Origin: Escherichia coli 042
GTDB taxonomy: Bacteria > Pseudomonadota > Gammaproteobacteria > Enterobacterales > Enterobacteriaceae
DNA length: 64,000 bases
Assembly (NCBI RefSeq): GCF_000027125.1
Contig: NC_017626.1
Direction: 5' to 3' (one strand)
In this document: positions 1-64,000 of the stretch, piece after piece
How the letters are laid out: each line of letters opens with the position of its first letter
How positions within the stretch are numbered: the first letter of the stretch is position 1
Position numbers and translations under genes: made by a program
Notes under the pieces: model-generated
What the model was told of the DNA's origin: nothing
What the model saw: the letters and a program-made list of their open reading frames with translations, nothing else
The model's database searches: none

Positions 1-930
1 CACCAGGCGGACAATCGGCGAGGCGTTAATCAGCACGTTTCTCGCTTTCATGTATTCGCCTAACGCGGCAGCATTTTCTTCCCCGACGCGAACAAACAGC
101 ATATTAGTGTCCTGACGCATCACATCCGCGCCTGCTTCACGCAACTGCTCCGCCATCCAGGCGGCGTTGTCGTGGTCTTCCTGTAAGCGCGCGACGTTAT
201 TTTTCAGGGCATACATCCCGGCGGCAGCCAGAATGCCGGACTGGCGCATCCCGCCACCGGTCATTTTCCGCCAGCGAATGGCACGTTTAATGTAATCACG
301 ATTACCGACCAGTAACGAGCCGACTGGCGTCCCAAGTCCTTTCGACAGGCAAATGGTGAACGAATCACAATATTGCGTGATCTCTTTCAGTTTGCGGCCA
401 TAAGCCACCACGGCATTAAAGATGCGCGCACCGTCAACATGCAGCGCCAGATTGCGCTCGCGGGTAAATTCCCATGCTTCTTTCAGGTATTCCCGCGGCA
501 GCACTTTGCCGTTGTGGGTGTTTTCCAGACTGAGTAATTTGGTGCGGGCGAAATGGATATCATCGGGTTTGATCTTCATCGCCACTTTATCCAGCGGTAG
601 CGTGCCGTCGGCAGCAGCGTCGATGGGTTGCGGCTGAATACTGCCCAGCACCGCTGCGCCACCGGCTTCAAACAGATAATTATGCGCGGCCTGACCGACG
701 ATATACTCTTCGCCGCGTTCGCAGTGACTGAGCAGAGCGACCAGGTTAGCCTGGGTGCCGGTCGGCAGAAAAATGGCGGCTTCTTTACCGGAAAGCTCTG
801 CGGCGTAGTCCTGCAGAGCATTAACGGTAGGGTCGTCTCCGTAAACGTCGTCCCCAACCGGGGCGGCCATCATTGCTTCGAGCATGGCGCGGCTCGGTCG
901 GGTAACGGTATCACTGCGTAAATCAATCAT
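1..930 (-). CDS. ltaE: Low-specificity L-threonine aldolase (PLP-dependent), 3' end cut by window start
   Basis: Reverse-strand ATG at 930-928 translates MIDLRSDTVTRPSRAMLEAMMAAPVGDDVYGDD...; frame stays open to position 1; lies directly downstream of poxB as in E. coli. Confidence 0.88.
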   Translation of the reverse strand, partial: MIDLRSDTVTRPSRAMLEAMMAAPVGDDVYGDDPTVNALQDYAAELSGKEAAIFLPTGTQANLVALLSHCERGEEYIVGQAAHNYLFEAGGAAVLGSIQPQPIDAAADGTLPLDKVAMKIKPDDIHFARTKLLSLENTHNGKVLPREYLKEAWEFTRERNLALHVDGARIFNAVVAYGRKLKEITQYCDSFTICLSKGLGTPVGSLLVGNRDYIKRAIRWRKMTGGGMRQSGILAAAGMYALKNNVARLQEDHDNAAWMAEQLREAGADVMRQDTNMLFVRVGEENAAALGEYMKARNVLINASPIVRLV

Positions 931-966
931 GGCATGTCCTTATTATGACGGGAAATGCCACCCTTT

Positions 967-2685
967 TTACCTTAGCCAGTTCGTTTTCGCCAGTTCGATC
1001 ACTTCATCACCGCGTCCGCTGATGATTGCGCGCAACATATACAAGCTAAATCCTTTGGCCTGTTCGAGTTTGATCTGCGGTGGAATGGCTAACTCTTCTT
1101 TGGCGACCACCACATCCACCAACACCGGACCGTCGATGGAGAAGGCGCGTTGCAGGGCTTCATCGATTTCAGAGGCTTTTTCTACACGAATACCCGTAAT
1201 GCCGCACGCTTCGGCAATGCGGGCAAAGTTGGTGTCGTGCAGCTCAGTACCGTCTGTCAGGTAGCCTCCGGCTTTCATCTCCATCGCCACAAAGCCCAGC
1301 ACGCTGTTATTAAAGACGATAATTTTCACCGGCAGTTTCATCTGCACTACTGAGAGGAAATCGCCCATCAACATGCTAAAACCGCCATCGCCGCACATGG
1401 CGACCACCTGACGTTCCGGCTCGGTTGCCTGCGCACCCAACGCCTGCGGCATGGCGTTAGCCATCGAACCGTGGTTAAACGAACCTAACAGGCGACGCTT
1501 GCCGTTCATTTTCAGATAACGCGCTGCCCATACTGTTGGCGTACCAACGTCACAGGTAAAGATGGCGTCATCGGCAGCAAAATGACTAATTTGCTGCGCC
1601 AGATATTGCGGGTGAATGGCTTTCTCGCTCGGTTTAGCTAAATCGTCCAGCCCTTTGCGGGCATCGCGGTAATCTTCCAGCGCTTTATCCAGAAACTTGC
1701 GATCGGTTTTTTCTTCCACCAGTGGCAGCAATGCACGCAGGGTTGATTTGATATCGCCGACCAGTGCCATATCCACCTTGCTGTGAGCGCCGATGCTGGC
1801 TGGGTTGATATCAATCTGAATAATTTTGGCATCGGTCGGGTAGAAGGCGCGGTAGGGAAATTGCGTGCCGAGTAGCACTAACGTGTCGGCGTTCATCATG
1901 GTATGGAAACCTGACGAGAAGCCGATTAACCCGGTCATTCCAACATCATACGGATTATCGTATTCGACATGCTCTTTACCGCGTAGGGCATGAACAATAG
2001 GTGCTTTAATTTTCCCGGCAAACTCAACTAACTCTTTATGCGCCCCCGCGCAGCCGCTGCCACACATCAGAGCGATATTGCTGGAGTAACGCAGCAGTTG
2101 CGCCAGTTTGCGTAACTCTTCTTCTTCCGGCGTCACGACTGGCTGTGGCGCATGATACCAGTGCGAGGTTGCCCCTTCTGGCGCAGGTTTTAACGCCACG
2201 TCGCCCGGTAATACGACAACGGAAACGCCACGGTTAAGCACCGCTTTGCGCATGGCAATCGCCAGCACTTGTGGGATTTGCTCCGGGCTGGAAACCAGCT
2301 CGCAATAGTGACTACATTCACGGAATAGCTCTTGTGGGTGGGTTTCCTGGAAATAGCCGCTGCCAATTTCGCTGGAAGGGATATGAGCGGCAATCGCCAG
2401 TACCGGAACGTGATTGCGGTGGCAATCGAACAGGCCGTTGATTAAGTGCAGGTTTCCGGGGCCGCACGATCCGGCACAGACCGCCAGTTCTCCTGAAAGT
2501 TGTGCTTCAGCGCCAGCGGCAAAGGCCGCCACTTCTTCATGGCGGGTGGACATCCACTCGATGGTGCCCATGCGATTAAGACTGTCGCTAAGACCGTTCA
2601 GAGAGTCGCCCGTGACTCCCCAGATGCGTTTCACGCCTGCCGATTCGAGTGTTTTGGCGATATAAGCTGCAACCGTTTGTTTCAT
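967..2685 (-). CDS. poxB: Pyruvate oxidase (ubiquinone-dependent, TPP/FAD)
   Basis: 572-aa [39 protein letters not shown]...; TPP-enzyme fold; matches E. coli PoxB length and N-terminus. Confidence 0.95.
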
Positions 2686-2817
2686 GGTTCTCCATCTCCT
2701 GAATGTGATAACGGTAACAAGTTTAGTTCATCTGACGGAGGGGGAAGGGATGGGAGAAAAAGGAGGCACTAACGGTTAAATAGCCCGATGACAGGAATAT
2801 CATCGGGCATAAGGCGA

Positions 2818-3786
2818 TTATGCGAGAACCAAATCTCCCTGCGGATGGCAGGAGCAGGCCAGCACGTAACCTTCAGCGATTTCGGCGTTGGTCAGCGTCA
2901 TTGTGCTGCTCACCGTATATTCACCGGAAACCACTTTCGTCTTACAGCAGCCGCAAACACCTGCACGGCAGGCGGCGACAACCGGAACTTTATTGCTTTC
3001 CAGCGCCTCCAGTAGCGTGGTGCCAACCGAGGCGTAAAATTCTCGTGCCGGTTGCAGTTTGGTGAATTTCAGACCGCTGGTCGCCGCTTCCGCTACTGGG
3101 GTGAAGAATTTCTCTTTAAAGAAACGCGTCACGCCGAGCGCTTTCACTTCCTGCTCTACCCAATCCATATACGGAGCCGGGCCACAGGTCATCACGGTAC
3201 GTGAAGCTAAGTCAGGGACACCTGCCAGCAGTTCGCGAGTGAGACGACCAGCGATAAAGCCTTCGGTAACGTTATTTTCTGCCACCAGCGTCACCGGATA
3301 GTTGCGCCACTCATCGGCGAAAATAACATCCTGCGGCGAACGCACGTTGTAGATCACCTGCACATCGGCCTGCGGACGGTTCTTCGCCAGCCAGCGACGC
3401 ATCGACATAATCGGCGTGACGCCGCAGCCTGCCGCCAGCAACAGGAATTTATCTTCTGCTTTATCGTCGCAGGTAAATTCCCCCATCGCGTCCGAAAGCC
3501 AGAGATAATCACCGCGTTTTACATCGCGCGTCAGCCACTGGGAGCCGACACCGTCATCAATCTGCCGCACAGTCAGGGTGATGTATTCACTCACGCCTGG
3601 CGTGGAGGAAATGGTGTAAGCACGCAGCGTTTCCGCTGAGTTTCGCACGCTGACCAGTGCATATTGCCCGGCGCGATATGGGTAGTAATCGTGGCAAATC
3701 AGGGAAATCGTCCACACATCCGGCGTTTCTTGCGTAATGTGATGAACCTGCATCCGCCACGGGCATTGATTCGTTGGCATCGTCAT
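2818..3786 (-). CDS. hcr: NADH oxidoreductase for hybrid-cluster protein (FNR-like flavodoxin reductase with 2Fe-2S ferredoxin domain)
   Basis: ORF 2818-3792 with start refined to MTMPTNQCPWRMQ...; C-terminal Cys cluster CRAGVCGCC; sits 11 bp downstream of hcp. Confidence 0.9.
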   Translation of the reverse strand: MTMPTNQCPWRMQVHHITQETPDVWTISLICHDYYPYRAGQYALVSVRNSAETLRAYTISSTPGVSEYITLTVRQIDDGVGSQWLTRDVKRGDYLWLSDAMGEFTCDDKAEDKFLLLAAGCGVTPIMSMRRWLAKNRPQADVQVIYNVRSPQDVIFADEWRNYPVTLVAENNVTEGFIAGRLTRELLAGVPDLASRTVMTCGPAPYMDWVEQEVKALGVTRFFKEKFFTPVAEAATSGLKFTKLQPAREFYASVGTTLLEALESNKVPVVAACRAGVCGCCKTKVVSGEYTVSSTMTLTNAEIAEGYVLACSCHPQGDLVLA

Positions 3787-3797
3787 CGACAAACTCC

Positions 3798-5450
3798 TTA
3801 CGCGCTCAACAGTTGCTTCATGTCTTCTTCAACAGTGGTGATAGAACGCAGGCCGAATTTCTCGTTCAGCACCGCCAGCAGATCTGGTGTCAGGAAACCT
3901 GGTGCAGTCGGGCCGGTGACGATATTTTTCACACCCAGAGAAAGCAGTGTCAGCAGAATGACAATCGCTTTCTGTTCAAACCAGGAGAGCACCAGTGACA
4001 GCGGCAGATCGTTGACACCGCAGCCCAGTTTTTCTGCCAGCGTTACCGCCAGAATAATTGCTGAGTAAGCATCGTTACACTGACCAGCATCCACCAGACG
4101 CGGCAGACCTTCGATATCGCCAAACTCGAGTTTGTTAAAGCGATATTTACCACAGGCGAGAGTCAGGATCAGACAGTCATCCGGCACGCTGGTGGCGAAA
4201 TCGGTGAAGTAGTGACGCTCGCCGCGTGCGCCGTCACAGCCGCCAAGCAGGAAGATATGACGCAGTTTTTCACGGCTCACCAGATCAATCAGCGTATCGG
4301 CTGCGCCAAGCAGTGTCTGGCGACCAAAGCCCACGGTGATCAGGTGCGGAATTTCGCTGTACGGGAAGCCCGCCATCTGTTGCGCCTGGGCAATGACCGC
4401 AGAGAAATCTTCGCCATCCAGATGACGCACACCCGGCCAGCCAACGATGCTGCGGGTCCAGATACGATCGTCATAAGCGCCTACGGTTGGGTCGATGATG
4501 CAGTTCGAGGTCATCACGATGGGGCCAGGGAAACGAGCGAACTCCACTTGCTGATTCTGCCAGCCGCTGCCGTAGTTACCGACCAGATGCTTGAATTTAC
4601 GCAGCTCCGGGTAGCCATGCGCAGGCAGCATTTCACCGTGGGTGTAGACATTAACGCCCGTGCCTTCGGTCTGTTCCAGCAGGTTGTAGAGATCTTTGAG
4701 ATCGTGACCGGAAATCAGAATGCATTTACCTGCCGTCGCTTTGACGTTGACCTGGGTTGGGGTCGGGTGACCGTATTTACCGGTTTCGCCTGCGTCCAGA
4801 ATGCTCATCACTTTGAAGTTCATCTGGCCGATTTCCATTGAACACTCAAGAAGCGCGTTCATATCGGCAGGCCAGGTTCCCAGCCACGCCATGATTTTAT
4901 GGTACTGGGCATAAATATCGTTGTCGTATTGACCGAGAACATGCGCGTGTTCCATATAGGCCGCCGCACCTTTCAGGCCATACAGGCACAGCAGGCGCAG
5001 GCCGAGAATGTTTTCGCCAATCGCCGCTTTATCTTTGTTAGGGGTAAATTCTGCTGCCTGACGTTGCAGCTCGCCGAGATCATCGCTCACCAGTTGCAGG
5101 TCAGCCATCGGGTTATCGACGCGGGCGTTGGCATCTACAGCCAGGCATTGTGCTTTCAGCGCCTCGCGCAGGGCAATCGCTTCACGAGCGTAGCCGACTA
5201 TACGCGGAGAATCGAAGTTAACGTTGGTCAGGGTTGAGAAAAATGCGCGTGGCGCAAAGCTGTCTACATCGTGGTTGATGATGCCGTATTCACGCGCTTT
5301 TACCGCCCAGGCCGAAAGCCCTTGCAGCGCCGCGATGAGTAAATCCTGAAGGTCAGAGGTTTCCGCCGTTTTACCACACATCCCCTGCGCGTATGAGCAG
5401 CCGTTTCCTGCCGGAGTACGGATAGTTTGTTCACATTGCACACAAAACAT
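3798..5450 (-). CDS. hcp: Hybrid-cluster protein (hydroxylamine reductase / NO-stress protein)
   Basis: ORF with start refined to [27 protein letters not shown] (N-terminal Cys motif); 550 aa. Confidence 0.93.
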
Positions 5451-5546
5451 GATCACACCTTTTAAAGTTATATTTAATATACATGTTTAAGGTTAAGACG
5501 CTTAACGCAGGGATAAAAGGGATTTTTCATGCAACTTTAAGGGAGA

Positions 5547-5560
5547 TTGATTTAGCGCAA
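5547..5560 (-). promoter_or_regulatory. Candidate FNR half-site-rich box (TTGAT-N4-CGCAA) upstream of hcp
   Basis: ttgatttagcgcaa about 100 bp upstream of the hcp start; one perfect FNR half-site; hcp is known to be FNR-dependent. Assignment is tentative. Confidence 0.35.
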
Positions 5561-5593
5561 TTTTGGCGGCAGGGATCTACCGCCAGAGAGGTA

Positions 5594-6493
5594 TTACGCG
5601 GAAAAAAAGGCGATGAGGATCGGCACTAACAGGCTAAGAATAAAACCGTGAACAATCGCCGCCGGGACCATATCCAGCCCGCCAGTACGTTGAAGAACGG
5701 GCAGGGTGAAATCCATCGACGTGGCACCGCATAAGCCCAGTGCAGTAGAGCGGCTGCGGCGAATCAGCCCAGGGATCAACATAATAGCAATCAGCTCACG
5801 GGCCAGATCATTAAAAAACGCCGCGCTCCCGATTACCGGACCAAAAGATTCGGTCAATAAAATACCGGAAAGAGAATACCAGCCGAAACCGGAGGCCATT
5901 GCCAGCGCGGTATTGATGGGAAGATCAAGAATAAAGGCGTTAATTAAACCACCAATTAATGAACTGGCAATCACCACCACGGCGACAATCATTCCCCGGC
6001 GATTAAGGACAATCTGCTTTAAGGTCATGCCATTATTGCGCAACTGAATACCGACGAGGAAAAGTAGCAGAATTAAGGTGTATTCACTGGCTTCGGTCGC
6101 ATGTTGTAAGAAAGCCAGTCCACTCAGGCCAATGGCAAAACCAATCACTACTACGCCGCACAGTTTTAGCGACTCCAGCGCCATCGCAATACGCGACGGG
6201 AGTTTTTCTTGCTGGTGGTGATTGCGCCACGGCAGACCGCGCTCCAGCCACAACAACGCAATAATATTGCAGAGTAAAATAATGGTAATGCTGACGGCGG
6301 AATAATGCAGAATCGCCAACAGGTTACTGGCGAGGTTATCGAGAAACGCCAGACTGATACCCATAAAAAAGAGAATGAGGTAAACCATCCAACTTAATAG
6401 CTGATTAATAACTTTTAATGCAGCTTTTTGGCGAAGCGGAATGAGGTAACCCACAATCAGGGGAACCAGAATGATTAACAGCCCAGAAAACAT
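5594..6493 (-). CDS. lysO: Lysine exporter, inner-membrane protein (YbjE/LysO family)
   Basis: ORF 5594-6541 (GTG-extended); start refined to MFSGLLIILVPLIVGYLIPL..., giving 299 aa; highly hydrophobic. Confidence 0.8.
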   Translation of the reverse strand: MFSGLLIILVPLIVGYLIPLRQKAALKVINQLLSWMVYLILFFMGISLAFLDNLASNLLAILHYSAVSITIILLCNIIALLWLERGLPWRNHHQQEKLPSRIAMALESLKLCGVVVIGFAIGLSGLAFLQHATEASEYTLILLLFLVGIQLRNNGMTLKQIVLNRRGMIVAVVVIASSLIGGLINAFILDLPINTALAMASGFGWYSLSGILLTESFGPVIGSAAFFNDLARELIAIMLIPGLIRRSRSTALGLCGATSMDFTLPVLQRTGGLDMVPAAIVHGFILSLLVPILIAFFSA

Positions 6494-6938
6494 GAAAACC
6501 CAGTCCTTGCAAAGATGAAGTCGAAATGCGCGATGACACACTACTGAAAGCGGAAGGACGAGTAAAGTTGCAATTAAAAGGAAATGTTATGGATAAGGAT
6601 CGTTAGGGTATTCATTTTCATTTAAAGATATTCTTGCGCTTTAATTACAAACCGCACCGGTGTTGGTGGCGTCAAAATCGCCGAGGCGTTCCCTGAAGGC
6701 CGGGGCAGCCCACATGGATGTGGGCTGAGGGCGCGTTTTACAGGGATGTTACCTCGCGCCCGACCCGGTAGCCGCAAGGGATAAGTCGAGGGCACCGCGC
6801 AGCGGCGATTTTGTTCGCCAGAGCCCGGGGGTGCAGGGGGCGGCGGCGATTGGCCGCCCCCTGCGCGCTCCCTGCGCCAGTGACTATATGTGGCTTAACA
6901 CATCAAGGAGCGCAACAGGAAGATGAATCAATATATTT

Positions 6939-6966
6939 AAAAAAGGCCTGACATTGCGCCAGGCCT
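6939..6966 (-). terminator. Rho-independent terminator downstream of aqpZ
   Basis: 7-bp stem aggcctg/caggcct (6944-6950 and 6960-6966) followed on the minus strand by a T6 run (plus-strand A-run 6939-6944); 11 bp after the aqpZ stop. Confidence 0.7.
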
Positions 6967-6976
6967 TCTGCGTTAA

Positions 6977-7672
6977 TTAATTACGTTTTTCCAGCAGGGT
7001 CCGGTAAATCAGACCACCGATAATGCCGCCGACAATTGGCACCACCCAGAAGAACCACAGTTGTTCTAATGCCCAGCCGCCCTGGAAGATAGCAACCGCG
7101 GTGCTGCGCGCCGGGTTAACAGAAGTGTTAGTCACCGGAATACTGATTAAGTGAATCAGGGTTAAGGCCAGACCAATAGCGATCGGCGCAAAACCAGCAG
7201 GAGCGAATTTGTCGGTTGCGCCGTGGATCACCAGCAGGAAACCTGCACTCAATACCAGTTCAACTACCAGCGCGGAAAGCATGGAATAACCGCCTGGCGA
7301 ATGCTCGCCATAACCGTTAGAAGCAAAACCGCTGGCTGCCGCGTCAAAACCCGTTTTACCACTGGCAATTAAATACAGCAGCGCCGCTGCAACAATACCG
7401 CCGACAACCTGGGCAATTACGTAGCCAACGACTTCTTTTGCCGGAAAACGTCCGCCAGCCCATAAACCAATAGTGACCGCCGGGTTAAAATGACCACCAG
7501 AAATGTGACCAACAGCAAAGGCCATCGTCAGAACGGTCAGACCGAACGCCAACGCCACGCCGGCAAAACCAATGCCTAATTCCGGGAAGCCTGCGGCCAG
7601 TACGGCACTACCACAGCCACCAAAAACAAGCCAGAAAGTACCAAAACATTCAGCTGCTAATTTTCTGAACAT
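6977..7672 (-). CDS. aqpZ: Aquaporin Z (MIP family water channel)
   Basis: [24 protein letters not shown]...; both NPA motifs present ([14 protein letters not shown]); 231 aa. Confidence 0.94.
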
Positions 7673-8097
7673 ATCCACCTCAATTAAAAATTGACCCTGT
7701 GAAAAATATGGTCGTTTTATAGGGTCGTCGTAAAAAAGTGACGACGGAAATAATGCGCGGCTATTTTAAAAACGAAGGCAAATCATTCGCCAGATAAATA
7801 AATCCAGTAAATTTGATTTAGGGCAACAGCGGGTTGCCCCATATAGTCATTTGTCTGATTGACAGTGTAGTGCAAGCGAAAGATTTAATCCTTTAGGCGT
7901 AATAAAAAATAATTTATCATGCTAATTATTTGATTTTGTTGTTTTTGCAGGCTTATCAGCAAGAGGGAGTATAACGCGATTATTCGCTCATTTTTCAGAC
8001 ATTTGCCATGCTTAAATGTGATGTCATCACGTATTAGCATGGCCTTTCCCGTTATACTGCCAGCGTAAAGGATAAGTCACATATTTCTGGAGGGGAT

Positions 8098-9756
8098 ATG
8101 ATTCTTGAGCGCGTTGAAATTGTGGGTTTTCGCGGTATCAACCGTTTGTCGTTGATGCTGGAACAATACAACGTCCTGATTGGGGAGAACGCGTGGGGTA
8201 AATCCAGCTTGCTGGACGCCTTAACTCTGCTGCTATCGCCAGAATCAGATCTCTACCATTTTGAGCGCGACGATTTCTGGTTCCCGCCGGGAGATATCAA
8301 CGGTCGGGAACATCATCTGCATATTATTTTGACCTTCCGCGAATCGCTGCCAGGCCGACATCGGGTTCGCCGCTATCGGCCGCTGGAAGCGTGCTGGACG
8401 CCATGCACCGATGGCTATCACCGTATTTTTTATCGTCTGGAAGGGGAGAGTGCGGAAGACGGCAGCGTGATGACACTGCGCAGTTTTCTCGATAAAGACG
8501 GACATCCGATTGATGTCGAGGATATTAACGATCAGGCACGCCATCTGGTGCGTTTAATGCCGGTGCTGCGCTTGCGTGATGCCCGTTTTATGCGCCGTAT
8601 TCGTAACGGCACGGTGCCAAATGTCCCTAATGTGGAAGTCACCGCGCGCCAGCTCGATTTCCTCGCCCGTGAGTTGTCCTCACATCCGCAAAATCTCTCT
8701 GATGGACAGATTCGTCAGGGACTTTCCGCAATGGTACAGCTGCTTGAGCATTATTTCTCTGAGCAGGGGGCCGGACAGGCGCGATATCGTTTAATGCGGC
8801 GGCGAGCCAGCAATGAGCAACGAAGCTGGCGCTATCTGGATATCATCAACCGGATGATTGACCGACCTGGTGGGCGCTCGTATCGGGTTATTTTGCTCGG
8901 CCTGTTTGCTACTTTGTTGCAGGCAAAAGGCACATTGCGGCTGGATAAAGACGCCCGTCCATTATTGCTGATTGAAGATCCAGAAACCCGTTTACACCCC
9001 ATTATGCTTTCAGTTGCCTGGCATCTGTTGAACCTTCTGCCATTGCAGCGCATCGCTACTACCAACTCGGGAGAGTTGCTTTCGTTAACGCCGGTAGAGC
9101 ATGTTTGCCGACTGGTACGTGAGTCCTCTCGCGTTGCCGCCTGGCGTCTGGGACCGAGTGGCTTGAGTACCGAAGATAGCCGACGCATATCCTTTCACAT
9201 TCGTTTTAACCGTCCGTCATCGCTGTTTGCCCGTTGTTGGCTGCTGGTGGAAGGGGAAACGGAAACCTGGGTTATCAATGAACTGGCGCGTCAGTGCGGA
9301 CATCATTTTGATGCCGAAGGGATCAAGGTCATTGAGTTTGCCCAGTCCGGGCTAAAGCCACTGGTTAAATTTGCCCGGCGAATGGGGATTGAATGGCATG
9401 TACTGGTCGATGGCGATGAAGCAGGGAAGAAATATGCCGCTACGGTACGCAGCCTGTTGAATAACGATCGGGAAGCCGAACGAGAACATTTAACGGCGTT
9501 ACCGGCGCTGGATATGGAACATTTTATGTATCGGCAGGGATTTTCCGATGTGTTCCACCGCGTGGCGCAAATCCCGGAAAATGTACCGATGAATCTGCGC
9601 AAAATTATCTCGAAAGCGATCCATCGCTCTTCCAAACCCGATCTTGCCATTGAAGTGGCAATGGAGGCAGGACGTCGTGGTGTGGATTCCGTACCGACGC
9701 TGCTGAAAAAAATGTTCTCACGCGTGCTGTGGCTGGCGCGCGGTCGCGCGGATTAA
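8098..9756 (+). CDS. ybjD: OLD-family ATP-dependent nuclease-like protein (N-terminal ABC/AAA ATPase, C-terminal Toprim)
   Basis: 552-aa ORF with GGAGG RBS; Walker A GENAWGKSS; Walker B-like LLLIEDPE; Toprim-like LLVEGETE ... VLVDGDEAG. Confidence 0.85.
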   Translation: MILERVEIVGFRGINRLSLMLEQYNVLIGENAWGKSSLLDALTLLLSPESDLYHFERDDFWFPPGDINGREHHLHIILTFRESLPGRHRVRRYRPLEACWTPCTDGYHRIFYRLEGESAEDGSVMTLRSFLDKDGHPIDVEDINDQARHLVRLMPVLRLRDARFMRRIRNGTVPNVPNVEVTARQLDFLARELSSHPQNLSDGQIRQGLSAMVQLLEHYFSEQGAGQARYRLMRRRASNEQRSWRYLDIINRMIDRPGGRSYRVILLGLFATLLQAKGTLRLDKDARPLLLIEDPETRLHPIMLSVAWHLLNLLPLQRIATTNSGELLSLTPVEHVCRLVRESSRVAAWRLGPSGLSTEDSRRISFHIRFNRPSSLFARCWLLVEGETETWVINELARQCGHHFDAEGIKVIEFAQSGLKPLVKFARRMGIEWHVLVDGDEAGKKYAATVRSLLNNDREAEREHLTALPALDMEHFMYRQGFSDVFHRVAQIPENVPMNLRKIISKAIHRSSKPDLAIEVAMEAGRRGVDSVPTLLKKMFSRVLWLARGRAD

Positions 9757-10745
9757 CCGCGAAACATCGTGGCCATTTGTGGCTGAATAGCGTCGAGCAT
9801 CTCATAGCGCCGACGGTATTCAGCCCGTTTTTTACTGGCGATTTCGGCAATCTCTTTTCGTGCTATCTGTGCTGGAAGGCGGTAATGGCGTTCAGCATCA
9901 CATACGCCGCCAACCGACTCCCAGAACGCGTTGTAATCAGCATGGATCTTGCCTTCTTTATCGCGATAACGCAGGCTGCGGTAAATATGTGTTTCATTGC
10001 TGACGGCAATGATCTGCTCTACCTGCAAACGTTGGGCAAACAGACAGGCTGCTTCCATCACAAGGCGTTTGGGAAATAGCCCGTGGCAGGCTTTCGTCGC
10101 ATTCTGGATTTCCTGATGTGGAATTTCCCATTTTGCGCCTTGCAGTCCGCCAATAAACATTGTTCTTTTCCCCTGATATTCACACAGGGTAAACGTGATC
10201 TCTGCCAGAGGAATACCTTCGCTGTTGCGGAACAGGATTGTGCTGTCACCTTCTTTATCCATTGAGATCATCATGGTCAGCTCAAGTGTGAACTGCTCGC
10301 CGTTTTTGCCTTCCAGCTTCGCCAGTTGCAGCCCGGGGGTATTCAAATATAAGCTGAATTCTTCCGCCGACATACACCCGCGGAGTAACGCATAATGGTA
10401 ACGTAACGCCTCCAGCAATTGCTTACGGCTAAGATTCGCCGCAAGGTAAGGGCGATGCAGACGCACAGGCAGTCGCGGCTGGCGCGTTAACAACACATTG
10501 AGATTAGGCCAGTGGGAAAGTTCGTTCATCCACTCAACGCTTAAACGCGGCATAATCAACGAGCGCAGCAAAAATTTCTGGCGAAAACTACGGCGATGCC
10601 AGAATTTACCCGGCCGACACTGTCCACGTGCCAGACTAAGAAAAAGTGACAGGCTGCTGAGAGATTCAGATGGCGTAAAGGTCCGTTCAGTTAGCTGCGA
10701 CATATTCATGAAATCAATGGTTATACATGACGTCGATTTCACCAT
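9753..10745 (-). CDS. ybjX: VirK/YbjX-family protein (DUF535)
   Basis: 330-aa ORF convergent with ybjD; the two stop codons overlap in TTAA (9753-9756); position between ybjD and macA as in E. coli. Confidence 0.8.
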   Translation of the reverse strand: MVKSTSCITIDFMNMSQLTERTFTPSESLSSLSLFLSLARGQCRPGKFWHRRSFRQKFLLRSLIMPRLSVEWMNELSHWPNLNVLLTRQPRLPVRLHRPYLAANLSRKQLLEALRYHYALLRGCMSAEEFSLYLNTPGLQLAKLEGKNGEQFTLELTMMISMDKEGDSTILFRNSEGIPLAEITFTLCEYQGKRTMFIGGLQGAKWEIPHQEIQNATKACHGLFPKRLVMEAACLFAQRLQVEQIIAVSNETHIYRSLRYRDKEGKIHADYNAFWESVGGVCDAERHYRLPAQIARKEIAEIASKKRAEYRRRYEMLDAIQPQMATMFRG

Positions 10746-10859
10746 TGCGTATCTTAACCAAACATCAATAGTGTGATTACTAACGTAAATTTTAGGGTTT
10801 TGTTGATATTTCGTTGAAGTTAATGACCCGGATTGGCATATGGAGTATTCAGAATATTT

Positions 10860-11975
10860 ATGAAAAAGCGGAAAACCGTGAAGAAGCGTTACGTTATTGC
10901 GCTGGTGATAGTCATCGCCGGGCTGATTACGTTATGGAGAATTCTTAACGCACCCGTGCCGACTTATCAGACGCTGATTGTGCGCCCCGGTGAATTACAG
11001 CAAAGCGTGCTGGCGACCGGAAAGCTGGACGCGCTGCGTAAGGTTGATGTGGGCGCGCAGGTCAGCGGTCAGTTGAAAACGCTGTCGGTGGCGATTGGCG
11101 ATAAAGTAAAAAAAGACCAGCTTTTAGGGGTTATTGATCCTGAACAGGCTGAAAACCAGATTAAGGAGGTGGAAGCAACGCTGATGGAGCTACGCGCGCA
11201 GCGGCAGCAGGCGGAAGCGGAGCTGAAACTGGCGCGGGTGACGTATTCCCGTCAGCAACGTCTTGCACAAACGCAAGCGGTTTCACAGCAGGATCTTGAT
11301 ACCGCCGCGACGGAGATGGCTGTGAAACAGGCGCAAATTGGCACCATTGACGCGCAAATCAAGCGCAATCAGGCCTCACTCGATACGGCTAAAACCAATC
11401 TCGATTACACCCGCATCGTTGCCCCGATGGCCGGGGAAGTCACGCAAATAACCACTCTGCAAGGCCAGACGGTGATTGCCGCACAACAAGCACCGAACAT
11501 TCTGACGCTGGCAGATATGAGCACCATGCTGGTAAAAGCGCAGGTTTCTGAAGCGGATGTAATCCACCTGAAGCCGGGGCAAAAAGCCTGGTTTACGGTG
11601 CTTGGCGATCCGCTGACGCGCTATGAGGGGCAAATCAAGGATGTGCTACCGACGCCGGAAAAGGTTAACGACGCTATTTTCTATTACGCCCGTTTTGAAG
11701 TCCCCAACCCCAATGGTTTGCTGCGGCTGGATATGACCGCGCAAGTGCATATTCAGCTCACCGATGTGAAAAATGTGCTGACGATCCCTCTGTCGGCGTT
11801 AGGCGATCCGGTTGGCGATAATCGTTATAAAGTCAAATTGTTGCGTAATGGTGAAACACGCGAGCGTGAAGTGACGATTGGCGCACGTAACGATACCGAT
11901 GTTGAGATTGTCAAAGGGTTGGAAGCGGGCGATGAAGTGGTGATTGGTGAGGCCAAACCAGGAGCTGCGCAATGA
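10860..11975 (+). CDS. macA: Macrolide efflux membrane-fusion (periplasmic adaptor) protein
   Basis: Start refined to [22 protein letters not shown]... (371 aa); coiled-coil region; overlaps macB start (ATGA). Confidence 0.9.
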
Positions 11976-13918
11976 CGCCCTTGCTCGAATTAAAGGATAT
12001 TCGTCGCAGCTATCCTGCCGGTGATGAGCAGGTTGAGGTGCTGAAGGGCATCACCCTCGATATTTATGCTGGTGAGATGGTGGCGATTGTCGGCGCTTCG
12101 GGTTCCGGTAAATCGACCCTGATGAATATTCTCGGCTGCCTGGATAAGGCCACCAGCGGCACCTATCGCGTAGCCGGTCAGGATGTTGCCACGCTGGACG
12201 CCGATGCGCTGGCGCAACTGCGTCGCGAACACTTCGGCTTTATTTTCCAGCGTTACCATTTGCTTTCGCATTTAACCGCCGAGCAGAACGTTGAAGTACC
12301 CGCCGTCTATGCCGGTCTTGAGCGGAAACAGCGGCTGCTTCGCGCCCAGGAGTTGCTGCAACGACTGGGGCTGGAAGACCGTACAGAGTATTATCCGGCA
12401 CAGCTTTCGGGTGGTCAGCAACAGCGCGTCAGCATCGCGCGGGCATTGATGAACGGCGGTCAGGTAATTCTTGCCGATGAACCGACCGGCGCACTGGACA
12501 GCCATTCTGGCGAAGAGGTGATGGCGATCCTGCATCAGCTGCGCGATCGCGGGCATACGGTGATTATCGTTACCCACGATCCGCAGGTTGCTGCTCAGGC
12601 CGAGCGGGTGATCGAAATTCGCGACGGCGAAATTGTGCGCAATCCTCCCGCCGTTGAAAAAGTGAATGCTACTGGCGGGACGGAACCTGTTGTCAACACT
12701 GCGTCTGGCTGGCGGCAGTTTGTCAGCGGTTTTAACGAGGCGCTGACGATGGCATGGCGGGCGCTGGCAGCGAATAAAATGCGTACTTTACTGACCATGC
12801 TGGGGATTATTATCGGTATTGCGTCGGTGGTTTCCATTGTCGTGGTGGGCGACGCCGCCAAACAAATGGTGCTGGCGGATATTCGTTCTATTGGTACGAA
12901 TACTATTGACGTCTACCCCGGGAAAGATTTTGGCGATGACGATCCGCAATATCAGCAGGCGCTGAAGTACGACGACTTAATCGCCATCCAAAAACAACCG
13001 TGGGTCGCCTCAGCCACACCTGCCGTCTCGCAAAACCTGCGCCTGCGTTATAACAATGTTGATGTGGCTGCCAGTGCCAATGGCGTGAGCGGCGATTATT
13101 TTAATGTCTATGGCATGACCTTCAGTGAAGGGAACACCTTTAATCAGGAGCAGCTGAACGGTCGTGCGCAGGTCGTGGTTCTCGACAGTAATACTCGCCG
13201 CCAGCTTTTCCCCCATAAAGCAGATGTGGTTGGCGAGGTGATTCTGGTCGGCAATATGCCCGCCAGAGTCATTGGTGTGGCGGAAGAAAAACAGTCGATG
13301 TTTGGTAGCAGTAAAGTGCTGCGTGTCTGGCTACCTTACAGCACGATGTCCGGGCGAGTTATGGGCCAGTCGTGGCTGAACTCCATTACTGTCAGGGTGA
13401 AAGAAGGATTTGACAGCGCCGAGGCGGAACAGCAACTCACGCGTTTACTTTCACTGCGCCACGGTAAGAAGGATTTCTTTACCTGGAACATGGACGGCGT
13501 CTTGAAAACCGTTGAAAAGACCACACGTACTTTACAACTGTTTCTGACGCTGGTGGCGGTGATTTCGCTAGTGGTGGGCGGTATTGGTGTAATGAATATT
13601 ATGCTGGTGTCAGTGACCGAGCGGACGCGGGAAATTGGCATTCGCATGGCTGTAGGTGCGCGAGCAAGTGATGTGTTGCAACAGTTCCTGATCGAAGCCG
13701 TGCTGGTTTGCCTGGTCGGTGGCGCGTTGGGAATAACACTGTCACTGTTAATTGCTTTCACCTTGCAGCTTTTCTTATCCGGCTGGGAGATTGGTTTTTC
13801 ACCGTTGGCGTTGCTGCTGGCGTTTCTCTGCTCGACGGTCACCGGGATTTTATTTGGCTGGTTACCCGCACGAAATGCGGCACGACTGGATCCAGTAGAT
13901 GCTCTGGCTCGAGAGTAA
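11972..13918 (+). CDS. macB: Macrolide ABC exporter, fused ATPase-permease
   Basis: 648 aa; Walker [10 protein letters not shown]; ABC signature LSGGQQQRV; C-terminal FtsX-like permease domain. Confidence 0.93.
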
Positions 13919-13928
13919 TTTTTGAGAT

Positions 13929-13959
13929 AAAAATGCCAGCCGATCGGGCTGGCATTTTG
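13929..13959. terminator. Bidirectional hairpin terminator between convergent macB and cspD
   Basis: aaaatgccagcc-gatcg-ggctggcatttt: perfect 7-bp GC stem flanked by A-run and T-run. Confidence 0.75.
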
Positions 13960-13990
13960 CCTTTAGGATGTACACAATGAGACAGAAGAG

Positions 13991-14215
13991 CTATGCGACT
14001 GCCGCTTCTACTTCGACGGGCACAATAACACTGGCGTGATTGCCTTTTGGCCCCTGGTGGACATCAAACTGAACGGATTGTCCAGCTTTTAGCGTTCTGT
14101 AACCATCCATCTGAATGGTGGAATAATGAGCGAAAATATCTTCGCCGCCGCCTTCAGGGCAGATGAAACCAAACCCTTTGGCATTGTTGAACCACTTAAC
14201 AGTACCCTTTTCCAT
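13991..14215 (-). CDS. cspD: Cold-shock-domain protein CspD (stationary-phase replication inhibitor)
   Basis: Start refined to MEKGTVKWFNNAKGFGFICPEGGGEDIFAHYSTIQMDGYRTLKAGQ...; 74 aa. Confidence 0.92.
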   Translation of the reverse strand: MEKGTVKWFNNAKGFGFICPEGGGEDIFAHYSTIQMDGYRTLKAGQSVQFDVHQGPKGNHASVIVPVEVEAAVA

Positions 14216-14537
14216 GCTTCGACATCCTTCGCAAATCTTATACAAGTAAGATGGAATAAACCGGGGTCAGAGAGGGGGCTGTTCAAAACCTCGCCAACTC
14301 TAGAAATACAATTTAGAGAATTAGGGCGAGCCGTCAAGCATTTGACAGGGGCCAGGGGGCAGGTATGAATCAAAAATTTGAAGCAGTTAACGCTATTGAC
14401 AGGAATGTGACAGATGTCGCTGATGCCAACGATAGATGATAGTTATCTATCATGTGGAGTAGATTGGTCAGGCAAATAAGCTCTTGTCAGCGGCAGGGTG
14501 TTCTGCCGATAACCGTAACCGAAGATGATAACTGACA

Positions 14538-14858
14538 ATGGGTAAAACGAACGACTGGCTGGACTTTGATCAACTGGCGGAAGAAAAAGTTCGCGACGCG
14601 CTAAAACCGCCATCTATGTATAAAGTGATATTAGTCAATGATGATTACACTCCGATGGAGTTTGTTATTGACGTGTTACAAAAATTCTTTTCTTATGATG
14701 TAGAACGTGCAACGCAATTGATGCTCGCTGTTCACTACCAGGGGAAGGCCATTTGCGGAGTCTTTACCGCCGAGGTTGCAGAAACCAAAGTGGCGATGGT
14801 GAACAAGTACGCGAGGGAGAATGAGCATCCATTGCTGTGTACGCTAGAAAAAGCCTGA
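14538..14858 (+). CDS. clpS: ClpA adaptor protein ClpS (N-end rule)
   Basis: 106 aa [47 protein letters not shown]... Confidence 0.94.
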
Positions 14859-14888
14859 ATGCAGGCATAAAAATTGGGGGAGGTGCCT

Positions 14889-17165
14889 ATGCTCAATCAA
14901 GAACTGGAACTCAGTTTAAATATGGCTTTCGCCAGAGCGCGCGAGCACCGTCATGAGTTTATGACCGTCGAGCACTTGTTACTGGCGCTGCTCAGTAACC
15001 CATCTGCCCGGGAGGCGCTGGAAGCGTGTTCTGTGGATTTGGTTGCGCTCCGTCAGGAACTGGAAGCCTTTATTGAACAAACCACACCCGTTCTGCCTGC
15101 CAGTGAAGAGGAGCGCGACACACAGCCGACGCTGAGTTTTCAGCGTGTACTGCAACGTGCGGTCTTCCATGTCCAGTCCTCCGGTCGCAATGAGGTTACC
15201 GGTGCAAACGTTCTGGTCGCTATCTTTAGCGAACAGGAGTCGCAGGCGGCATATCTGTTGCGTAAACATGAAGTCAGCCGTCTCGATGTGGTGAACTTTA
15301 TCTCTCATGGCACGCGTAAAGACGAGCCGACACAGTCTTCTGATCCTGGCAGCCAGCCAAACAGCGAAGAACAAGCTGGTGGGGAGGAACGTATGGAGAA
15401 TTTCACGACGAACCTGAATCAGCTTGCGCGCGTGGGCGGAATCGACCCACTGATTGGTCGTGAGAAGGAGCTGGAGCGTGCTATTCAGGTTCTCTGCCGT
15501 CGCCGTAAAAACAACCCGCTGCTGGTGGGGGAATCTGGTGTCGGTAAAACCGCGATTGCGGAAGGTCTTGCCTGGCGAATTGTTCAGGGCGATGTGCCGG
15601 AAGTGATGGCTGACTGTACGATTTACTCTCTCGATATCGGTTCTCTGTTAGCGGGCACAAAATATCGCGGCGACTTTGAAAAACGTTTTAAAGCGTTGCT
15701 CAAGCAGCTGGAGCAGGATACTAACAGCATCCTGTTTATTGATGAGATCCACACCATTATCGGTGCGGGTGCAGCCTCTGGTGGCCAGGTCGATGCGGCT
15801 AACCTGATCAAACCGCTGCTCTCCAGCGGTAAAATTCGCGTAATTGGTTCGACAACCTATCAGGAGTTCAGCAACATTTTCGAGAAAGACCGTGCTCTGG
15901 CGCGTCGCTTCCAGAAAATTGATATTACTGAACCGTCGATCGAAGAAACTGTTCAAATCATCAATGGCCTGAAACCGAAGTATGAAGCGCACCACGACGT
16001 GCGTTATACCGCAAAAGCGGTGCGTGCAGCGGTAGAGCTGGCGGTGAAATACATTAACGATCGTCATCTGCCGGATAAAGCCATTGACGTTATCGACGAA
16101 GCGGGCGCTCGCGCACGCCTGATGCCGGTAAGCAAACGCAAGAAAACCGTTAATGTGGCGGATATTGAGTCCGTGGTGGCCCGTATTGCGCGCATTCCAG
16201 AGAAGAGTGTTTCGCAGAGTGACCGCGATACCCTGAAAAACCTCGGCGATCGCCTGAAAATGCTGGTCTTCGGTCAGGATAAAGCCATTGAGGCGCTGAC
16301 TGAAGCCATTAAGATGGCGCGTGCAGGTTTAGGTCACGAACATAAACCGGTCGGTTCGTTCCTGTTTGCAGGCCCTACCGGGGTCGGGAAAACAGAGGTG
16401 ACGGTACAGCTTTCGAAAGCTTTGGGCATTGAGCTTCTGCGCTTTGATATGTCCGAGTATATGGAACGCCATACCGTCAGCCGTCTGATTGGTGCGCCTC
16501 CGGGATACGTTGGTTTTGATCAGGGCGGTTTGCTGACTGATGCGGTCATCAAGCATCCACATGCGGTGCTGCTGCTGGACGAAATCGAGAAAGCGCACCC
16601 GGACGTGTTCAATATTCTGTTGCAGGTGATGGACAACGGTACGCTGACCGATAACAACGGACGCAAAGCGGACTTCCGTAACGTGGTGCTGGTGATGACC
16701 ACCAACGCTGGGGTACGAGAAACTGAGCGTAAATCGATTGGTCTTATCCACCAGGATAACAGCACCGATGCGATGGAAGAGATCAAGAAGATCTTTACGC
16801 CGGAGTTTCGTAACCGTCTCGACAACATTATCTGGTTCGATCATCTCTCCACCGACGTGATCCATCAGGTGGTGGATAAATTCATCGTCGAGTTGCAGGT
16901 TCAGCTGGATCAGAAAGGTGTTTCTCTGGAAGTGAGCCAGGAAGCGCGTAACTGGCTGGCCGAGAAAGGTTACGACCGGGCAATGGGCGCACGTCCGATG
17001 GCGCGTGTCATCCAGGACAACCTGAAAAAACCGCTCGCCAACGAACTGCTGTTTGGTTCGCTGGTGGACGGCGGTCAGGTCACCGTCGCGCTGGATAAAG
17101 AGAAAAATGAGCTGACTTACGGATTCCAGAGTGCACAAAAGCACAAGGCGGAAGCAGCGCATTAA
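14889..17165 (+). CDS. clpA: ATP-dependent Clp protease ATPase/chaperone subunit ClpA
   Basis: Start refined to [24 protein letters not shown] (758 aa); two AAA+ modules (GESGVGKT and GPTGVGKT Walker A motifs). Confidence 0.96.
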
Positions 17166-17190
17166 TCTAATTGTTAGGTAGGTTGGTGAA

Positions 17191-17226
17191 GTCCGTAATC
17201 TCGAAAGAGGTTACGGACTTTTTGTT
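17191..17226 (+). terminator. Rho-independent terminator of clpA
   Basis: 8-bp stem gtccgtaa/ttacggac with 12-nt loop, followed by tttttgtttg. Confidence 0.75.
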
Positions 17227-17377
17227 TGTAGGCTGGGGCGGTGAAAACCCTATTTTTGGAGGTGAAGGTAAGTTGTTGATAATTAATGGTGCTGGAAGGT
17301 AAGAATAAAAAAGGGTGGCAGCAGGAAAATGAGATGATTTTGCTTTATTAACAACGAGCTAAACGTGTAGTATTTGA

Positions 17378-17525
17378 GTTCACTGCCGTACAGGCAGCTT
17401 AGAAAGGCAGAAGACAACAGCGCAAAATGGACATATCGTTCACTGCCGTACAGGCAGCTTAGAAATTCGTACTTAACGAACTGTTGCTCCTCTGCTGGTT
17501 CACTGTCGTACAGGCAGATAAAATG
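17378..17525 (+). CRISPR. Orphan type I-F CRISPR mini-array (3 repeats, 2 spacers), no adjacent cas genes
   Basis: 28-bp repeat GTTCACTGCCGTACAGGCAGCTTAGAAA at 17378-17405 and 17438-17465; degenerate terminal repeat GTTCACTGTCGTACAGGCAGATAAAATG at 17498-17525; 32-bp spacers GGCAGAAGACAACAGCGCAAAATGGACATATC and TTCGTACTTAACGAACTGTTGCTCCTCTGCTG; AT-rich putative leader upstream (about 17230-17377). Confidence 0.88.
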
Positions 17526-17584
17526 CGAAAAAAGCTCGTACTTTCGTACGCGCTTTTCTTTAAATATGACGGTGAGGGGGGATT
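17523..17584. repeat. Partial duplicate of the serW 3' end plus its terminator (att-like scar)
   Basis: 17523-17584 (atgcgaaaaaagctcgtactttcgtacgcgcttttctttaaatatgacggtgaggggggatt) is about 85% identical to 17700-17764, which carries the authentic serW terminator and 3' end. Confidence 0.7.
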
Positions 17585-17703
17585 GACTCGCTTCGCTCGC
17601 CCTGCGGGCAGCCCGCTCACTGCGTTCACGGTCTGTCCAACTGGCTATCGCCAGTTGTCGCCCCCCGGTAGGGGCTTCTCATCCCCCCTGGAGTGCAATA
17701 TGC

Positions 17704-17733
17704 GAAAAAAAAGCTCGCACTTTCGTACGAGCT
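17704..17733 (-). terminator. Rho-independent terminator of serW
   Basis: Minus strand reads agctcgtac-gaaa-gtgcgagct (GNRA tetraloop) followed by T8, immediately 3' of the tRNA. Confidence 0.85.
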
Positions 17734-17745
17734 CTTCTTTGAATA

Positions 17746-17833
17746 TGGCGGTGAGGGGGGGATTCGAACCCCCGATACGTTGCCGTATACACACTTTCCA
17801 GGCGTGCTCCTTCAGCCACTCGGACACCTCACC
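17746..17833 (-). tRNA. serW: tRNA-Ser (anticodon GGA), 88 nt with encoded CCA
   Basis: Reverse complement is GGTGAGGTGTCCGAGTGGCTGAAGGAGCACGCCTGGAAAGTGTGTATACGGCAACGTATCGGGGGTTCGAATCCCCCCCTCACCGCCA; long variable arm; class II tRNA. Confidence 0.96.
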
Positions 17834-18017
17834 AAATTGTTTTGCTGCCAAACCTCATGGGTGGCAACGGGGCGCTACTATAGGGAGTTGGAGTAAAACG
17901 GTCAAGAAGAATTTTAATGATAATTATTGTTTGCTCATACTGTAAACAAGTTGTGCAGTATATCTACATCGAGACAAGTTATGGACTTATACTTCCAAAG
18001 TACTTCATACATATCAC

Positions 18018-18044
18018 AAAATAAAAAGGCCGGTTAAACCGACC
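18018..18044 (-). terminator. Probable rho-independent terminator of infA
   Basis: Minus strand reads ggtcgg-tttaa-ccggcc (one G-U pair) followed by tttttatttt, 40-70 bp after the infA stop. Confidence 0.6.
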
Positions 18045-18086
18045 TTTTACTCGTTCTTTCTCTTCGCCCATCAGGCGGTAAAACAA

Positions 18087-18308
<222 letters not shown>

Positions 18309-18589
18309 ATCCTCTGGGGTATCACTACCGTAATTTGAACCGGCAAGATAATGCCGAAGTTCTGTAAATAAGTAAAGATTTGCGCGCTAAATCGCAACAA
18401 ACAGGTTCGGCACATTACTCCGAAAACACACGGCTAAGCCGCACCAAAAGCGCAACGTATAAGGGAGCGGTGAGATAAACGATGGGCGTTACCTGACGCG
18501 AAAAATTCCTTATCGGCAGCGGGGTAATGAGCGTAACCAACTCTGCGACCGCAATTATAACACTCTGGGGAGAAATGTGCCGAAAACAT

Positions 18590-19294
18590 TCATTCTTGTG
18601 GTGAAAACAAGCACCGTGGTACCCAGAAATTATTCGGCAATCGTCCGAGGCGCATTTGGTTGAGATAATTCAGATAATCCCGGCGGGGAATTTCGAAGGC
18701 ACCAAGCGACGCTGTGTGATCGTTAAGTACCTGGCAGTCGATAAGTTTACCGCCATGACCAAGAAATTCCTCACAGAATACCAGAAGCGCCGTTTTAGAC
18801 GCATTTTCCATCCGGCTGAACATGGACTCGCCACAAAATAGCGTTCCCTGGGCCACGCCGTACATACCGCCGACAAGCTCATCTTCACGCCAGACTTCAA
18901 TAGAGTGAGCATGACCGAGTTCGTGAAGGCGATGGTAGGCTTCGACCACGCCACGCGTGATCCAGGTTCCTTCTTCGCGATCGCTGGCACAGCCTTCAAT
19001 GACCTGACCAAAAGCGTAATTCATCGTGACTCGATAGGGCGAGCGTTTATGAAATCGCTTCATACTACGGCTGATATGCAGTGATTCTGGCCATAGCACC
19101 GCGCGGGGATCGGGCGACCACCAGAGGATGGGGTCGCCTGGAGAAAACCACGGAAAAATACCACGCTGGTAAGCCATTAACAGGCGCGCAGGGCTAAGAT
19201 CGCCCCCCAGTGCCAGCAGGCCGTTAGGCTCACGTAATGCGCCTTCCGGGGAAGGGAAGGCTATTGAATGGCGAGAAAGCTGAACCAGGCGCAT
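18590..19294 (-). CDS. aat: Leucyl/phenylalanyl-tRNA--protein transferase
   Basis: 234 aa [50 protein letters not shown]... Confidence 0.92.
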
Positions 19295-19335
19295 GACCGC
19301 AAAACTCCACGCAAGTCGGATCGTTCAATAATAGC

Positions 19336-21057
19336 TTACAAACCCTGCTTGAACTGGTAATAACGCCCCTGTCTGGCAAGCAGTTCTGCGTGAGTACCTT
19401 GCTCAATAATTTGCCCGTTGTCCATCACTATTATTTGTTGGAAACGAGAGAGTCCGCGAAGTCGATGGGTGACCATTAACACCGTTTTCTCATGCATCAT
19501 TTCTGCAAGCAATTCAAGGATCTGACTTTCGGTTGTGGCATCTAAGCCTTCTGTAGGTTCATCCAGCAATACCAGCGGCGCATCATGTAACAGCGCACGG
19601 GCGATAGCCAGACGGCGCAGTTCACCACCGGAGAGCTGGCGTCCGCCTTCACCCAACCAACTGTTGAGACCTGCATCCTCGAGCAGCTTCTCCAGACCAA
19701 CGCGACGCAAGATCTCCGCCAGAGCCTCATCACTACTGCCAGGTGAGGCGAGTAACAGATTATCACGCAGCGTGGCGCTAAACAGATGCACTCGCTGAGG
19801 AACAACGCTGATGGTCTGTCGTAGAGCCGCTTCATTCAGGCTGGCTATGGGGCTATCGTTAAGCAAAATCTTGCCTTGTTGCGGGTCCCATGCGCGGGTC
19901 AGCAGTTGTAACAGTGTTGATTTGCCGCATCCGGTTCGCCCGAGAATCGCTATATGTTCCCCGGCGTTTACCTGAAGAGAAATCCCTTTAAGTGCCTGTT
20001 GGGATTGCTCCGGATAAGTGAATTGAACATCCCGTAACGTCAGCGAAACGCGATCGGCAACACGAGTTTGGGTATCAGGGAAGGTGACTTCCGGTTTTTG
20101 ATCCGTTAAGTCAGTGATCCGAACGGCAGAGGCAATGACTTGCCCCAGATGCTGAAATGCACCCGTTACTGGTGCCAGTGCTTCAAACGCGGCTAACGCG
20201 CAGAAGACAAACAGGGCAATTAACGCGCCGGGTTGAGCATTGCCGCCAACGCCGCCAGACGCCATCCACAGCATCAGGATCACCGCTAACGCGCCAATGA
20301 GCAGCATTATCGCTTGCGACAATGCGGTGAGTTCAGATTGACGACGTTGCGCTTCCAGCCACTGAATTTCGGTATTCTCTAACTGCGTGCGATAACGATC
20401 GCTGGCACCAAAAATGGTCAGCTCAGCTTGCCCTTGCAGCCAGGCCGTCAGTTGTTGGCGATACTGCCCGCGAAGATGAGTCAGATTTTGCCCGGTGCTT
20501 TTTCCCGCACGATAAAACAGTGGTGGCATAAGGAAAAGCGTCAGTAACATAATGCCGCCCAGCGTAAAGGCGAGGGTGAAATCAAGGAAACTTAACCCGA
20601 TTGTCACCACCATAATCACCACAAAAGCGCCCACCAGCGGCGAGATAACGCGCAGGTAAAGATGATCGAGCGTATCAACATCCGCCACCACGCGGTTGAG
20701 CAATTCGCCCTGACGATAGCGCGCCAGTCCTGCAGGGGAGAGGGGCAGCAATTTGCTGAAGGTATAAATGCGCAGATGCTGCAACACGCGGAAAGTCGCG
20801 TCGTGACTTACCAGACGTTCAAAATAGCGCCCGGCAGTACGGGTGATTGCTGCACCACGCACGCCCGCAGCGGGTAGCATATAGTTGAAGCTGTACAGTC
20901 CGGCAACCCCCGCTACCGCTGAGGCCGAGAGGAACCAGCCGGAAAGTGTCAACAGACCGATACTGGCGAGCAGCGTGACAATTGCCAGCACAATACCAAG
21001 ACTTAACATCCATTTATGACGTTTATACAGTGCCAGATAGGGTAGCAAAGCGCGCAT
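19336..21057 (-). CDS. cydC: Cysteine/glutathione ABC exporter subunit CydC (needed for cytochrome bd assembly)
   Basis: 573 aa; N-terminal TMD plus C-terminal ABC ATPase (Walker A GRTGCGKST, signature LSGGELRRLAIARA). Confidence 0.93.
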   Translation of the reverse strand: MRALLPYLALYKRHKWMLSLGIVLAIVTLLASIGLLTLSGWFLSASAVAGVAGLYSFNYMLPAAGVRGAAITRTAGRYFERLVSHDATFRVLQHLRIYTFSKLLPLSPAGLARYRQGELLNRVVADVDTLDHLYLRVISPLVGAFVVIMVVTIGLSFLDFTLAFTLGGIMLLTLFLMPPLFYRAGKSTGQNLTHLRGQYRQQLTAWLQGQAELTIFGASDRYRTQLENTEIQWLEAQRRQSELTALSQAIMLLIGALAVILMLWMASGGVGGNAQPGALIALFVFCALAAFEALAPVTGAFQHLGQVIASAVRITDLTDQKPEVTFPDTQTRVADRVSLTLRDVQFTYPEQSQQALKGISLQVNAGEHIAILGRTGCGKSTLLQLLTRAWDPQQGKILLNDSPIASLNEAALRQTISVVPQRVHLFSATLRDNLLLASPGSSDEALAEILRRVGLEKLLEDAGLNSWLGEGGRQLSGGELRRLAIARALLHDAPLVLLDEPTEGLDATTESQILELLAEMMHEKTVLMVTHRLRGLSRFQQIIVMDNGQIIEQGTHAELLARQGRYYQFKQGL

Positions 21058-22824
21058 TTAAATCTCCTCCTGACGATGGGCCAGTAATGTGGCGAATGGG
21101 CCACCAGCCACACTTAATTCCGCGTAACGTCCTTGCTCAATAATCTGACCATCCTGCATTACCCAAATGACATCCCAGTCAGCAAGATCTTCTAACTGGT
21201 GGGTGACCATTAACGTTGTCTGGCGCAGAGAGGCGGCATTAAGCGCCTCCATTACGCGCTGTTCACTGTGAGCATCAAGGCTGGCAGCGGGTTCATCCAA
21301 CAGTAATAGCGAACAGGGATTTAGTAATGCTCGGGCCACCGCCACGCGCTGTGCCTGCCCCACGGAAAGGCGGGCAGCCTGGTCGCCAACAGGCGTATCA
21401 ACGCCTTGTGGCAGGAGCGGTAGAAACTCACTGACCCAGGCGTTATCCAGCGCTGTTTGTAACTCGTGTTCGCTGGCATCAGGTCGTGCCAGTAGTACGT
21501 TATCCCGTAGTGTTGCTGCCGGTAATTGTGGGTTTTGCCCAACCCAGGAGAGATGTTTACGCCATGATTCCGGTGATAAATCGCGTAATTCTATCCCGTT
21601 GATTCGTAGCGATCCCTGATATGAGAGAAAACCAGAAAGCGCGTTCAGCAGTGAGCTTTTACCTGAACCGCTGCGACCAACCAACACTGCACGTTGGCCT
21701 GCTGGCAAAGTAAAGTTCAGCGGTCCAGCCAGCGTTTTACCTTCTGGTGATGTAATAAACAGATCCTCGGCTTCAATGGTCACCGGATCGGTTGATGCTA
21801 ATTCCGCCTCACCACGTTGCGGATGGGCGAGCGGGGTTTCCATAAACGTTTTCAGACTGTCAGCTGCGCCAACAGCCTGGGCTTTAGCATGATAAAACGT
21901 ACCGAGATCGCGTAATGGCTGGAAAAACTCCGGCGCAAGGATCAGGGCCAGAAAACCCGCAGCCAGCGTCACGCCAGTATCATAGTGACCAAAATCCAGC
22001 TCGCCGAGATAGGAAAAACCAAAGTAGACCGCCACCAGAGCAATTGACAGCGAGGTAAAAAATTCGAGAATGCCGGAGGATAAAAACGCCAGCCGTAGCA
22101 CTTCCATTGTCCGTTGGCGGAAATCTTCCGAAGCAGAACGAATACTTTCAATTTCAGCTTCACCACGACCAAAAATACGCAATGTTTCCATGCCGCGCAG
22201 GCGATCGAGAAAATGCCCACTTAAGCGAGCAAGAGCGAGAAAGTTACGTCGGTTAGCATCGGCAGCCCCCATTCCAACCAGCGCCATAAACAACGGAATT
22301 AACGGAGCAGTGCCCAGCAGAATGAGCGCCGCAGCCCAGTTAGAGGGGAAGATAGCCACCACAATCAGCAACGGCACCGACACTGCCAGCGCCATTTGCG
22401 GCAGGTAGCGTGCATAGTAATCATGCATATCGTCAATTTGCTCGAGTACCAGCGTCGCCCAGCTCCCCGCCGGTTTACCCTGAATCCACGCTGGCCCTGC
22501 TTGTTGCAGACGGTCGAGAACCTGACGGCGGATGGCAAAGCGGATATGCTGCCCGGCGTGATAACCCACCCGTTCGCGTAACCAGACCACCCATGCGCGC
22601 AGTACAAAGGTCAGAACCAGTAACGTAAAGGGAAGCAGCAGGGCTTCACGGGGAATATTCTCCATAATCATATGTTGCAGAATTCGCGCCATGAACCAGG
22701 CCTGGGCAATGATCAATATGCCGCTCACAAAGCCCAGCAGACGAGAAATATTCAGCCAACGTTGGGAGATGACGCTTTGCTGTTTTAACCAGCGGGTTAA
22801 CTCTTTTTGACGGGATTTATTCAT
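21058..22824 (-). CDS. cydD: Cysteine/glutathione ABC exporter subunit CydD
   Basis: 588 aa; TMD plus ABC ATPase (GRSGSGKSS; LSVGQAQRVAVARA); stop abuts the cydC start. Confidence 0.93.
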   Translation of the reverse strand: MNKSRQKELTRWLKQQSVISQRWLNISRLLGFVSGILIIAQAWFMARILQHMIMENIPREALLLPFTLLVLTFVLRAWVVWLRERVGYHAGQHIRFAIRRQVLDRLQQAGPAWIQGKPAGSWATLVLEQIDDMHDYYARYLPQMALAVSVPLLIVVAIFPSNWAAALILLGTAPLIPLFMALVGMGAADANRRNFLALARLSGHFLDRLRGMETLRIFGRGEAEIESIRSASEDFRQRTMEVLRLAFLSSGILEFFTSLSIALVAVYFGFSYLGELDFGHYDTGVTLAAGFLALILAPEFFQPLRDLGTFYHAKAQAVGAADSLKTFMETPLAHPQRGEAELASTDPVTIEAEDLFITSPEGKTLAGPLNFTLPAGQRAVLVGRSGSGKSSLLNALSGFLSYQGSLRINGIELRDLSPESWRKHLSWVGQNPQLPAATLRDNVLLARPDASEHELQTALDNAWVSEFLPLLPQGVDTPVGDQAARLSVGQAQRVAVARALLNPCSLLLLDEPAASLDAHSEQRVMEALNAASLRQTTLMVTHQLEDLADWDVIWVMQDGQIIEQGRYAELSVAGGPFATLLAHRQEEI

Positions 22825-22870
22825 TGCACGCTTAGCAGGTGAGTTATCAGAATTATTTGCAGAGCAATGT

Positions 22871-22909
22871 TACAACGAGGAAAAAATAAAGGCGACCCAT
22901 AGTCGCATG
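22871..22909 (-). terminator. Probable rho-independent terminator of trxB
   Basis: Stem aaggcgac/gtcgcctt (22879-22886 and 22902-22909); minus strand then reads tatttttt. Confidence 0.55.
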
Positions 22910-22946
22910 GTGTCGCCTTCTTTACTTTTGTTACTGATTTGTAAAA

Positions 22947-24029
<1,083 letters not shown>

Positions 24030-24457
24030 TCAAATTCTCCCGTCATTATCACCTCTGCTACTTAAATTTCCCGCTTTATAAGCCAATTAAATGATGAATA
24101 AACGCCTCTGGTAATGAATATCTGGCATGTTGTACTAAAAATCGATGTTTTGCTTTGACAATCCCCTGGTGTTTTGCGAAAACATTCGAGGAAGAAAAAA
24201 AAACAGTATTCTTATATGCGCATAACCATGCATGTAAATACCATGTTTACCGTGCTAGTGAAATCTACGTATGGCGTGGACAGACGCCATTCGTGATGTC
24301 GATAGCTGCCACAAGGCAACGGTCTTCTCACCGTAGACCCAGGCATTGCGCGCCGTGAATCTTCATGATTTCGGTCTATCGTGACGGGTAGCGACTCTGA
24401 ACAGTGATGTTTCAGGGTCAGACAGGAGTAGGGAAGGAATACAGAGAGACAATAATA

Positions 24458-24952
24458 ATGGTAGATAGCAAGAAGCGCCCTGGCAAAGATCTCGACCGTA
24501 TCGATCGTAACATTCTTAATGAGTTGCAAAAGGATGGGCGTATTTCTAACGTCGAGCTTTCTAAACGTGTGGGACTTTCCCCAACGCCGTGCCTTGAGCG
24601 TGTGCGTCGGCTGGAAAGACAAGGGTTTATTCAGGGCTATACGGCGCTGCTGAACCCCCATTATCTGGATGCATCACTTCTGGTATTCGTTGAGATTACT
24701 CTGAATCGTGGCGCACCGGATGTGTTTGAACAATTCAATACCGCTGTACAAAAACTTGAAGAAATTCAGGAGTGTCATTTAGTATCCGGTGATTTCGACT
24801 ACCTGTTGAAAACACGCGTGCCGGATATGTCAGCTTACCGTAAGTTGCTGGGGGAAACCCTGCTGCGTCTGCCTGGCGTCAATGACACACGGACATACGT
24901 TGTTATGGAAGAAGTCAAGCAGAGTAATCGTCTGGTTATTAAGACGCGCTAA
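24458..24952 (+). CDS. lrp: Leucine-responsive regulatory protein (AsnC/Lrp family global regulator)
   Basis: Start refined to MVDSKKRPGKDLDRIDRNILNELQKDGRISNVELSKRVGLSPTPCLERVRRLERQGFIQGY... (164 aa). Confidence 0.96.
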   Translation: MVDSKKRPGKDLDRIDRNILNELQKDGRISNVELSKRVGLSPTPCLERVRRLERQGFIQGYTALLNPHYLDASLLVFVEITLNRGAPDVFEQFNTAVQKLEEIQECHLVSGDFDYLLKTRVPDMSAYRKLLGETLLRLPGVNDTRTYVVMEEVKQSNRLVIKTR

Positions 24953-24990
24953 CACGGAACAGGTGCAAAATCGGCGTATTTTGATTACAC

Positions 24991-25010
24991 TCCTGTTAAT
25001 CCATACAGCA
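24991..25010 (+). promoter_or_regulatory. LexA (SOS) box upstream of ftsK
   Basis: tcCTGTtaatccatACAGca fits CTGT-N8-ACAG about 80 bp upstream of the ftsK start; ftsK is known to have an SOS-inducible (dinH) promoter. Confidence 0.6.
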
Positions 25011-25086
25011 ACAGTACTGGGGTAACCTGGTACTGTTGTCCGTTTTAGCATCGGGCAGGAAAAGCCTGTAACCTGGAGAGCCTTTC

Positions 25087-28000
25087 TTGAGCCAGGAATA
25101 CACTGAAGACAAAGAAGTCACATTGACAAAGTTAAGTAGCGGCCGCCGCCTTCTGGAGGCGTTGCTGATCCTTATTGTCCTGTTTGCCGTCTGGTTGATG
25201 GCTGCCTTACTAAGCTTTAACCCTTCGGACCCCAGCTGGTCGCAAACGGCCTGGCATGAACCTATCCATAATTTAGGTGGGATGCCCGGTGCGTGGCTGG
25301 CAGATACGCTGTTCTTTATTTTTGGCGTGATGGCTTACACCATTCCCGTCATTATTGTCGGCGGTTGTTGGTTTGCCTGGCGTCATCAGTCCAGCGACGA
25401 ATACATTGATTATTTTGCCGTTTCGCTACGCATCATTGGCGTTTTGGCGCTCATCCTTACCTCCTGTGGTCTGGCGGCAATCAACGCTGACGATATCTGG
25501 TATTTTGCCTCCGGTGGCGTCATTGGCAGCTTACTAAGCACTACGCTACAACCACTGCTACACAGTAGCGGGGGAACTATTGCGCTGCTCTGCGTTTGGG
25601 CAGCGGGCCTGACGCTGTTCACCGGTTGGTCATGGGTGACCATTGCTGAAAAACTCGGCGGCTGGATTTTAAATATTCTTACCTTCGCCAGTAATCGTAC
25701 CCGTCGCGATGATACCTGGGTCGATGAAGATGAGTATGAAGATGACGAAGAGTATGAAGATGAAAATCACGGCAAACAGCATGAATCACGCCGTGCTCGT
25801 ATTCTTCGCGGCGCGCTAGCGCGTCGTAAACGGTTGGCGGAAAAATTCATTAATCCGATGGGGCGGCAAACAGACGCTGCGTTGTTCTCCGGTAAGCGGA
25901 TGGATGATGACGAAGAGATTACCTACACTGCACGCGGTGTGGCTGCCGACCCTGACGACGTCCTCTTTTCGGGCAATCGTGCAACGCAGCCAGAATATGA
26001 CGAGTACGATCCATTATTAAACGGTGCGCCAATTACCGAACCTGTTGCTGTAGCAGCTGCTGCTACCACGGCGACGCAAAGCTGGGCTGCACCGGTTGAA
26101 CCTGTGACTCAGACGCCATCTGTTGCCTCTGTTGATGTTGCACCTGCACAACCTACAGTAGCCTGGCAGCCTGTACCGGGGCCACAAACGGGAGAGCCGG
26201 TGATTGCTCCTGCACCGGAAGGTTACCCACAGCAGCCACAATATGCGCAGCCTGCAGTGCAATATAATGAGCCGCTGCAACAACCTGTACAGCCACAGCA
26301 GCCGTATTATGCGCCTGCGGCGGAACAACCTGTTCAGCAACCGTATTACGCAACTGCGCCGGAACAGTCTGCGCAACAGTCGTATTACGCCCCTGCGCCA
26401 GAACAATCGGTGGCAGGTAACGCCTGGCAAGCCGAAGAGCAGCAATCCACTTTTGCTCCACAGTCTACATACCAGACTGAGCAAACTTATCAGCAGCCAG
26501 TCGCTCAGGAGCCGTTGTACCAACAGCCGCAACCTGTTGAACAGCAGCCTGTTGTGGAGCCTGAACCCGTTGTAGAAGAGACAAAACCCGCGCGTCCGCC
26601 GCTTTACTACTTTGAAGAAGTGGAAGAGAAGCGAGCCCGTGAACGTGAACAACTTGCGGCCTGGTATCAACCGATTCCAGAACCGGTTAAAGAACCAGAA
26701 CCGATCAAATCTTCGCTGAAAGCACCTTCTGTTGCAGCAGTACCTCCAGTAGAAGCCGCTGCCGCTGTTTCTCCGCTGGCATCTGGCGTGAAAAAAGCGA
26801 CACTGGCGACGGGGGCTGCCGCAACCGTTGCCGCGCCAGTCTTCAGTCTGGCAAATAGCGGTGGACCGCGTCCGCAGGTCAAAGAGGGGATTGGCCCGCA
26901 GTTGCCACGACCGAAACGTATCCGCGTGCCAACTCGTCGTGAATTGGCGTCTTACGGTATTAAGCTGCCCTCACAGCGTGCGGCGGAAGAAAAAGCCCGT
27001 GAAGCCCAGCGCAATCAGTACGATTCTGGCGATCAGTACAACGATGATGAAATCGATGCGATGCAGCAGGATGAACTGGCACGTCAGTTCGCCCAGACAC
27101 AGCAGCAACGCTATGGCGAACAGTATCAACATGATGTGCCCGTAAACGCAGAAGATGCAGATGCTGCGGCAGAGGCTGAACTGGCTCGTCAGTTTGCGCA
27201 AACTCAACAACAACGTTATTCCGGCGAACAACCGGCTGGGGCGAATCCGTTCTCGCTGGATGATTTTGAATTTTCGCCAATGAAAGCGTTGCTGGATGAT
27301 GGTCCACACGAACCGTTGTTTACGCCAATTGTTGAACCTGTACAGCAGCCGCAACAACCGGTTGCACCGCAGCAGCAGTATCAGCAGCCACAACAGCCGG
27401 TTGCGCCACAGCAGCAATATCAGCAGCCGCAACAGCCGGTTGCGCCGCAGCAGCAGTATCAGCAGCCACAACAGCAGGTTGCGCCGCAGCCACAATATCA
27501 GCAGCCGCAACAACCGGTTGCGCCACAGCAGCAATATCAGCAGCCGCAACAGCCGGTTGCGCCGCAGCAGCAGTATCAACAGCTGCAACAACCGGTTGCA
27601 CCGCAGCCGCAGTATCAGCAGCCACAACAGCCAGTTGCGCCACAGCCGCAGGATACCCTGCTTCATCCGCTGTTGATGCGCAATGGTGACAGCCGTCCGT
27701 TGCATAAACCGACGACGCCGCTGCCTTCTCTGGATTTGCTGACGCCGCCGCCGAGCGAAGTGGAGCCGGTAGATACCTTTGCGCTTGAACAAATGGCGCG
27801 CCTGGTGGAAGCGCGTCTGGCTGATTTCCGTATTAAAGCCGATGTCGTCAATTATTCTCCGGGGCCGGTTATCACTCGCTTTGAATTGAACCTGGCACCG
27901 GGCGTAAAAGCGGCGCGTATTTCTAACTTGTCACGTGACCTTGCCCGTTCACTTTCGACGGTGGCGGTGCGTGTCGTTGAAGTTATTCCTGGCAAACCCT

Positions 28001-29193
28001 ATGTAGGTCTGGAGTTACCGAATAAAAAACGACAAACCGTATATCTGCGCGAAGTTTTGGATAACGCCAAATTCCGCGATAATCCGTCGCCATTAACCGT
28101 GGTACTGGGTAAAGATATCGCCGGTGAGCCGGTGGTTGCCGATCTGGCGAAAATGCCGCACTTGTTGGTTGCGGGGACTACCGGTTCCGGTAAGTCTGTC
28201 GGTGTGAACGCGATGATCCTGAGCATGCTTTATAAAGCACAGCCAGAAGATGTGCGTTTCATCATGATCGACCCGAAAATGCTGGAGCTTTCGGTTTATG
28301 AAGGCATTCCGCATCTGTTAACGGAAGTCGTTACCGACATGAAAGATGCTGCCAACGCTTTGCGCTGGTGCGTAAATGAAATGGAACGTCGTTATAAGCT
28401 GATGTCCGCCCTAGGTGTGCGTAATCTGGCGGGTTATAACGAAAAAATTGCTGAAGCCGATCGCATGATGCGTCCGATTCCAGACCCGTACTGGAAGCCG
28501 GGTGACAGTATGGACGCCCAGCATCCGGTGCTGAAAAAAGAACCATACATTGTGGTTTTGGTGGACGAATTTGCCGACCTGATGATGACCGTAGGTAAAA
28601 AAGTGGAAGAGCTGATAGCACGTCTGGCGCAAAAAGCCCGTGCCGCGGGTATCCACCTCGTACTGGCAACTCAGCGTCCATCGGTTGATGTTATTACTGG
28701 TCTGATTAAAGCGAATATTCCGACCCGTATCGCCTTTACCGTATCCAGTAAGATTGACTCACGTACCATTCTTGATCAGGCTGGTGCGGAATCACTGCTG
28801 GGTATGGGGGATATGCTCTACTCTGGGCCGAACTCCACGTTGCCGGTACGTGTCCATGGTGCTTTTGTTCGCGATCAGGAAGTTCATGCCGTGGTGCAGG
28901 ACTGGAAAGCGCGTGGTCGCCCACAGTATGTTGATGGCATCACCTCCGACAGCGAAAGCGAAGGTGGCGCGGGCGGTTTCGATGGCGCTGAAGAGCTGGA
29001 TCCGTTGTTCGATCAGGCGGTGCAGTTTGTCACTGAAAAACGCAAAGCATCAATTTCTGGCGTACAGCGTCAGTTCCGCATTGGTTATAACCGTGCAGCG
29101 CGTATTATCGAACAGATGGAAGCGCAGGGGATTGTCAGCGAACAGGGGCACAACGGTAATCGTGAAGTGCTGGCCCCACCGCCGTTTGACTAA
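25087..29193 (+). CDS. ftsK: DNA translocase FtsK (N-terminal membrane domain, Pro/Gln-rich linker, C-terminal RecA-like motor with gamma domain)
   Basis: 1368-aa [54 protein letters not shown]...; Walker A GTTGSGKS in the motor; long PQQ-repeat linker. Confidence 0.96.
27343..27650 (+). repeat. Tandem 39-bp in-frame repeats in the ftsK linker (about 8 units encoding [13 protein letters not shown])
   Basis: Near-identical units cagcagccgcaacagccggttgcgccgcagcagcagtat repeated head-to-tail; it also generates spurious reverse-strand ORFs. Confidence 0.9.
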
Positions 29194-29203
29194 TTAATGC
29201 ATC

Positions 29204-29239
29204 GTAGGCCGGATAAGGCTCGGTAGCGTCGCATCCGGC
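29204..29239. repeat. REP (palindromic unit) element between ftsK and lolA
   Basis: GTAGGCCGGATAAGGCTCGGTAGCGTCGCATCCGGC matches the canonical REP consensus (GCCGGATAAGGCG...CGCATCCGGC). Confidence 0.8.
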
Positions 29240-29351
29240 ACTCTAACAACTGAAAATTCAGTATTTTCTTCTTTCCTCAAGCTGATTATTAGCCTGGAAT
29301 AGAGAGTAGAGGGAACTCCCGATCGGGAGTGACGTAATTTGAGGAATAATG

Positions 29352-29963
29352 ATGAAAAAAATTGCCATCACCTGTGCATTACTCTCAAGCTTAGTAGCAA
29401 GCAGCGTTTGGGCTGATGCCGCAAGCGATCTTAAAAGCCGCCTGGATAAAGTCAGCAGCTTCCACGCCAGCTTCACACAAAAAGTGACTGACGGTAGCGG
29501 CGCGGCGGTGCAGGAAGGCCAGGGCGATCTGTGGGTGAAACGTCCAAACTTATTCAACTGGCATATGACTCAACCTGATGAAAGCATTCTGGTTTCTGAC
29601 GGTAAAACACTGTGGTTCTATAACCCGTTCGTTGAGCAAGCTACGGCAACCTGGCTGAAAGATGCCACCGGTAATACGCCGTTTATGCTGATTGCCCGCA
29701 ACCAGTCCAGCGACTGGCAGCAGTACAATATCAAACAGAATGGCGATGACTTTGTCCTGACGCCGAAAGCCAGCAATGGCAATCTGAAGCAGTTCACCAT
29801 TAACGTGGGACGTGATGGCACAATCCATCAGTTTAGCGCGGTGGAGCAGGACGATCAGCGCAGCAGTTATCAGCTGAAATCCCAGCAAAATGGGACTGTG
29901 GATGCAGCGAAATTTACCTTCACCCCGCCGCAAGGCGTAACGGTAGATGATCAACGTAAGTAG
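29352..29963 (+). CDS. lolA: Periplasmic lipoprotein chaperone LolA
   Basis: [45 protein letters not shown]...; signal peptide; RBS gagg 7 nt upstream. Confidence 0.93.
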
Positions 29964-29973
29964 AGGCACCTGA

Positions 29974-31317
29974 GTGAGCAATCTGTCGCTCGATTTTTCG
30001 GATAATACTTTTCAACCTCTGGCCGCGCGTATGCGGCCAGAAAATTTAGCACAGTATATCGGCCAGCAACATTTGTTGGCTGCGGGGAAGCCGTTGCCGC
30101 GTGCTATCGAAGCCGGGCATTTGCATTCTATGATCCTCTGGGGGCCACCGGGTACCGGCAAAACAACCCTCGCTGAAGTGATTGCCCGCTATGCGAACGC
30201 TGATGTGGAACGTATTTCTGCCGTTACTTCTGGCGTGAAAGAGATTCGCGAGGCGATCGAGCGCGCTCGGCAAAACCGCAATGCTGGTCGCCGCACTATT
30301 CTTTTTGTTGACGAAGTTCACCGATTCAACAAAAGCCAGCAGGATGCATTTCTGCCACATATTGAAGACGGCACCATCACTTTTATTGGCGCAACCACTG
30401 AAAACCCGTCGTTTGAACTTAACTCGGCACTGCTTTCCCGTGCCCGTGTCTATCTGCTGAAATCCCTGAGTACAGAGGATATTGAGCAGGTGCTTACTCA
30501 GGCGATGGAAGACAAAACCCGTGGCTATGGTGGTCAGGATATAGTTCTGCCAGATGAAACGCGACGCGCCATTGCTGAACTGGTGAATGGCGACGCGCGC
30601 CGGGCGTTAAATACGCTGGAAATGATGGCGGATATGGCCGAAGTCGATGATAGCGGTAAGCGGGTCCTGAAGCCTGAATTACTGACCGAAATCGCCGGTG
30701 AACGTAGCGCCCGCTTTGATAACAAAGGCGATCGCTTTTACGATCTCATTTCCGCACTGCATAAGTCGGTACGTGGTAGCGCACCCGATGCGGCGCTGTA
30801 CTGGTATGCGCGAATTATTACTGCCGGTGGCGATCCGTTATATGTCGCGCGTCGCTGTCTGGCGATAGCGTCGGAAGATGTGGGTAATGCTGATCCACGA
30901 GCGATGCAGGTGGCAATTGCGGCCTGGGATTGCTTTACCCGAGTTGGCCCGGCGGAAGGAGAACGCGCCATTGCTCAGGCGATTGTTTACCTGGCCTGCG
31001 CGCCAAAAAGCAACGCTGTCTACACTGCGTTTAAAGCCGCGCTGGCGGATGCTCGCGAACGTCCGGATTATGACGTGCCGGTTCATTTGCGTAATGCGCC
31101 GACGAAATTAATGAAGGAAATGGGCTACGGGCAGGAATATCGTTACGCTCATGATGAAGCAAACGCTTATGCTGCCGGTGAGGTTTACTTCCCGCCGGAA
31201 ATAGCACAAACACGCTATTATTTCCCGACAAACAGGGGCCTTGAAGGCAAGATTGGCGAAAAGCTCGCCTGGCTGGCTGAACAGGATCAAAATAGCCCCA
31301 TAAAACGCTACCGTTAA
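29974..31317 (+). CDS. rarA: Replication-associated recombination protein A (MgsA/RarA AAA+ ATPase)
   Basis: GTG start; [41 protein letters not shown]...; Walker [10 protein letters not shown]; 447 aa. Confidence 0.92.
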
Positions 31318-31386
31318 TGTTATCGTTGCGGTAATGTTGTTACTGTATCCCTGTGGTCGCAGGCTGTGGCCACATCTCCCATTTAA

Positions 31387-32700
<1,314 letters not shown>

Positions 32701-32720
32701 TACCCAATTTTTCTGAATCT

Positions 32721-32747
32721 AAAAAGCGCCTGCGGGCGCTTTTTTTG
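32721..32747 (+). terminator. Rho-independent terminator of serS
   Basis: aaaaagcgcc-tgcg-ggcgct followed by ttttttt; perfect 6-bp GC stem. Confidence 0.85.
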
Positions 32748-32938
32748 TCTCCCTTTGATACCGAACAATAATTACTCCTCACTTACACGTAATACTACTT
32801 TCGAGTGAAAATCTACCTATCTCTTTGATTTTCAAATTATTCGATGTATACAAGCCTATATAGCGACCTGCTATAGAAATAATTACACAATACGGTTTGT
32901 TACTGGAATCAATCGTGAGCAAGCTTGAGTGAGCCATT

Positions 32939-35383
32939 ATGAAAACGAAAATCCCTGATGCGGTATTGGCTGCTGAGGTGAGTCGCCGTGGTTTGGTAAA
33001 AACGACAGCGATCGGCGGCCTGGCAATGGCAAGCAGCGCGTTAACATTACCTTTTAGTCGGATTGCGCACGCTGTCGATAGCGCCATTCCAACAAAATCA
33101 GACGAAAAGGTTATCTGGAGCGCCTGTACAGTTAACTGTGGTAGTCGCTGCCCGCTACGTATGCACGTTGTGGACGGTGAAATTAAATATGTTGAAACGG
33201 ATAATACCGGCGATGACAACTATGACGGCCTGCACCAGGTGCGCGCCTGTCTGCGTGGGCGTTCCATGCGTCGCCGTGTCTACAATCCGGACCGCCTGAA
33301 ATATCCGATGAAACGAGTCGGGGCGCGCGGTGAAGGCAAATTCGAGCGCATTAGCTGGGAAGAAGCCTACGACATCATCGCGACCAATATGCAGCGCCTG
33401 ATCAAAGAGTACGGCAACGAATCCATCTATCTGAACTATGGCACCGGTACGCTGGGTGGCACCATGACCCGCTCCTGGCCGCCGGGAAATACCCTGGTCG
33501 CTCGCCTGATGAACTGCTGCGGCGGTTATCTGAACCATTACGGTGACTACTCTTCCGCGCAAATTGCGGAAGGTTTGAACTATACCTACGGCGGCTGGGC
33601 AGATGGTAACAGCCCGTCGGATATCGAAAACAGTAAACTGGTAGTGCTGTTTGGTAATAACCCTGGCGAAACGCGAATGAGTGGCGGTGGGGTGACTTAC
33701 TATCTTGAACAGGCGCGCCAGAAATCTAATGCTCGCATGATCATCATCGATCCGCGCTATACCGACACCGGTGCCGGGCGCGAAGATGAGTGGATCCCTA
33801 TTCGTCCGGGAACAGATGCCGCACTGGTTAACGGTCTGGCGTATGTCATGATCACCGAAAACCTGGTGGATCAGGCATTCCTCGATAAATATTGCGTTGG
33901 CTACGACGAGAAAACACTGCCAGCCAGTGCGCCGAAAAATGGTCACTATAAAGCTTATATTCTGGGTGAAGGGCCAGATGGCGTGGCTAAAACGCCGGAA
34001 TGGGCCTCGCAAATCACCGGTGTTCCGGCAGACAAAATCATCAAATTGGCTCGTGAAATCGGTAGTACCAAACCGGCGTTCATCAGCCAGGGATGGGGCC
34101 CGCAGCGTCACGCTAACGGTGAAATCGCAACCCGTGCTATCTCGATGCTGGCGGTTCTGACCGGTAACGTTGGTATTAACGGAGGCAACAGCGGCGCGCG
34201 TGAAGGTTCATACAGCTTACCGTTTGTCCGTATGCCGACCCTCGAAAACCCGATCCAGACCAGCATTTCGATGTTTATGTGGACCGATGCCATTGAACGT
34301 GGCCCGGAAATGACAGCGCTGCGTGATGGTGTGCGCGGGAAAGATAAGCTGGATGTGCCGATCAAAATGATCTGGAACTATGCCGGTAACTGCCTGATTA
34401 ACCAGCATTCTGAAATCAACCGTACCCATGAAATCCTTCAGGATGATAAGAAGTGCGAGCTGATTGTGGTTATCGACTGCCACATGACCTCATCAGCGAA
34501 ATATGCTGACATCCTGCTGCCTGACTGCACCGCTTCCGAACAGATGGACTTTGCACTGGATGCATCCTGCGGGAATATGTCTTACGTGATTTTCAACGAT
34601 CAGGTGATTAAACCGCGCTTTGAATGTAAGACCATCTATGAAATGACCAGCGAACTGGCAAAACGTCTTGGCGTTGAGCAACAGTTTACTGAAGGCCGTA
34701 CCCAGGAAGAGTGGATGCGGCATCTGTATGCCCAGTCGCGGGAAGCGATTCCTGAACTGCCAACGTTTGAAGAGTTCCGCAAGCAGGGGATCTTTAAAAA
34801 GCGCGACCCACAAGGGCATCACGTTGCTTATAAAGCCTTCCGTGAAGATCCGCAGGCAAATCCACTGACCACGCCATCGGGTAAAATTGAGATTTATTCG
34901 CAGGCGCTGGCTGACATTGCCGCTACCTGGGAATTGCCAGAAGGCGATGTGATCGATCCACTGCCGATCTATACGCCGGGCTTTGAAAGTTATCAGGATC
35001 CGCTGAACAAACAGTATCCGCTGCAGCTTACGGGTTTCCACTATAAATCTCGCGTTCACTCAACTTACGGCAACGTTGATGTGCTGAAAGCGGCTTGCCG
35101 TCAGGAAATGTGGATCAACCCGCTTGATGCCCAAAAACGCGGTATCAACAACGGCGATAAAGTCAGGATCTTTAACGATCGTGGTGAGGTTCATATTGAG
35201 GCGAAAGTGACGCCACGAATGATGCCGGGTGTGGTCGCACTGGGTGAAGGTGCCTGGTATGACCCGGATGCAAAACGTGTCGATAAGGGCGGTTGTATCA
35301 ACGTACTGACCACTCAACGTCCGTCTCCTCTCGCTAAGGGGAATCCGTCACATACAAACCTTGTTCAGGTTGAAAAGGTGTAA
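32939..35383 (+). CDS. dmsA: Anaerobic DMSO reductase catalytic subunit A (molybdopterin, Tat-exported)
   Basis: 814 aa; twin-arginine signal SRRGLVKTTAIGG...AHA; N-terminal Cys cluster CTVNCGSRCPLRMHV. Confidence 0.96.
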   Translation: MKTKIPDAVLAAEVSRRGLVKTTAIGGLAMASSALTLPFSRIAHAVDSAIPTKSDEKVIWSACTVNCGSRCPLRMHVVDGEIKYVETDNTGDDNYDGLHQVRACLRGRSMRRRVYNPDRLKYPMKRVGARGEGKFERISWEEAYDIIATNMQRLIKEYGNESIYLNYGTGTLGGTMTRSWPPGNTLVARLMNCCGGYLNHYGDYSSAQIAEGLNYTYGGWADGNSPSDIENSKLVVLFGNNPGETRMSGGGVTYYLEQARQKSNARMIIIDPRYTDTGAGREDEWIPIRPGTDAALVNGLAYVMITENLVDQAFLDKYCVGYDEKTLPASAPKNGHYKAYILGEGPDGVAKTPEWASQITGVPADKIIKLAREIGSTKPAFISQGWGPQRHANGEIATRAISMLAVLTGNVGINGGNSGAREGSYSLPFVRMPTLENPIQTSISMFMWTDAIERGPEMTALRDGVRGKDKLDVPIKMIWNYAGNCLINQHSEINRTHEILQDDKKCELIVVIDCHMTSSAKYADILLPDCTASEQMDFALDASCGNMSYVIFNDQVIKPRFECKTIYEMTSELAKRLGVEQQFTEGRTQEEWMRHLYAQSREAIPELPTFEEFRKQGIFKKRDPQGHHVAYKAFREDPQANPLTTPSGKIEIYSQALADIAATWELPEGDVIDPLPIYTPGFESYQDPLNKQYPLQLTGFHYKSRVHSTYGNVDVLKAACRQEMWINPLDAQKRGINNGDKVRIFNDRGEVHIEAKVTPRMMPGVVALGEGAWYDPDAKRVDKGGCINVLTTQRPSPLAKGNPSHTNLVQVEKV

Positions 35384-35393
35384 GGAGTAACCG

Positions 35394-36011
35394 ATGACAA
35401 CCCAGTATGGATTTTTTATTGATTCCAGCCGTTGCACCGGTTGCAAAACCTGCGAGCTGGCCTGTAAAGACTACAAAGATTTGACGCCAGAAGTCAGCTT
35501 CCGCCGCATTTATGAATATGCTGGCGGCGACTGGCAGGAAGATAACGGTGTCTGGCACCAGAACGTGTTTGCCTACTATCTGTCGATTTCATGTAACCAC
35601 TGTGAAGATCCGGCTTGTACTAAAGTCTGCCCGAGCGGTGCGATGCATAAACGCGAAGATGGTTTTGTTGTGGTCGATGAAGATGTATGCATTGGCTGCC
35701 GTTACTGTCATATGGCTTGCCCGTATGGCGCACCGCAATATAACGAAACGAAAGGCCATATGACCAAATGCGATGGTTGTTATGACCGTGTTGCGGAGGG
35801 TAAAAATCCGATCTGTGTTGAATCCTGCCCGCTGCGGGCGCTGGATTTCGGCCCTATCGACGAGCTGCGTAAAAAACATGGCGATCTGGCGGCCGTTGCG
35901 CCGTTGCCGCGAGCTCACTTTACCAAACCGAATATTGTGATCAAACCCAATGCCAACAGCCGCCCGACCGGGGATACCACTGGCTACCTGGCAAACCCGA
36001 AGGAGGTGTGA
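35394..36011 (+). CDS. dmsB: DMSO reductase iron-sulfur subunit B (4x[4Fe-4S])
   Basis: 205 aa MTTQYGFFIDSSRCTGCKTCELACKDYKDL...; several CxxCxxCxxxCP ferredoxin motifs. Confidence 0.96.
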   Translation: MTTQYGFFIDSSRCTGCKTCELACKDYKDLTPEVSFRRIYEYAGGDWQEDNGVWHQNVFAYYLSISCNHCEDPACTKVCPSGAMHKREDGFVVVDEDVCIGCRYCHMACPYGAPQYNETKGHMTKCDGCYDRVAEGKNPICVESCPLRALDFGPIDELRKKHGDLAAVAPLPRAHFTKPNIVIKPNANSRPTGDTTGYLANPKEV

Positions 36012-36012
36012 G

Positions 36013-36876
36013 ATGGGAAGTGGATGGCATGAATGGCCGCTGATGATCTTCACGGTCTTCGGGCAATGTGTAGCGGGTGGTTTTATCGTTCTGGCTTTGG
36101 CGCTGCTCAAAGGCGACCTGCGGGCAGAAGCCCAGCAGCGTGTTATCGCCTGCATGTTTGGCTTATGGGTGCTGATGGGCATTGGCTTTATCGCCTCTAT
36201 GCTCCATCTTGGTTCACCGATGCGCGCTTTTAACTCGCTCAACCGGGTAGGGGCTTCAGCACTCAGTAACGAAATCGCCAGCGGTTCGATCTTTTTTGCC
36301 TTAGGCGGCATCGGCTGGTTGCTGGCAATGCTGAAAAAGCTGTCACCGGCATTGCGTACGCTTTGGCTGGTGGTGACGATGGTTCTTGGCGTCGTCTTTG
36401 TCTGGATGATGGTGCGTGTGTATAACAGCATTGATACCGTTCCGACCTGGTACAGCATCTGGACGCCGATGGGCTTCTTCCTGACGATGTTTATGGGCGG
36501 CCCGTTACTGGGTTACCTGTTGCTGAGTCTGGCTGGCGTCGATGGCTGGGCGATGCGTCTGCTGCCAGCCATTTCTGTACTGGCACTGGTAGTGAGTGGC
36601 GTGATGTCAGTGATGCAGGGCGCAGAGCTGGCGACTATTCATAGTTCTGTGCAGCAGGCCGCAGCGCTGGTGCCGGACTATGGTGCGCTGATGTCCTGGC
36701 GGATCGTGCTTTTGGCTGTTGCCCTGTGCTTGTGGATTGCACCACAGCTAAAAGGTTATCAGCCTGCGGTTCCGCTACTTTCCGTATCATTCATTCTGCT
36801 TCTGGCAGGAGAATTAATCGGCCGCGGCGTATTCTATGGTTTGCATATGACCGTGGGGATGGCCGTCGCAAGCTAA
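36013..36876 (+). CDS. dmsC: DMSO reductase membrane anchor subunit C
   Basis: ORF 35950-36876 with start refined to MGSGWHEWPLMIFTVFGQCVAGGFIVLALALL... (287 aa), 1 bp after the dmsB stop; polytopic hydrophobic. Confidence 0.9.
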   Translation: MGSGWHEWPLMIFTVFGQCVAGGFIVLALALLKGDLRAEAQQRVIACMFGLWVLMGIGFIASMLHLGSPMRAFNSLNRVGASALSNEIASGSIFFALGGIGWLLAMLKKLSPALRTLWLVVTMVLGVVFVWMMVRVYNSIDTVPTWYSIWTPMGFFLTMFMGGPLLGYLLLSLAGVDGWAMRLLPAISVLALVVSGVMSVMQGAELATIHSSVQQAAALVPDYGALMSWRIVLLAVALCLWIAPQLKGYQPAVPLLSVSFILLLAGELIGRGVFYGLHMTVGMAVAS

Positions 36877-36884
36877 TCAGTAAC

Positions 36885-36915
36885 AACCGGGGTTTCGACC
36901 CCGGTTCTCTTTTAT
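36885..36915. terminator. Bidirectional terminator between convergent dmsC and ycaC
   Basis: aaccgggg-tttcg-accccggtt followed by ctcttttatttc. Confidence 0.75.
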
Positions 36916-37538
36916 TTCTGCTTCGTTAATGTGTCATAACTGGTCATCAAATTACGATAATCAGGAATGTGGTTAGAGAACAACGTCGCCAGTCCTTCAA
37001 TATCATTACGCCAGTCGCGATGCAGCTCGCAAGCCACGCCGAACCATGTCATCAATTGCGCACCAGCTTGCGACATGCGATCCCATGCCGAATGCCGGGT
37101 AATTTCATTAAAGGTCCCTGACGCGTCAGTCACGACAAATACATCAAACCCTTCTTCAATGGCTGAAAGCGCCGGGAATGCCACGCAAACTTCGGTTACC
37201 ACACCGGCAATAATTAACTGTTTTTTACCTGTCGCTTTGACAGCTTTTACAAAATCTTCGTTATCCCAGGCGTTAATATTTCCCGGGCGAGCAATGTAAG
37301 GTGCATCGGGAAACTGTGCTTTCAGTTCTGGAACTAATGGGCCGTTAGGACCGGTTTCAAAACTGGTGGTAAGAATAGTAGGTAAGTTGAAATACTTAGC
37401 CAGGTCGCCCAGCGCCAGCACGTTATTTTTAAACTTATCGGGTTCGATATCCCGTACAAGGGAAAGTAAACCAGCCTGGTGATCAACAAGCAAAACGGCA
37501 GCATCATTTTTATCAAGACGAACATACGGTTTGGTCAT
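36912..37538 (-). CDS. ycaC: Isochorismatase-family (cysteine hydrolase) protein
   Basis: 208 aa MTKPYVRLDKNDAAVLLVDHQAGLLSLVRDIEPDKFKNNVLALGDLAKYFNLPTILTTSFE... Confidence 0.87.
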   Translation of the reverse strand: MTKPYVRLDKNDAAVLLVDHQAGLLSLVRDIEPDKFKNNVLALGDLAKYFNLPTILTTSFETGPNGPLVPELKAQFPDAPYIARPGNINAWDNEDFVKAVKATGKKQLIIAGVVTEVCVAFPALSAIEEGFDVFVVTDASGTFNEITRHSAWDRMSQAGAQLMTWFGVACELHRDWRNDIEGLATLFSNHIPDYRNLMTSYDTLTKQK

Positions 37539-37852
37539 CCTCTTCTCCTTTCGAGAGTCAGTGGTACGTCTGAAATCGGTCAGACGCGATGCATTGCTCT
37601 GAAAGCATAGACGGGAAATATGAGTTTGCTGTGACCATGAAATTTTTCGACTGAACGAAGCGTATGGAATTTGTGTTAGATCAATAAAAACAATCAGATG
37701 AGATTAATCGTCTCTCCAGCATTAGCGTTATGAATGAGTAATATAAATCGATAATACCTCCGCTGCGATATGCGCGTATTTTCACCCATTGACAATGTTT
37801 TTGGCGGTGGCATGATGCGCATGAAATTTGAACTTCCTCACGGTTTTAATTC

Positions 37853-39001
37853 ATGTCCACGTATACCCGGCCTGTCATGCTTTTGCTGTCTGGCCTGCTT
37901 TTGTTGACTCTGGCGATCGCAGTGTTAAATACACTCGTGCCGCTTTGGCTCGCCCAGGAACACATGTCCACATGGCAGGTAGGCGTTGTCAGCTCATCCT
38001 ATTTTACCGGCAACCTGGTCGGTACATTGCTGACAGGGTATGTCATTAAGCGCATTGGCTTTAACCGCAGCTATTATCTGGCCTCCTTCATTTTTGCCGC
38101 TGGCTGTGCCGGCCTTGGCCTGATGATTGGATTCTGGAGCTGGTTGGCTTGGCGTTTTGTCGCCGGCGTCGGCTGTGCCATGATTTGGGTGGTTGTTGAG
38201 AGCGCGCTGATGTGCAGTGGGACGTCACGTAACCGTGGGCGTTTGCTTGCTGCGTATATGATGGTTTATTACGTGGGAACGTTTTTAGGCCAGTTACTGG
38301 TCAGCAAAGTTTCAACCGAGCTGATGTCCGTATTGCCGTGGGTTACAGGTTTGACGTTGGCAGGGATCTTACCGCTGTTGTTTACGCGTGTGCTGAATCA
38401 GCAGGCTGAAAACCATGATTCGACGTCAATTACGTCAATGCTAAAACTCCGTCAGGCGCGGCTTGGCGTGAATGGCTGCATTATCTCAGGAATCGTTCTG
38501 GGATCTCTATATGGCCTGATGCCGCTGTTCCTCAATCACAAAGGGGTGAGCAATGCCAGCATTGGTTTCTGGATGGCGGTACTGGTCAGTGCGGGTATCC
38601 TTGGACAATGGCCGATTGGACGTCTGGCGGATAAGTTTGGTCGACTGCTGGTGTTGCGTGTTCAGGTCTTTGTCGTCATTCTCGGCAGTATCGCGATGCT
38701 TAGCCAGGCGGCGATGGCCCCAGCGTTATTCATCCTCGGTGCCGCTGGCTTTACGCTATATCCGGTGGCGATGGCCTGGGCTTGCGAGAAAGTTGAACAT
38801 CATCAACTGGTGGCGATGAACCAGGCCTTACTGTTGAGCTATACCGTGGGAAGTCTGCTTGGCCCGTCATTTACTGCCATGCTAATGCAGAATTTCTCCG
38901 ATAATTTATTGTTTATCATGATCGCCAGCGTATCGTTTATCTATTTGCTGATGCTGCTTCGCAACGCCGGTCATACGCCGAAACCCGTTGCTCACGTGTA
39001 A
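37853..39001 (+). CDS. ycaD: MFS-family transporter
   Basis: 382 aa; 12 predicted hydrophobic segments; [48 protein letters not shown]... Confidence 0.86.
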
Positions 39002-39015
39002 ATGAATTCAAGCAA

Positions 39016-39049
39016 AGTGTGAACTTACTGTTTCACACTCTGCTTTTTT
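39016..39049 (+). terminator. Rho-independent terminator of ycaD
   Basis: Stem agtgtgaa/ttcacact (39016-39023 and 39032-39039) followed by ctgcttttttg. Confidence 0.7.
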
Positions 39050-39210
39050 GTTTCTTCTATCTGACTTGCTTTATTCCAAATTTTATTCGTTTAAAAATAA
39101 AATGTGCAGCAGGTTATAATTTTGCATTTCGCTATTTCCGCACTTCTTATTTGCCGCGCATAATCCCTCGTTTTACAGATGCCCCTTTAATTTTGGCGAA
39201 GGATTTGTCT

Positions 39211-40641
39211 ATGGCTGGGAATGTTCAGGAAAAACAGCTGCGATGGTACAACATTGCGCTGATGTCTTTTATCACTGTCTGGGGTTTTGGCAACGTTGTT
39301 AATAACTACGCCAACCAGGGGCTGGTGGTTGTTTTTTCATGGGTGTTTATCTTTGCGCTCTATTTCACACCTTATGCGCTAATTGTTGGTCAGTTAGGCT
39401 CGACCTTCAAAGATGGGAAGGGCGGGGTCAGTACCTGGATTAAACACACGATGGGACCCGGACTGGCTTACCTCGCCGCGTGGACCTACTGGGTAGTGCA
39501 TATTCCCTATCTGGCACAAAAACCCCAGGCAATACTGATTGCGCTCGGTTGGGCGATGAAAGGCGACGGTTCGTTAATCAAAGAATATTCAGTCGTAGCG
39601 TTACAGGGGTTAACGCTGGTGCTGTTTATCTTCTTTATGTGGGTTGCTTCACGCGGTATGAAATCGCTGAAAATCGTCGGTTCTGTGGCAGGGATTGCGA
39701 TGTTTGTTATGTCGCTCCTGTATGTGGCGATGGCGGTAACCGCGCCTGCAATTACTGAAGTGCATATTGCGACCACAAACATTACCTGGGAAACGTTCAT
39801 TCCTCATATCGACTTTACCTACATTACCACTATTTCAATGCTGGTTTTCGCGGTTGGCGGAGCAGAGAAGATTTCTCCTTACGTTAATCAAACGCGCAAC
39901 CCAGGAAAAGAATTTCCAAAAGGGATGTTATGCCTGGCGGTGATGGTTGCGGTTTGTGCCATTCTGGGCTCACTGGCGATGGGGATGATGTTTGACTCGC
40001 GTAATATCCCGGATGACTTAATGACTAACGGTCAGTATTACGCCTTTCAGAAGCTGGGCGAGTATTACAACATGGGTAATACTTTAATGGTGATTTATGC
40101 CATTGCGAATACCCTGGGACAAGTAGCTGCGCTGGTATTCTCGATTGATGCGCCGCTTAAAGTGTTATTAGGCGATGCTGACAGCAAATATATTCCAGCC
40201 AGTTTATGTCGTACCAACGCTTCTGGTACGCCCGTTAATGGCTATTTTCTGACCCTGGTGCTGGTGGCGATCCTGATAATGCTACCGACTCTCGGCATTG
40301 GTGATATGAACAATCTCTATAAATGGCTGTTGAATCTTAACTCGGTAGTGATGCCGCTGCGTTATTTATGGGTATTTGTTGCATTTATTGCAGTCGTTCG
40401 CCTGGCGCAGAAATATAAACCAGAATATGTCTTTATTCGTAATAAGCCTCTGGCAATGACCGTCGGGATTTGGTGTTTTGCCTTTACCGCCTTTGCCTGT
40501 TTGACGGGGATCTTCCCGAAAATGGAAGCCTTCACTGCAGAGTGGACCTTCCAGTTGGCGCTGAATGTTGCAACGCCGTTTGTGTTGGTAGGATTAGGAC
40601 TGATATTCCCGCTGCTGGCGCGTAAAGCGAATGGTAAATAA
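39211..40641 (+). CDS. ycaM: APC-superfamily amino-acid/polyamine transporter
   Basis: ORF 39019-40641; start refined to MAGNVQEKQLRWYNIALMSFITVWGFGNVV... (476 aa) preceded by aagga RBS; the 64-codon N-terminal extension in the ORF track is probably not translated. Confidence 0.82.
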   Translation: MAGNVQEKQLRWYNIALMSFITVWGFGNVVNNYANQGLVVVFSWVFIFALYFTPYALIVGQLGSTFKDGKGGVSTWIKHTMGPGLAYLAAWTYWVVHIPYLAQKPQAILIALGWAMKGDGSLIKEYSVVALQGLTLVLFIFFMWVASRGMKSLKIVGSVAGIAMFVMSLLYVAMAVTAPAITEVHIATTNITWETFIPHIDFTYITTISMLVFAVGGAEKISPYVNQTRNPGKEFPKGMLCLAVMVAVCAILGSLAMGMMFDSRNIPDDLMTNGQYYAFQKLGEYYNMGNTLMVIYAIANTLGQVAALVFSIDAPLKVLLGDADSKYIPASLCRTNASGTPVNGYFLTLVLVAILIMLPTLGIGDMNNLYKWLLNLNSVVMPLRYLWVFVAFIAVVRLAQKYKPEYVFIRNKPLAMTVGIWCFAFTAFACLTGIFPKMEAFTAEWTFQLALNVATPFVLVGLGLIFPLLARKANGK

Positions 40642-40803
40642 TTATTGTGGTCGGTGACGCTGACTCTGGCAGATCTGACCCGTTTTTACATAATCGAGAA
40701 ATGCGCGTAAGCCGCAGGACATATACTGGCGGTTTGGGTAATACATTTGGAAGCTGTGCTGTAAGGGCGTTAGAAATAGAGCTCTGAATTATTTATGCAG
40801 AGC

Positions 40804-40840
40804 GGAATAAAAAAGCGGCAACTCAAAAAAGTTGCCGCTT
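40804..40840 (-). terminator. Rho-independent terminator of pflA
   Basis: Stem agcggcaac/gttgccgct (40814-40822 and 40831-40839) with A-runs on the plus strand (T-runs on the minus strand), 11 bp after the pflA stop. Confidence 0.8.
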
Positions 40841-40850
40841 TACGGGGAAA

Positions 40851-41591
40851 TTAGAACATTACCTTATGACCGTACTGCTCAAGAATGCCTTTCACGCGTT
40901 CCATGGTCTCTTTCTTCGGTGGTTTAACACCATCAAGTTTGTATTCTTCACCCATCGCCACCCATTTGTGTTTGCCCAGTTCGTGGTAGGGGAGAAGCTC
41001 GATTTTCTCAACGTTGCCCATATCACGGGTAAATTCACCGAGGCGATGCGCTGAATCGTCATCGTCAGACCAGCCTGGGACAACAACGTAGCGGATCCAC
41101 ACCTTCACATTTTTGTTCGCCAGATATTTGGCGAACTCCAGTGTGCGGTGGTTGGAAACTCCAACCAGATTTTGGTGGATCTCGTCGTTCATCTGTTTGA
41201 GATCGAGCATTACCAGGTCGGTTACTTCCAGCAGTTCATCAATCACCGGATCGTAACGACGAACAAAACCGTTGGTATCCAGACAGGTATGAATGCCTTC
41301 TTTTTTGCAGGCGCGGAACCAGTCACGAACAAACTCAGCTTGCAGGATTGCTTCACCGCCGGATGCGGTAACGCCGCCGCCGGAAGCGTTCATAAAGTGG
41401 CGATAGGTCACCACCTCTTTCATTAAATCTTCAACGGTAACTTCTTTACCGCCATGCGTGTCCCAGGTGTCGCGGTTATGACAATACAGGCAGCGCATCA
41501 GGCAGCCCTGGAAAAAGGTGATAAAGCGAATACCCGGGCCGTCTACGGTTCCACAGGATTCAAAGGAGTGAATGCGACCAATAACTGACAT
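40851..41591 (-). CDS. pflA: Pyruvate formate-lyase activating enzyme (radical SAM)
   Basis: Start refined to [43 protein letters not shown] (CxxxCxxC radical-SAM motif); 246 aa. Confidence 0.94.
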
Positions 41592-41713
41592 TGCGGTGTT
41601 TCTCCAGATGTGGCCCATCTGAGGCCGTGTTGGTGCGCAGCTCGAAGGCTACGTCGAGTCTGTTTTGGCAGTCACCTTAAAGTATAGATAGCTGACAAAA
41701 AAGGCTCTCGTGC

Positions 41714-41743
41714 TAAAAAAGGCCCCACTTTCGTGGAGCCTTT
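41714..41743 (-). terminator. Rho-independent terminator of pflB
   Basis: Minus strand reads aggctccac-gaaa-gtggggcct followed by tttttt. Confidence 0.8.
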
Positions 41744-41782
41744 ATTGTACGCTTTTTACTGTACGATTTCAGTCAAATCTAA

Positions 41783-44065
41783 TTACATAGATTGAGTGAA
41801 GGTACGAGTAATAACATCCTGCTGCTGTTCTTTAGTCAGCGAGTTGAAACGTACTGCGTAGCCAGATACACGGATGGTCAGCTGCGGATATTTTTCCGGG
41901 TTTTCCATCGCGTCGAGCAGCATTTCACGGTTCATCACGTTAACGTTCAGGTGCTGACCACCTTCGATGGACGCTTCGTGGTGGAAGTAACCATCCATCA
42001 GACCAGCCAGGTTGGTCTTACGAACTTCGTCGTCTTTACCCAGTGCGTTCGGAACGATAGAGAAGGTGTAGGAGATACCATCTTTAGCGTAAGCAAACGG
42101 CAGTTTAGCAACGGAAGTCAGAGAGGCTACTGCACCTTTCTGGTCACGACCGTGCATCGGGTTAGCACCCGGTCCGAACGGCGCGCCAGCACGACGACCG
42201 TCTGGGGTGTTACCAGTTTTCTTACCATACACAACGTTAGAAGTGATGGTCAGAACAGACTGAGTCGGGATAGCGTCACGGTAGGTGTGCAGTTTCTGAA
42301 TTTTCTTCATGAAACGTTCTACCAGGTCAACAGCCAGGTCATCTACACGCGGATCGTTGTTACCAAACTGCGGGTATTCGCCTTCGATTTCGAAGTCGAT
42401 AGCCAGACCGTCTTCGTCACGAATCGGTTTAACTTTCGCATATTTGATTGCAGACAGGGAGTCAGCAGCAACGGACAGACCAGCGATACCACACGCCATG
42501 GTGCGGATAACGTCACGGTCGTGCAGCGCCATCAGAGAGGCTTCGTAGCTGTACTTGTCGTGCATGTAGTGGATGATGTTCAGTGCAGTGATGTACTGTT
42601 TAGCCAGCCAGTCCATGAAGTGATCCATGCGCTCCATCACTTCATCGTAGTTCAGGAGATCGCCTTTGATCGGCTCAGACTTCGGACCAACCTGCATTTT
42701 CAGTTTTTCGTCAACGCCACCGTTGATTGCGTACAGCATGGTTTTCGCCAGGTTTGCACGCGCACCGAAGAACTGCATTTGTTTACCAACGATCATCGGG
42801 CTTACGCAGCAAGCGATAGCGTAGTCATCGTTGTTGAAGTCCGGACGCATCAGGTCATCGTTCTCATACTGCAGAGAAGAGGTGTCGATGGACACTTTAG
42901 CGGCGAATTTCTTGAAGTTCAGCGGCAGTTTTTCAGACCACAGAATGGTCATGTTCGGTTCCGGAGACGGACCCATGGTGTACAGGGTGTTCAGGAAACG
43001 GAAGCTGTTTTTGGTAACCAGGGTACGACCGTCGAGGCCCATACCACCGATAGATTCGGTTGCCCAGATCGGGTCGCCAGAGAACAGTTCATCGTATTCC
43101 GGAGTACGCAGGAAGCGAACCATACGCAGTTTCATGACCAGGTGGTCAACCATTTCCTGCGCTTCTTGTTCGGTGATCTTGCCAGCTTTCAGGTCACGTT
43201 CGATGTACACATCCAGGAAGGTGGAGGTACGACCGAAGGACATTGCAGCACCGTTCTGAGACTTAACAGCAGCCAGGTAGCCAAAGTAAGTCCACTGGAT
43301 AGCTTCCTGAGCGTTGGTAGCCGGACCAGAGATGTCGTAGCCGTATTTCGCAGCCATTTCTTTCATCTGACCCAGAGCGCGGTGCTGTTCAGCGATTTCT
43401 TCGCGCAGACGGATAGTCTGTTCCAGGTTTACGCCGTTTTCCAGATCAGCCTGCAGAGAGGTGAACTGTGCAAGTTTGTCTTTCATCAGGTAGTCGATAC
43501 CGTACAGCGCAACGCGACGGTAGTCACCGATGATACGACCACGGCCATAAGCATCTGGCAGACCGGTCAGAACACCGGATTTACGGCAACGCAGGATGTC
43601 CGGAGTGTAAACGTCGAACACGCCCTGGTTGTGAGTTTTACGGTATTCAGTGAAGATTTTTTTGATCATCGGGTCCAGTTCGCGGTTGTACGCTTTGCAG
43701 GAACCTTCGATCATTTTGATACCACCGAACGGGATAAGAGCACGTTTCAGCGGAGCTTCAGTCTGCAGACCAACAACTTTTTCCAACGCTTTGTTGATGT
43801 AGCCAGCGTCGTGAGAGGTGATGGTGGAAGCAACAGCGGTGTCAAAGTCAACTGGCGCGTGAGTGCGGTTTTCCAGTTTAACGCCTTCCATTACTTTGTC
43901 CCACAGGGTGGTGGTCGCTTCAGTAGCGCCAGCCAGGAAGGACTCGTCACCCTCGTACGGAGTGTAGTTTTTCTGAATGAAGTCACGGACGTTTACTTCA
44001 TTCTGCCAGTCACCTTTGGTAAAACCTTCCCAGGCTGTGGCTAACTTTTCATTAAGCTCGGACAT
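41783..44065 (-). CDS. pflB: Pyruvate formate-lyase (glycyl-radical enzyme)
   Basis: 760 aa [44 protein letters not shown]...; C-terminal glycyl-radical motif RVSGYAVRF. Confidence 0.97.
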
Positions 44066-44119
44066 GTAACACCTACCTTCTTAAGTGGATTTTTTATTTA
44101 CTGCGTACTTCGACAACCA

Positions 44120-44977
44120 TTAATGGTGATCGTTTTCACGCAGATAAATGACCCAGTATGTCAACCCAACCAACAAACCACCGCCGATAATATTACCGAT
44201 CGTAACCGGAATCAGGTTATCAGTGATGAAGTTCATCACGGTCAGGTGAGAAAAATTTTCCGGTGCAGAACCGACAGCGGTCCAGAATTCCGGAGATGCG
44301 AAGTCGCGGATTACAATACCCATCGGGATCATAAACATGTTTGCGATACTGTGCTCAAAACCGCTGGCAACAAACATCGCGACCGGCAGCACCATAATGA
44401 ACGCTTTGTCCATCAGGCTGCGGCCAGAATAACTCATCCATACTGCCAGACATACCATCAGGTTTGCCAGGATACCAAGACAGACGGCCTCAATAAAAGT
44501 ATGATGCACTTTGTGGTCGGCGGTTTGTAGGACGTTTAGTCCCCATTGACCATTTGCGGTCATATACTCGCCGGAAAGCCACATTAAAAGTACAAACAGC
44601 AGTGCGCCGACCAGGTTGCCAAAATAGACATTTAGCCAGTTTTTCGCCAACTGACCCCAGGTGATGCGCCCACTCGCCTTAGCAACAACAATCAACACTG
44701 TGGAAGTAAAGAGATCGGCTCCGCAGACAACACAAAGAATCAGCCCCAGAGAGAAGCAAATGCCGCCAACCAGTTTTGCCATGCCGAAGGGCATTGTGCC
44801 TGTGCCAGTGGTTGCTGTGATATAGAAGACGAATGCGATTGAGATGAAAACACCGGCGGTAATCGCCAGATAGAAAGTCTTAAGCGGATGTTTCGTTGCT
44901 TTATAGACACCTGCCTCTTCGGCCACTTTGGCCATTGCTGCAGGAAGTAAAAGATCAAAAGGGTTGTCAGCTTTCAC
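44120..44977 (-). CDS. focA: Formate channel FocA (FNT family)
   Basis: ORF 44120-45316 runs open upstream; the start that matches the FocA N-terminus is GTG at 44977-44975, giving VKADNPFDLLLPAAMAKVAEEAGVYKATKHPLKTFYLAITAGVFISIAF... (285 aa). Confidence 0.9.
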   Translation of the reverse strand: MKADNPFDLLLPAAMAKVAEEAGVYKATKHPLKTFYLAITAGVFISIAFVFYITATTGTGTMPFGMAKLVGGICFSLGLILCVVCGADLFTSTVLIVVAKASGRITWGQLAKNWLNVYFGNLVGALLFVLLMWLSGEYMTANGQWGLNVLQTADHKVHHTFIEAVCLGILANLMVCLAVWMSYSGRSLMDKAFIMVLPVAMFVASGFEHSIANMFMIPMGIVIRDFASPEFWTAVGSAPENFSHLTVMNFITDNLIPVTIGNIIGGGLLVGLTYWVIYLRENDHH

Positions 44978-45037
44978 ACTAACTCTCTCTTTATTAAGTC
45001 GGCGACGAGATACTAACAAAGCATTATAGATGAGAAA

Positions 45038-45051
45038 TTGATATAGATCAT
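45038..45051 (-). promoter_or_regulatory. FNR-type box (TTGAT-N4-ATCAT) in the focA-pflB upstream region
   Basis: ttgatatagatcat about 60 bp upstream of the focA start within a roughly 400-bp AT-rich region; the focA-pflB operon is a classic FNR/ArcA-activated, multi-promoter anaerobic operon. Confidence 0.55.
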
Positions 45052-45382
45052 ATCTCGCCTGGCTTATAGGCCCGTAACTCGCATGGTTTTTATGCCAATA
45101 CGGAGTAAATATTTGATTATCCAAATAAAAATAAATTTTAAAAATTAACAAATGAGTTGAATTTTTTCCGCATCCTCCGCTAAAACAGTTAATTAAAAGG
45201 GAGCACCAGGCGAATAAAGTAACAATATCGATCGTATTTATTAAATACAAATTACCGATATTTAACTTTATAATTACAATTATTTTATTAATGCAAATAT
45301 ATGTAAAGCGGGGCATTAAAAAAACGCCCCGTAATATAACTCAGACGAATCATTAAGCCTACATTGCGTAGGCTATTTGATT

Positions 45383-47143
45383 TTATTTTGCCCAGAATGC
45401 TGCTTTGGCGCGCTGCAGCTTTTCGTAGGCCTTCAACAACGACTGATGTGCAGCAAACGCGTGCAGATCGCAATCTACTGGTTGCAAGCCATAAAACGCC
45501 GCTTCGCTGCTCATTGCCGCACTGGCGGCTTCCACGGCATCTGCGCCGTACATGCGAACAAACGCATTCAAATATTGCAGCGGCTGGCGATCTTCTTCCT
45601 GCGCCAGTAATAACAACGTTTGCAGGCAGCGATAATAGTTGGCGCGTTCCGGACTAAATACTGATGAGTTAAACTCCATCGTCCATTCGGTCCAGACCAG
45701 AGCCTGTTCCAGATCGCCACCAGCCAGCGCCAGCATGGCTTTTAATTCTCCGATACGCAGGGTGTACCAACCGTTATCCGACCCGGTCGCCAGACCCAAC
45801 AGCTCACGCACGCGAGTAAAGTCATCAAAACCTTCTTCATCCAGTTGCTCGATAAGGTTCAGGTAATCTTCTTTTTCCCACTCGCTGCCTGGTAACGAAA
45901 GAATCGTTTCACGTAAATGGCTGCCCATACTGTTATTCGCTAACCACAAATCTTCAGCCGGATAAATATCGGACATGCCAGGCACGATAATTCGGCAAGC
46001 ATAAACGCCCAGATGCTCGTAATCGGCAATATAAACTTCTTTATCTTCTTTGTTGAAGATAGCCATCAGCGTAGCAAACTCTTCTTCCGTAGTGCCGGAG
46101 AAATTCCAGTCCACAAACGGATAATCGGCATCCAGCTTGAACAGGTCCCAGGAGATTAAACCGCTGGAATCGATAAAGTGCGTTTCGAGGTTGGTATGTT
46201 CAGCAACTTCTTCATCATCGAAGGTTGGCGGAGTAAACACATCCAAATCTTTCAGGCCACGACCTTGCAGCAGCTCGGTCACGGTACGTTCCAGTGCTAC
46301 GCCAAAATCAGGATGTGCACCGAAAGAGGCAAAGCAGGTGCCGTTAGCAGGATTAAACAGAACCACGCAAATCACCGGATACTGGCCGCCAAGGGAACCA
46401 TCATATGCGAAGATCGGGAAACCTTCTGCTTCCAGCGTTTCGATGGCTTCAACCACCGCAGGGTAACGCGCCAGCACGTCTGCCGGGATTTCCGGCAAGC
46501 TGATGCTTTCAGCAATAATGCGGTTTTTCACGTAGCGTTCGAAAACTTCGGACAACCCCTGAACGCGTGCTTCGTTACGGGTATTGCCAGCGGACATACC
46601 GTTAGAAACGTACAGGTTACCAATGATATTCATCGGAATATAAACGGTCTGATTATCTGACTGGCGCGTAAACGGCAGACCGCAAATACCACGATCTTCG
46701 TTACCGGATTGTAGGTCAATCAGCATACTGCCGGTCAATTCATTCTCCGGATCGTAAAATGCGCGCAGACGGTCATCGAGCAGCCCTTCTGGCACATCGT
46801 CATTTTCGCTCAGTGGGAACCATTTTTCGTTGGGATAATGCACGAACGGACCGTTGGCGATGGTTTCGCCCAGCCAGAAATCAGCAAAAAAGTAGTTGGT
46901 TGAGAGACGCTCGAAATATTCACCGAGTGCAGAAGCCAGCGCCGCTTTTTTGGTTGCGCCTTTACCGTTGGTAAAACACAGTGCGCACTCTTTGTCGCGA
47001 ATATGTACAGACCAGACGTTAGGCACCGGATTCAGCCAGGAGGCCTCTTCAATCTGAAAGCCGAGGTCTGAAAGTTTTTGCTGGAAGCGAGCGATGGAAT
47101 CTTCCAGTGCGGCATCTTTGCCGGGGATAAATGTTTGCGTCAT
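45383..47143 (-). CDS. ycaO: YcaO-domain protein (ATP-dependent; works with RimO in ribosomal protein S12 methylthiolation)
   Basis: ORF 45383-47176; start refined to MTQTFIPGKDAALEDSIARFQQKLSDLGFQIEEASWLNPVPNVWSVHIRDK... (586 aa). Confidence 0.9.
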   Translation of the reverse strand: MTQTFIPGKDAALEDSIARFQQKLSDLGFQIEEASWLNPVPNVWSVHIRDKECALCFTNGKGATKKAALASALGEYFERLSTNYFFADFWLGETIANGPFVHYPNEKWFPLSENDDVPEGLLDDRLRAFYDPENELTGSMLIDLQSGNEDRGICGLPFTRQSDNQTVYIPMNIIGNLYVSNGMSAGNTRNEARVQGLSEVFERYVKNRIIAESISLPEIPADVLARYPAVVEAIETLEAEGFPIFAYDGSLGGQYPVICVVLFNPANGTCFASFGAHPDFGVALERTVTELLQGRGLKDLDVFTPPTFDDEEVAEHTNLETHFIDSSGLISWDLFKLDADYPFVDWNFSGTTEEEFATLMAIFNKEDKEVYIADYEHLGVYACRIIVPGMSDIYPAEDLWLANNSMGSHLRETILSLPGSEWEKEDYLNLIEQLDEEGFDDFTRVRELLGLATGSDNGWYTLRIGELKAMLALAGGDLEQALVWTEWTMEFNSSVFSPERANYYRCLQTLLLLAQEEDRQPLQYLNAFVRMYGADAVEAASAAMSSEAAFYGLQPVDCDLHAFAAHQSLLKAYEKLQRAKAAFWAK

Positions 47144-47272
47144 GAAAATCACTTTAGTCGTACGGAAAGCGCGCAATAATACGGGTTTTATCTCAAAGGC
47201 GCTATCACCGCCGCCATGCCGATGAACTGTTGACTATGCTTTTAGTGGATAAACCACGATAAGAGCATAAAA

Positions 47273-47965
47273 ATGAAGGCGTTCGATCTCCACCGTATGG
47301 CATTTGATAAAGTGCCTTTTGATTTCCTTGGCGAAGTGGCACTACGTAGTCTTTATACCTTTGTACTGGTTTTTTTGTTCCTCAAAATGACCGGAAGACG
47401 CGGTGTGCGGCAGATGTCGCTTTTTGAAGTGTTAATCATTCTGACGCTGGGATCAGCGGCGGGAGATGTGGCGTTTTATGATGATGTGCCGATGGTCCCG
47501 GTACTTATCGTCTTTATTACTCTGGCGTTGTTATACCGCCTGGTAATGTGGTTGATGGCACACAGTGAAAAACTGGAAGATCTTCTGGAAGGTAAGCCGG
47601 TTGTCATTATTGAAGATGGCGAGCTGGCCTGGTCAAAACTCAATAACTCCAACATGACGGAATTTGAGTTCTTTATGGAGCTACGATTGCGCGGTGTAGA
47701 GCAGTTGGGGCAGGTACGTCTGGCGATTCTCGAAACCAACGGGCAAATCAGTGTCTATTTCTTTGAAGATGACAAGGTGAAACCGGGCTTACTTATTTTA
47801 CCCAGTGACTGTACTCAGCGTTACAAAGTGGTACCCGAGTCGGCGGACTATGCCTGCATTCGTTGCAGTGAAATCATTCATATGAACGCGGGGGAAAAAC
47901 AATTATGTCCGCGCTGTGCAAATCCAGAATGGACGAAGGCAAGTCGGGCAAAACGGGTGACGTGA
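47273..47965 (+). CDS. ycaP: DUF421-family inner-membrane protein
   Basis: 230 aa MKAFDLHRMAFDKVPFDFLGEVALRSLYTFVLVFLFLKMTGRRGVRQMSLFEVLIILTLG... Confidence 0.82.
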   Translation: MKAFDLHRMAFDKVPFDFLGEVALRSLYTFVLVFLFLKMTGRRGVRQMSLFEVLIILTLGSAAGDVAFYDDVPMVPVLIVFITLALLYRLVMWLMAHSEKLEDLLEGKPVVIIEDGELAWSKLNNSNMTEFEFFMELRLRGVEQLGQVRLAILETNGQISVYFFEDDKVKPGLLILPSDCTQRYKVVPESADYACIRCSEIIHMNAGEKQLCPRCANPEWTKASRAKRVT

Positions 47966-48011
47966 CAGTAAAAACATCGGCTTTTTGCTAATAATCCGAG
48001 AGATTCTTTTG

Positions 48012-48027
48012 TGTGATGCAAGCCACA
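48012..48027 (+). promoter_or_regulatory. Candidate CRP site (TGTGA-N6-CCACA) upstream of serC
   Basis: tgtgatgcaagccaca about 150 bp upstream of the serC start; serC-aroA is known to be CRP- and Lrp-regulated. Tentative. Confidence 0.4.
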
Positions 48028-48163
48028 TTTTTGCCCTCAACGGTTTTACTCATTGCGATGTGTGTCACTGAATGATAAAACCGATAGCCACAGGAATAAT
48101 GTATTACCTGTGGTCGCAATCGATTGACCGCGGGTTAATAGCAACGCAACGTGGTGAGGGGAA

Positions 48164-49252
48164 ATGGCTCAAATCTTCAATTTTAGTTCTGGTCCGGCAA
48201 TGCTACCGGCAGAGGTGCTTAAACAGGCTCAACAGGAACTGCGCGACTGGAACGGTCTTGGTACGTCGGTGATGGAAGTGAGTCACCGTGGCAAAGAGTT
48301 CATTCAGGTTGCAGAGGAAGCCGAGAAGGATTTTCGCGATCTTCTTAACATCCCCTCCAACTACAAAGTATTGTTCTGCCATGGCGGCGGTCGCGGTCAG
48401 TTTGCTGCTGTTCCGCTAAATATTCTCGGTGATAAAACCACCGCAGATTATGTTGATGCCGGTTACTGGGCGGCAAGTGCCATTAAAGAAGCGAAAAAAT
48501 ATTGCACGCCTAATGTCTTCGACGCCAAAGTGACTGTTGATGGTCTGCGCGCGGTTAAGCCAATGCGCGAATGGCAACTCTCTGATAATGCAGCTTATAT
48601 GCATTACTGCCCGAATGAAACCATCGACGGTATCGCTATCGACGAAACGCCAGACTTCGGCAAAGATGTGGTGGTCGCCGCCGACTTCTCTTCAACCATT
48701 CTTTCCCGTCCGATTGACGTCAGCCGTTATGGTGTAATTTACGCTGGCGCGCAGAAAAATATCGGCCCGGCTGGCCTGACAATCGTCATCGTTCGTGAAG
48801 ATTTGCTGGGCAAAGCGAATATCGCGTGTCCGTCGATTCTGGATTATTTCATTCTCAACGATAACGACTCCATGTTTAACACGCCGCCGACATTTGCCTG
48901 GTATCTGTCTGGTCTGGTCTTTAAATGGCTGAAAGCGAACGGCGGTGTAGCTGCAATGGATAAAATCAATCAGCAAAAAGCAGAACTGCTGTATGGGGTG
49001 ATTGATAACAGCGATTTCTACCGCAATGACGTGGCGAAAGCTAACCGTTCGCGGATGAACGTGCCGTTCCAGTTGGCGGACAGTGCGCTTGACAAATTGT
49101 TCCTTGAAGAGTCTTTTGCTGCTGGCCTTCATGCGCTGAAAGGTCACCGTGTGGTCGGCGGAATGCGCGCGTCTATTTATAACGCCATGCCGCTGGAAGG
49201 CGTTAAAGCGCTGACAGACTTCATGGTTGAGTTCGAACGCCGTCACGGCTAA
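48164..49252 (+). CDS. serC: Phosphoserine aminotransferase
   Basis: 362 aa [61 protein letters not shown]... Confidence 0.96.
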
Positions 49253-49270
49253 TGCCGAAATTTTGCTTAA

Positions 49271-49298
49271 TCCCCACAGCCAGCCTGTGGGGTTTTTA
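49271..49298 (+). terminator. Hairpin/attenuator between serC and aroA
   Basis: ccccacagcc-agc-ctgtgggg followed by tttttattt in the 70-bp serC-aroA gap; this is probably a partial terminator, since aroA is co-transcribed with serC. Confidence 0.65.
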
Positions 49299-49322
49299 TT
49301 TCTGTTGTAGAGAGTTGAGTTC

Positions 49323-50606
49323 ATGGAATCCCTGACGTTACAACCCATCGCTCGTGTCGATGGCACTATTAATCTGCCCGGTTCCAAGAGCGTTTCTAAC
49401 CGCGCTTTATTGCTGGCGGCATTAGCACACGGCAAAACAGTATTAACCAATCTGCTGGATAGCGATGACGTGCGCCATATGCTGAATGCATTAGCAGCGT
49501 TAGGGGTAAGCTATACGCTTTCAGCTGATCGTACGTGTTGCGAAATTATCGGTAACGGCGGTCCATTACACGCAGAAGGTGCCCTGGAGTTGTTCCTCGG
49601 AAACGCCGGAACGGCAATGCGCCCGCTGGCGGCAGCTCTTTGTCTGGGTAGCAATGATATTGTGCTGACTGGTGAGCCGCGTATGAAAGAGCGCCCGATT
49701 GGTCATCTGGTGGATGCGCTGCGCCTGGGCGGGGCGAAGATCACTTACCTGGAACAAGAAAATTATCCGCCATTGCATTTACAGGGCAGCTTTACTGGCG
49801 GCAACGTTGACGTTGATGGCTCCGTTTCCAGCCAGTTCCTCACCGCACTATTAATGACTGCGCCTCTTGCGCCGGAAGATACGGTTATTCGTATTAAAGG
49901 CGATCTGGTTTCTAAACCTTATATCGACATCACACTCAATCTGATGAAGACGTTTGGTGTTGAAATTGAAAATCAGCACTATCAACAATTTGTCGTAAAA
50001 GGCGGGCAGTCTTATCAGTCTCCGGGTACTTATTTGGTCGAAGGCGATGCATCTTCGGCTTCTTACTTCCTGGCAGCAGCAGCAATCAGAGGCGGCACTG
50101 TAAAAGTGACCGGCATTGGACGCAACAGTATGCAGGGTGATATTCGCTTTGCTGATGTGCTGGAAAAAATGGGCGCGACTATTTGCTGGGGCGACGATTA
50201 TATTTCCTGCACGCGTGGTGAACTGAACGCTATTGATATGGATATGAACCATATTCCCGATGCGGCGATGACCATTGCCACGGCGGCGTTATTTGCAAAA
50301 GGCACCACCACGCTGCGCAATATCTATAACTGGCGTGTTAAAGAGACCGATCGCCTGTTTGCGATGGCAACAGAACTGCGTAAAGTTGGTGCGGAAGTAG
50401 AAGAGGGGCACGATTACATTCGTATCACTCCACCGGAAAAACTGAACTTTGCCGAGATCGCGACATACAATGATCACCGGATGGCGATGTGTTTCTCGCT
50501 GGTGGCGTTGTCAGATACACCAGTGACGATTCTTGATCCCAAATGTACGGCCAAAACATTTCCGGATTATTTCGAGCAGCTGGCGCGGATTAGCCAGGCA
50601 GCCTGA
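49323..50606 (+). CDS. aroA: 3-phosphoshikimate 1-carboxyvinyltransferase (EPSP synthase)
   Basis: 427 aa [57 protein letters not shown]... Confidence 0.96.
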
Positions 50607-50774
50607 ATGAACAACGGGCAATAAATAGCCAAATCTTTCTTTATCAAAACGTCGGCACATTGTCGGCGTTTTTTTTCGGACCTTGTGAGTCATTTTGATT
50701 AATGGTAGCGTCGCTTGTCAATGTAAGTTGTTGATACATAATATTTATATATGATTAATCAACGGATGATTCAC

Positions 50775-51539
50775 ATGAAGAATACTAAATTACTGCTGGC
50801 GATTGCGGCTTCTGCAGCATTACTGACAGGGTGTCAAAATACCCACGGTATTGATACCAATATGGCTATCAGCTCAGGTTTAAATGCCTATAAAGCAGCA
50901 ACGTTAAGCGATGCTGATGCAAAAGCGATTGCCAATCAGGGCTGTGCCGAAATGGACAGCGGCAATCAAGTCGCAAGTAAATCCAGCAAGTACGGTAAAC
51001 GTCTGGCAAAAATCGCCAAAGCATTGGGTAACAATATTAATGGCACGCCGGTCAACTATAAGGTTTATATGACCAGCGACGTCAACGCATGGGCGATGGC
51101 GAACGGCTGTGTTCGTGTCTACAGTGGCCTGATGGACATGATGAACGACAACGAAATTGAAGGCGTTCTGGGTCATGAACTGGGCCACGTCGCGTTGGGT
51201 CACTCGCTGGCTGAAATGAAAGCTTCTTATGCGATCGTTGCCGCACGTGATGCGATTTCCGCTACCAGCGGTGTGGCTTCCCAGCTTTCTCGCTCACAAT
51301 TAGGTGATATCGCAGAAGGCGCGATCAATGCTAAATACTCCCGCGATAAAGAGTCCGAAGCAGATGATTTCTCCTTTGAACTGTTGAAGAAACGTGGCAT
51401 CAGCACCCAGGGGCTGGTTGGCAGCTTTGAAAAATTGGCCAGCCTGGATGGCGGTCGTACCCAGTCCATGTTTGACTCTCACCCACCATCAACAGAGCGT
51501 GCGCAACACATCCGTGATCGTATCGCCTCTGGTAAGTAA
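50775..51539 (+). CDS. ycaL: M48-family metalloprotease lipoprotein
   Basis: ORF 50751-51539; start refined to MKNTKLLLAIAASAALLTGCQ (lipobox); HELGH zinc motif (LGHELGHVALGH); 254 aa. Confidence 0.87.
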   Translation: MKNTKLLLAIAASAALLTGCQNTHGIDTNMAISSGLNAYKAATLSDADAKAIANQGCAEMDSGNQVASKSSKYGKRLAKIAKALGNNINGTPVNYKVYMTSDVNAWAMANGCVRVYSGLMDMMNDNEIEGVLGHELGHVALGHSLAEMKASYAIVAARDAISATSGVASQLSRSQLGDIAEGAINAKYSRDKESEADDFSFELLKKRGISTQGLVGSFEKLASLDGGRTQSMFDSHPPSTERAQHIRDRIASGK

Positions 51540-51711
51540 ATCATTGTCATCTTTCGGGCTGGTCTTCTGCCAGCCCGCTATAATTGCGCAATAAATCCCC
51601 ATCTGAACACAGACAAAACTGGTTTTTGCACACAACGTTAACGATTTGTGGCGTCGGCGCGTATAATGCGCGCGGTTATGTTAACGGTACGCCTGTTTTA
51701 AGGAGATAAAG

Positions 51712-52395
51712 ATGACGGCAATTGCCCCGGTTATTACCATTGATGGCCCAAGCGGTGCAGGGAAAGGCACCTTGTGTAAGGCTATGGCGGAAGCGTTGCA
51801 ATGGCATCTGCTGGACTCGGGTGCAATTTATCGCGTACTGGCACTGGCGGCATTACATCACCATGTTGATGTTGCATCGGAAGATGCGCTCGTGCCGCTG
51901 GCATCCCATCTGGATGTACGTTTTGTGTCGACCAATGGCAATCTGGAAGTGATCCTCGAAGGGGAAGATGTCAGCGGCGAAATTCGTACTCAGGAAGTGG
52001 CGAATGCTGCTTCACAAGTCGCGGCATTCCCACGCGTTCGTGAAGCATTATTGCGTCGCCAACGCGCGTTTCGCGAATTACCAGGCTTGATTGCCGATGG
52101 CCGCGATATGGGAACGGTGGTATTCCCTGATGCGCCAGTGAAAATTTTCCTTGACGCCTCCTCGGAAGAACGTGCGCATCGCCGCATGCTACAGTTGCAG
52201 GAGAAGGGCTTTAGTGTTAACTTTGAGCGCCTTTTGGCCGAGATCAAAGAACGCGACGACCGCGATCGTAACCGAGCGGTAGCGCCACTGGTTCCGGCAG
52301 CCGATGCTTTAGTGTTGGATTCCACCACCTTAAGCATTGAGCAAGTGATTGAAAAAGCGCTACAATACGCGCGCCAGAAATTGGCTCTCGCATAA
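51712..52395 (+). CDS. cmk: Cytidylate kinase
   Basis: 227 aa [48 protein letters not shown]... (P-loop GPSGAGKGT). Confidence 0.94.
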
Positions 52396-52505
52396 GCGAC
52401 CGAATTTGCAGTACCCCCGTTGCAATGGAATGACAGCGGGTATGTTAAACAACCCCATCCGGCATGGAGCCAGGTGGACGTTAAATATAAACCTGAAGAT
52501 TAAAC
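52396..52505 (+). promoter_or_regulatory. rpsA 5' leader / translational operator region
   Basis: 110-bp untranslated gap upstream of rpsA; S1 synthesis is known to be autoregulated through its structured leader. Boundaries are only approximate. Confidence 0.4.
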
Positions 52506-54179
52506 ATGACTGAATCTTTTGCTCAACTCTTTGAAGAGTCCTTAAAAGAAATCGAAACCCGCCCGGGTTCTATCGTTCGTGGCGTTGTTGTTGCTATCGA
52601 CAAAGACGTAGTACTGGTTGACGCTGGTCTGAAATCTGAGTCCGCCATCCCGGCTGAGCAGTTCAAAAACGCCCAGGGCGAGCTGGAAATCCAGGTAGGT
52701 GACGAAGTTGACGTTGCTCTGGACGCAGTAGAAGACGGCTTCGGTGAAACTCTGCTGTCCCGTGAGAAAGCTAAACGTCACGAAGCCTGGATCACGCTGG
52801 AAAAAGCTTACGAAGATGCTGAAACTGTTACCGGTGTTATCAACGGCAAAGTTAAGGGCGGCTTCACTGTTGAGCTGAACGGTATTCGTGCGTTCCTGCC
52901 AGGTTCTCTGGTAGACGTTCGTCCGGTGCGTGACACTCTGCACCTGGAAGGCAAAGAGCTTGAATTCAAAGTAATCAAGCTGGATCAGAAGCGCAACAAC
53001 GTTGTTGTTTCTCGTCGTGCCGTTATCGAATCCGAAAACAGCGCAGAGCGCGATCAGCTGCTGGAAAACCTGCAGGAAGGCATGGAAGTTAAAGGTATCG
53101 TTAAGAACCTCACTGACTACGGTGCATTCGTTGATCTGGGCGGCGTTGACGGCCTGCTGCACATCACTGATATGGCCTGGAAACGCGTTAAGCATCCGAG
53201 CGAAATCGTCAACGTGGGCGACGAAATCACTGTTAAAGTGCTGAAGTTCGACCGCGAACGTACCCGTGTATCCTTGGGCCTGAAACAGCTGGGCGAAGAT
53301 CCGTGGGTAGCTATCGCTAAACGTTATCCGGAAGGTACCAAACTGACTGGTCGCGTGACCAACCTGACCGACTACGGCTGCTTCGTTGAAATCGAAGAAG
53401 GCGTTGAAGGCCTGGTACACGTTTCCGAAATGGATTGGACCAACAAAAACATCCACCCGTCCAAAGTTGTTAACGTTGGCGATGTAGTGGAAGTTATGGT
53501 TCTGGATATCGACGAAGAACGTCGTCGTATCTCCCTGGGTCTGAAACAGTGCAAAGCTAACCCGTGGCAGCAGTTTGCGGAAACCCACAACAAGGGTGAC
53601 CGTGTTGAAGGTAAAATCAAGTCTATCACTGACTTCGGTATCTTCATCGGCCTGGACGGCGGCATCGACGGCCTGGTTCACCTGTCTGACATCTCCTGGA
53701 ACGTTGCAGGCGAAGAAGCAGTTCGTGAATACAAAAAAGGCGACGAAATCGCTGCAGTTGTTCTGCAGGTTGACGCAGAACGTGAACGTATCTCCCTGGG
53801 CGTTAAACAGCTCGCAGAAGATCCGTTCAACAACTGGGTTGCTCTGAACAAGAAAGGCGCTATCGTAACCGGTAAAGTAACTGCAGTTGACGCTAAAGGC
53901 GCAACCGTAGAACTGGCTGACGGCGTTGAAGGTTACCTGCGTGCTTCTGAAGCATCCCGTGACCGCGTTGAAGACGCTACCCTGGTTCTGAGCGTTGGCG
54001 ACGAAGTTGAAGCTAAATTCACCGGCGTTGATCGTAAAAACCGCGCAATCAGCCTGTCTGTTCGTGCGAAAGACGAAGCTGACGAGAAAGATGCAATCGC
54101 AACTGTTAACAAACAGGAAGATGCAAACTTCTCCAACAACGCAATGGCTGAAGCTTTCAAAGCAGCTAAAGGCGAGTAA
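52506..54179 (+). CDS. rpsA: 30S ribosomal protein S1
   Basis: 557 aa [53 protein letters not shown]...; six S1 domains. Confidence 0.97.
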
Positions 54180-54186
54180 TTCTCTG

Positions 54187-54215
54187 ACTCTTCGGGATTT
54201 TTATTCCGAAGTTTG
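54187..54215 (+). terminator. Probable terminator/attenuator after rpsA
   Basis: Stem cttcgg/ccgaag (54190-54195 and 54205-54210) with a T-rich loop, followed by tttgttg. Confidence 0.45.
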
Positions 54216-54338
54216 TTGAGTTTACTTGACAGATTGCAGGTTTCGTCCTGTAATCAAGCACTAAGGGCGGCTACGGCCGCCCTTAATCAATGCAGCAACA
54301 GCAGCCGCTTAATTTGCCTTTAAGGAACCGGAGGAATC

Positions 54339-54623
54339 ATGACCAAGTCAGAATTGATAGAAAGACTTGCCACCCAGCAATCGCACATTCCCGCCAAGAC
54401 GGTTGAAGATGCAGTAAAAGAGATGCTGGAGCATATGGCCTCGACTCTTGCGCAGGGCGAGCGTATTGAAATCCGCGGTTTCGGCAGTTTCTCTTTGCAC
54501 TACCGCGCACCACGTACCGGACGTAATCCGAAGACTGGCGATAAAGTAGAACTGGAAGGAAAATACGTTCCTCACTTTAAACCAGGTAAAGAACTGCGCG
54601 ATCGCGCCAATATTTACGGTTAA
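54339..54623 (+). CDS. ihfB: Integration host factor beta subunit
   Basis: 94 aa [94 protein letters not shown]. Confidence 0.97.
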
Positions 54624-54649
54624 GTTTTTACTCAAACTTGAACGCGAGA

Positions 54650-54676
54650 AAAGCACCTGTCGGGTGCTTTTTTCAT
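54650..54676 (+). terminator. Rho-independent terminator of ihfB
   Basis: aagcacc-tgtcg-ggtgctt followed by ttttttc. Confidence 0.8.
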
Positions 54677-54829
54677 TTCTCTAATCTGGAACTGGAAGCA
54701 GCCTCGCAGAGTTTTGAACAGTTTTCACCCTCTCGTTAAATTCTTCTGAACGTGCCTCGGGGAACGCAAAACTCCCACCAGACAACCGCTCAACAAAGTT
54801 GCACACTTTCCATAAACAGGGAGGGGTGC

Positions 54830-57094
54830 ATGAAAATAACGACAGTCGGCGTATGCATAATTTGCGGAATTTTTCCGTTGCTGGTTTTGCCACAATTGCC
54901 TGGGACATTAACCCTTGCGTCTCTGACCGTCTTCGCCTGCGTACTGGTATTTATCCCTTTTAAAACTGTCCGTTATATCGCGCTGACGTTGCTGTTTTTC
55001 GTTTGGGGCATATTAGCAGCAAAGCAAATTTTGTGGGCAGGAGAAACCTTAACTGGCGCGACGCAGGATGCAATTGTTGAGATCACTGCTACTGACGGTA
55101 TGACCACTCATTACGGTCAAATTACTCATCTACAAGGTCGACGTATATTCCCTGCGCCAGGCCTCGTGCTGTATGGCGAATATCTTCCGCAAGCGGTTTG
55201 TGCTGGACAACTGTGGTCAATGAAACTCAAAGTTCGTGCAGTTCATGGCCAATTTAATGATGGCGGCTTTGATAGCCAGCGTTATGCCATTGCCCAGCAT
55301 CAGCCGCTGACCGGCCGCTTTCTGCAGGCAAGTGTCATTGAACCGAATTGTAGCCTGCGTGCACAGTATCTGGCGTCATTACAAACAACGCTGCAACCCT
55401 ATCCGTGGAATGCGGTTATTCTTGGTTTAGGTATGGGGGAACGGTTATCCGTTCCCAAAGAAATCAAAAATATCATGCGCGATACTGGAACGGCGCATTT
55501 AATGGCGATATCGGGATTGCATATCGCTTTTGCGGCGTTGCTGGCTGCCGGACTCATTCGCAGTGGACAAATTTTTCTGCCTGGGCGCTGGATCCACTGG
55601 CAAATGCCATTAATTGGCGGAATCTGCTGTGCTGCTTTTTATGCCTGGCTGACGGGAATGCAACCTCCTGCATTTCGTACCGTGGTGGCGCTTGCTACGT
55701 GGGGAATGCTTAAGTTAAGTGGGCGACAGTGGAGTGGCTGGGATGTATGGATATGTTGTCTGGCGGCAATTTTGCTGATGGATCCTGTTGCCATTCTCTC
55801 GCAAAGTTTATGGCTCTCTGCCGCTGCGGTCGCGGCACTGATTTTTTGGTATCAGTGGTTTCCCTGTCCGGAGTGGCAACTGCCGCCGGTATTGCGCGCG
55901 GTTGTTTCCCTCATCCATCTGCAGCTGGGAATCACCCTCCTGCTTATGCCCGTGCAAATCGTCATATTTCATGGCATTAGTCTGACCTCGTTTATTGCGA
56001 ATCTTTTTGCAATTCCCCAGGTGACATTTATCACGGTTCCGTTGATCCTCGCCGCGATGGTTGCGCATTTAAGCGGGCCGTTAATTCTGGAGCAAGGGTT
56101 ATGGTTTCTTGCCGACCGGTCTTTGGCTTTACTTTTCTGGGGGTTAAAGAGTTTGCCGGAAGGGTGGATCAACATTGCTGAACGTTGGCAATGGCTAACA
56201 TTTTCCCCATGGTTCTTACTGGTGGTATGGCGATTAAACGCCTGGCGAACGTTGCCAGCAATGTGTGTGGCTGTAGGCTTGTTGATGTGCTGGCCGCTGT
56301 GGCAAAAACCTCGACCTGACGAGTGGCAAGTGTACATGCTTGATGTCGGGCAAGGGCTGGCAATGGTCATTGCGCGAAACGGCAAAGCGATTCTCTATGA
56401 CACGGGACTGGCCTGGCCCGAAGGGGATAGTGGGCAACAACTGATTATCCCCTGGCTCCACTGGCATAATCTTGAACCGGAAGGCGTTATTCTGAGTCAT
56501 GAACATCTGGATCACCGGGGAGGACTGGACTCAATATTGCATACATGGCCGATGTTATGGATCAGAAGTTCGTTAAACTGGGAACATCATCAGCCCTGTG
56601 TGCGTGGCGAAGCGTGGCAATGGCAAGGATTGCGTTTCAGCGCGCACTGGCCTTTACAAGGTAGCAACGATAAAGGAAATAACCATTCCTGTGTGGTTAA
56701 GATTGATGACGGGACGAATAGCATTCTTCTAACCGGTGATATTGAAGCCCCTGCTGAACAAAAGATGCTAAGCCGTTACTGGCAGCAAATGCAGGCAACA
56801 TTACTTCAGGTACCTCATCATGGCAGTAATACCTCATCATCGTTACCATTAATTCAGCGAGTGAATGGAAAAGTGGCACTCGCATCGGCATCGCGCTATA
56901 ACGCATGGCGATTGCCCTCAAGCAAAGTTAAACATCGCTATCAACAACAGGGTTATACGTGGCTTGATACTCCTCATCAGGGGCAAATAACGGTCAATTT
57001 TTCAGCGCAAGGCTGGCAGATTAGCAGCCTCAGGGAGCAAATTTTACCTCGTTGGTATCATCAGTGGTTTGGCGTGCCAGTGGATAACGGGTAG
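54830..57094 (+). CDS. ycaI: ComEC/Rec2-family competence-type membrane protein with C-terminal metallo-beta-lactamase domain
   Basis: ORF 54752-57094; start refined to MKITTVGVCIICGIFPLLVLPQLP... (754 aa); polytopic N-terminal part; HxHxDH motif (SHEHLDHRGG). Confidence 0.85.
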   Translation: MKITTVGVCIICGIFPLLVLPQLPGTLTLASLTVFACVLVFIPFKTVRYIALTLLFFVWGILAAKQILWAGETLTGATQDAIVEITATDGMTTHYGQITHLQGRRIFPAPGLVLYGEYLPQAVCAGQLWSMKLKVRAVHGQFNDGGFDSQRYAIAQHQPLTGRFLQASVIEPNCSLRAQYLASLQTTLQPYPWNAVILGLGMGERLSVPKEIKNIMRDTGTAHLMAISGLHIAFAALLAAGLIRSGQIFLPGRWIHWQMPLIGGICCAAFYAWLTGMQPPAFRTVVALATWGMLKLSGRQWSGWDVWICCLAAILLMDPVAILSQSLWLSAAAVAALIFWYQWFPCPEWQLPPVLRAVVSLIHLQLGITLLLMPVQIVIFHGISLTSFIANLFAIPQVTFITVPLILAAMVAHLSGPLILEQGLWFLADRSLALLFWGLKSLPEGWINIAERWQWLTFSPWFLLVVWRLNAWRTLPAMCVAVGLLMCWPLWQKPRPDEWQVYMLDVGQGLAMVIARNGKAILYDTGLAWPEGDSGQQLIIPWLHWHNLEPEGVILSHEHLDHRGGLDSILHTWPMLWIRSSLNWEHHQPCVRGEAWQWQGLRFSAHWPLQGSNDKGNNHSCVVKIDDGTNSILLTGDIEAPAEQKMLSRYWQQMQATLLQVPHHGSNTSSSLPLIQRVNGKVALASASRYNAWRLPSSKVKHRYQQQGYTWLDTPHQGQITVNFSAQGWQISSLREQILPRWYHQWFGVPVDNG

Positions 57095-57130
57095 AATATG
57101 CGGCTATTTCAACAAATGCTGGTTTTTTGA

Positions 57131-58879
57131 ATGCATAACGACAAAGATCTCTCTACGTGGCAGACATTCCGCCGACTGTGGCCAACCATTGCGCCTTTTA
57201 AAGCGGGTCTGATCGTGGCGGGCGTAGCGTTAATCCTCAACGCAGCCAGCGATACCTTCATGTTATCGCTCCTTAAGCCACTTCTTGATGATGGCTTTGG
57301 TAAAACAGATCGCTCCGTGCTGGTGTGGATGCCGCTGGTGGTGATCGGGCTGATGATTTTACGTGGTATCACCAGCTATGTCTCCAGCTACTGTATCTCC
57401 TGGGTATCAGGAAAGGTGGTAATGACTATGCGTCGCCGCCTGTTTGGTCACATGATGGGAATGCCTGTTTCATTTTTTGACAAACAGTCAACGGGTACGC
57501 TGTTGTCACGTATCACCTACGATTCCGAACAGGTTGCTTCTTCTTCTTCCGGCGCACTGATTACTGTTGTGCGTGAAGGTGCGTCGATCATCGGCCTGTT
57601 CATCATGATGTTCTATTACAGCTGGCAACTGTCGATCATTTTGATTGTGCTGGCACCGATTGTTTCGATTGCGATTCGCGTTGTATCGAAGCGTTTTCGT
57701 AACATCAGTAAAAACATGCAGAACACCATGGGGCAGGTGACCACCAGCGCAGAACAAATGCTGAAGGGCCACAAAGAAGTATTGATTTTCGGTGGTCAGG
57801 AAGTGGAAACGAAACGCTTCGATAAAGTCAGTAACCGAATGCGTCTTCAGGGGATGAAAATGGTTTCAGCCTCTTCCATCTCTGATCCGATCATTCAGCT
57901 GATCGCCTCTTTGGCGCTGGCGTTTGTTCTGTATGCGGCGAGCTTCCCAAGTGTTATGGATAACCTGACTGCCGGTACGATTACCGTTGTTTTCTCTTCA
58001 ATGATTGCACTGATGCGTCCACTGAAATCGCTGACCAACGTTAACGCCCAGTTCCAGCGCGGTATGGCGGCTTGTCAGACGCTGTTTACCATTCTGGACA
58101 GTGAGCAGGAGAAAGACGAAGGTAAGCGCGTGATCGAGCGTGCGACTGGCGACGTGGAATTCCGCAATGTCACCTTTACTTATCCGGGACGTGACGTACC
58201 CGCATTGCGTAACATCAACCTGAAAATTCCGGCAGGGAAGACGGTTGCTCTGGTTGGACGCTCTGGTTCGGGTAAATCAACCATCGCCAGCCTGATCACG
58301 CGTTTTTACGATATTGATGAAGGCGAAATCCTGATGGATGGTCACGATCTGCGCGAGTATACCCTGGCGTCGTTACGTAACCAGGTTGCTCTGGTGTCGC
58401 AGAATGTCCATTTGTTTAACGATACTGTTGCTAACAACATTGCTTACGCACGGACTGAACAGTACAGCCGTGAGCAAATTGAAGAAGCGGCGCGTATGGC
58501 CTACGCCATGGACTTCATCAATAAGATGGATAACGGTCTCGATACAGTGATTGGTGAAAACGGCGTGCTGCTCTCTGGCGGTCAGCGTCAGCGTATTGCC
58601 ATCGCTCGAGCCTTGTTGCGTGATAGCCCGATTCTGATTCTGGACGAAGCTACCTCGGCGCTGGATACCGAATCTGAACGTGCGATTCAGGCGGCATTGG
58701 ATGAGTTGCAGAAAAACCGTACCTCTCTGGTGATTGCCCACCGCTTGTCTACCATTGAAAAGGCAGACGAAATCGTGGTCGTCGAGGATGGTGTCATTGT
58801 GGAACGCGGTACGCATAACGATTTGCTTGAGCACCGTGGCGTTTACGCGCAACTTCACAAAATGCAGTTTGGCCAATGA
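57131..58879 (+). CDS. msbA: Lipid A (LPS) flippase, ABC exporter
   Basis: 582 aa [57 protein letters not shown]...; Walker [10 protein letters not shown]; signature [14 protein letters not shown]. Confidence 0.96.
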
Positions 58880-59862
58880 TCGAAAAAATCTGGTCTGGTG
58901 AATCCCCTTTGTGGCGGCTATTGCTGCCACTCTCCTGGTTGTATGGCCTGGTGAGTGGCGCGATCCGTCTTTGCTATAAACTAAAACTGAAGCGCGCCTG
59001 GCGTGCCCCCGTACCGGTTGTCGTGGTTGGTAATCTCACCGCAGGCGGCAATGGAAAAACCCCGGTCGTTGTCTGGCTGGTGGAACAGCTGCAACAGCGC
59101 GGTATTCGCGTGGGGGTAGTATCGCGGGGATATGGTGGTAAGGCTGAATCTTATCCGCTGTTATTGTCGGCAGATACCACCACAGCACAGGCGGGTGATG
59201 AACCTGTGTTGATTTATCAACGCACTGGCGCGCCCGTTGCGGTTTCTCCCGTGCGTTCTGATGCGGTAAAAGCCATTCTGGCGCAACACCCTGATGTGCA
59301 GATCATCGTAACCGACGACGGTTTACAGCATTACCGTCTGGCGCGTGATGTGGAAATTGTCGTTGTTGATGGTGTGCGTCGCTTTGGCAATGGCTGGTGG
59401 TTGCCGGCGGGGCCAATGCGTGAGCGAGCGGGGCGCTTAAAGTCGGTTGATGCGGTAATCGTCAACGGCGGTGTCCCACGCAGCGGTGAAATCCCCATGC
59501 ATCTGCTGCCGGGTCAGGCGGTGAATTTACGTACCGGTATGCGTTGTGACGTTGCTCAGCTTGAACATGTAGTGGCGATGGCGGGGATTGGACATCCGCC
59601 GCGCTTTTTTGCCACGCTGAAGATGTGCGGCGTACAACCGGAAAAATGTGTACCGCTGGCCGATCATCAGTCTTTGAACCATGCGGATGTTAGCGCGTTG
59701 GTAAGCGCCGGGCAAACGCTGGTAATGACTGAAAAAGATGCGGTGAAATGCTTGGCCTTTGCCGAAGGAAATTGGTGGTATTTGCCTGTTGACGCACAGC
59801 TTTTAGGTGATGAACCAGCGAAACTGCTTGCGCAACTAACCTCGCTGGCTTCTGGCAACTAG
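58876..59862 (+). CDS. lpxK: Tetraacyldisaccharide 4'-kinase
   Basis: 328 aa [63 protein letters not shown]...; start overlaps the msbA stop (ATGA). Confidence 0.94.
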
Positions 59863-59898
59863 TTACGCCGCGGCAGCGTTCGATTGATGGAGTCATGA

Positions 59899-61131
59899 AT
59901 GTCGCTGCCGCACATCTCCCTTGCTGATGCGCGTAATCTTCACCTCGCCGCGCAAGGCCTGTTAAACAAACCCCGCCGTCGAGCGTCGTTGGAGGATATT
60001 CCGGCAACGATCTCCCGCATGTCCTTGCTGCAAATCGATACCATTAATATTGTTGCCCGTAGTCCATATCTGGTGCTTTTCAGTCGTCTGGGAAATTATC
60101 CTGCCCAGTGGCTGGATGAGTCTCTGGCGCGTGGCGAATTAATGGAATACTGGGCGCATGAAGCCTGCTTTATGCCGCGTAGCGACTTTCGTCTTATTCG
60201 CCACCGCATGCTGGCACCTGAAAAAATGGGCTGGAAATACAAAGACGCCTGGATGCAGGAACATGAGGCGGAAATTGCACAGTTAATTCAGCATATTCAT
60301 GATAAGGGGCCGGTACGTTCAGCCGATTTTGAGCATCCTCGTAAAGGTGCAAGCGGCTGGTGGGAATGGAAGCCGCATAAACGGCATCTGGAAGGTTTAT
60401 TTACTGCCGGAAAGGTGATGGTGATTGAACGGCGCAACTTCCAGCGCGTTTATGATTTAACCCGCCGAGTCATGCCTGACTGGGATGATGAGCGCGATCT
60501 CGTTTCGCAAACAGAAGCAGAAATCATCATGCTGGATAACAGTGCGCGTAGCCTGGGCATATTCCGCGAACAGTGGCTGGCAGATTACTATCGGCTGAAA
60601 CGTCCGGCACTGGCGGCTTGGCGCGAAGCGAGGGCTGAACAGCAGCAAATCATTGCTGTGCATGTTGAAAAATTGGGCAATCTTTGGCTGCATGCTGATT
60701 TGCTGCCGCTACTCGAGCGTGCGCTGGCCGGAAAGCTCACTGCAACGCACAGCGCGGTACTTTCGCCTTTTGATCCTGTTGTCTGGGATCGCAAACGCGC
60801 AGAGCAGCTTTTTGATTTTAGCTACCGGCTGGAGTGCTATACCCCAGCGCCGAAACGCCAGTATGGCTATTTTGTTCTGCCGTTATTACATCGTGGGCAA
60901 TTAGTTGGGCGAATGGATGCCAAAATGCATCGCCAGACAGGCATCCTTGAAGTTATCTCTCTGTGGTTACAGGAAGGCATTAAACCAACGACAATGCTGC
61001 AAAAAGGGTTACGTCAGGCGATTACTGATTTCGCGATCTGGCAGCAGGCAACGCGGGTGACATTAGGACGCTGCCCGCAAGGTCTCTTTACTGATTGCCG
61101 CACCGGCTGGGAAATAGACCCCGTCGCATAA
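59899..61131 (+). CDS. ycaQ: Winged-helix DNA glycosylase (AlkZ/YcaQ family, interstrand crosslink repair)
   Basis: 410 aa MSLPHISLADARNLHLAAQGLLNKPRRRASLEDIPATISRMSLLQIDTINIVARSPYLVLFSRLG... Confidence 0.85.
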   Translation: MSLPHISLADARNLHLAAQGLLNKPRRRASLEDIPATISRMSLLQIDTINIVARSPYLVLFSRLGNYPAQWLDESLARGELMEYWAHEACFMPRSDFRLIRHRMLAPEKMGWKYKDAWMQEHEAEIAQLIQHIHDKGPVRSADFEHPRKGASGWWEWKPHKRHLEGLFTAGKVMVIERRNFQRVYDLTRRVMPDWDDERDLVSQTEAEIIMLDNSARSLGIFREQWLADYYRLKRPALAAWREARAEQQQIIAVHVEKLGNLWLHADLLPLLERALAGKLTATHSAVLSPFDPVVWDRKRAEQLFDFSYRLECYTPAPKRQYGYFVLPLLHRGQLVGRMDAKMHRQTGILEVISLWLQEGIKPTTMLQKGLRQAITDFAIWQQATRVTLGRCPQGLFTDCRTGWEIDPVA

Positions 61132-61182
61132 ATGATTATGATAAGATTTATGCATTCATAACCCGATCCATCTGGAGGAACT

Positions 61183-62108
<926 letters not shown>

Positions 62109-62118
62109 TTTCACTTCA

Positions 62119-62160
62119 CGACACTCCAGCCAATTTTGGGAGGAGTGTCGTACCGTTACG
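62119..62160 (+). terminator. Probable terminator after kdsB
   Basis: 9-bp stem cgacactcc/ggagtgtcg (62119-62127 and 62142-62150) with 14-nt loop; downstream sequence is only moderately T-rich. Confidence 0.45.
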
Positions 62161-62261
62161 ATTTTCCTCAATTTTTCTTTTCAACAATTGATCTCATTCA
62201 GGTGACATCTTTTATATTGGCGCTCATTATGAAAGCAGTAGCTTTTATGAGGGTAATCTGA

Positions 62262-63155
62262 ATGGAACAGCTGCGTGCCGAATTAAGCCATTTACTGGGC
62301 GAAAAACTCAGTCGTATTGAGTGCGTCAATGAAAAAGCGGATACGGCGTTGTGGGCTTTGTATGACAGCCAGGGAAACCCAATGCCGTTAATGGCAAGAA
62401 GCTTTAGTACGCCCGGAAAAGCCCGACAACTGGCATGGAAAACCACCATGCTGGCAAGAAGTGGGACTGTCCGTATGCCGATTATTTATGGTGTGATGAC
62501 GCATGAAGAACACCCCGGCCCCGATGTCCTGCTACTGGAGCGGATGCGTGGTGTTTCGGTGGAGGCACCAGCCCGAACACCAGAACGCTGGGAACAACTC
62601 AAAGACCAAATCGTTGAAGCCTTACTGGCCTGGCACCGTCAGGACAGTCGTGGTTGCGTCGGCGCGGTCGACAATACTCAGGAAAATTTCTGGCCCTCAT
62701 GGTACCGGCAACATGTTGAAGTGCTATGGACCACGCTCAATCAGTTCAATAACACCGGTCTAACGATGCAGGATAAGCGGATCCTGTTTCGCACTCGCGA
62801 ATGTCTCCCGGCATTATTTGAAGGCTTTAACGACAATTGTGTACTGATTCACGGTAACTTCTGTTTACGCAGCATGCTGAAAGATTCGCGCAGCGATCAG
62901 TTACTGGCGATGGTCGGACCGGGACTAATGCTTTGGGCACCGCGAGAATACGAACTGTTCCGACTAATGGATAATTCTCTGGCGGAAGATTTGCTCTGGA
63001 GCTACCTGCAACGCGCGCCAGTGGCGGAGTCATTCATCTGGCGGCGTTGGTTGTATGTGTTATGGGATGAAGTTGCGCAACTGGTTAATACCGGACGATT
63101 TAGTCGGCGCAACTTCGAACTGGCATCAAAATCACTCTTGCCGTGGCTCGCCTGA
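62262..63155 (+). CDS. ycbJ: Putative kinase-like protein (YcbJ family, aminoglycoside phosphotransferase-like fold)
   Basis: 297 aa MEQLRAELSHLLGEKLSRIECVNEKADTALWALYDSQGNPMPLMARSFSTPGKARQLAWK... Confidence 0.82.
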   Translation: MEQLRAELSHLLGEKLSRIECVNEKADTALWALYDSQGNPMPLMARSFSTPGKARQLAWKTTMLARSGTVRMPIIYGVMTHEEHPGPDVLLLERMRGVSVEAPARTPERWEQLKDQIVEALLAWHRQDSRGCVGAVDNTQENFWPSWYRQHVEVLWTTLNQFNNTGLTMQDKRILFRTRECLPALFEGFNDNCVLIHGNFCLRSMLKDSRSDQLLAMVGPGLMLWAPREYELFRLMDNSLAEDLLWSYLQRAPVAESFIWRRWLYVLWDEVAQLVNTGRFSRRNFELASKSLLPWLA

Positions 63156-63911
63156 CGAACCTTTCAGCCACTGCCAGATGCGGCCAAGCGTTTCATAGCC
63201 AACACGATCGCTATGCATCAGCCAGACCGGAGAAGGGATTGCCCGTTCCCACGGATTAAGCGGCGAGTCGATGGCCAACTGATTCGCCGGGGCTGGCAGC
63301 GGATTTAACCCTTCCTGCTGAAAAAAGATCATCGCCCGCGGCAAATGAGACGCGGATGTCACCAGCAGGAAAGGGGCGTCACCAATCGCCTGTTTCACTG
63401 CCGCAGCTTCTTCTTCGGTATCTTTTGGCAAATCCAGAGTGATAATTTGCTCGCGCGGCACGCCCAGCGATTGCGCAACTCGGGCACCTACTTCGGCTGT
63501 ACTCACCGTATTGGTTTTTGCTACGCCTCCCGTGAAGATCAGTTTTGATCCCGGATTTTCGCGCCATAAGCGAATACCTTCATTCAGGCGGGGCAGACTG
63601 TTATTGATTAAATTCGAGCTTGGTGCCCACTGCGGGTTCCAGGTATAACCACCTCCGAGCACCACGATATAGTCCACTTTTTGCGAATTATTCCATGTCG
63701 GATAGGTGCTTTCGATGGGACGCAGCAGGCGGTCGGCTACCGGTTGCAAACTCAATAACAAGAGCGCCAGCCACCCAATGCTAATAAAAATCTTCCCGGT
63801 TTTTTGAAAACGGCTAAACCACAGCAGCGCCAGGCCAGCGCCAATAATCAACAACATTAGCGGAAGTGGCAGCAACATATTGCCAATCACTTTTTTCAGT
63901 GTAAAAAGCAT
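63132..63911 (-). CDS. elyC: Envelope biogenesis factor ElyC (DUF218 inner-membrane protein)
   Basis: 259 aa MLFTLKKVIGNMLLPLPLMLLIIGAGLALLWFSRFQKTGKIFISIGWLALLLLSLQPVADRLL...; 3' end overlaps ycbJ convergently by 24 bp. Confidence 0.85.
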   Translation of the reverse strand: MLFTLKKVIGNMLLPLPLMLLIIGAGLALLWFSRFQKTGKIFISIGWLALLLLSLQPVADRLLRPIESTYPTWNNSQKVDYIVVLGGGYTWNPQWAPSSNLINNSLPRLNEGIRLWRENPGSKLIFTGGVAKTNTVSTAEVGARVAQSLGVPREQIITLDLPKDTEEEAAAVKQAIGDAPFLLVTSASHLPRAMIFFQQEGLNPLPAPANQLAIDSPLNPWERAIPSPVWLMHSDRVGYETLGRIWQWLKGSSGEPRQE

Positions 63912-64000
63912 CCTTTCTGGTTCCTTTTTTAACCATATAGCAAGGGATCGCCAGCGATATTACACCAGACGGGTTCATTCTCGCCGTGGCTGTGACAAAA

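Follow-up and report, generated by a model that had tools for sequence, protein, structure and literature searches.

The GC-rich hairpin element between aqpZ and lysO of Escherichia coli 042 is the known repeat TRIP1a/RRS-lysO and belongs to a family with a conserved multi-helix fold and two GGA loops

The GC-rich element that lies between aqpZ and lysO in Escherichia coli 042 is the already described repeat TRIP1a, renamed RRS-lysO after the term "replication risk sequence". It is contained in a stretch of 64,000 nucleotides, which is referred to in the following as the window. With a probability of roughly three in four, we regard the element as such a replication risk sequence, the G-rich strand of which would adopt a stable fold that blocks lagging-strand synthesis; the gaps and their loading with RecA and SSB are published for K-12 only. 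The repeat appeared in a listing of 1999 and has been the subject of experiments since 2023, so that the element itself is a rediscovery of something already known. The comparative data, on the other hand, bear on a question under active study, namely which part of an RRS is functional, and they show that evolution keeps the Watson-Crick fold and two GGA loop motifs, whereas neither the G runs nor a given orientation towards the fork is kept. Our additions are the link to an Rfam family, the covariation, the conserved GGA loops, a start site and the loss of the G runs in other genera; the RRS and TRIP1 papers mention none of these, and neither do they mention CsrA or an RNA product.

The element is located between two genes of the - strand, lysO (5594-6493) and aqpZ (6977-7672), in a neighbourhood that also comprises hcp (3798-5456, - strand) and ybjD (8098-9756, + strand). 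A preliminary description had reported a GC-rich region with several hairpins at 6660-6890. This observation is confirmed as real, with a GC content of 0.68 over 6700-6899 in comparison to 0.41-0.55 around it, but the element is larger and extends from about 6626 or 6654 to 6917. The whole element was set to 6626-6917 (+ strand) on the basis of inter-copy BLAST, the alignments and an nhmmer match at 6645-6925. In the inter-copy BLAST, the similarity between the repeats begins at about 6626 (at 6652 for the yohP-dusC copy of K-12) and ends in ggagcgcaaca. According to megablast, the element is 95.2% identical to the MG1655 locus (query 5-337) with the same gene neighbours, and no feature is annotated at this place in NC_000913.3.

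Position, length and paralogues of the element agree with those published for TRIP1a, TRIP1b and TRIP1c. The locus of TRIP1a/RRS-lysO is the same (158 bp upstream of lysO, also called ybjE, and about 70 bp downstream of aqpZ, with a length of about 266 bp), and so are the paralogues, one between dusC (yohI) and yohP and an internally deleted one between putP and efeU (ycdN), and the G4 motif. The window strain differs from K-12 at TRIP1a by about 5%, the identity being otherwise the same. The published G-quadruplex-forming motif GGGGGTGCAGGGGGCGGCGG, which is carried by the RRS sense strand (PMC11194060), matches exactly at 6827-6846 on the + strand, and the G4Hunter-type score of the window copy is 1.84. 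TRIP1 goes back to Rudd in 1999 and was re-surveyed by Li et al. in 2024 in 6725 genomes, with a description of TRIP1a to TRIP1e, a variable direction of the copies, an RNA fold predicted to take a 'double Y' shape, and rearrangements (156 cases), chiefly between TRIP1a and TRIP1c (PMC10888264). The copies at lysO and dusC were renamed RRS by Pham, Cox, Goodman and colleagues (PMC10287960; PMC11194060). The suggestion of a boxC-like intergenic repeat was thus right as to an intergenic repeat family and wrong as to its name: BoxC is described as a short purine/pyrimidine motif of the intrastrand-triplex (PIT) type, which differs in size and architecture and was set apart on the grounds of this description (PMC4666352).

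The element is not confined to one locus. Dispersed copies exist, which the preliminary description had itself named as the mark of a known repeat family. Megablast was run against 5426 complete genomes of E. coli and gave up to 8 places per genome, the median being 3; in a plasmid collection, blastn located 13 places on a single Klebsiella pneumoniae chromosome and 10 in a single E. coli. This collection includes mislabelled chromosomes; the matching records were all typed as non-mobilizable, several of them are megabase-sized, and chromosomal genes are present at the three loci that were inspected. Taken together, the copy number is 1-10 in E. coli, about 13 in Klebsiella and at least 7 in Enterobacter sp. 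ENT03. The element had no match in a search of a phage collection. One exact-pattern scan of species-representative genomes resulted in 67 loci, distributed over Escherichia, Citrobacter, Klebsiella, Raoultella, Kluyvera, Pseudocitrobacter, Pseudescherichia and Enterobacter sp., with no locus in Salmonella. In K-12, copies are present at aqpZ-lysO, at yohP-dusC (on the opposite strand, with 93.8% identity over 274 bp) and at putP-efeU, where both ends are kept and the middle is deleted.

The copies are found after co-oriented genes or facing convergent genes and in none of 57 cases between divergent genes, and those at other loci adjoin genes unrelated to lysO. A standard copy paired head-to-head with a diverged one is the prevailing arrangement in Citrobacter, Kluyvera and Pseudocitrobacter, with the motifs of the closing stem (P1) 117-134 bp apart. 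The absence of a REP consensus, noted earlier, holds for the interior of the element, where no palindromic REP/BIME unit of 35-40 bp (of the GCCTGATGCGACGC...CTTATCAGGCCTAC type) was found; outside it, REP units adjoin the yegH-asmA copies and those of Klebsiella.

The fold was derived with RNAalifold from an alignment of 43 non-redundant copies from about 8 genera. The consensus comprises 59 pairs in 12 helices, 98.5% of the cells of the 43 copies are paired, and at 24 of the 59 pairs there are compensatory changes on both sides, which is the outcome of the covariation analysis proposed in the preliminary description. The covariation score amounts to 0.342, compared with 0.158 in shuffled alignments (none of 500 reached the observed value) and 0.04-0.08 with slid partners. 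These comparative data show that the hairpins are selected and not a product of chance. The three local hairpins reported earlier are indeed present at 6707-6726 (agcccacat-gg-atgtgggct), 6729-6761 (gggcgcg...cgcgccc) and 6834-6863 (cagggggcggc...gccgccccctg). The long-range repeat caaaatcgccg (6673-6683) with cggcgattttg (6803-6813) is present too, but only its part aaaatcg/cgatttt is used as a helix, P1, and its ccg/cgg ends belong to other, covarying helices.

The closing stem is composed of a 5' strand at 6654-6680 (outer part 6654-6671, P1 aaaatcg at 6674-6680) and a 3' strand at 6806-6832 (P1 cgatttt at 6806-6812, outer part 6816-6832), both on the + strand and both placed by the fold, by duplex prediction and by the covariation of P1, which is helix 1. 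P1 is lengthened outward by the pairing of 6654-6671 with 6816-6832. A corresponding pairing between the 20-25 nt that precede P1 and the linker that follows it is predicted in every subfamily with different sequences (UGGCG:CGCCA, UGGCC:GGCCA or CCGGC:GCCGG); it was assessed by duplex prediction for each sequence, as the MAFFT alignment has indels. Inside the closing stem, a junction stem (helices 2-5; 5' strand at about 6681-6704, 3' strand at about 6765-6796, + strand) with the conserved GGGAUAAG surrounds hairpins 1 and 2, and 5 of its 16 pairs are compensatory. Hairpin 1 (6706-6727, + strand) carries the loop CAUGGAUG at 6713-6720 on helix 6, which has 9 pairs, 3 of them compensatory, and is 99.5% paired. 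Hairpin 2 (6729-6761, + strand; helices 7 and 8) carries the loop CAGGGAUG at 6741-6748. They are followed on the + strand by the small hairpin ccgc-gca-gcgg at 6795-6805 (helix 9; 3 of 4 pairs compensatory, 100% paired), by hairpin 3 at 6832-6865 (ugca-gggggcggc ... gccgccccc-ugcg; helices 10 and 11; 7 of 10 pairs compensatory) and by the terminal helix at 6866-6912, in which cgcucc (6866-6871) pairs with ggagcg (6907-6912) across a variable insert (helix 12).

The terminal helix also bears on the reading of the locus as a small ORF with a leader or as a type I toxin locus, with AAGGAG (6905-6910) as a putative ribosome site and translation beginning at the ATG of position 6921. A Shine-Dalgarno-like sequence is indeed followed by an ATG, and the GGAG would be sequestered by GCGCUCC. 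However, the frames in four copies are unrelated and have 5, 9, 3 and 27 codons, and in other genera CGCUCC/GGAGCG is replaced by CGUUCA/UGAACG, with GGAGCG changing to UGAACG together with its partner. Since both strands covary in this way, the GGAG, though Shine-Dalgarno-like, forms one side of a helix and is no conserved ribosome site. We rejected this reading, which we consider highly improbable.

Both strands of the element can fold. The + strand of 6654-6917 reaches -145.4 kcal/mol (z = -4.98; none of 200 shuffled sequences folds equally well) and the - strand -133.7 kcal/mol (z = -5.46), so the fold of the G-rich + strand is more stable than that of its complement by 11.7 kcal/mol. In the alignment, 69 G.U cells stand against 12 C.A cells, which favours the + strand. 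The folding strand is therefore the + strand of the window, the one published as carrying the G4; the same bias in the counts would be expected from G.T wobble in single-stranded DNA.

The G runs behave differently from the helices. Of the 43 copies, 19 lack the G-run motif, and the G4Hunter-type score is 1.5 or higher in 24 of the 43. In the subfamilies of Citrobacter and Pseudescherichia this score is only about 1.0-1.2, and hairpin 3 is kept there via swaps of G-C to A-U pairs. From the comparison of the copies, the feature conserved in the family is thus the multi-helix Watson-Crick fold and not the G4.

For the replication risk sequence there is a considerable body of published data. RRS copies are situated about 650 kb on either side of dif, and the G-rich RRS strand is the lagging-strand template at both K-12 loci (Pham et al., PMC10287960; PMC11194060). 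The ssGap-seq peaks of RecA and SSB vanish upon deletion of the corresponding RRS (PMC10287960). In vitro, the G4 site arrests Pol I, II and IV; RRS function at ectopic sites and are conditionally essential, and both RRS can be removed only with an amplification of about 200 kb or with inverted replacements; inverted RRS give no gaps in vivo, rescue viability and alter supercoiling (PMC11194060). Single-molecule work describes gap formation at almost every encounter in vitro, and in about 66% of encounters with the complementary strand as lagging-strand template (bioRxiv 2026.06.16.732529). As shown in K-12, unwinding at the fork exposes the G-rich strand, the + strand of the window, as lagging-strand template; this strand folds into a very stable structure, DNA polymerases are blocked at the G-run segment, and the gap left on the lagging strand, which can reach about 2 kb, is loaded with SSB and RecA. 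The conserved blocking structure would be the stable fold, more than the G-quadruplex itself, and the conserved loops might imply a sequence-specific partner beyond the replication model.

Several observations do not fit a pure G4 or lagging-strand model. The G runs are not present throughout the family, the orientation to the flanking genes, and hence to the fork, is not fixed in nature, and the inverted RRS rescue viability without gaps. The about 13 copies in Klebsiella and the at least 7 in ENT03 fit poorly to a single pair flanking the terminus. Local GC skew, which is noisy, was positive at 11 and negative at 24 of 35 single copies and gives no sign of a fixed placement on the lagging-strand template. 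Moreover, the invariant letters of the GGA loops are not explained by a stable fold alone.

Both hairpin loops conserve CA-N-GGA-Y-G. In hairpin 2, C-A-N-G-G-A-Y-G is present in 43 of 43 copies, and this motif lay outside the search pattern. The GGA is also kept in 33 of the 34 loops of 17 diverged partner copies, which have covarying stems and were found by the profile search only, and two copies have gained a third CAGGGAUG hairpin by insertion. An Rfam search, which had been recommended earlier, yielded no family at gathering level. The closest one was TwoAYGGAY (RF01731), which the window matches over its full length on the + strand with 29.8 bits (E = 0.061; gathering cut-off 43), the loops of AYGGAY type being AUGGAU at 6714-6719 and AGGGAU at 6742-6747. 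Relatives of the element score 26.8-42.7 bits, all below the same cut-off. The original alignment of TwoAYGGAY contains Psychromonas members in several copies, among which a purine is likewise found at the second loop position and the loops ACAUGGAUGU and ACAGGGACGU recur. Matches to STnc250 and naRNA4 near some copies were discarded, as they are due to a neighbouring terminator and REP units. TwoAYGGAY, the RNA family to which the RRS fold shows resemblance, is assigned by Rfam to the same clan as CsrB, CL00106.

These loops give weight to another reading, which we regard as a real possibility, if a minority one: in addition to its effect on replication, or chiefly, the element would encode a structured small RNA of the TwoAYGGAY type, transcribed from the + strand. 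The two loops, 28 nt apart in a long closing stem, would bind a CsrA dimer, and CsrA would be sequestered or locally recruited; this would be compatible with an effect at the DNA level. The SELEX consensus of CsrA is RUACARGGAUGU, and the loops of the element fit to it. TwoAYGGAY itself has been predicted to bind CsrA by Gardner and Eldai (PMC4333381), and the full-length + strand matches of many copies to this family point in the same direction, as do the invariant GGA, the additional CAGGGAUG hairpin of some copies and the multi-copy Psychromonas members with their AGGGAY loop variants. A product that is independent of orientation would also explain why inverted RRS rescue viability without gaps. 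On the other hand, all copies score below the Rfam cut-off, and a search with the family profile against the Psychromonas TwoAYGGAY sequences (nhmmer) detected no similarity in primary sequence. The strand asymmetry could stem from G.T wobble in single-stranded DNA, and the Eco889 type, the putP-efeU copy and the K-12 yegH-asmA copy have all lost both GGA hairpins without obvious harm. A predicted role as CsrA-binding RNA therefore stays tentative for TRIP1a/RRS-lysO.

The evidence on transcription is of both kinds as well. The shift from U00096.2 to NC_000913.3 is +777, and a K-12 Cappable-seq start site at U00096.2 914241, or NC_000913.3 915018, is thereby equated with window position 6654. 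This + strand site, one of the entries listed up to a point ahead of the dusC and putP copies, has a relative read score of 1.552, barely over the cut-off of the study (PMC4782308, supplement). Position 6654, the sequence context of which was checked, is the first base of the predicted closing stem, so that the start site falls exactly on the 5' end of the fold. By reading the sequence, we inferred a weak promoter-like site at 6617-6645 (+ strand), composed of ttcatt (6617-6622), a spacer of 17 nt and tttaat (6640-6645); it has 8 of 12 consensus bases, which is below the scan threshold, and it was picked out after the start site had been placed. A scan of 6400-7100 for consensus promoters and terminators gave no site, and there is no intrinsic terminator behind the element. 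The aqpZ terminator hairpin (aggcctg ... caggcct at 6939-6968, with a T run on the - strand), which was read from the sequence, lies outside the repeat and would be the first stop signal for a + strand transcript; it is missing from the inverted allele. At the locus there is neither a Term-seq 3' end nor a SMRT-Cappable-seq transcript among the entries listed, and the gene-centred entries listed for CsrA CLIP-seq include none for the neighbouring genes or coordinates; both are weak negatives. The putative RNA of the element would be rare in laboratory K-12, if it exists at all. Since the GGA loops are conserved, the TwoAYGGAY match is near the threshold and a start site coincides with the stem, a role at the RNA level is kept open. 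The small RNA put forward in the preliminary description is accordingly a candidate reading.

The loci vary considerably between strains. At aqpZ-lysO, 1399 of 5425 E. coli genomes (about 26%) do not have the arrangement of the window, and in sampled genomes of this kind (ST540, AF5) the element is inverted, with other flanks and a divergence of about 8-10%. At yohP-dusC, 2109 of 5425 genomes (about 39%) do not have the K-12 arrangement, and strain C9 carries an inverted element there. By eye, the inverted alleles of the two loci are closer to each other than to the K-12 alleles. Genomes of the Eco889 type, ST131 genomes among them, retain the G-run region but have lost both GGA hairpins; in AF5 and in the putP-efeU copy, the whole central domain has been lost at short direct repeats. 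The spacer of yegH and asmA harbours a more diverged member. An ST131 strain has it in full length and K-12 in a 5'-truncated form, strain GF4-3 has it in inverted orientation with an inverted REP unit on either side, and one strain lacks it; this absence is best explained by a deletion between the REP arms.

Such polymorphism would also be expected of a selfish or decaying dispersed repeat, spread by a trans-acting enzyme or by recombination of REP clusters, the only host function of which would be side effects on replication. The variable copy number, presence and orientation agree with this, as do the internal and 5' deletions recurring at short direct repeats, the head-to-head dimers of Citrobacter, Kluyvera and Pseudocitrobacter, the preference for the 3' ends of genes and the REP units beside some copies. 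However, the allele junctions of aqpZ-lysO, yohP-dusC and yegH-asmA showed neither terminal inverted repeats nor target-site duplications, and no linked transposase gene was found. The pairs and the loop letters are under strong purifying selection across genera, and conditional essentiality has been published. We consider a merely selfish repeat unlikely. A MITE was rejected on account of the missing inverted termini and target duplications, the short yegH-asmA allele fitting a deletion between REP arms.

The preliminary description had also proposed a structured 5' leader for lysO, and more generally the element could act in cis on the - strand as a leader or riboswitch of lysO or as a 3' element of aqpZ. 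The gene lysO is regulated by lysine, the element is placed between lysO and aqpZ, and the inverted allele is co-oriented with aqpZ with no strong terminator in between. Since the Rfam match, the G.U bias and the only mapped start site all point to the + strand, which is antisense to lysO, such a leader is not supported. In addition, about 160 bp of AT-rich DNA, which is likely the promoter region of lysO, separate the element from the lysO start, the orientation differs between strains, the Eco889 type has lost both central hairpins, the other copies flank unrelated genes, and no Rfam riboswitch matched at the element. Strand, orientation, deletions and neighbours all oppose the leader, which we regard as hardly credible and have rejected.

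The replication risk sequence remains our preferred reading of TRIP1a/RRS-lysO, and the separation of loop effects from G-run effects could either confirm the replication-gap model or reveal a second role at the RNA level. It is conceivable, though doubtful, that the RRS/TRIP1 elements are genes for CsrA-binding RNAs, forming a GC-rich enterobacterial branch of TwoAYGGAY, and that the loss of this RNA or of its partner is partly or wholly behind the conditional essentiality and the global effects on topology that have been ascribed to programmed ssDNA gaps. If CsrA binding were true, this would provide the first function for TwoAYGGAY, which is common in gut metagenomes, and a tractable model of it in E. 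coli.

Among the known systems, TwoAYGGAY (RF01731, Weinberg et al. 2010) shares with the element a long closing stem that encloses two adjacent hairpins with A-Y/R-G-G-A-Y loops, the occurrence in several copies within one genome, and matches that are full-length and on the same strand. The closing P1 stem, which is often long in TwoAYGGAY, is present here and covarying, and its outer extension is predicted in all subfamilies. In contrast, the scores are below the cut-off and there is no sequence similarity beyond the loops, and TRIP1/RRS is GC-rich and has about 110 additional nt at its 3' side, namely hairpin 3 and the terminal helix. The element resembles RNAs of the CsrB/CsrC/RsmY type in presenting GGA in hairpin loops within a CAGGAUG-like context, but it offers two or three sites instead of 9-22, and, unlike with these RNAs, no UvrY/GacA box was identified at the element. 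Like REP/BIME and REPIN sequences, the family is dispersed, palindromic, GC-rich, located at the 3' ends of genes and arranged as inverted doublets in some genomes; however, the TRIP1/RRS unit is 7-8 times longer and has a complex multi-helix fold without an internal REP consensus. Finally, the pilE G4 of Neisseria gonorrhoeae (cited in PMC11194060) is likewise a programmed DNA structure that causes a gap in replication, but it is a simple G4 that serves antigenic variation, whereas the G runs of RRS are lineage-specific and lie inside a conserved hairpin.

A natural allele of the aqpZ-lysO copy of the repeat (RRS-lysO) is found in the strain Eco889 (our locus L014, positions 631-799 plus the upstream junction), where a deletion of 75 bp with the endpoints CGCCGA and GCCCGA has removed both GGA hairpins and has left the G-run segment in place. 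This deletion is a natural separation-of-function allele. By coverage class, Eco889 groups with an ST131 genome. An IMG/VR contig (L015) carries, at positions 762-956, an aqpZ-lysO element of the inverted type, which is broken off within hairpin 3, in the G-run region, and is followed by an open reading frame of 407 amino acids (1006-2229). By eye, this frame looks like an IS4-family transposase, and insertions may target the GC-rich hairpin GGGGG...CCCCC.

With regard to transcription at RRS-lysO, the Cappable-seq table for K-12 lists a + strand start site at U00096.2 914051 (score 10.37), which lies within the coding region of lysO in antisense orientation, approximately 190 nt upstream of the start site of the element itself, and is far stronger than the latter.

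In two other copies of TRIP1 (L022, approximately 3371-3333, and L050, approximately 8634-8672), the junction stem has on its 3' side an insertion of about 75 nt, which holds a third hairpin, GCCCCAGGGAUGGGGC. At the loci L011, L020, L026, L031, L032, L036, L037, L046, L052, L061, L062, L064-L066 and L080, a standard and a diverged copy are paired head-to-head across a spacer that is rich in AT and in part palindromic (for example TTGCTG-N16/17-TAAAAAT). The spacer could contain two divergent promoters; alternatively, the pair could be a device ensuring that the lagging-strand template includes one G-rich strand whichever way the fork travels.

A more diverged family member, at a locus that is not among the published TRIP1a-e, occupies the intergenic spacer between yegH and asmA. 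An ST131 strain (L087) has it at full length, whereas it is 5'-truncated and devoid of the GGA hairpins in K-12 (L086), and reversed in orientation with inverted REP units at its flanks in GF4-3 (L084); the spacers compared also include that of 23AR0806 (L085), and one strain lacks the element. In some strains, a RelE/ParE toxin-antitoxin pair replaces it.

Near-identical enterobacterial copies were also detected in metagenome-assembled genomes assigned outside the enterobacteria, namely to Desulfacinum (L030), Sporobacter termitidis (L063) and Proteobacteria (L025). The flanks of these copies are Klebsiella- or E. coli-like, and the contigs bearing them were probably misbinned. In Klebsiella pneumoniae ATCC 13883 (L055-L060), REP-like units, GCCGGGTGGCGGCTGCGCCTTACCCGGCCTAC, are located on either side of the TRIP1 copies, so that in this genome the repeat lies within BIME-like clusters.

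Follow-up and report, generated by a model that had tools for sequence, protein, structure and literature searches.

The best explanation of our data is that YbjD of Escherichia coli is a stand-alone, Class 1 OLD-family protein, inherited vertically and retained by selection for a function that requires its nuclease, and that its overlap with the neighbouring gene ybjX reflects gene packing; taken as a whole, we consider this explanation likely. About 15% of K-12 genes, ybjD included, lack an assigned function, and OLD-family proteins are now taken almost by default as phage-defence nucleases. The protein presents a mismatch, as the nuclease site is its most strictly guarded part and its inheritance is like that of a housekeeping gene, yet its sole known phenotype is nuclease-independent. 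Explaining this mismatch would show whether an OLD enzyme has been turned to a cellular use in bacteria, as in archaea of the Sulfolobales, and would also warn against equating overexpression plaque assays with native function.

The OLD-family identity of YbjD has been in print since at least 2019, when the protein was the query from which the OLD classes were defined (Schiltz et al., 2019; PMC6755086), and a micropublication of May 2026 described anti-phage phenotypes of overexpressed YbjD and proposed the name oldB (PMC13261556). With the family assignment and first phenotypes already published, nothing is new here on that score; what we add is the distribution and synteny of ybjD, its absence from phages, dN/dS resolved by domain and the absence of ybjX from 18 of 80 species. 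Literature searches for ‘b0876’ and ‘DUF2813’ returned nothing beyond the OLD papers.

The ybjD locus

The DNA analysed (the window) is a stretch of 64,000 nucleotides from E. coli 042 (RefSeq assembly GCF_000027125.1, contig NC_017626.1), and the features of the locus are collected in Table 1. To judge from their sequences, the ybjD and ybjX reading frames are genuine genes and not chance ORFs, since Pfam matches YbjD to DUF2813 (residues 1–375, E = 5.9e-160) and OLD-like_TOPRIM (PF20469, residues 376–440, 3.7e-16, above the 23.2-bit cut-off) and the ybjX product to DUF535 (E = 3.2e-102). RefSeq labels the former ‘ybjD: ATP-dependent endonuclease’ and places the start of ybjX at window position 10709 (318 aa) as against 10745 for the longest ORF. 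The flanking genes are lysO, aqpZ, macA, macB, cspD, clpS and clpA, and the 9 kb to each side of E. coli ybjD contain no mobile-element gene, helicase or reverse transcriptase/retron.

Table 1. Features of the ybjD–ybjX locus, in window coordinates.
Feature	Position	Strand	Details	Evidence
Candidate -10 hexamer TATACT of the ybjD promoter	8053..8058	+	39 bp 5′ of the ATG	Cross-genus alignment
Shine-Dalgarno GGAGGGG preceding the ybjD ATG	8086..8092	+		GGAGG kept across genera
ybjD CDS	8098..9756	+	552 aa plus stop; stand-alone OLD-family ATPase/Toprim protein	ORF, Pfam, RefSeq
Walker A/P-loop GENAWGKSS	8182..8208	+	Residues 29–37	Translation
Variable insertion within the ATPase domain	8278..8907	+	Residues 61–270; partly helical	Conservation, AlphaFold2
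Walker B to H-loop LLLIEDPETRLHP	8962..9000	+	Residues 289–301	Translation
Toprim domain	9223..9507	+	Residues 376–470; EGETE (E385, E387, E389) and DGD (D438, D440)	PF20469, alignment
C-terminal helical region	9508..9753	+	Residues 471–552; invariant E474, G481, K513, P514	Alignment, AlphaFold2
TTAA common to both convergent stops	9753..9756	.	ybjD TAA 9754–9756; ybjX TAA 9753–9755, minus strand	
ybjX	9753..10745	-	VirK/YbjX family, DUF535; convergent neighbour; 330 aa as longest ORF	ORF, Pfam, RefSeq

Upstream of ybjD, a GYTATACT core is kept in 13 of 14 aligned genera and the remaining intergenic region is not conserved, and we infer that its TATACT may act as a promoter element. A consensus promoter scan did not detect a ybjD promoter because a -35 element is absent. 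Regulation by DNA damage was considered and rejected, as the 200 nt upstream hold no LexA box conserved across the 14 genera, only the -10-like TATACT and the ribosome-binding site. A CTGT-N8-ACAG sequence occurs once in this alignment, in Enterobacter cloacae only.

YbjD is a Class 1 OLD-family protein

The original prediction, made from the sequence alone, was of an N-terminal ABC/AAA-type ATPase followed by a Toprim-like acidic cluster in the manner of OLD nucleases. Its four quoted motifs translate exactly as given (GENAWGKSS in Table 1; LLLIEDPE, residues 289–296, 8962–8985; LLVEGETE, residues 382–389, 9241–9264; VLVDGDEAG, residues 435–443, 9400–9426), and the profile HMM search that it had proposed, together with structure prediction, bears out the architecture. 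In addition to the Pfam domains, the N-terminal part of YbjD matches the AAA_15, AAA_21 and SMC_N profiles, and PADLOC assigns the protein to its GajA model (4.7e-80, the best match) and its Old model (1.7e-25). A profile of the YbjD family searched against the PDB recovered the Thermus OLD 6p74 (1.5e-21) and GajA (about 2e-19); this family profile was required, as a single-sequence search gave marginal matches only (1e-4). NCBIfam has no family-level model for YbjD and gave only N-terminal P-loop matches far under the cut-offs. The AlphaFold2 model (pLDDT 84.3, pTM 0.81) has as its best 21 Foldseek matches in the PDB exclusively GajA, Thermus scotoductus (Ts) OLD or Eco8 OLD chains, all at probability 1.00 and with E values from 1e-18 to 1e-12 against GajA, Ts OLD and retron Eco8 OLD; the domain orientation in the model is uncertain (TM 0.45–0.58 versus solved OLDs). 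YbjD is thus a member of the OLD family with an ABC-type ATPase and a Toprim domain.

In an alignment of 69 family sequences, Walker A has an invariant G29 and E30, and N31, G34 and K35 reach 90% conservation or more, K35 being the Walker A lysine mutated previously (PMC13261556). The Walker B segment is borne on a strand (289–293) in the AlphaFold2 model, and E293, E296, L299, H300 and P301 of the Walker B/H-loop region are likewise at least 90% conserved. Between these motifs, residues 61–270 are the least conserved segment of the protein, with 40% of its columns invariant in 81 Enterobacteriaceae sequences and dN/dS of up to 0.125, and helices 177–277 are modelled with lower pLDDT. Other OLD proteins have a helical region at the corresponding position, and the insertion may serve dimerisation.

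Invariant residues of the Toprim domain include E385, G386, E387 and D440, with D438 reaching at least 90% conservation, and E385 aligns with E379 of Bacillus cereus GajA. Beyond it, the C-terminal helices 473–490, 500–527 and 534–548 are modelled with pLDDT >90. A two-metal-plus-lysine mechanism has been reported for OLD proteins (PMC6755086), and by analogy with Class 2 OLD the region of E474, G481, K513 and P514 likely contributes the second metal site and the lysine to the nuclease centre. In this picture the ATPase head of YbjD is of ABC type (Walker A K35, Walker B/H-loop 289–301) and is interrupted by the helical insertion. A Toprim nuclease follows in the same chain, with an acidic site (E385, E387, D438 and D440) that E474 and K513 of the C-terminal helical bundle would complete. 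By analogy with its solved relatives, such a protein would most likely form oligomers and act on nucleic acid as a metal-dependent nickase or nuclease gated by ATP, with nucleotide binding restraining its activity and not powering it; the notion of ATP gating draws on the published YbjD mutants (PMC13261556). The searched literature yielded no YbjD biochemistry on ATPase activity, nuclease activity or oligomeric state.

Because helicase, retron and mobile element are all absent nearby, YbjD belongs to Class 1, the stand-alone OLD proteins, as also stated in earlier work (PMC13261556; PMC6755086), and ybjD is an isolated gene in the 80 species and seven distant loci examined. The best PADLOC match (the GajA model) and the top structural matches (GajA chains) could instead indicate an orphaned Gabija GajA, that is, a Class 2 protein whose GajB has been lost, or an inactive relic. 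However, no UvrD-like gene is adjacent in the 80-plus loci examined and the family profile favours Ts OLD, of Class 1, by a small margin over GajA, whilst decay is excluded by a dN/dS of 0.01–0.08, an unvarying length and catalytic residues that are invariant, and we regard this origin as extremely improbable. A hidden GajB was rejected too, as there was no helicase in any examined locus, with no GajB-like UvrD helicase within 9 kb on each side in E. coli or within 6 kb on each side elsewhere.

Comparison with characterised OLD systems

YbjD shares with the Class 1 proteins P2 Old, Ts OLD and Vibrio cholerae (Vc) OLD a single polypeptide of ABC-type ATPase and Toprim encoded by an isolated gene, and Ts OLD (6p74) is both its best family-profile match and a full-length Foldseek match. 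P2 Old is just 27.8% identical to YbjD, over residues 252–440, and its toxicity is linked to RecBC whereas that of YbjD is RecBC-independent: in a recBC(ts) strain expression of P2 Old is lethal and expression of YbjD is not (PMC13261556). Vc OLD requires its Walker A lysine and YbjD does not (PMC13261556). The genes also differ in location, with P2 Old and Vc OLD borne by mobile or variable elements and ybjD part of the syntenic core genome.

GajA (Class 2) has the domain order and fold of YbjD and provides its strongest PADLOC and Foldseek matches, at 13–16% identity in the Foldseek alignments, and in both proteins ATP seems to hold activity back instead of powering it (PMC13261556, citing Cheng et al.). 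GajA, however, works in a complex with GajB, a UvrD-like helicase whose gene is adjacent, and ybjD has no such gene nearby in the loci examined. Retron Eco8 OLD (Class 3) and PARIS AriA/AriB (Class 4) have an ATPase head homologous to that of YbjD, and Eco8 OLD a homologous Toprim as well, but the former needs the retron reverse transcriptase and msDNA and the latter is split into two proteins, neither of which holds for YbjD; the NCBIfam/PADLOC models of both match only roughly the N-terminal 50 residues. The original prediction had named P2 Old, GajA and PARIS AriA as anti-phage systems with this architecture, which stands for the first two but not for AriA, an ATPase only in what is the split Class 4 architecture (PMC12796447).

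The overlap between ybjD and ybjX

Positions 9750–9759 read GGATTAACCG, so the sequence confirms that the two convergent genes overlap at their stop codons, which have two bases in common within TTAA. The intergenic space is of zero length, leaving no room for terminators between the genes and forcing their transcripts to overlap. Of 62 Enterobacteriaceae loci in which a DUF535 gene adjoins ybjD, 61 preserve the YTAR stop/stop arrangement, even though YbjX has diverged to 44–74% identity, and ybjD–ybjX is one of 165 convergent excludons identified in E. coli by RNA-seq (ExcludonFinder, 2025; PMC12288877), with overlapping 3′ ends and antisense transcript overlap. Furthermore, ybjD is up-regulated together with envelope-stress genes after treatment with a cathelicidin peptide (PMC6737244).

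These observations would suit a functional two-gene unit in which the overlapping stops impose coupled, mutually exclusive regulation relevant to YbjD. We consider such a unit improbable, given that ybjX is missing from 18 of the 80 Enterobacteriaceae species that retain ybjD, and from the Tatumella, Vibrio, Necropsobacter and Chitinilyticum loci, with YbjD intact throughout, that ybjX evolves three to five times faster than ybjD, that convergent genes are unable to have a common promoter, and that PhoP-box-like sites 5′ of ybjX are not above chance (window matches at chance level, none in the ybjX–macA intergenic region). Absence from 18 of 80 species means that ybjX is not an obligate partner of ybjD, and on this ground, together with the more distant loci and its faster evolution, it was rejected as a partner. 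This agrees with the prediction of a single gene with no obvious partner, there being no UvrD-like helicase or retron either. The likeness of the pair to other E. coli convergent excludons lies in the overlap, and we read this overlap as old, conserved gene packing and not functional pairing.

Distribution and inheritance of ybjD

Among 5426 complete E. coli genomes, 5424 carry ybjD, in single copy and with ordinary diversity (96–99.6% identity). Across 80 Enterobacteriaceae species YbjD is 550–552 aa long and 79–99% identical, and the gene order is lysO-[aqpZ]-ybjD-[ybjX]-macA; lysO is also the divergent neighbour of ybjD in Tatumella and Necropsobacter. Beyond this family, orthologues occur in Vibrio, Pasteurellaceae and one betaproteobacterium, and the surroundings of ybjD are of a housekeeping kind in Vibrio, Tatumella, Necropsobacter, Chitinilyticum and three more contigs. 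Identity falls stepwise from 90% in Citrobacter and Salmonella to 86% in Klebsiella, 64% in Yersinia and Serratia, 56% in Proteus, 45% in Aeromonas and 43% in Vibrio, an order that agrees with accepted genus relationships, and pairwise distances of YbjD track those of MacA and YbjE (r about 0.70).

The phage records searched contained no YbjD copy, only the distant P2 Old. All 12 full-length ‘plasmid’ matches at 80% identity or more proved to be chromosome fragments or mislabelled chromosomal records, matches of lower identity include a Vibrio chromid, and no genuinely plasmid-borne ybjD was present among the database matches. GC content is ordinary (0.53 versus 0.51 for the window). A mobile origin was rejected on these grounds: ordinary GC, no phage copies, and plasmid matches that are chromosome fragments or chromids. 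Family-wide synteny and absence from phages bear out the expectation of a core-genome gene free of mobile context. The gene belongs to the backbone of Enterobacterales and nearby gammaproteobacterial orders, is inherited vertically and has no fixed partner gene. It does not display the patchy, defence-island, mobile or horizontal pattern expected of a defence gene.

Selection on YbjD and its native role

The dN/dS of ybjD is about 0.01–0.08 (0.009–0.075), at or below that of aqpZ, macA and lysO, and is lowest in the Toprim segment (0.003–0.033); dS is saturated in most inter-genus pairs, with several undefined values, so these absolute values are rough and the domain ranking and neighbour comparison more reliable. 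Of 19 residues invariant among the 69 family sequences, 17 lie at 362–514, from the helix preceding the Toprim through to the C-terminal bundle. Comparison of the coding sequences thus indicates purifying selection as strong as that on the housekeeping neighbours and strongest at the Toprim site, from which we conclude that the maintained function needs the nuclease and is probably distinct from the effect of overexpressed YbjD on phages, for which the nuclease is dispensable. Such strong selection is not yet matched by a known cost of losing ybjD, which is non-essential and for whose deletion no phenotype has been reported.

Induced at a non-toxic inducer level, YbjD lowers the plaquing of Bas18 and Bas20 and reduces the plaque size of Bas64–68 (PMC13261556). 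This phenotype is lost on deletion of the ATPase but retained on deletion of the Toprim, three acidic Toprim residues being dispensable as well, and is retained in the K35A mutant with higher toxicity (PMC13261556). It suggests a reading in which YbjD (‘OldB’) is primarily a single-gene anti-phage system, active at native expression against phages outside those tried so far, its ATPase sensing infection and killing or arresting the cell or the phage; the nearest characterised relatives (P2 Old, Vc OLD, GajA and retron Eco8 OLD) are all defence proteins, and the PADLOC matches to GajA and Old are strong. Against this, a ybjD knock-out is unchanged in its susceptibility to 68 BASEL phages (PMC13261556), the Toprim dispensable for the phenotype is nonetheless the most strongly conserved part of the protein, and the gene is universal, syntenic and vertically inherited rather than patchy or island-borne, with ordinary diversity within E. 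coli and without phage-borne or genuine plasmid-borne copies found. A primary role in defence seems to us possible but rather unlikely. Our preferred explanation of a conserved, nuclease-requiring function also has against it that the reported phenotypes of YbjD are solely anti-phage, which favours defence, and that core-genome defence genes are possible in principle.

In keeping with the original statement on its physiological role, the searched literature gives YbjD no defined housekeeping function. We entertain, tentatively, the view that YbjD is a housekeeping nucleic-acid enzyme, acting in DNA repair, replication, chromosome processing or RNA processing, as a bacterial counterpart of Cran1, the Sulfolobales OLD-family ATPase/nickase with a role in the cell cycle. 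Like Cran1, YbjD shows lineage-wide conservation and vertical inheritance (PMC12796447), and the strongest constraint falls on its nuclease site, its ATPase head resembles those of RecF, RecN, Rad50 and SMC, and its phage phenotype does not depend on the nuclease (PMC13261556). With the same reserve, the anti-phage effects could be side effects of overexpressing a DNA-binding ATPase. Weighing against a housekeeping enzyme, ybjD is non-essential and the searched literature records no repair, growth or segregation phenotype, and its loci have neither a conserved LexA box nor a conserved repair-gene neighbour. Moreover, Cran1 is an essential archaeal protein of a different clade (U11), whereas YbjD has no known link to the cell cycle or chromatin. 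On balance it is possible, at rather less than even chances, that the YbjD/DUF2813 clade represents an OLD nuclease domesticated in gammaproteobacteria and passed on vertically, with a Toprim-dependent housekeeping task on host DNA or RNA and not in phage defence, in which case its anti-phage phenotypes would be overexpression effects of the ATPase head. The toxicity of overexpressed Cran1 depends on its ATPase domain (PMC12796447).

The ybjD-ybjX locus

Upstream of ybjD lie lysO and aqpZ, and downstream macA, macB, cspD, clpS and clpA. RefSeq names the convergent genes ‘ybjD: ATP-dependent endonuclease’ and ‘ybjX: VirK/YbjX family protein’, starting the latter at window position 10709 to give 318 aa, the 330-aa version from 10745 being merely the longest ORF. 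Window positions 9750-9759 read GGATTAACCG, so that the two stop codons have two bases in common within TTAA (9753-9756), the overlap described in the original prediction, whose four YbjD motifs were likewise exact, and in place, on translation. No transposase, integrase or phage gene was found within 9 kb either side of the pair, in agreement with the proposed lack of mobile-element context.

Features of the ybjD-ybjX locus (window coordinates) and loci of other species grouped by ybjX content (locus coordinates)
Feature	Position	Strand	Remark
-10-like TATACT	8053-8058	+	upstream of ybjD; conservation across genera
ybjD	8098-9756	+	ORF, 552 codons
GENAWGKSS	8182-8208	+	ybjD translation
LLLIEDPE	8962-8985	+	ybjD translation
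LLVEGETE	9241-9264	+	ybjD translation
VLVDGDEAG	9400-9426	+	ybjD translation
Terminator-like hairpin	9453-9436	-	inside ybjD coding region
ybjX	9753-10745	-	longest ORF, 330 codons, convergent with ybjD
ybjX stop	9753-9755	-	TTA as read on plus strand
ybjD stop	9754-9756	+	TAA
Terminator-like hairpin	9812-9829	+	inside ybjX coding region
Tandem DUF535 loci	L067 3829-6000; L070, L071, L072, L080 7656-9800
ybjX-less loci	L023, L027-L029, L033, L034, L040, L041, L043, L046-L049, L055, L059, L060, L063, L079

In an alignment of the ybjD upstream region (A2), a GYTATACT core approximately 40 bp 5' of the start was kept in 13 of 14 genera whilst the other intergenic sequence was unalignable, and the GGAGG ribosome-binding site was conserved across the 14 genera compared. 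Neither a conserved -35 element nor a LexA box was found in this 14-genus alignment. Judged from sequence, TATACT is likely the -10 element of ybjD, with a -35 that is not conserved, a pattern which would fit weak constitutive expression. No PhoP-box-like site scored above chance upstream of ybjX.

YbjD is an OLD-family protein

Membership of the OLD family, already known from published work, is established by several independent lines of evidence from profiles and predicted fold. Pfam matched DUF2813 to residues 1-375 (5.9e-160) and OLD-like_TOPRIM to residues 376-440 (3.7e-16), with AAA_15, AAA_21 and SMC_N matching the P-loop end, whilst PADLOC returned GajA models (as low as 4.7e-80) and the Old model (1.7e-25). 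NCBIfam held no family model for YbjD and gave P-loop matches only, all sub-threshold. The single sequence barely reached PDB entries; a 69-member family profile matched the Thermus scotoductus Class 1 OLD structure 6p74 (1.5e-21, residues 2-441) and GajA (~2e-19). An AlphaFold2 model built from the same alignment (pLDDT 84.3, pTM 0.81) had low confidence confined to residues 163-175 and 224-244, and its best Foldseek matches in the PDB were GajA chains, Ts OLD and retron Eco8 OLD, followed by PtuA. The predicted ATPase-Toprim architecture was thus upheld by both profile searches and structure prediction, and no profile search placed YbjD in another ATPase family lacking a Toprim domain.

Longer DUF2813/OLD-Toprim proteins also exist (P0149, P0164, P0177, P0199 and P0167; 815-1867 aa), several bearing long C-terminal extensions. 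In the longest (P0164, P0177 and P0199) the Walker A end (1-54) lies ~600 residues apart from the remaining ATPase, recalling the coiled-coil insertions of Rad50/SMC proteins.

Distribution and inheritance

Of 5426 complete E. coli genomes, 5424 carry the full-length 2.6-kb ybjD-ybjX segment (96-99.6% identity), bearing out its proposed core-genome status, and it was single copy in nearly all (5426 places in 5424 genomes). Only 14 of the 5424 matched window segment 8098-10745 at ≥99% identity, the others lying at 95-99%, which suggests, from sequence matches, that the source lineage is less commonly sequenced within Escherichia. A synteny scan with a single genome for each species yielded 80 species of Enterobacteriaceae (including Escherichia, Citrobacter, Salmonella, Klebsiella, Enterobacter, Kluyvera, Kosakonia, Atlantibacter, Buttiauxella and Franconibacter), all 80 with a YbjD of 550-552 aa (79-99% identity) and the gene order lysO-[aqpZ]-ybjD-[ybjX]-macA. 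Orthologue identity was 64% in Yersinia and Serratia, 56% in Proteus, 45% in Aeromonas, 44% in Tatumella, 41-43% in Vibrio, 42% in Necropsobacter (Pasteurellaceae) and 39% in the betaproteobacterium Chitinilyticum, and at the loci examined these distant orthologues sit among ordinary metabolic or housekeeping genes. Since lysO is still the divergent neighbour in Tatumella and Necropsobacter, and the Tatumella order (lysO-ybjD-cspD-clpS-clpA-infA-aat) is the E. coli backbone minus aqpZ, ybjX and macAB, ybjD is part of an old backbone. Pairwise YbjD distances followed those of MacA and LysO (Pearson ~0.70). The evidence is that of a backbone gene which is passed on vertically and has no partner.

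Apart from a single 2-kb fragment and the P2 old gene, a distant match (27.8% across 189 residues), no copy of ybjD was found in phage records. The 12 full-length ‘plasmid’ matches at ≥80% identity were chromosome fragments or mislabelled chromosomal records, and a Vibrio chromid was among the lower-identity ones. Several records tagged as E. coli plasmids (NZ_CP148327.1, NZ_CP134387.1, CP088669.1 and others; 42 kb-4.9 Mb) carry ybjD-ybjX at >99% identity; these resemble pieces of a chromosome, or chromosomes under a wrong label, and not genuine plasmid copies. In Necropsobacter (locus L084, 7645-8715) the ybjD orthologue is followed after 70 bp, on the same strand, by a gene for a dinB-like translesion polymerase (IMS family), the only such case among the taxa examined.

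Overlap with ybjX

In 62 of the 80 species the gene immediately after ybjD encodes a DUF535 protein, and 61 of these loci share the identical four-base stop/stop register (TTAA, TTAG, CTAA or CTAG), so the overlap is ancient and stable; the sole exception, Buttiauxella, has a 12-bp gap. Antisense transcription is unavoidable at such an overlap, and ExcludonFinder lists ybjD-ybjX as 1 of 165 E. coli convergent excludons (PMC12288877). A two-gene system is nonetheless unlikely, since ybjD is retained in the 18 species without ybjX (Klebsiella, Raoultella, Superficieibacter and some Enterobacter among them). In these species only 49-166 bp separate the ybjD stop from the start of macA, which is on the same strand, so that ybjD and macAB could be co-transcribed. 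Kluyvera-type loci have two tandem DUF535 paralogues after ybjD, the proximal (318 aa, ~51% identical to E. coli YbjX) retaining the overlap and the distal being ~65% identical. The spread of YbjX identities among genera (44-74%) would be accounted for if there were two lineages of paralogues, lost differentially.

Constraint, published phenotypes and native role

Nei-Gojobori dN/dS against eleven species was 0.009-0.075 for ybjD, equal to or below that of aqpZ (0.027-0.18), macA (0.023-0.12) and lysO (0.039-0.063), with dS saturated between genera so that absolute values are approximate, the ranking being consistent over comparisons. For ybjX it was 0.066-0.25, with dN 3-5 times that of ybjD. 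Within ybjD, constraint was tightest in the Toprim segment (376-470; 0.003-0.033) and loosest in the helical insertion (61-270; up to 0.125). In the family alignment (69 sequences, 28-54% identity outside close orthologues) 17 of 19 invariant residues fell within 362-514, including E385, G386, E387, D440, E474 and K513, and K35, E293, E296, H300 and D438 were conserved in ≥90%. By sequence and predicted model, YbjD carries the whole set of ATPase and two-metal Toprim residues in an OLD fold.

In Schiltz et al. (2019) a search starting from E. coli YbjD (b0876) collected 833 OLD homologues, and E. coli and Salmonella were placed in the single-gene Class 1 (PMC6755086). First phenotypes are also known: ybjD is transcribed, and the Keio knock-out leaves susceptibility to 68 BASEL phages unaltered (Atahualpa et al., MicroPubl Biol, May 2026; PMC13261556). 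Under arabinose induction YbjD reduced plaquing by Bas18 and Bas20 and gave smaller Bas64-68 plaques, a phenotype unaltered by mutating three acidic Toprim residues or removing the Toprim domain (construct 1-377), lost on removal of the ATPase domain, and retained in K35A with higher toxicity; unlike P2 Old, YbjD did not kill a recBC(ts) strain, and the name oldB was put forward (PMC13261556). The SGI1 ‘ybjD’, an OLD gene paired with uvrD in a Gabija-like pair, is a different gene. In uropathogenic E. coli exposed to a cathelicidin-derived peptide, ybjD was induced (1.31) alongside arn and other envelope-stress genes (PMC6737244); were that RNA-seq unstranded, this could be read-through from ybjX.

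By analogy with relatives (PMC6755086), a YbjD oligomer would bind nucleic acid and nick or cleave it metal-dependently; among these relatives, nicking is reported for Vc OLD and tRNA cleavage for P2 Old. ATP binding may keep YbjD in check, which fits the higher K35A toxicity. There is thus a tension, in that the nuclease site is the most strongly selected part of YbjD, yet the sole known phenotype is nuclease-independent. On the simplest reading the overexpression phenotype reflects a property of the ATPase head (e.g. binding or titration) and the native, selected function differs and is nuclease-dependent. The original interpretation of YbjD is supported as a whole, and this analysis adds to it by documenting that the published phenotype does not match the evolutionary constraint, together with the evidence for a partnerless, vertical backbone gene. 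Immunity against invaders beyond those assayed and a cellular nucleic-acid transaction can both be put forward only tentatively as the native function, with nearly equal probability and the second slightly ahead: Cran1, the OLD-family ATPase/nickase of Sulfolobales archaea, has the same lineage-wide signature of vertical inheritance as ybjD and proved to have a non-defence role, which makes a cellular role for YbjD a real option.

Follow-up and report, generated by a model that had tools for sequence, protein, structure and literature searches.

The short repeat array at 17378-17525 of the 64-kb window (the whole stretch of Escherichia coli 042 DNA that was analysed) is probably an orphan derivative of CRISPR4.1, the clpA-side type I-F array of E. 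coli, which has lost its cas operon and whose two spacers, directed against csy2 (spacer 1, S1) and cas3f (spacer 2, S2), form a barrier to re-acquisition of a type I-F system. This interpretation follows the work of Almendros, Guzman, Garcia-Martinez and Mojica (2016, Nat Microbiol 1:16081) on orphan arrays, as it is summarized in two reviews of the same group (PMC5972030, PMC8616872). We regard the array as the orphan form of CRISPR4.1 because its leader, repeat, orientation and position are common with those of the cas-positive strains.

The array consists of three type I-F repeats, whose starts are separated by 60 and 60 nt, leaving two spacers of 32 nt (Table 1). The sequence shared by repeats 1 and 2, GTTCACTGCCGTACAGGCAGCTTAGAAA, is the exact I-F consensus, and each of the two copies scores 50.1 bits with the Rfam model CRISPR-DR4 (RF01317, gathering score 35). 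Repeat 3, GTTCACTGTCGTACAGGCAGATAAAATG, is identical to them at 22 of 28 positions and scores 25.4 bits. RNAfold predicted the same structure for all three repeats, .....(((((.....)))))........, which is a hairpin of the I-F type with a 5-bp stem and a 5-nt loop, the stem ending at position 20. The energy of the hairpin is -8.6 kcal/mol in repeat 1 and -5.9 kcal/mol in repeat 3. Neither spacer has a second copy within the 64-kb window, and no further repeat copy of note turned up when the entire window was scanned with as many as 9 mismatches permitted. One segment (45509-45536) with 9 mismatches was judged to be a chance match. The repeat scan and the Rfam scores thus bore out an earlier note on this DNA, which had described three 28-bp I-F repeats and two 32-bp spacers at this place.

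Table 1. Coordinates of the array and of the neighbouring features in the window
Feature	Position	Strand	Description
clpA	14889-17165	+	ORF; collinear with K-12 clpA; named clpA in every matching E. coli record
clpA intrinsic-terminator-like hairpin	17188-17221	+	15-bp stem and T run; between clpA and leader
Array leader	17222-17377	+	61.5% A+T; homologous to the CRISPR4.1 leader of cas-positive strains
Repeat 1	17378-17405	+	Exact consensus; CRISPR-DR4 50.1 bits
Spacer 1 (S1), leader-proximal, anti-csy2	17406-17437	+	GGCAGAAGACAACAGCGCAAAATGGACATATC
Repeat 2	17438-17465	+	Exact consensus; CRISPR-DR4 50.1 bits
Spacer 2 (S2), trailer-proximal, anti-cas3f (cas2-3)	17466-17497	+	TTCGTACTTAACGAACTGTTGCTCCTCTGCTG
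Terminal repeat 3	17498-17525	+	C9>U; 3' 8 nt diverged
Bidirectional terminator-like hairpin and T run	17537-17560	both	Copy of the serW terminator; 12 nt past the array
179-bp direct-repeat unit	17528-17706	-	Second serW terminator and serW 3' end, then RtT-like sequence; outside the CRISPR array
serW, tRNA-Ser(GGA)	17746-17833	-	ARAGORN, Rfam tRNA; convergent with the array
infA	18087-18305	-	ORF; 99.4% identical to K-12

The same note had called the third repeat a degenerate terminal copy. The divergence is real, but most of the tail appears to be something other than decayed repeat. There is a single change in the first 20 nt, C9>U, by which a C-G pair of the stem becomes U.G and the hairpin is kept. 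The final 8 nt have diverged, and approximately six of them (17520-17525) are part of the adjacent serW-downstream repeat unit: homology between the two serW-downstream units begins at 17520. The junction, CAGATAAAATGCG, is identical in K-12. Plain mutational decay was partly rejected on these two grounds, and judged by the homology most of the tail of repeat 3 represents the junction to the neighbouring unit.

The position of the array directly between clpA and serW/infA, as it had been described, holds for the clpA side and for the locus, but on the other side the 179-bp unit separates the array from serW. The two copies of the serW terminator and 3' end (17528-17581 and 17707-17760) are 91% identical. 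The Rfam model RtT (RF00391) matched 17567-17702 on the minus strand with 33.6 bits, below its gathering score of 45, and the segment can be called RtT-like only. In its length of about 179 bp, in containing a copy of a tRNA 3' end and terminator, and in lying downstream of a tRNA gene, the unit resembles the RtT/tyrT-operon repeats; it differs from them in the score below gathering and in being linked to serW, not to tyrT. We take it to be comparable to the 178-bp tRNA-linked repeats of tyrT. The unit is absent from K-12 and present in strains N3 and 550, and some RefSeq genomes carry an 'RtT sRNA' annotation at its position.

With a genuine RtT-like repeat adjoining the array and overlapping the final bases of repeat 3, one could ask whether the array itself arose by chance or is a repeat of another kind, for instance a REP/BIME element or a piece of the tRNA-linked repeat. 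The probability of this is negligible: the 28-mers match the CRISPR-DR4 consensus exactly, score above gathering and recur every 60 nt, the full arrays of cas-positive strains have repeats identical to them, and the spacers between them have PAM-flanked protospacers (see below).

The leader (156 nt) has an A+T content of 61.5%, compared with 49% for the window, and can be aligned with the corresponding sequence of K-12, N3, strain 550 and the cas-positive strain 504838. The AT-rich, leader-like stretch noticed earlier is thus confirmed by its composition and by its alignment with the clpA-side leader of cas-positive strains. The stretch that begins at the clpA end and includes the first repeats is 91-92% identical to that of the cas-positive strains 504838 and NRG 857C. 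The leader/array region was matched in 5418 of the 5426 complete E. coli genomes, so both repeats and leader are conserved here in nearly all genomes of the species; the earlier note had held that repeats lacking such conservation in related genomes would weaken the anti-cas interpretation. A simple consensus scan of the + strand of the leader found no sigma-70 site. By analogy with the cas-positive strains, transcription of the array would run towards serW, on the + strand. Of the two spacers, S1 lies next to the leader and is the younger, and S2 lies at the trailer end and is the older. The terminator-like hairpin beyond repeat 3 likely forms the 3' end of the pre-crRNA.

The segment comprising the 3' end of clpA and the leader (16800-17377) is 91-95% identical to K-12, 504838 and NRG 857C, and the serW-infA side shows 99.4-99.7% identity. 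The sharp change of divergence across the array suggests, as far as can be read from the alignments, past recombination at the clpA-serW site.

No I-F cas gene was found in the 64-kb window by tblastn with the Cas1f, Cas3f, Csy1, Csy2, Csy3 and Cas6f proteins of E. coli 504838. The sole matches were short ones at S1 and S2 themselves, and the search with these six proteins found no hidden cas remnants. The array has no adjacent I-F cas operon (cas1, cas2-3, csy1-3, cas6f), which makes it an orphan array and not a complete system. Likewise, the repeat scan (up to 9 mismatches) found neither a CRISPR4.2 array nor a repeat remnant between serW and infA. Along its entire 64 kb the window is 98.0% identical to, and in the same order as, K-12 908365-973490, with the usual core genes, ltaE/poxB to cmoM. 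The absence of cas1, cas2-3 and csy genes from the window, already noticed in the open reading frames, is therefore upheld both by tblastn and by collinearity with the cas-less K-12. The best intergenic match reached only 97.9%, owing to the spacer differences and the divergent leader allele. An origin outside E. coli, which this figure had suggested, was rejected on the strength of the identity and collinearity with K-12.

Some further features of the window were recorded in the comparison with K-12. Around 40755-40795, approximately 40 bp stand in place of 1.5 kb of K-12 (948772-950284), and ycaN and ycaK are missing. In ftsK, the 39-nt and 117-nt in-frame tandem repeats of the Gln/Pro-rich linker (26296-26406 and 27343-27651) are arranged unlike those of K-12, which resulted in overlapping BLAST pieces. 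The minus strand at 32714-32848 strongly matches the enterobacterial sRNA STnc130 (RF02084, 140 bits), an ordinary feature unrelated to the array.

The spacers were searched against 5426 complete E. coli genomes. S2 had matches in 414 of them. In 241 genomes S2 matches the antisense strand of cas3f, the fused cas2-3 gene, and in 173 genomes it occurs as a spacer of an array. Spacer and target were never found together (0 of 414): each genome has S2 in exactly one place. The match to cas3f is perfect (32/32) in 504838; in NRG 857C and Rb-50 it is 31/32, position 31 being the one that differs.

S1 had matches in 240 of the 5426 genomes, all of them chromosomal, and csy2 was matched in 238 genomes; among the matches listed, all lie in csy2 except the one in the array of strain N3. 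S1 is identical to csy2 of E. coli Rb-50 (32/32). In approximately 38 genomes, for example 504838, the identity to csy2 is 31/32 with the mismatch at position 28, whereas the common B2-type csy2 allele (NRG 857C) has 28/32 with mismatches at positions 20, 26, 27 and 31. Because of these four mismatches, S1 may only prime adaptation against the B2-type allele, without direct interference. N3 is the only other genome among the 5426 in which S1 was found as a spacer. Its array is identical to that of the window, and the surrounding 1.6 kb differ at 16 positions. N3 has no csy2 target, and neither csy2 nor cas3f gave a match in this genome.

Every protospacer examined, for both spacers and in three alleles of the cas operon, follows a 5'-CC on the spacer-sense strand, which corresponds to GG on the target strand. 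The I-F PAM in E. coli is GG on the leader-proximal side, and PAM regions of the GG type (GGC) support interference by the native I-F system of E. coli (PMC3506596). All mismatches of S1 and S2 are PAM-distal (positions 20-31 in S1) and fall outside the seed, and the seeds match perfectly. The suggestion that orphan arrays at this locus carry spacers against I-F cas genes is thus confirmed for both spacers, S1 matching csy2 and S2 matching cas3f at 28-32 of 32 positions next to a CC PAM.

The targeted cas operons are located between clpA and serW/infA, in agreement with the view that this interval is the chromosomal position of I-F CRISPR-Cas in E. coli. It is the very site that is empty here. 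The operons of 504838, NRG 857C and Rb-50 represent at least three alleles, which are only 90-93.6% identical to each other; the I-F cas operon alleles of E. coli are far more divergent than the flanking core genes. In Rb-50, a four-gene chaperone-usher fimbrial operon of the yehD type (11770-16578 of the retrieved locus) lies between cas6f and serW, that is, inside the I-F locus of the sole genome with a perfect S1 match in csy2.

The search that the earlier note had proposed, of both spacers against cas operons, plasmids and phages, returned matches to cas genes and no protospacer in a mobile element. Blastn of a spacer1-repeat-spacer2 query, run on 72,556 plasmids and 50,697 phages, brought no credible protospacer to light; it yielded only matches to I-F repeats, chromosomes mislabelled as plasmids, and, in Klebsiella phages, chance matches of 24/26 nt that span the repeat-spacer junction (E = 0.2). 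A role of the spacers against phages or plasmids was rejected, as there was no real target in a mobile element and the targets were found in cas genes instead.

The distribution of the targets also bears on the idea that the array is an ordinary satellite of I-F machinery whose genes lie beyond the window, for instance on a plasmid or a transposon. The sequence in view is 64 kb of the genome, and I-F repeats are present on plasmids of several genera. Against this, all csy2 and cas3f matches examined in E. coli genomes lie at the clpA-infA site, which is empty here. Moreover, a resident I-F1 operon would itself come under attack from S1 and S2 if it resembled the alleles known from E. coli, the S2 spacer and its target never co-occur, and neither csy2 nor cas3f was matched in N3, whose array is identical. 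We consider this explanation very improbable.

For the favoured interpretation, a barrier against I-F cas genes, we propose the following course of events, in which transcription, processing in trans and interference are inferred from the literature. The array would be transcribed from the leader towards serW, with a probable end at the hairpin at 17537-17560. As long as Cas6f is absent, the pre-crRNA should stay unprocessed and harmless. When an I-F cas operon enters the cell on DNA, the incoming Cas6f would cleave the resident transcript after G20 in repeats 1 to 3, and the products would be two complete crRNAs, each composed of the 5' handle CUUAGAAA, a 32-nt spacer and a 20-nt hairpin. The S2 crRNA would need just the first 20 nt of repeat 3, on the assumption that Cas6f tolerates the U.G pair in the stem. 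The incoming Csy1-3 proteins would then load on the resident crRNAs and be guided to the CC-flanked protospacers in csy2 and cas3f, and the incoming Cas2-3 would degrade the invading DNA, or kill the cell if the operon had already recombined into the chromosome. The net outcome would be a barrier to regaining an active I-F system. Such interference has indirect support in the finding that no genome combines the S2 spacer with its target. The anatomy of the array, with its two intact 5' handles, two predicted Cas6f hairpins 3' of the spacers, PAMs and seeds, fits the anti-cas model fully.

The same anatomy could be read as an inert relic: spacers targeting the system's own genes in a cas-positive ancestor would have caused autoimmunity, selection would have favoured deletion of the cas genes, and what is left would be a neutral scar. 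Starting from the same observation, cas-targeting spacers have been proposed as a cause of cas loss (PMC8616872). The terminal-repeat junction CAGATAAAATGCG, common to K-12, fits an old deletion, and the consensus scan found no promoter on the + strand of the leader. Conservation within the species is uninformative here, since for a 150-nt array it is too weak to prove selection for function. On the other hand, repeats 1 and 2 still have the exact consensus, and the leader has been kept in 5418 of 5426 genomes. The reviews cited above report that native orphan arrays of this type are expressed and block cas-carrying plasmids (PMC5972030, PMC8616872). An origin as a relic and a present role as a barrier are compatible. 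Because native orphan arrays are reported to be active, the relic explanation is not favoured as a complete account, and as such we consider it unlikely.

The barrier interpretation leaves room for a more specific reading of S1. The protospacer of S1 is located 3.9 kb from that of S2 on the cas operon; it lies to the 5' side, on the non-target strand. Among the spacers that I-F priming adds, those with this placement are the largest class (~43%; PMC4117759). S1 might be the natural record of a repelled cas invasion, acquired by S2-primed adaptation in an already cas-less lineage during the transient visit of an I-F operon. This reading is based on S1 being leader-proximal, rare, perfectly matched to one uncommon csy2 allele and in the commonest class of primed spacers. 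The evidence, a single spacer, is weak, and we put the reading forward as a tentative one that is rather doubtful. If it were true, orphan arrays would still be updated in the wild.

Sister arrays at the same locus carry other spacers of the same kind. K-12 has a single spacer, which targets cas1f, with a CC PAM. Strain 550 has two other spacers, directed against cas3f and cas1f, again with CC PAMs; its array (1293-1560 of the retrieved locus) contains four spacers, the first anti-cas3f spacer being tandemly duplicated. In strain 550 an integrase-bearing island is inserted in serW, of which just the 3' part of the tRNA is left beside the array. This strain (1198-1656 of the retrieved locus) and many RefSeq genomes have a 152-aa 'hypothetical protein' annotated across the orphan array on the minus strand. 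Almost certainly this call is an artefact of annotation.

The locus gives a clean, fully checkable instance of an array retained as a weapon against the cas genes of its own system, and its analysis is mainly a confirmation. Anti-cas arrays offer one explanation why most E. coli strains have no working I-F system and remain accessible to horizontally transferred genes. Genome annotation can also profit from the case: three repeats are enough for an array to be recognized and given an orientation with confidence, and the 'hypothetical proteins' that RefSeq places over such arrays are artefacts. In a small way, the rare csy2 spacer hints that orphan arrays may go on evolving.

Three known situations can be compared with the array of the window. 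In E. coli with a complete I-F locus (LF82, NRG 857C, UTI89, 504838, Rb-50), CRISPR4.1 has the same leader, repeat, orientation and position right after clpA. It contains at least 9 spacers and is followed by the operon cas1f-cas3f-csy1-csy2-csy3-cas6f and by a second array, CRISPR4.2, between serW and infA, whereas the array of the window has two spacers and is accompanied by neither cas genes nor a second array. We counted 9 spacers in the clpA-side array of NRG 857C, in agreement with CRISPR4.1 of its close relative LF82 (PMC3506596).

With self-targeting or autoimmune loss of CRISPR-Cas, the array shares spacers that match the system's own genes, and S2 and its target never occur in one genome. 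It differs in that the window genome has no target at clpA-infA and nothing is self-targeted now; the role proposed here is the exclusion of incoming DNA.

The closest relatives are the orphan CRISPR4 arrays of Almendros et al. (2016), which, as far as the two reviews describe them (PMC5972030, PMC8616872), have in common with the array of the window the species, the clpA-serW locus, the repeat, the leader, the lack of cas genes and the anti-cas spacers with the I-F PAM. According to these accounts, native orphan I-F arrays are constitutively expressed, interfere with plasmids carrying I-F cas genes, and trigger primed adaptation. We found no difference in kind between them and the array of the window. 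What distinguishes the latter is the combination of S1 and S2, which is rare and was found only in N3 among the 5426 genomes, S2 alone being a spacer in 173. The orphan I-F array is an already known element, nearly universal in E. coli without I-F cas genes, and the one described here belongs to the 'anti-cas' arrays in textbook form and does not represent a novel type of element; only S1, the rare csy2 spacer next to the leader, is mildly new.

Follow-up and report, generated by a model that had tools for sequence, protein, structure and literature searches.

A palindrome in the short gap between lrp and ftsK raises the question of whether it is the LexA operator through which the SOS response reaches ftsK and, if so, how it is built into the promoter and what it says about the annotated start of the gene. 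The analysed DNA, referred to here as the window, is a stretch of 64,000 nucleotides (64 kb) of Escherichia coli 042 and was identified as the E. coli trxB-lrp-ftsK region; its positions are converted to NC_000913.3 by adding 908137. The upstream gene, lrp, occupies 24458-24952 on the plus strand (stop codon 24950-24952) according to the ORF list and to RefSeq for an identical strain and MG1655. The downstream gene, ftsK, has a TTG start and 1368 codons for amino acids and occupies 25087-29193 on the same strand, as supported by the ORF list, RefSeq (strain 118UI and MG1655), and 75 of 80 loci compared. The lrp stop at 24952 and the first in-frame TTG of the long ORF at 25087 leave a gap of 134 bp, and both boundaries agree with those in RefSeq for strain 118UI and K-12 MG1655.

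A stretch of about 1 kb around the box, for which RefSeq gives the names lrp and then ftsK, matched many E. coli chromosomes at 100%, and its identity was 99% or higher in 5,425 of the 5,426 complete genomes. The 134-bp spacer reached at least 99% identity in the same number of E. coli genomes (5,425 of 5,426) and was 100% identical in all but one of twelve sampled matches, a K-12 derivative among them. Gene order and start codon are shared with K-12, and the regulatory region is without differences. Strain 042 and K-12 differ downstream only, where FtsK has 1368 aa versus 1329 aa, corresponding to three 13-aa linker repeat units. The FtsK linker is encoded in the window at 27343-27651 by 7.9 copies of a 39-bp tandem repeat (13 aa, PQ-rich).

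The LexA box in the lrp-ftsK spacer

The 20-mer at 24991-25010 reads tcCTGTtaatccatACAGca, with CTGT at 24993-24996, an 8-nt spacer, and ACAG at 25005-25008; the 16-bp palindromic core CTGT-N8-ACAG (CTG-N10-CAG) is matched exactly at 24993-25008. The first-pass annotation, made from the sequence, had noted this fit inside the 134-bp gap, and its sequence and coordinates were exact. The bare core has no significance by itself in a shuffle test of the 64-kb window, as it occurred once against 0.64 expected and at least once in 48 of 100 shuffles. A symmetrised LexA weight matrix was derived from the 17 other sites of Table 4 in PMC3009722, with ftsK omitted. Under this matrix, the ftsK box scored 16.3 bits and was the top-scoring 20-mer of the window, with an exact p of 1.1e-6 per position, which corresponds to 0.07 expected sites per 64 kb and 1.3e-4 within the 134-bp gap; 4% of Markov-simulated windows attained the score. 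Among the 18 published E. coli LexA sites (leave-one-out scores of 7-28 bits), it ranked 15th, above the dinG, dinB, and polB sites. Its published heterology index (HI) is 9.2, a value towards the weak end among classical SOS genes but below the customary cut-off of about 15. Scoring with a LexA matrix, which had been proposed as a check, therefore gave a weak box within the range of real sites. As about five chance sites per genome are expected at this score, the score does not carry the case for function, which is built on position, conservation, and published experiments.

Two runner-up LexA-like 20-mers were found in the window, TACTGTTTAGCCAGCCAGTC at 42594-42613 (14.4 bits) and TTCTGTAGGTTCATCCAGCA at 19549-19568 (14.3 bits). 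Both lie inside long ORFs, chance alone would give about 0.2 such sites per 64 kb, and they gave no functional sign.

The element has been described in K-12. Table 4 of PMC3009722, a UV tiling-array study that used ftsK among the UV-induced genes for motif discovery, prints the ftsK LexA motif as ACTCCTGTTAATCCATACAGCAACA, which is identical base for base to 24989-25013 of the window. PMC6590174 includes ftsK among the genes with a known SOS box. Two ftsK promoters are described in PMC4080785, a dispensable one inside lrp and an essential one, the SOS promoter dinH, which was reported to be essential for normal division. PMC4080785 and the Reg-Seq supplement attribute the dinH/ftsK SOS promoter to Lewis et al. 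1992/1994, Wang and Lutkenhaus 1998, and Dorazi and Dewar 2000, and LexA binding at the box is asserted second-hand, in reviews and through the 'high-evidence' label of Reg-Seq. The K-12 dinH/ftsK promoter and its box are the same element as that in the window, since the spacer is 100% identical to that of K-12 derivatives and the printed motif and the printed Term-seq flank agree with the window at every base.

The LexA operator (SOS box) TCCTGTTAATCCATACAGCA was thus placed at 24991-25010, without strand, on the evidence of its sequence, the matrix, the printed motif, the Reg-Seq footprint, conservation, and the published HI and LexA-dependent induction. We put at about 95% the probability that this operator belongs to dinH, the SOS-inducible promoter that is the principal one for ftsK in E. 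coli. The primary LexA-binding papers for the site are reportedly Lewis et al. 1992/1994, Dorazi and Dewar 2000, and Wade et al. 2005. The ftsK LexA operator is already known as part of the dinH/ftsK SOS promoter and is an ordinary element, a textbook SOS box that serves promoter-dissection work as a gold standard; as a discovery it is minor. Its value lies in calibration, as a weak but real operator was recognisable from sequence alone, while the bare CTGT-N8-ACAG was insufficient as evidence and position, matrix score, conservation, and experiment were all required.

Promoter anatomy and repressor footprint

The start of the dinH/ftsK transcript was taken from Cappable-seq, which reports a TSS at U00096.2 932358 (+) (RRS 14.5, enrichment 3.7), corresponding to the A at window position 24998. 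Cappable-seq coordinates refer to U00096.2 and were shifted by +777 to NC_000913.3. This shift was tested on the TSS of lrp, which we take to lie 267 nt upstream of the lrp ATG; the predicted position, 931551, carried a TSS exactly there (RRS 95). An older mapped value used in Reg-Seq (933138) corresponds to 25001. The two values are 3 nt apart and the Reg-Seq numbering is possibly 1 off, which leaves the picture unaffected: the box overlaps the core promoter and spans -7 to +13 from the Cappable-seq TSS or -10 to +9 from the Reg-Seq TSS.

With the TSS at 24998, TACACT at 24986-24991 (+) becomes the putative -10 hexamer (-12 to -7), ending 7 nt before the TSS, and GTGCAA at 24963-24968 (+) becomes the putative -35 hexamer (-35 to -30), 17 nt before TACACT. 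TACACT and the LexA 20-mer share one base, the last of the hexamer and the first of the box. The recognition triplets fall at -5 to -3 (CTG, 24993-24995) and +9 to +11 (CAG, 25006-25008). Conservation follows these elements. The GGTGCAAAA block was at least 90% conserved across Enterobacterales spacers, TACACTCCTG was unchanged in all box-bearing spacers except for one TATACT variant, and GGTGCAAAA and TACACT were co-conserved with the box, while the intervening sequence drifts. A generic sigma-70 consensus promoter scan of 24700-25300 called no promoter because the hexamers match the consensus at 3/6 and 4/6 positions, below the thresholds of the scan.

Reg-Seq chose ftsK/LexA as a high-evidence gold standard, a gene 'known to be regulated by LexA'. 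Mutagenesis in that study gave a repressor footprint at -8 to +4, i.e., window 24993-25005, and mutations in the box raised expression. The per-base values were repressor-like from -8 to +5, and positive, RNAP-like information was found at -38 to -35 (window 24963-24966, within 1 nt) and at -16 to -11, coinciding with GTGC and TACACT. According to a 2025 Reg-Seq study, the ftsK repressor footprint was present in glucose medium and reportedly gone with hydrogen peroxide (H2O2). The published motif, the footprint at 24993-25005, and the TSS at 24998 all coincide with the box. Comparison with the mapped operator thus bore out the first-pass annotation, which had held the box to be consistent with the SOS-inducible dinH promoter of ftsK; the same motif is the one printed in PMC3009722.

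The repressor character of the site, its TSS, and its LexA dependence rest on data, published sets included. From the geometry, the conservation, and the Reg-Seq signs, we infer which hexamers form the promoter and that LexA represses it by steric occlusion. The promoter would be of a weak sigma-70 type, with -35 GTGCAA, a 17-nt spacer, -10 TACACT, and the start at A 24998. A LexA dimer on -7 to +13 would overlap the end of the -10 hexamer, the discriminator, the TSS, and the first transcribed bases, and would compete with RNA polymerase; this placement fits promoter occlusion.

A second plus-strand Cappable-seq TSS lies inside the lrp ORF (U00096.2 932153, window 24793, RRS 11.8). Upstream of it, TTGAAG (24756-24761) and TAGTAT (24780-24785) were found by eye with an 18-nt spacer. 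It is probably the dispensable ftsK P1 promoter described in the literature as lying 'within lrp'.

Conservation and strength of SOS control

The box was compared across 80 loci of Enterobacterales collected with an Lrp scan. It was found at a fixed position, 35-52 nt past the lrp stop, in 77 of them, spanning four to five families of the order. These 77 loci carried 20 sequence variants of the box, with scores between 12.2 and 20.8 bits. None of them altered CTG or CAG; CTGG, the form seen in ruvA and cho, sometimes took the place of CTGT, and the centre remained A/T-rich. The boxes of Serratia, Hafnia/Edwardsiella, and Photorhabdus/Xenorhabdus outscored that of E. coli. The box was absent after lrp in the three Providencia loci, and the Moellerella locus had a distorted box with a CTG-N12-CAG remnant. 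In this Providencia/Moellerella group of Morganellaceae, the best box scored 6-8 bits or was reduced to that remnant, the lrp-ftsK spacer was 400-900 bp long, and ftsK had an ATG start. A strong box was kept in Proteus, Morganella, Photorhabdus, and Xenorhabdus.

In published RNA-seq data, ftsK was up 1.5-fold with AZT (P = 2e-10) and 1.7-fold lower in lexA3 (P = 8e-17). With ciprofloxacin, its log2 fold change was 0.58-0.94 and then fell, and activation of the FtsK protein was not in step with the mRNA. LexA control of ftsK is real but shallow, in keeping with a weak box placed over a promoter that has to run in normal growth. The poor consensus match (HI 9.2; 16 bits versus 20-28 bits for strong boxes) points to partial repression. 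On the best-supported model, a classical one, the dinH promoter feeds ftsK in normal growth, and after DNA damage, RecA-stimulated self-cleavage of LexA empties the site, relieves the partial repression, and raises expression by only about 1.5-2-fold. FtsK translocase resolves chromosome dimers at the septum, and the element ties DNA damage to a modest rise of this enzyme.

The arrangement is the one known from strong SOS operators placed over -10/+1 (sulA, umuDC, and recN), with which the ftsK box shares CTGT-N8-ACAG over core promoter elements, the logic of repression by occlusion, and derepression through RecA/LexA. It differs from them in strength (16 versus 20-28 bits; HI of 9.2 versus 2.1-5.4), in induction (about 1.5-fold versus 19-56-fold), and in controlling a promoter obliged to stay on in normal growth. 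The closer likeness is to the weak-box SOS genes (uvrD, dinG, dinB, polB, and ydjM), whose matrix and HI range and modest induction are similar; unlike theirs, the ftsK box follows closely on the stop of an unrelated gene, lrp, and is itself adjoined by a conserved RNA hairpin.

The shallow response allows another reading, in which the palindrome can be bound by LexA but is kept mainly by its overlap with the essential ftsK housekeeping promoter (end of the -10 hexamer, discriminator, and TSS) and the hairpin base, LexA control being physiologically marginal. Several results lean this way. Per-position conservation correlated positively but not significantly with LexA information content (rho of 0.35-0.42, p of about 0.11-0.13), and box positions 1, 2, 9, 10, 14, and 15, where LexA information is low, were as invariant as CTG and CAG. 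Since these positions are frozen, some of the conservation is owed to the promoter and TSS that the box overlaps and not to LexA; the -10 hexamer, the discriminator, and the TSS presumably hold them, and the correlation falls short of significance because the box overlaps other constrained elements. The reported need for dinH in normal division, the induction of only 1.5-1.7-fold, and the protein activation out of step with the mRNA point in the same direction. However, the positions that do vary stay within bases compatible with LexA (CTGT to CTGG, the A/T-rich centre), and the better boxes of several genera (19-21 bits) point to selection on LexA affinity. Box mutations raised expression in Reg-Seq, the footprint was reported lost on SOS induction, and the lexA3 dependence is highly significant. 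We regard marginal LexA control as very improbable.

Less probable still is a different promoter, with TTGATT at 24981-24986 as -35, TACAGC at 25004-25009 as -10, and a start near 25016 in the left arm of the hairpin, so that LexA would sit between the hexamers and the transcript would escape the hairpin. TTGATT matches the consensus at 4/6 positions and stands 17 nt from TACAGC, and a start inside the stem would bypass a terminator. This promoter was rejected on the TSS, Reg-Seq, and conservation: among the Cappable-seq sites listed, the TSS is at 24998 and none lies near 25016; Reg-Seq gave no RNAP-like signal at -20 to -15 or +3 to +8; and in Pectobacteriaceae and Morganellaceae, TTCAGC or TTAGGT stands in place of TTGATT, with GTGCAA and TACACT unchanged. 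A chance palindrome without function has a negligible probability, for although the core is expected 0.64 times per window and the matrix gives about five chance hits per genome, chance is refuted by the constancy of the position and of CTG/CAG over four to five families of Enterobacterales, the mutational repressor footprint, the LexA-dependent expression, and the 1.3e-4 sites expected in the gap.

Pairing of the two half-sites in RNA was also rejected as the cause of the palindrome, as transcription from dinH begins only past the left half, and the change from CTGT to CTGG is uncompensated.

The adjoining hairpin and the ftsK leader

The right half of the operator runs into a conserved RNA hairpin of 14 bp with a GUAA loop at 25008-25039 (+), which was identified from folding, covariation, and a Term-seq 3' end. 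Its stem opens with G25008, the base on which the ACAG half-site ends, and closes with U25039; it occupies +11 to +42 of the dinH transcript and begins 56 nt after the lrp stop. The predicted fold has a free energy of -21.9 kcal/mol (z = -4.75). Among 39 distinct sequences, compensatory double changes were found in 8 of 8 core pairs and 98.7% of the cells were paired; none of 500 shuffles attained this covariation score, and slid registers dropped to 33-64% paired. Providencia and Moellerella also keep the hairpin after lrp. The structure is real and under selection.

A Term-seq RNA 3' end at 933176 corresponds to window 25039, the last base of the hairpin, and was present in two conditions. 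Its Rho score of 1.03 indicates that it is not Rho-dependent, its intrinsic-terminator score is 1.70 against a threshold of 3.0, and coverage scarcely falls across it (475 upstream versus 419 downstream). A short U-tract, UUUU at 25043-25046 (+), follows 3 nt past the hairpin and would form a weak terminator tail; it occurs in most Enterobacteriaceae and some Morganellaceae and is missing in Cedecea, Buttiauxella, Pectobacterium, and Serratia. Of the features of an intrinsic terminator, 25008-25039 has the stable G+C-containing stem-loop, while in place of an uninterrupted U-tract with 3' ends inside it there are four U and a 3' end at the stem base. A consensus terminator scan of 24700-25300 did not call the hairpin because its tail has too few U, and returned one irrelevant minus-strand terminator-like match inside ftsK. 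An Rfam search of the region found no family covering the hairpin and returned a sub-threshold chance match to a Dictyostelium snoRNA.

Most simply, this is the 3'-end hairpin of the lrp mRNA, though it fails the tests of an efficient intrinsic terminator. As the dinH transcript starts at 24998, the hairpin also comes first among the structures of the ftsK leader. A further role for the 3' end at 25039 appears unlikely; it might mark a 42-nt SOS-inducible RNA (24998-25039), or an attenuation or stability checkpoint on dinH transcripts and on lrp read-through reaching ftsK. If true, such a role would bring in a further layer, at the level of RNA, where the promoter is considered completely understood, and the hairpin is the sole part of the locus that might repay more work.

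Another strong Term-seq 3' end lies in the lrp 5' UTR at MG1655 932430 (window 24293), 165 nt upstream of the lrp start. Its intrinsic-terminator score is 7.4, which points to a short RNA within the long lrp leader or to transcription ending prematurely there.

The annotated ftsK start is sound, and the LexA box adds little to that. The first-pass annotation had seen the box as a useful check of the start codon; what holds of this is that the TSS at 24998 bounds the 5' end of the mRNA, while the box itself is silent on where translation begins. The start is supported instead by that TSS together with the leader and coding sequence. Following a stop, the first start codon in frame is TTG 25087, which is also the RefSeq start, and a Shine-Dalgarno GGAG lies 8 nt upstream of it at 25075-25078 (+), within a conserved block, CCTGGAGAG, that is nearly invariant upstream of the ftsK start across the order. 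The TTG, the SQEYTEDK N-terminus, and the Shine-Dalgarno sequence were conserved in 75 of the 80 Enterobacterales loci. The base-level map of hexamers, TSS, box, hairpin, 3' end, ribosome-binding site, and TTG confirms the ftsK start annotation.

Two minor features were observed in the ftsK leader. A lineage-specific insertion of about 15 bp, GGCAGGAAAAGCCTG at 25055-25069, forms a small second hairpin; Escherichia, Citrobacter, Salmonella, Enterobacter, Klebsiella, and Raoultella carry it, and most other genera lack it. Folding of the leader also predicts that CCUGG at 25072-25076 pairs with CCAGG at 25092-25096, around the Shine-Dalgarno sequence and the start codon, and this pairing may limit translation or may coincide with coding constraints.

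Follow-up and report, generated by a model that had tools for sequence, protein, structure and literature searches.

The eight-unit tandem repeat that lies within ftsK in Escherichia coli 042 is the known MLVA locus CVN001, which is also ms07; it has already been described, and there is nothing new in it. In the window, a term used here for the whole 64,000-nucleotide stretch of DNA that was analysed, this repeat occupies positions 27343–27654 on the + strand and is referred to below as array B. It is very probably best understood as the known VNTR of the FtsK linker, that is, an in-frame minisatellite that is neutral or nearly so, resides in a length-tolerant tether, gains and loses units when slippage or unequal recombination occurs, and undergoes concerted evolution. 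The linker VNTR is a strain-typing marker that has been in use since 2007–2008. The locus has little discovery value, because this marker has served to type E. coli, Shigella and Salmonella as a matter of routine for almost twenty years and the length variation of the linker is itself known.

Array B and its place in FtsK

The ftsK gene encodes the DNA translocase of the divisome and occupies positions 25087–29193 (+ strand), with a TTG start and 1368 codons plus a stop (ORF listing, Pfam and RefSeq). In the encoded protein, Pfam places FtsK_4TM at residues 20–191, FtsK_alpha at 879–979, FtsK_SpoIIIE at 987–1200 and FtsK_gamma at 1303–1363. The RefSeq chromosome of strain TUM1886, which is 100% identical over the query, has an annotated ftsK of 4107 nt at this locus; its neighbours are lrp on the upstream side and lolA and rarA on the downstream side. 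The gene has been described as essential (PMC8627665).

Array B comprises eight in-frame units of 39 bp (13 codons), which encode FtsK residues 753–856, the final 104 residues of the Pro/Gln-rich linker. Tandem Repeats Finder (TRF) detects it at 27343–27651 with a 39-bp period (7.9 copies, 87% matches, no indels, score 464), and also with a 117-bp super-period (2.6 copies, 89% matches). TRF and dissection of the individual units thus bear out the eight near-identical in-frame units that an earlier reading of the sequence, the first-pass annotation, had described. Only array B and the second ftsK array, described below, reach a TRF score of at least 100 in the 64-kb window, and the tandem periodicity of array B is therefore far beyond chance.

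The unit consensus consists of a ten-residue stretch followed by (Q/P)QY. Five of the eight units encode one and the same 13-residue peptide, and the remaining units encode two further 13-residue versions and a distinct 13-residue terminal version; the unit ends in Tyr in seven of the eight and in Asp in the last. Gln accounts for 52% and Pro for 24% of the array, the corresponding values for the whole linker (residues 191–856) being 17% and 14%. Codon differences from the consensus among the units of the window are mostly synonymous (16 synonymous and 6 non-synonymous, or 16 of 22), a count of events that are non-independent because the units share ancestry. The longest exact internal repeat is 65 bp, at an offset of 117 bp.

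The C-terminal motor of FtsK, made up of the alpha, beta and gamma domains (27655–29190, + strand), has its first residue directly after array B. In an alignment with 2IUS, the 512-aa construct of the E. coli protein that was crystallised, the window FtsK is covered from residue 857 to residue 1368, and residue 857 corresponds to nucleotide 27655. As this alignment starts at residue 857 and array B ends at residue 856, array B is the last segment of the FtsK linker and adjoins the crystallised motor domain. An AlphaFold2 model of array B and the start of the motor, computed from a shallow alignment of eight orthologues, has a mean pLDDT of 33, with the control motor region also below 50; no secondary structure is assigned to array B in this model, in which the control scores so low.

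Identity with published typing markers

The published primers for CVN001 and for ms07 have their sites on both sides of the array. The Camelena-type CVN001 forward primer (PMC11773471) matches exactly at 27228–27248 (+ strand), and the Lindstedt forward primer (PMC8143711), which is equal to its 3' 19 nt, matches exactly at 27230–27248 (+ strand). The corresponding reverse primers match on the − strand at 27722–27743 (Camelena-type, exact) and 27733–27752 (Lindstedt, one mismatch). For ms07, the forward site lies at 27083–27102 (+ strand, exact) and the reverse site at 27728–27747 (− strand, one mismatch). None of these CVN001 and ms07 primer matches would be expected in the window by chance.

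The Lindstedt primers give an in silico amplicon of 523 bp from the window, and the CVN001 allele formula, (product − 250)/39 (PMC8143711), then yields (523 − 250)/39 = 7.0, or CVN001 allele 7, so that the CVN001 allele number is the number of array B units minus 1. The in silico ms07 amplicon is 665 bp, corresponding to 8 units. Published sizes of ms07, a 39-bp locus, are 392–821 bp (PMC8215070), equal to 1–12 units on the scale used here. In an E. coli MLVA primer table the locus is named 'CNV001 (ftsK)' (PMC11773471). Because both sets of primers bracket array B, the unit is 39 bp and the allele formula fits, array B is identified as CVN001/ms07. The window can be typed directly as CVN001 allele 7, ms07 8 units and ms06 3 units, the last of these from the second array. 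The first-pass annotation had described the repeat without recognising it as a named and routinely typed marker.

Copy-number variation among strains

With an 801-bp query, an array B match was found in 5425 of 5426 complete E. coli genomes, and the match spans differ by multiples of 39 bp. Twelve representative genomes were dissected, making 13 alleles with the window. These contain 1, 2, 5, 6, 7, 8 or 9 whole units, all in frame, and three of them also contain truncated 15-bp units encoding QQPQY. The single-unit allele (L009) and the two-unit allele (L010) are both present in complete genomes.

Frequencies were estimated from a sample of 60 of the 5426 genomes, spread over the ranking and drawn from a clinically biased genome collection. 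Seven units were found in 26 genomes (~43%), six units in 21 (~35%; seven 6-unit calls were inferred from an alignment pattern identical to that of the K-12 record, which was checked directly), eight units in 5 (~8%) and other alleles in 8. After conversion to CVN001 alleles, by subtraction of one unit, these frequencies agree with those obtained by PCR in Sweden (allele 5, 40%; allele 6, 40%; allele 7, 13%; allele 8, 5%; PMC5217547). Among public FtsK proteins, the 120 with the highest scores all come from E. coli or Shigella and have 6–13 units in array B, a set that is biased to long alleles because extra repeats raise the score, and in which some long alleles derive from short-read contigs and could be mis-assembled. 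Outside the arrays, FtsK has a constant length of 1225 aa in nearly all of these best 120 proteins. Across the E. coli and Shigella sequences (130-odd alleles), array B thus ranges from 1 to 13 units and is always in frame.

Given its share of the spread sample and the maximum of 13 units, the eight-unit array is a moderately common allele and no unusual expansion. The term 'expanded', used in the first-pass annotation, is too strong for an allele carried by ~8% of the sample. Its proposal of a length-variation hotspot was sound: complete genomes have 1, 2 or 5–9 units, proteins have up to 13, and the VNTR has been in the literature since 2007. An identical count in all strains is excluded by the mixed composition of the 60-genome sample.

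Array A and the length difference from K-12

The linker contains another VNTR with 39-bp units in frame, array A, which TRF located at 26296–26412 (+ strand), ~1 kb upstream of array B. It has three units, 39 residues in all. Array A is the published MLVA locus ms06, the primer sites of which lie at 26186–26205 and 26506–26525 and define a 340-bp amplicon. The published ms06 is a 39-bp locus with sizes of 301–379 bp and alleles 2, 3 and 4 (PMC8215070). Array A has 2, 3 or 4 units in the 13 aligned alleles and up to 5 in the best 120 proteins; in the spread sample of 60 genomes, 2 units were found in 19, 3 units in 21 and 4 units in 19.

The K-12 ftsK gene has 3990 nt and encodes 1329 aa, the length stated in the first-pass annotation, and the FtsK of the window, correctly predicted there at 1368 aa, is 39 aa longer. 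That annotation had ascribed the excess to array B, which accounts for most of it (8 units versus 6 in K-12, or 26 of the 39 aa); the remaining 13 aa lie elsewhere in the gene, upstream in array A (3 units versus 2). The explanation thus holds for two-thirds of the excess, and for the other third the result is the one that the annotation had itself listed as a refutation. The FtsK of strain YZ_2_1 also has 1368 aa, but with 7 and 4 units in arrays B and A, versus 8 and 3 in the window. Where the E. coli proteins examined differ in FtsK length, nearly all of the difference is due to the two 39-bp arrays, and because both vary, a comparison of total ftsK length alone is misleading.

Assembly, overlapping reading frames and phase variation

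Three long ORFs in the ORF listing overlap array B: one of 273 aa at 26971–27792 (− strand), with a periodic translation rich in leucine and arginine, one of 107 aa at 27320–27643 (− strand), and one of 126 aa in another + frame at 27296–27676. None of the three has a Pfam match at E ≤ 0.1, and the RefSeq annotation at the identical locus contains only ftsK, with no overlapping ORF. Array B is free of stop codons in five of the six frames, which is why these ORFs exist, and such arrays are a predictable source of false ORF calls in annotation. The long spurious ORFs that the first-pass annotation had noted on the opposite strand are therefore confirmed as such, and the 126-aa ORF adds one on the + strand.

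Other accounts of the array can be set against this background. An array of 312 bp with a 65-bp exact internal repeat can mislead short-read assemblers, and the count of eight might in principle be wrong because short reads failed to span the repeat and it was expanded or collapsed in the assembly, a concern raised in the first-pass annotation. We regard such an artefact as having practically no chance of being the explanation: a complete RefSeq chromosome matches the 801-bp stretch at 100% identity and 170 complete-genome records match it at no less than 99%, the cluster headed by the exact 1368-aa protein has 508 members drawn from several sources, the distinguishing substitutions among the units suffice to anchor an assembly, and CVN001 allele 7 was found in 13% of Swedish isolates by PCR sizing, which is independent of assembly (PMC5217547). 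Identical complete genomes, the PCR-sized allele and the 508-member cluster together rule the artefact out for the eight-unit allele. Intragenic tandem repeats are also a classic substrate of phase variation, and the 273-aa and 107-aa ORFs on the − strand could suggest a gene opposite ftsK; that array B is a contingency locus, or the host of such a gene, is nonetheless scarcely credible. The unit is 13 codons long, and the frame is kept in all 130-odd alleles, even where 15-bp partial units occur. In-frame changes cannot switch FtsK off, and phase variation is rejected on this ground, while the finding that ST131 isolates are monomorphic at CVN001 (PMC5217547) argues against a high switching rate. 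As for a real opposite-strand gene, the translations are periodic and of low complexity, and it is ruled out by the lack of a Pfam match and of a RefSeq annotation and by the stop-free nature of the array.

How the array probably changes in length

The 65-bp exact repeat at 117-bp offset is ample for replication misalignment or unequal exchange. We infer that units of array B are gained and lost through replication slippage or unequal recombination between near-identical units. In many long alleles a heterogeneous block of 2–6 units is exactly duplicated in tandem, which suggests that steps of several units at once are common. Unit order often varies among alleles of equal length, with 40 distinct peptide strings among 9-unit alleles and 4 among 8-unit alleles. 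On the evidence of these strings there is size homoplasy at array B, and it limits size-based MLVA at CVN001/ms07.

The same processes of gain and loss may also homogenise the units within a lineage, which is concerted evolution. Copy number would change slowly and be stable within a clone, making array B a typing marker and not a switch; the monomorphic state of ST131 fits a slowly changing marker of this kind.

Orthologous arrays in other genera

When one genome per species was scanned with a degenerate DNA pattern encoding a ten-residue stretch, ftsK of Escherichia, Salmonella enterica arizonae and Citrobacter was the only place where matches recurred in tandem every 39 bp. Arrays at the orthologous site were seen in E. 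whittamii, Escherichia sp. MOD1, S. enterica arizonae and several Citrobacter species, and they are always flanked by PHEPLFTP on one side and by [DE][ST]L[LI] followed by 12 further residues on the other. In the S. enterica arizonae locus (L020), 13-residue units at 39-bp spacing lie between PHEPLFTP and a 15-residue flank. The pattern also matched eight times in unrelated taxa, among them Streptomyces, Bifidobacterium and Phycisphaeraceae; these matches are single and non-tandem, fall in PQ-rich proteins other than FtsK, and were attributed to chance.

All units of an array use the same Val codon, but which one depends on the species: E. coli has GTT, S. arizonae GTA and C. sedlakii GTC. The peptide is conserved across the genera. 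Private unit variants also occur: Escherichia sp. MOD1 has QPPQQ… and C. sedlakii has …QQHY. A codon that is uniform within each array and differs between species, in a peptide that is kept, appears to reflect concerted evolution together with purifying selection on the repeat peptide.

Significance of the copy number

Array B forms the end segment of a long tether that joins the membrane anchor of FtsK to its DNA-pumping motor. As one unit amounts to ~2% of this tether of ~650 residues, and a strain with a single unit exists, the copy number is probably neutral or nearly so. Dissections of the FtsK linker have relied on large deletions, and a literature search found no experiment on natural unit-by-unit variation in the array B segment.

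The alternative is that the copy number is adaptive, the Tyr-punctuated Gln/Pro units serving as modules for multivalent interaction or to gauge length. The number of units would then tune the reach of the motor from the septum, the clustering of FtsK or its engagement with the divisome, and alleles would be selected in each lineage. Escherichia, Salmonella and Citrobacter share the unit peptide but differ at synonymous sites, and the predominance of synonymous differences among the units of the window points the same way. Parts of the linker have moreover been reported to interact with FtsQ, FtsL, FtsI and FtsZ, and linker mutations lead to filamentation (PMC5357621), but we have not seen these interactions mapped to the array B segment. 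Natural strains have anything from 1 to 13 units, equal lengths are reached through many unit orders, in a manner that resembles drift more than selection for a set length, and two units alter the tether by only ~4%. In S. Enteritidis, swapping ftsK repeat alleles left egg-white survival unchanged (PMC6137255), this being the sole allele swap found and one in which a single, unrelated phenotype was scored. Taken with this evidence, an adaptive copy number is unlikely.

A more specific proposal, to which we assign a still smaller likelihood, is that array B acts as a 'sticker-spacer' module, in which tyrosines spaced in a Gln/Pro background beside the motor promote self-association of FtsK or contacts with the divisome and the copy number (1–13) tunes the valency. 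If so, alleles would differ subtly in dimer resolution or in the timing of division. A near-neutral copy number, which we favour, concerns the number of units and not their sequence: the strong conservation of the 13-mer in three genera indicates that it is no free filler, and it may have a function beyond spacing.

Comparison with known systems

Array B agrees in locus, unit and gene with CVN001 of the generic E. coli MLVA (Lindstedt et al. 2007), which was reused in GECM-7/GECM-10 and also by Camelena et al. (2019). The published CVN001 allele range of 4–8 agrees with the 5–9 units counted most often here, and rarer alleles outside that range were found in the present analysis, with 1, 2 or 10–13 units or with partial units. 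There is no difference between array B and ms07 of the Shigella/E. coli MLVA panel (PMC8215070, where it is credited to a French study), so that a single array goes by both names, ms07 and CVN001. The published 301–379 bp of ms06 likewise correspond to 2–4 units on the scale used here, as in array A.

With the FtsK linker (FtsK_L) as a whole, array B shares the richness in Q and P and the location between the 4TM anchor and the motor. According to a review, the linker is unstructured and PQ-rich, its length varies between species and it is engaged in divisome contacts; its composition, too, is known to differ among species (PMC5357621).

The closest counterpart outside E. coli and Shigella is STTR7/SENTR2 of Salmonella, an orthologous ftsK array with a 39-bp unit that varies between serovars and also serves MLVA. 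STTR7 has been named 'the variable PQ repeat region' (PMC8627665), and SENTR2 has a 39-bp unit in 9.3 copies in S. Enteritidis (PMC2430564). The Salmonella array differs from that of E. coli in its species-specific synonymous codons (Val GTA versus GTT) and in its copy numbers, and an 84-bp indel has been reported in the Salmonella ftsK repeats (PMC6137255), so that some of their units differ in length.

A second repeat array in the ftsK linker

The linker of FtsK contains a second in-frame variable-number tandem repeat with a 39-bp unit, array A (26296-26412), which comprises three similar units of 13 residues each and is the published locus ms06. The copy number of this array ranges from two to five units across strains. 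FtsK of the window is 39 residues longer than that of K-12, and array A contributes 13 of these. The 41 nucleotides directly 5′ of array A (26267-26307), encoding 13 residues, align in one register with the units of array B, the array at the C-terminal end of the linker (compared at 27341-27654), with 71–78% identity. Judged from this similarity, the two arrays, both with a 39-bp period, may have a common origin.

Partial units and repeats of apparently fixed length

Truncated units of 15 bp, encoding QQPQY and at times occurring as two consecutive copies, are present in some alleles of array B (loci L006, L007 and L008 from other genomes, and the public FtsK proteins P0043, P0044, P0054 and P0065). 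These units imply 24-bp deletions within a unit of the array, and because of them array B amplicon sizes depart from multiples of 39 bp.

Shortly upstream of array B lies a dispersed 42-bp direct repeat (27073-27114 and 27178-27219), the copies of which are 105 bp apart and each encode 14 residues; the site of the ms07 forward primer falls within the first copy. No length variation of this region was found among the 13 aligned alleles. A short GATGAA/GAAGAG micro-repeat in the early linker (25723-25764) encodes an acidic patch of 14 residues. Its length appears to be fixed, as suggested by the constant length of 1225 residues outside the two arrays in nearly all of the 120 best-scoring public FtsK proteins.

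The public E. coli FtsK P0027 (1461 residues) carries a 93-residue tandem duplication within the N-terminal four-helix membrane domain, which could be either genuine or the result of faulty assembly. Another group of proteins, 1382 residues long, has one additional residue that lies outside both arrays.

Array B in other species

A ten-residue match to the repeat unit was detected singly, rather than in tandem, in unrelated proteins with PQ-rich sequence, which come from Streptomyces, Bifidobacterium, Demequina and Phycisphaeraceae as well as from a number of metagenome bins (L013, L015-L019, L023 and L027). These matches were judged to be chance similarities in low-complexity sequence.

In the orthologues of array B (L020 from S. 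enterica arizonae, L024 and L021), the valine codon of the unit is the same throughout the array of each species and differs between species (GTA, GTC or GTT), and some of these species possess private unit variants. Together, this codon pattern and the private variants represent a clear, small case of a coding minisatellite whose units evolve in concert.

Follow-up and report, generated by a model that had tools for sequence, protein, structure and literature searches.

A described counterpart of the locus considered here is that of Escherichia coli K-12, in which ycaM, the divergent ycaN, ycaK and pflA (b0899-b0902) follow one another. K-12 YcaN is a LysR-type factor whose gene deletion altered expression of ycaC, ycaD and focA; ChIP-exo sites were reported near ycaC and ycaD, and its physiological role is listed as unknown (PMC9068703). 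The DNA analysed here is a stretch of 64,000 nucleotides from E. coli 042 (NC_017626.1), called the window below. Around the locus, ycaC, ycaD, pflB and focA keep their K-12 order, and the flanks common to both genomes (ycaC, ycaD, ycaM, pflA and pflB) are 98% identical at the nucleotide level. Between ycaM and pflA, the window shares with K-12 the last 113 nt of ycaN and the pflA hairpin, but lacks ycaN codons 1 to ~265, the 99-bp divergent promoter region and most of ycaK. We are confident that this interval is what a deletion of 1,476 bp left behind, its endpoints lying on an imperfect 10-bp direct repeat, and that the deletion is old and not private to the isolate.

Content of the ycaM-pflA interval

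The original prediction gave the K-12 order as ycaM, a divergent ycaN, ycaK and pflA, and the annotation of DH10B bears this out. Since this order is correct, there is a real difference from the window to be explained. The prediction also placed 209 bp between the ycaM and pflA stops. The interval, 40642-40850, measures exactly that, the two frames ending at 40641 (+) and 40851 (-) in the list of open reading frames (ORFs). The features of the region are as follows.

39211..40641, plus strand: ycaM, intact, APC-family permease of 476 aa (ORF list; tblastn; RefSeq annotation of identical loci, with the same start)
40642..40754, minus strand: 3′ remnant of ycaN, a LysR-type regulator gene, 113 nt that hold the stop codon and the 36-37 codons before it (alignment to K-12; tblastn)
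40744..40753, no strand assigned: retained copy of the direct repeat, CATTTGGAAG, where collinear homology breaks; junction at 40753-40755
40755..40764, plus strand: vestige of ycaK, its terminal 10 nt TGTGCTGTAA with the stop codon, TGCACTATAA in K-12 (alignment with the K-12, E. albertii and other Escherichia spacers)
40765..40801, no strand assigned: counterpart of the ycaK-pflA intergenic spacer, strongly diverged and rich in indels (alignment with Escherichia spacers)
40802..40841, minus strand: pflA intrinsic terminator, hairpin at 40841-40812 (terminator scan)
40851..41591, minus strand: pflA, intact, pyruvate formate-lyase 1 activating enzyme of 246 aa (NCBIfam PRK11145 equivalog, E 2.9e-158)

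YcaM, labelled APC family permease in RefSeq, is 100% identical in amino-acid sequence to K-12 YcaM over its full length (tblastn), and its TAA stop occupies 40639-40641 in the ORF list. The mechanically called ycaM ORF reaches 64 codons further upstream, to a GTG at 39019, and this extension (39019-39210) overlaps the ycaD terminator hairpin; the ATG at 39211, as annotated, is the plausible start. PflA likewise shows 100% amino-acid identity to its K-12 homolog (tblastn). Since the PRK11145 profile covers residues 10-255 of the 255-aa pflA ORF, the gene is assigned to 40851-41591.

The ycaN remnant begins at the base after the ycaM stop, on the opposite strand and at the same position as ycaN in K-12. 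Its 113 nt are 96.5% identical to K-12 ycaN (L001 4843-4955, L001 being the K-12 locus), and tblastn matched YcaN residues 267-302 and the stop in frame, with 97% amino-acid identity over 36 codons. The minus-strand translation of the remnant ends in YYPNRQYMSCGLRAFLDYVKTGQICQSQRHRPQ followed by the stop, and in the other direction its reading frame meets a stop 3 codons past the junction. Full-length ycaN (~302 aa, with an N-terminal HTH and a LysR substrate-binding domain) was not found in the window, which holds residues 267-302 and the stop only; without start codon and HTH domain, the remnant is therefore a pseudogene fragment. PGAP calls the same 111 nt as an incomplete CDS devoid of its N-terminus in NY1601, EBJ003, O157:H7 BB24-1 and SMS-3-5.

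No ORF (~196 aa) for ycaK, annotated in K-12 as an NAD(P)H oxidoreductase gene, was found, and K-12 YcaK gave no tblastn match in this region of the window, where 10 nt of the gene are all that can be aligned. The predicted absence of ycaN and ycaK thus holds in that neither the ORF list nor tblastn yields an intact copy, but a 3′ fragment of ycaN and the end of ycaK persist. The accompanying statement that the interval contains the pflA terminator only had to be abandoned, given the ycaN fragment, the ycaK end and the diverged spacer at 40642-40754, 40755-40764 and 40765-40801, respectively, which leave the terminator only ~40802-40841. This error matters because the ycaN remnant decides the interpretation. 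A cmscan of 38900-41900 (both strands, E<=1) gave no Rfam match in the interval.

The pflA terminator hairpin, AAAGCGGCAAC-TTTTTTGA-GTTGCCGCTTT, comprises 13 pairs (6 G-C) around a loop of 4, and TTTATT comes next, so that the minus strand at 40841-40812 displays the hairpin and T-run of a Rho-independent terminator. The stretch is 98% identical to K-12, where ycaK, too, ends just ahead of this hairpin. Following the deletion, ycaM points straight at it. On the plus-strand side only TTTA follows it, which makes termination of the ycaM transcript at this place uncertain, and in scar strains ycaM transcripts may read into pflA in the antisense direction.

Extent of the deletion and its junction

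Homology with K-12 stops at L001 4954-4955 (window 40753-40754) and returns near L001 6432. The in-frame tail of ycaN and the retained ycaK stop region argue strongly for a deletion scar and not for a locus that never held the pair. The 1,476 bp removed comprised the 5′ 796 nt of ycaN including the HTH domain, the divergent ycaN-ycaK promoter region and ycaK except its last 10 nt.

Short direct repeats had been proposed as the mark of such an event. At the K-12 breakpoints, GATCTGGAAG (L001 4945-4954) and GATATGGTAG (L001 6421-6430) are equal at 8 of 10 positions, so that a repeat is indeed present in imperfect form, but no exact repeat longer than 5 nt occurs there, the exact matches being of 5 nt only (GGATA, TAGAT). 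Because the endpoints sit on this imperfect 10-bp repeat, replication slippage or illegitimate recombination at short homology would be the most likely mechanism. Slippage is only suggested, since the breakpoints carry no perfect direct repeat and the parental allele was not observed.

To the right of the junction, ~47 bp (40755-40801) cannot be aligned to K-12 by megablast and show ~60% identity, against 98% in the flanks; homology to K-12 does not clearly return before about 40795-40802, immediately upstream of the hairpin of the pflA terminator. The spacer sequence of the window is TAAGGGCGTTAGAAATAGAGCTCTGAATTATTTATGCAGA. We considered 40755-40801, left unaligned by megablast and by global alignment to K-12, as foreign filler, and dropped this idea because E. 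albertii and three other Escherichia loci align there as the end of ycaK and the ycaK-pflA spacer. Over the ~60 bp at the junction, the window agrees with K-12 in 32 of 53 aligned bases (11 gap columns) and with E. albertii in 44 of 59 (2 gap columns), estimates which carry a large error since the diverged island is only that long. Of the four differences between the ycaN remnant and K-12, three also fall within 17 bp of the junction.

The junction island looks like an old haplotype linked to the indel and lying between flanks homogenised by recombination, and would illustrate how an indel can shield adjacent bases from such homogenisation. The ~60% identity beside the junction speaks against a recent deletion from a K-12-like allele and requires an old or imported one. 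Either the scar is older than the E. coli phylogroups, in which case E. albertii may have it through common descent or exchange, or this short segment of ~60 bp evolves unusually fast.

Alleles among complete E. coli genomes

The original prediction called for alignment to K-12 and to a wide panel of E. coli genomes. We compared K-12 and searched 5,426 complete E. coli genomes; the difference is real, and three alleles were counted.

3,323 of 5,426 genomes: intact ycaN-ycaK (K-12, the B derivative C43(DE3), O104:H4 HUSEC2011, O103:H2)
1,029 of 5,426 genomes (about 19%): contiguous scar of the window type (O157:H7 BB24-1, SMS-3-5)
1,047 of 5,426 genomes: ycaD adjoining pflA, without ycaM, ycaN or ycaK (Ecol_542, L004 6947-7042; CFT073, L091 21203-21298; M1/5)

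A 103-bp probe over the diverged spacer detects the scar allele in 1,021 genomes. The diverged stretch is confined to these deletion-type genomes, and an intact ycaK joined to a window-type spacer was found in none of the 5,426; the direct parent of the deletion is therefore not observed. The pair is missing from ~38% of complete E. coli genomes. Of the strain- or lineage-specific deletion originally envisaged, the deletion stands, in view of the remaining ycaN tail and ycaK stop, but strain specificity does not, the junction recurring in 1,029 genomes. Nothing was found in favour of an assembly artefact or a lesion private to the sequenced isolate; as the identical junction recurs in 1,021-1,029 independently sequenced complete genomes of wide host and geographic origin, we regard this as next to impossible. 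The scar is a common, ordinary gene-content polymorphism, visible already in public genome annotations.

O157:H7 belongs to phylogroup E, SMS-3-5 to F, K-12 to A and CFT073 to B2, IAI39 and SMS-3-5 both being reference genomes of phylogroup F. Phylogroups E and F of E. coli are not sister groups. The phylogroup spread was judged from named strains of A, B2, E and F. In the window, O157:H7 BB24-1 and SMS-3-5, the junction is equal base for base, with 3 to 6 SNPs across the spacer. With the scar in E and F, the intact pair in A and the ycaD-pflA allele in B2, the alleles look old and structured by phylogroup, not strain-specific.

By their gene content, the scar strains are natural ycaN ycaK double nulls. 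The two genes are accessory, and lineages could be told apart inexpensively by the three-allele pattern. Regulatory conclusions drawn in K-12 (e.g. PMC9068703) are not transferable to O157:H7, phylogroup F (SMS-3-5) or B2 (CFT073).

Other rearrangements were observed in and around the locus. In the K-12-type strain EC96 (NZ_CP060748.1), IS1 copies interrupt ycaN, another independent route to its loss. In TUM11352 (L006 1-7000), a P2-like prophage with tail genes and ogrK adjoins pflB, pflA and its upstream side being replaced there. E. coli E69 (CP089930.1, L009 8626-14984) has neither pflA nor pflB within 6 kb downstream of ycaM; AT-rich sequence and two large ORFs, of 782 and 446 aa, take their place. 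In IAI39 and SMS-3-5 (L088, L089 and L090), the region at 2.15-2.2 Mb in K-12 (mdtABCD, baeSR, gat, yeh) lies at ~0.95-1.0 Mb, and the pflA region of SMS-3-5 is at 2.24 Mb in inverted orientation, which indicates a large inversion relative to K-12 common to both strains; SMS-3-5 also carries IS4 between ycaL and aroA. RefSeq marks pflB, and likewise lpxK, as frameshifted pseudogenes in CFT073 (L091 22231-24514), and these frameshifts may well be sequencing errors of an old assembly. Finally, between 7 and 13 matches to the ycaM-pflA region are on records labelled plasmids.

Other Escherichia, outgroups and the age of the scar

The outgroup search was anchored on YcaD and covered 80 loci from species-representative genomes. 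Beyond typical E. coli, ycaN remnants were found in Escherichia only: in E. albertii NBRC 107761, Escherichia sp. E1V33, MOD1-EC7003 and SCPM-O-B-8794, the last of which is labelled E. coli and has flanking genes ~5% diverged. These four scars resemble that of the window in their succession of ycaM, a ycaN 3′ fragment, the ycaK end with spacer, and pflA, the gap spanning 213-244 bp. The window and E. albertii have their junctions in one register and share the indel pattern of the spacer. In L007 and L011 the ycaN side of the scar is shorter by 5 bp, whereas the L008 scar keeps 157 nt of ycaN and has lost the ycaK stop. Given this layout, the L008 scar neither derives from a window-type scar nor is its parent, so that at least two independent deletions took place and the pair was lost recurrently.

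These relatives raise the question of whether the deletion allele, instead of descending vertically within E. coli, came by homologous recombination from a diverged, E. albertii-like Escherichia lineage, or belongs to a polymorphism predating both species, the intact pair of phylogroups A and B1 being the other arm. The common register and indel pattern are what such an origin would leave, as are the greater proximity of the spacer to E. albertii than to K-12, the clustering of remnant differences next to the junction as in an old-haplotype island, and the presence of the scar in the non-sister groups E and F. An identity of 75% to E. albertii is, however, not close, and as deletion recurs at the same short homologies (demonstrated by L008, possible for L007 and L011), the shared register could be convergence. 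We hold this origin to be possible but unlikely. A particular form of it, to which we would give slightly less credence still, is that the scar and the intact A/B1 pair are the two arms of a polymorphism that predates E. coli, the scar being common to E. albertii by descent or introgression and the intact pair being kept by balancing selection or brought back by re-import. Were this true, and were YcaN to act on ycaC, ycaD and focA, the three alleles could mark phylogroup-specific wiring of the formate/pyruvate formate-lyase neighbourhood. The one mildly interesting aspect is that the scar looks old and shared with other species.

Further afield, 70 loci from outside Escherichia were searched between ycaM or ycaD and pflA for traces of YcaN (tblastn, E<=0.1) or YcaK, and none had any except L057. 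This locus, from Enterobacteriaceae bacterium 89 (L057 9234-11673), has a ycaN/ycaK-like pair adjoining pflA (68% and 60% amino-acid identity) and a second LysR gene, without ycaM; it is the sole intact pair outside E. coli among the loci fetched. Across Enterobacteriaceae (L007-L086), the ycaD/ycaM-pflA interval is a cargo hotspot ranging from 43 bp to 5.8 kb. Its cargo includes a Gly/Asn-rich secreted protein of ~170 aa (Enterobacter, Leclercia), a secreted protein of 264 aa (Citrobacter sedlakii, Intestinirhabdus), a PTS and transketolase cluster (Klebsiella, Raoultella) and LysR genes. In many genera ycaD adjoins pflA directly, or 0.6-5.8 kb of unrelated cargo lie between the two.

The second explanation offered in the original prediction was that the window shows the ancestral state, its lineage never having had ycaN-ycaK, and that the K-12 lineage gained the pair by insertion. 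The neighbourhood at large lends itself to this idea: in Salmonella enterica subsp. diarizonae, the Citrobacter freundii group, Kluyvera, Yokenella and others, 50-215 bp separate ycaM and pflA and no trace of YcaN is seen; the cargo of the ycaD-pflA interval varies between genera; and the GC content of ycaN (46.6%) and ycaK (42.8%) is below that of the window (51%). Lower GC is the only island-like trait of the pair, no mobile gene being annotated between ycaM and pflA in K-12. The idea fails for the window itself, since 36 in-frame YcaN codons, with 97% of their amino acids identical, and a ycaK stop region are incompatible with it; the short allele keeps the ends of both genes and is no clean empty site. 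We consider it highly improbable there, although it is partly true on a wider scale, as ycaM and pflA do adjoin without ycaN trace outside Escherichia. Insertion may account for the gain of the pair by the Escherichia ancestor, not for the state of the window, which we continue to read as a deletion scar. Gene distribution thus suggests, as the parsimonious account, that the pair was gained at a variable spot in an Escherichia ancestor and then lost repeatedly.

Among described alleles, the scar of the window is the same as the pseudogene allele of O157:H7 BB24-1, SMS-3-5, EBJ003 and NY1601 in junction, remnant length and spacer, with 98.6-99.8% identity over 1.9 kb; a few SNPs, e.g. at 40708, 40800 and 40826, separate it from O157:H7. 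The ycaD-pflA allele of B2 strains (CFT073, Ecol_542, M1/5) is another short allele of the same hotspot. It differs from the scar in that ycaM is also gone, no ycaN remnant is left and 8 nt (CTGTGCAC) stand between the ycaD and pflA terminators, but these two terminators are the same as those of the window.
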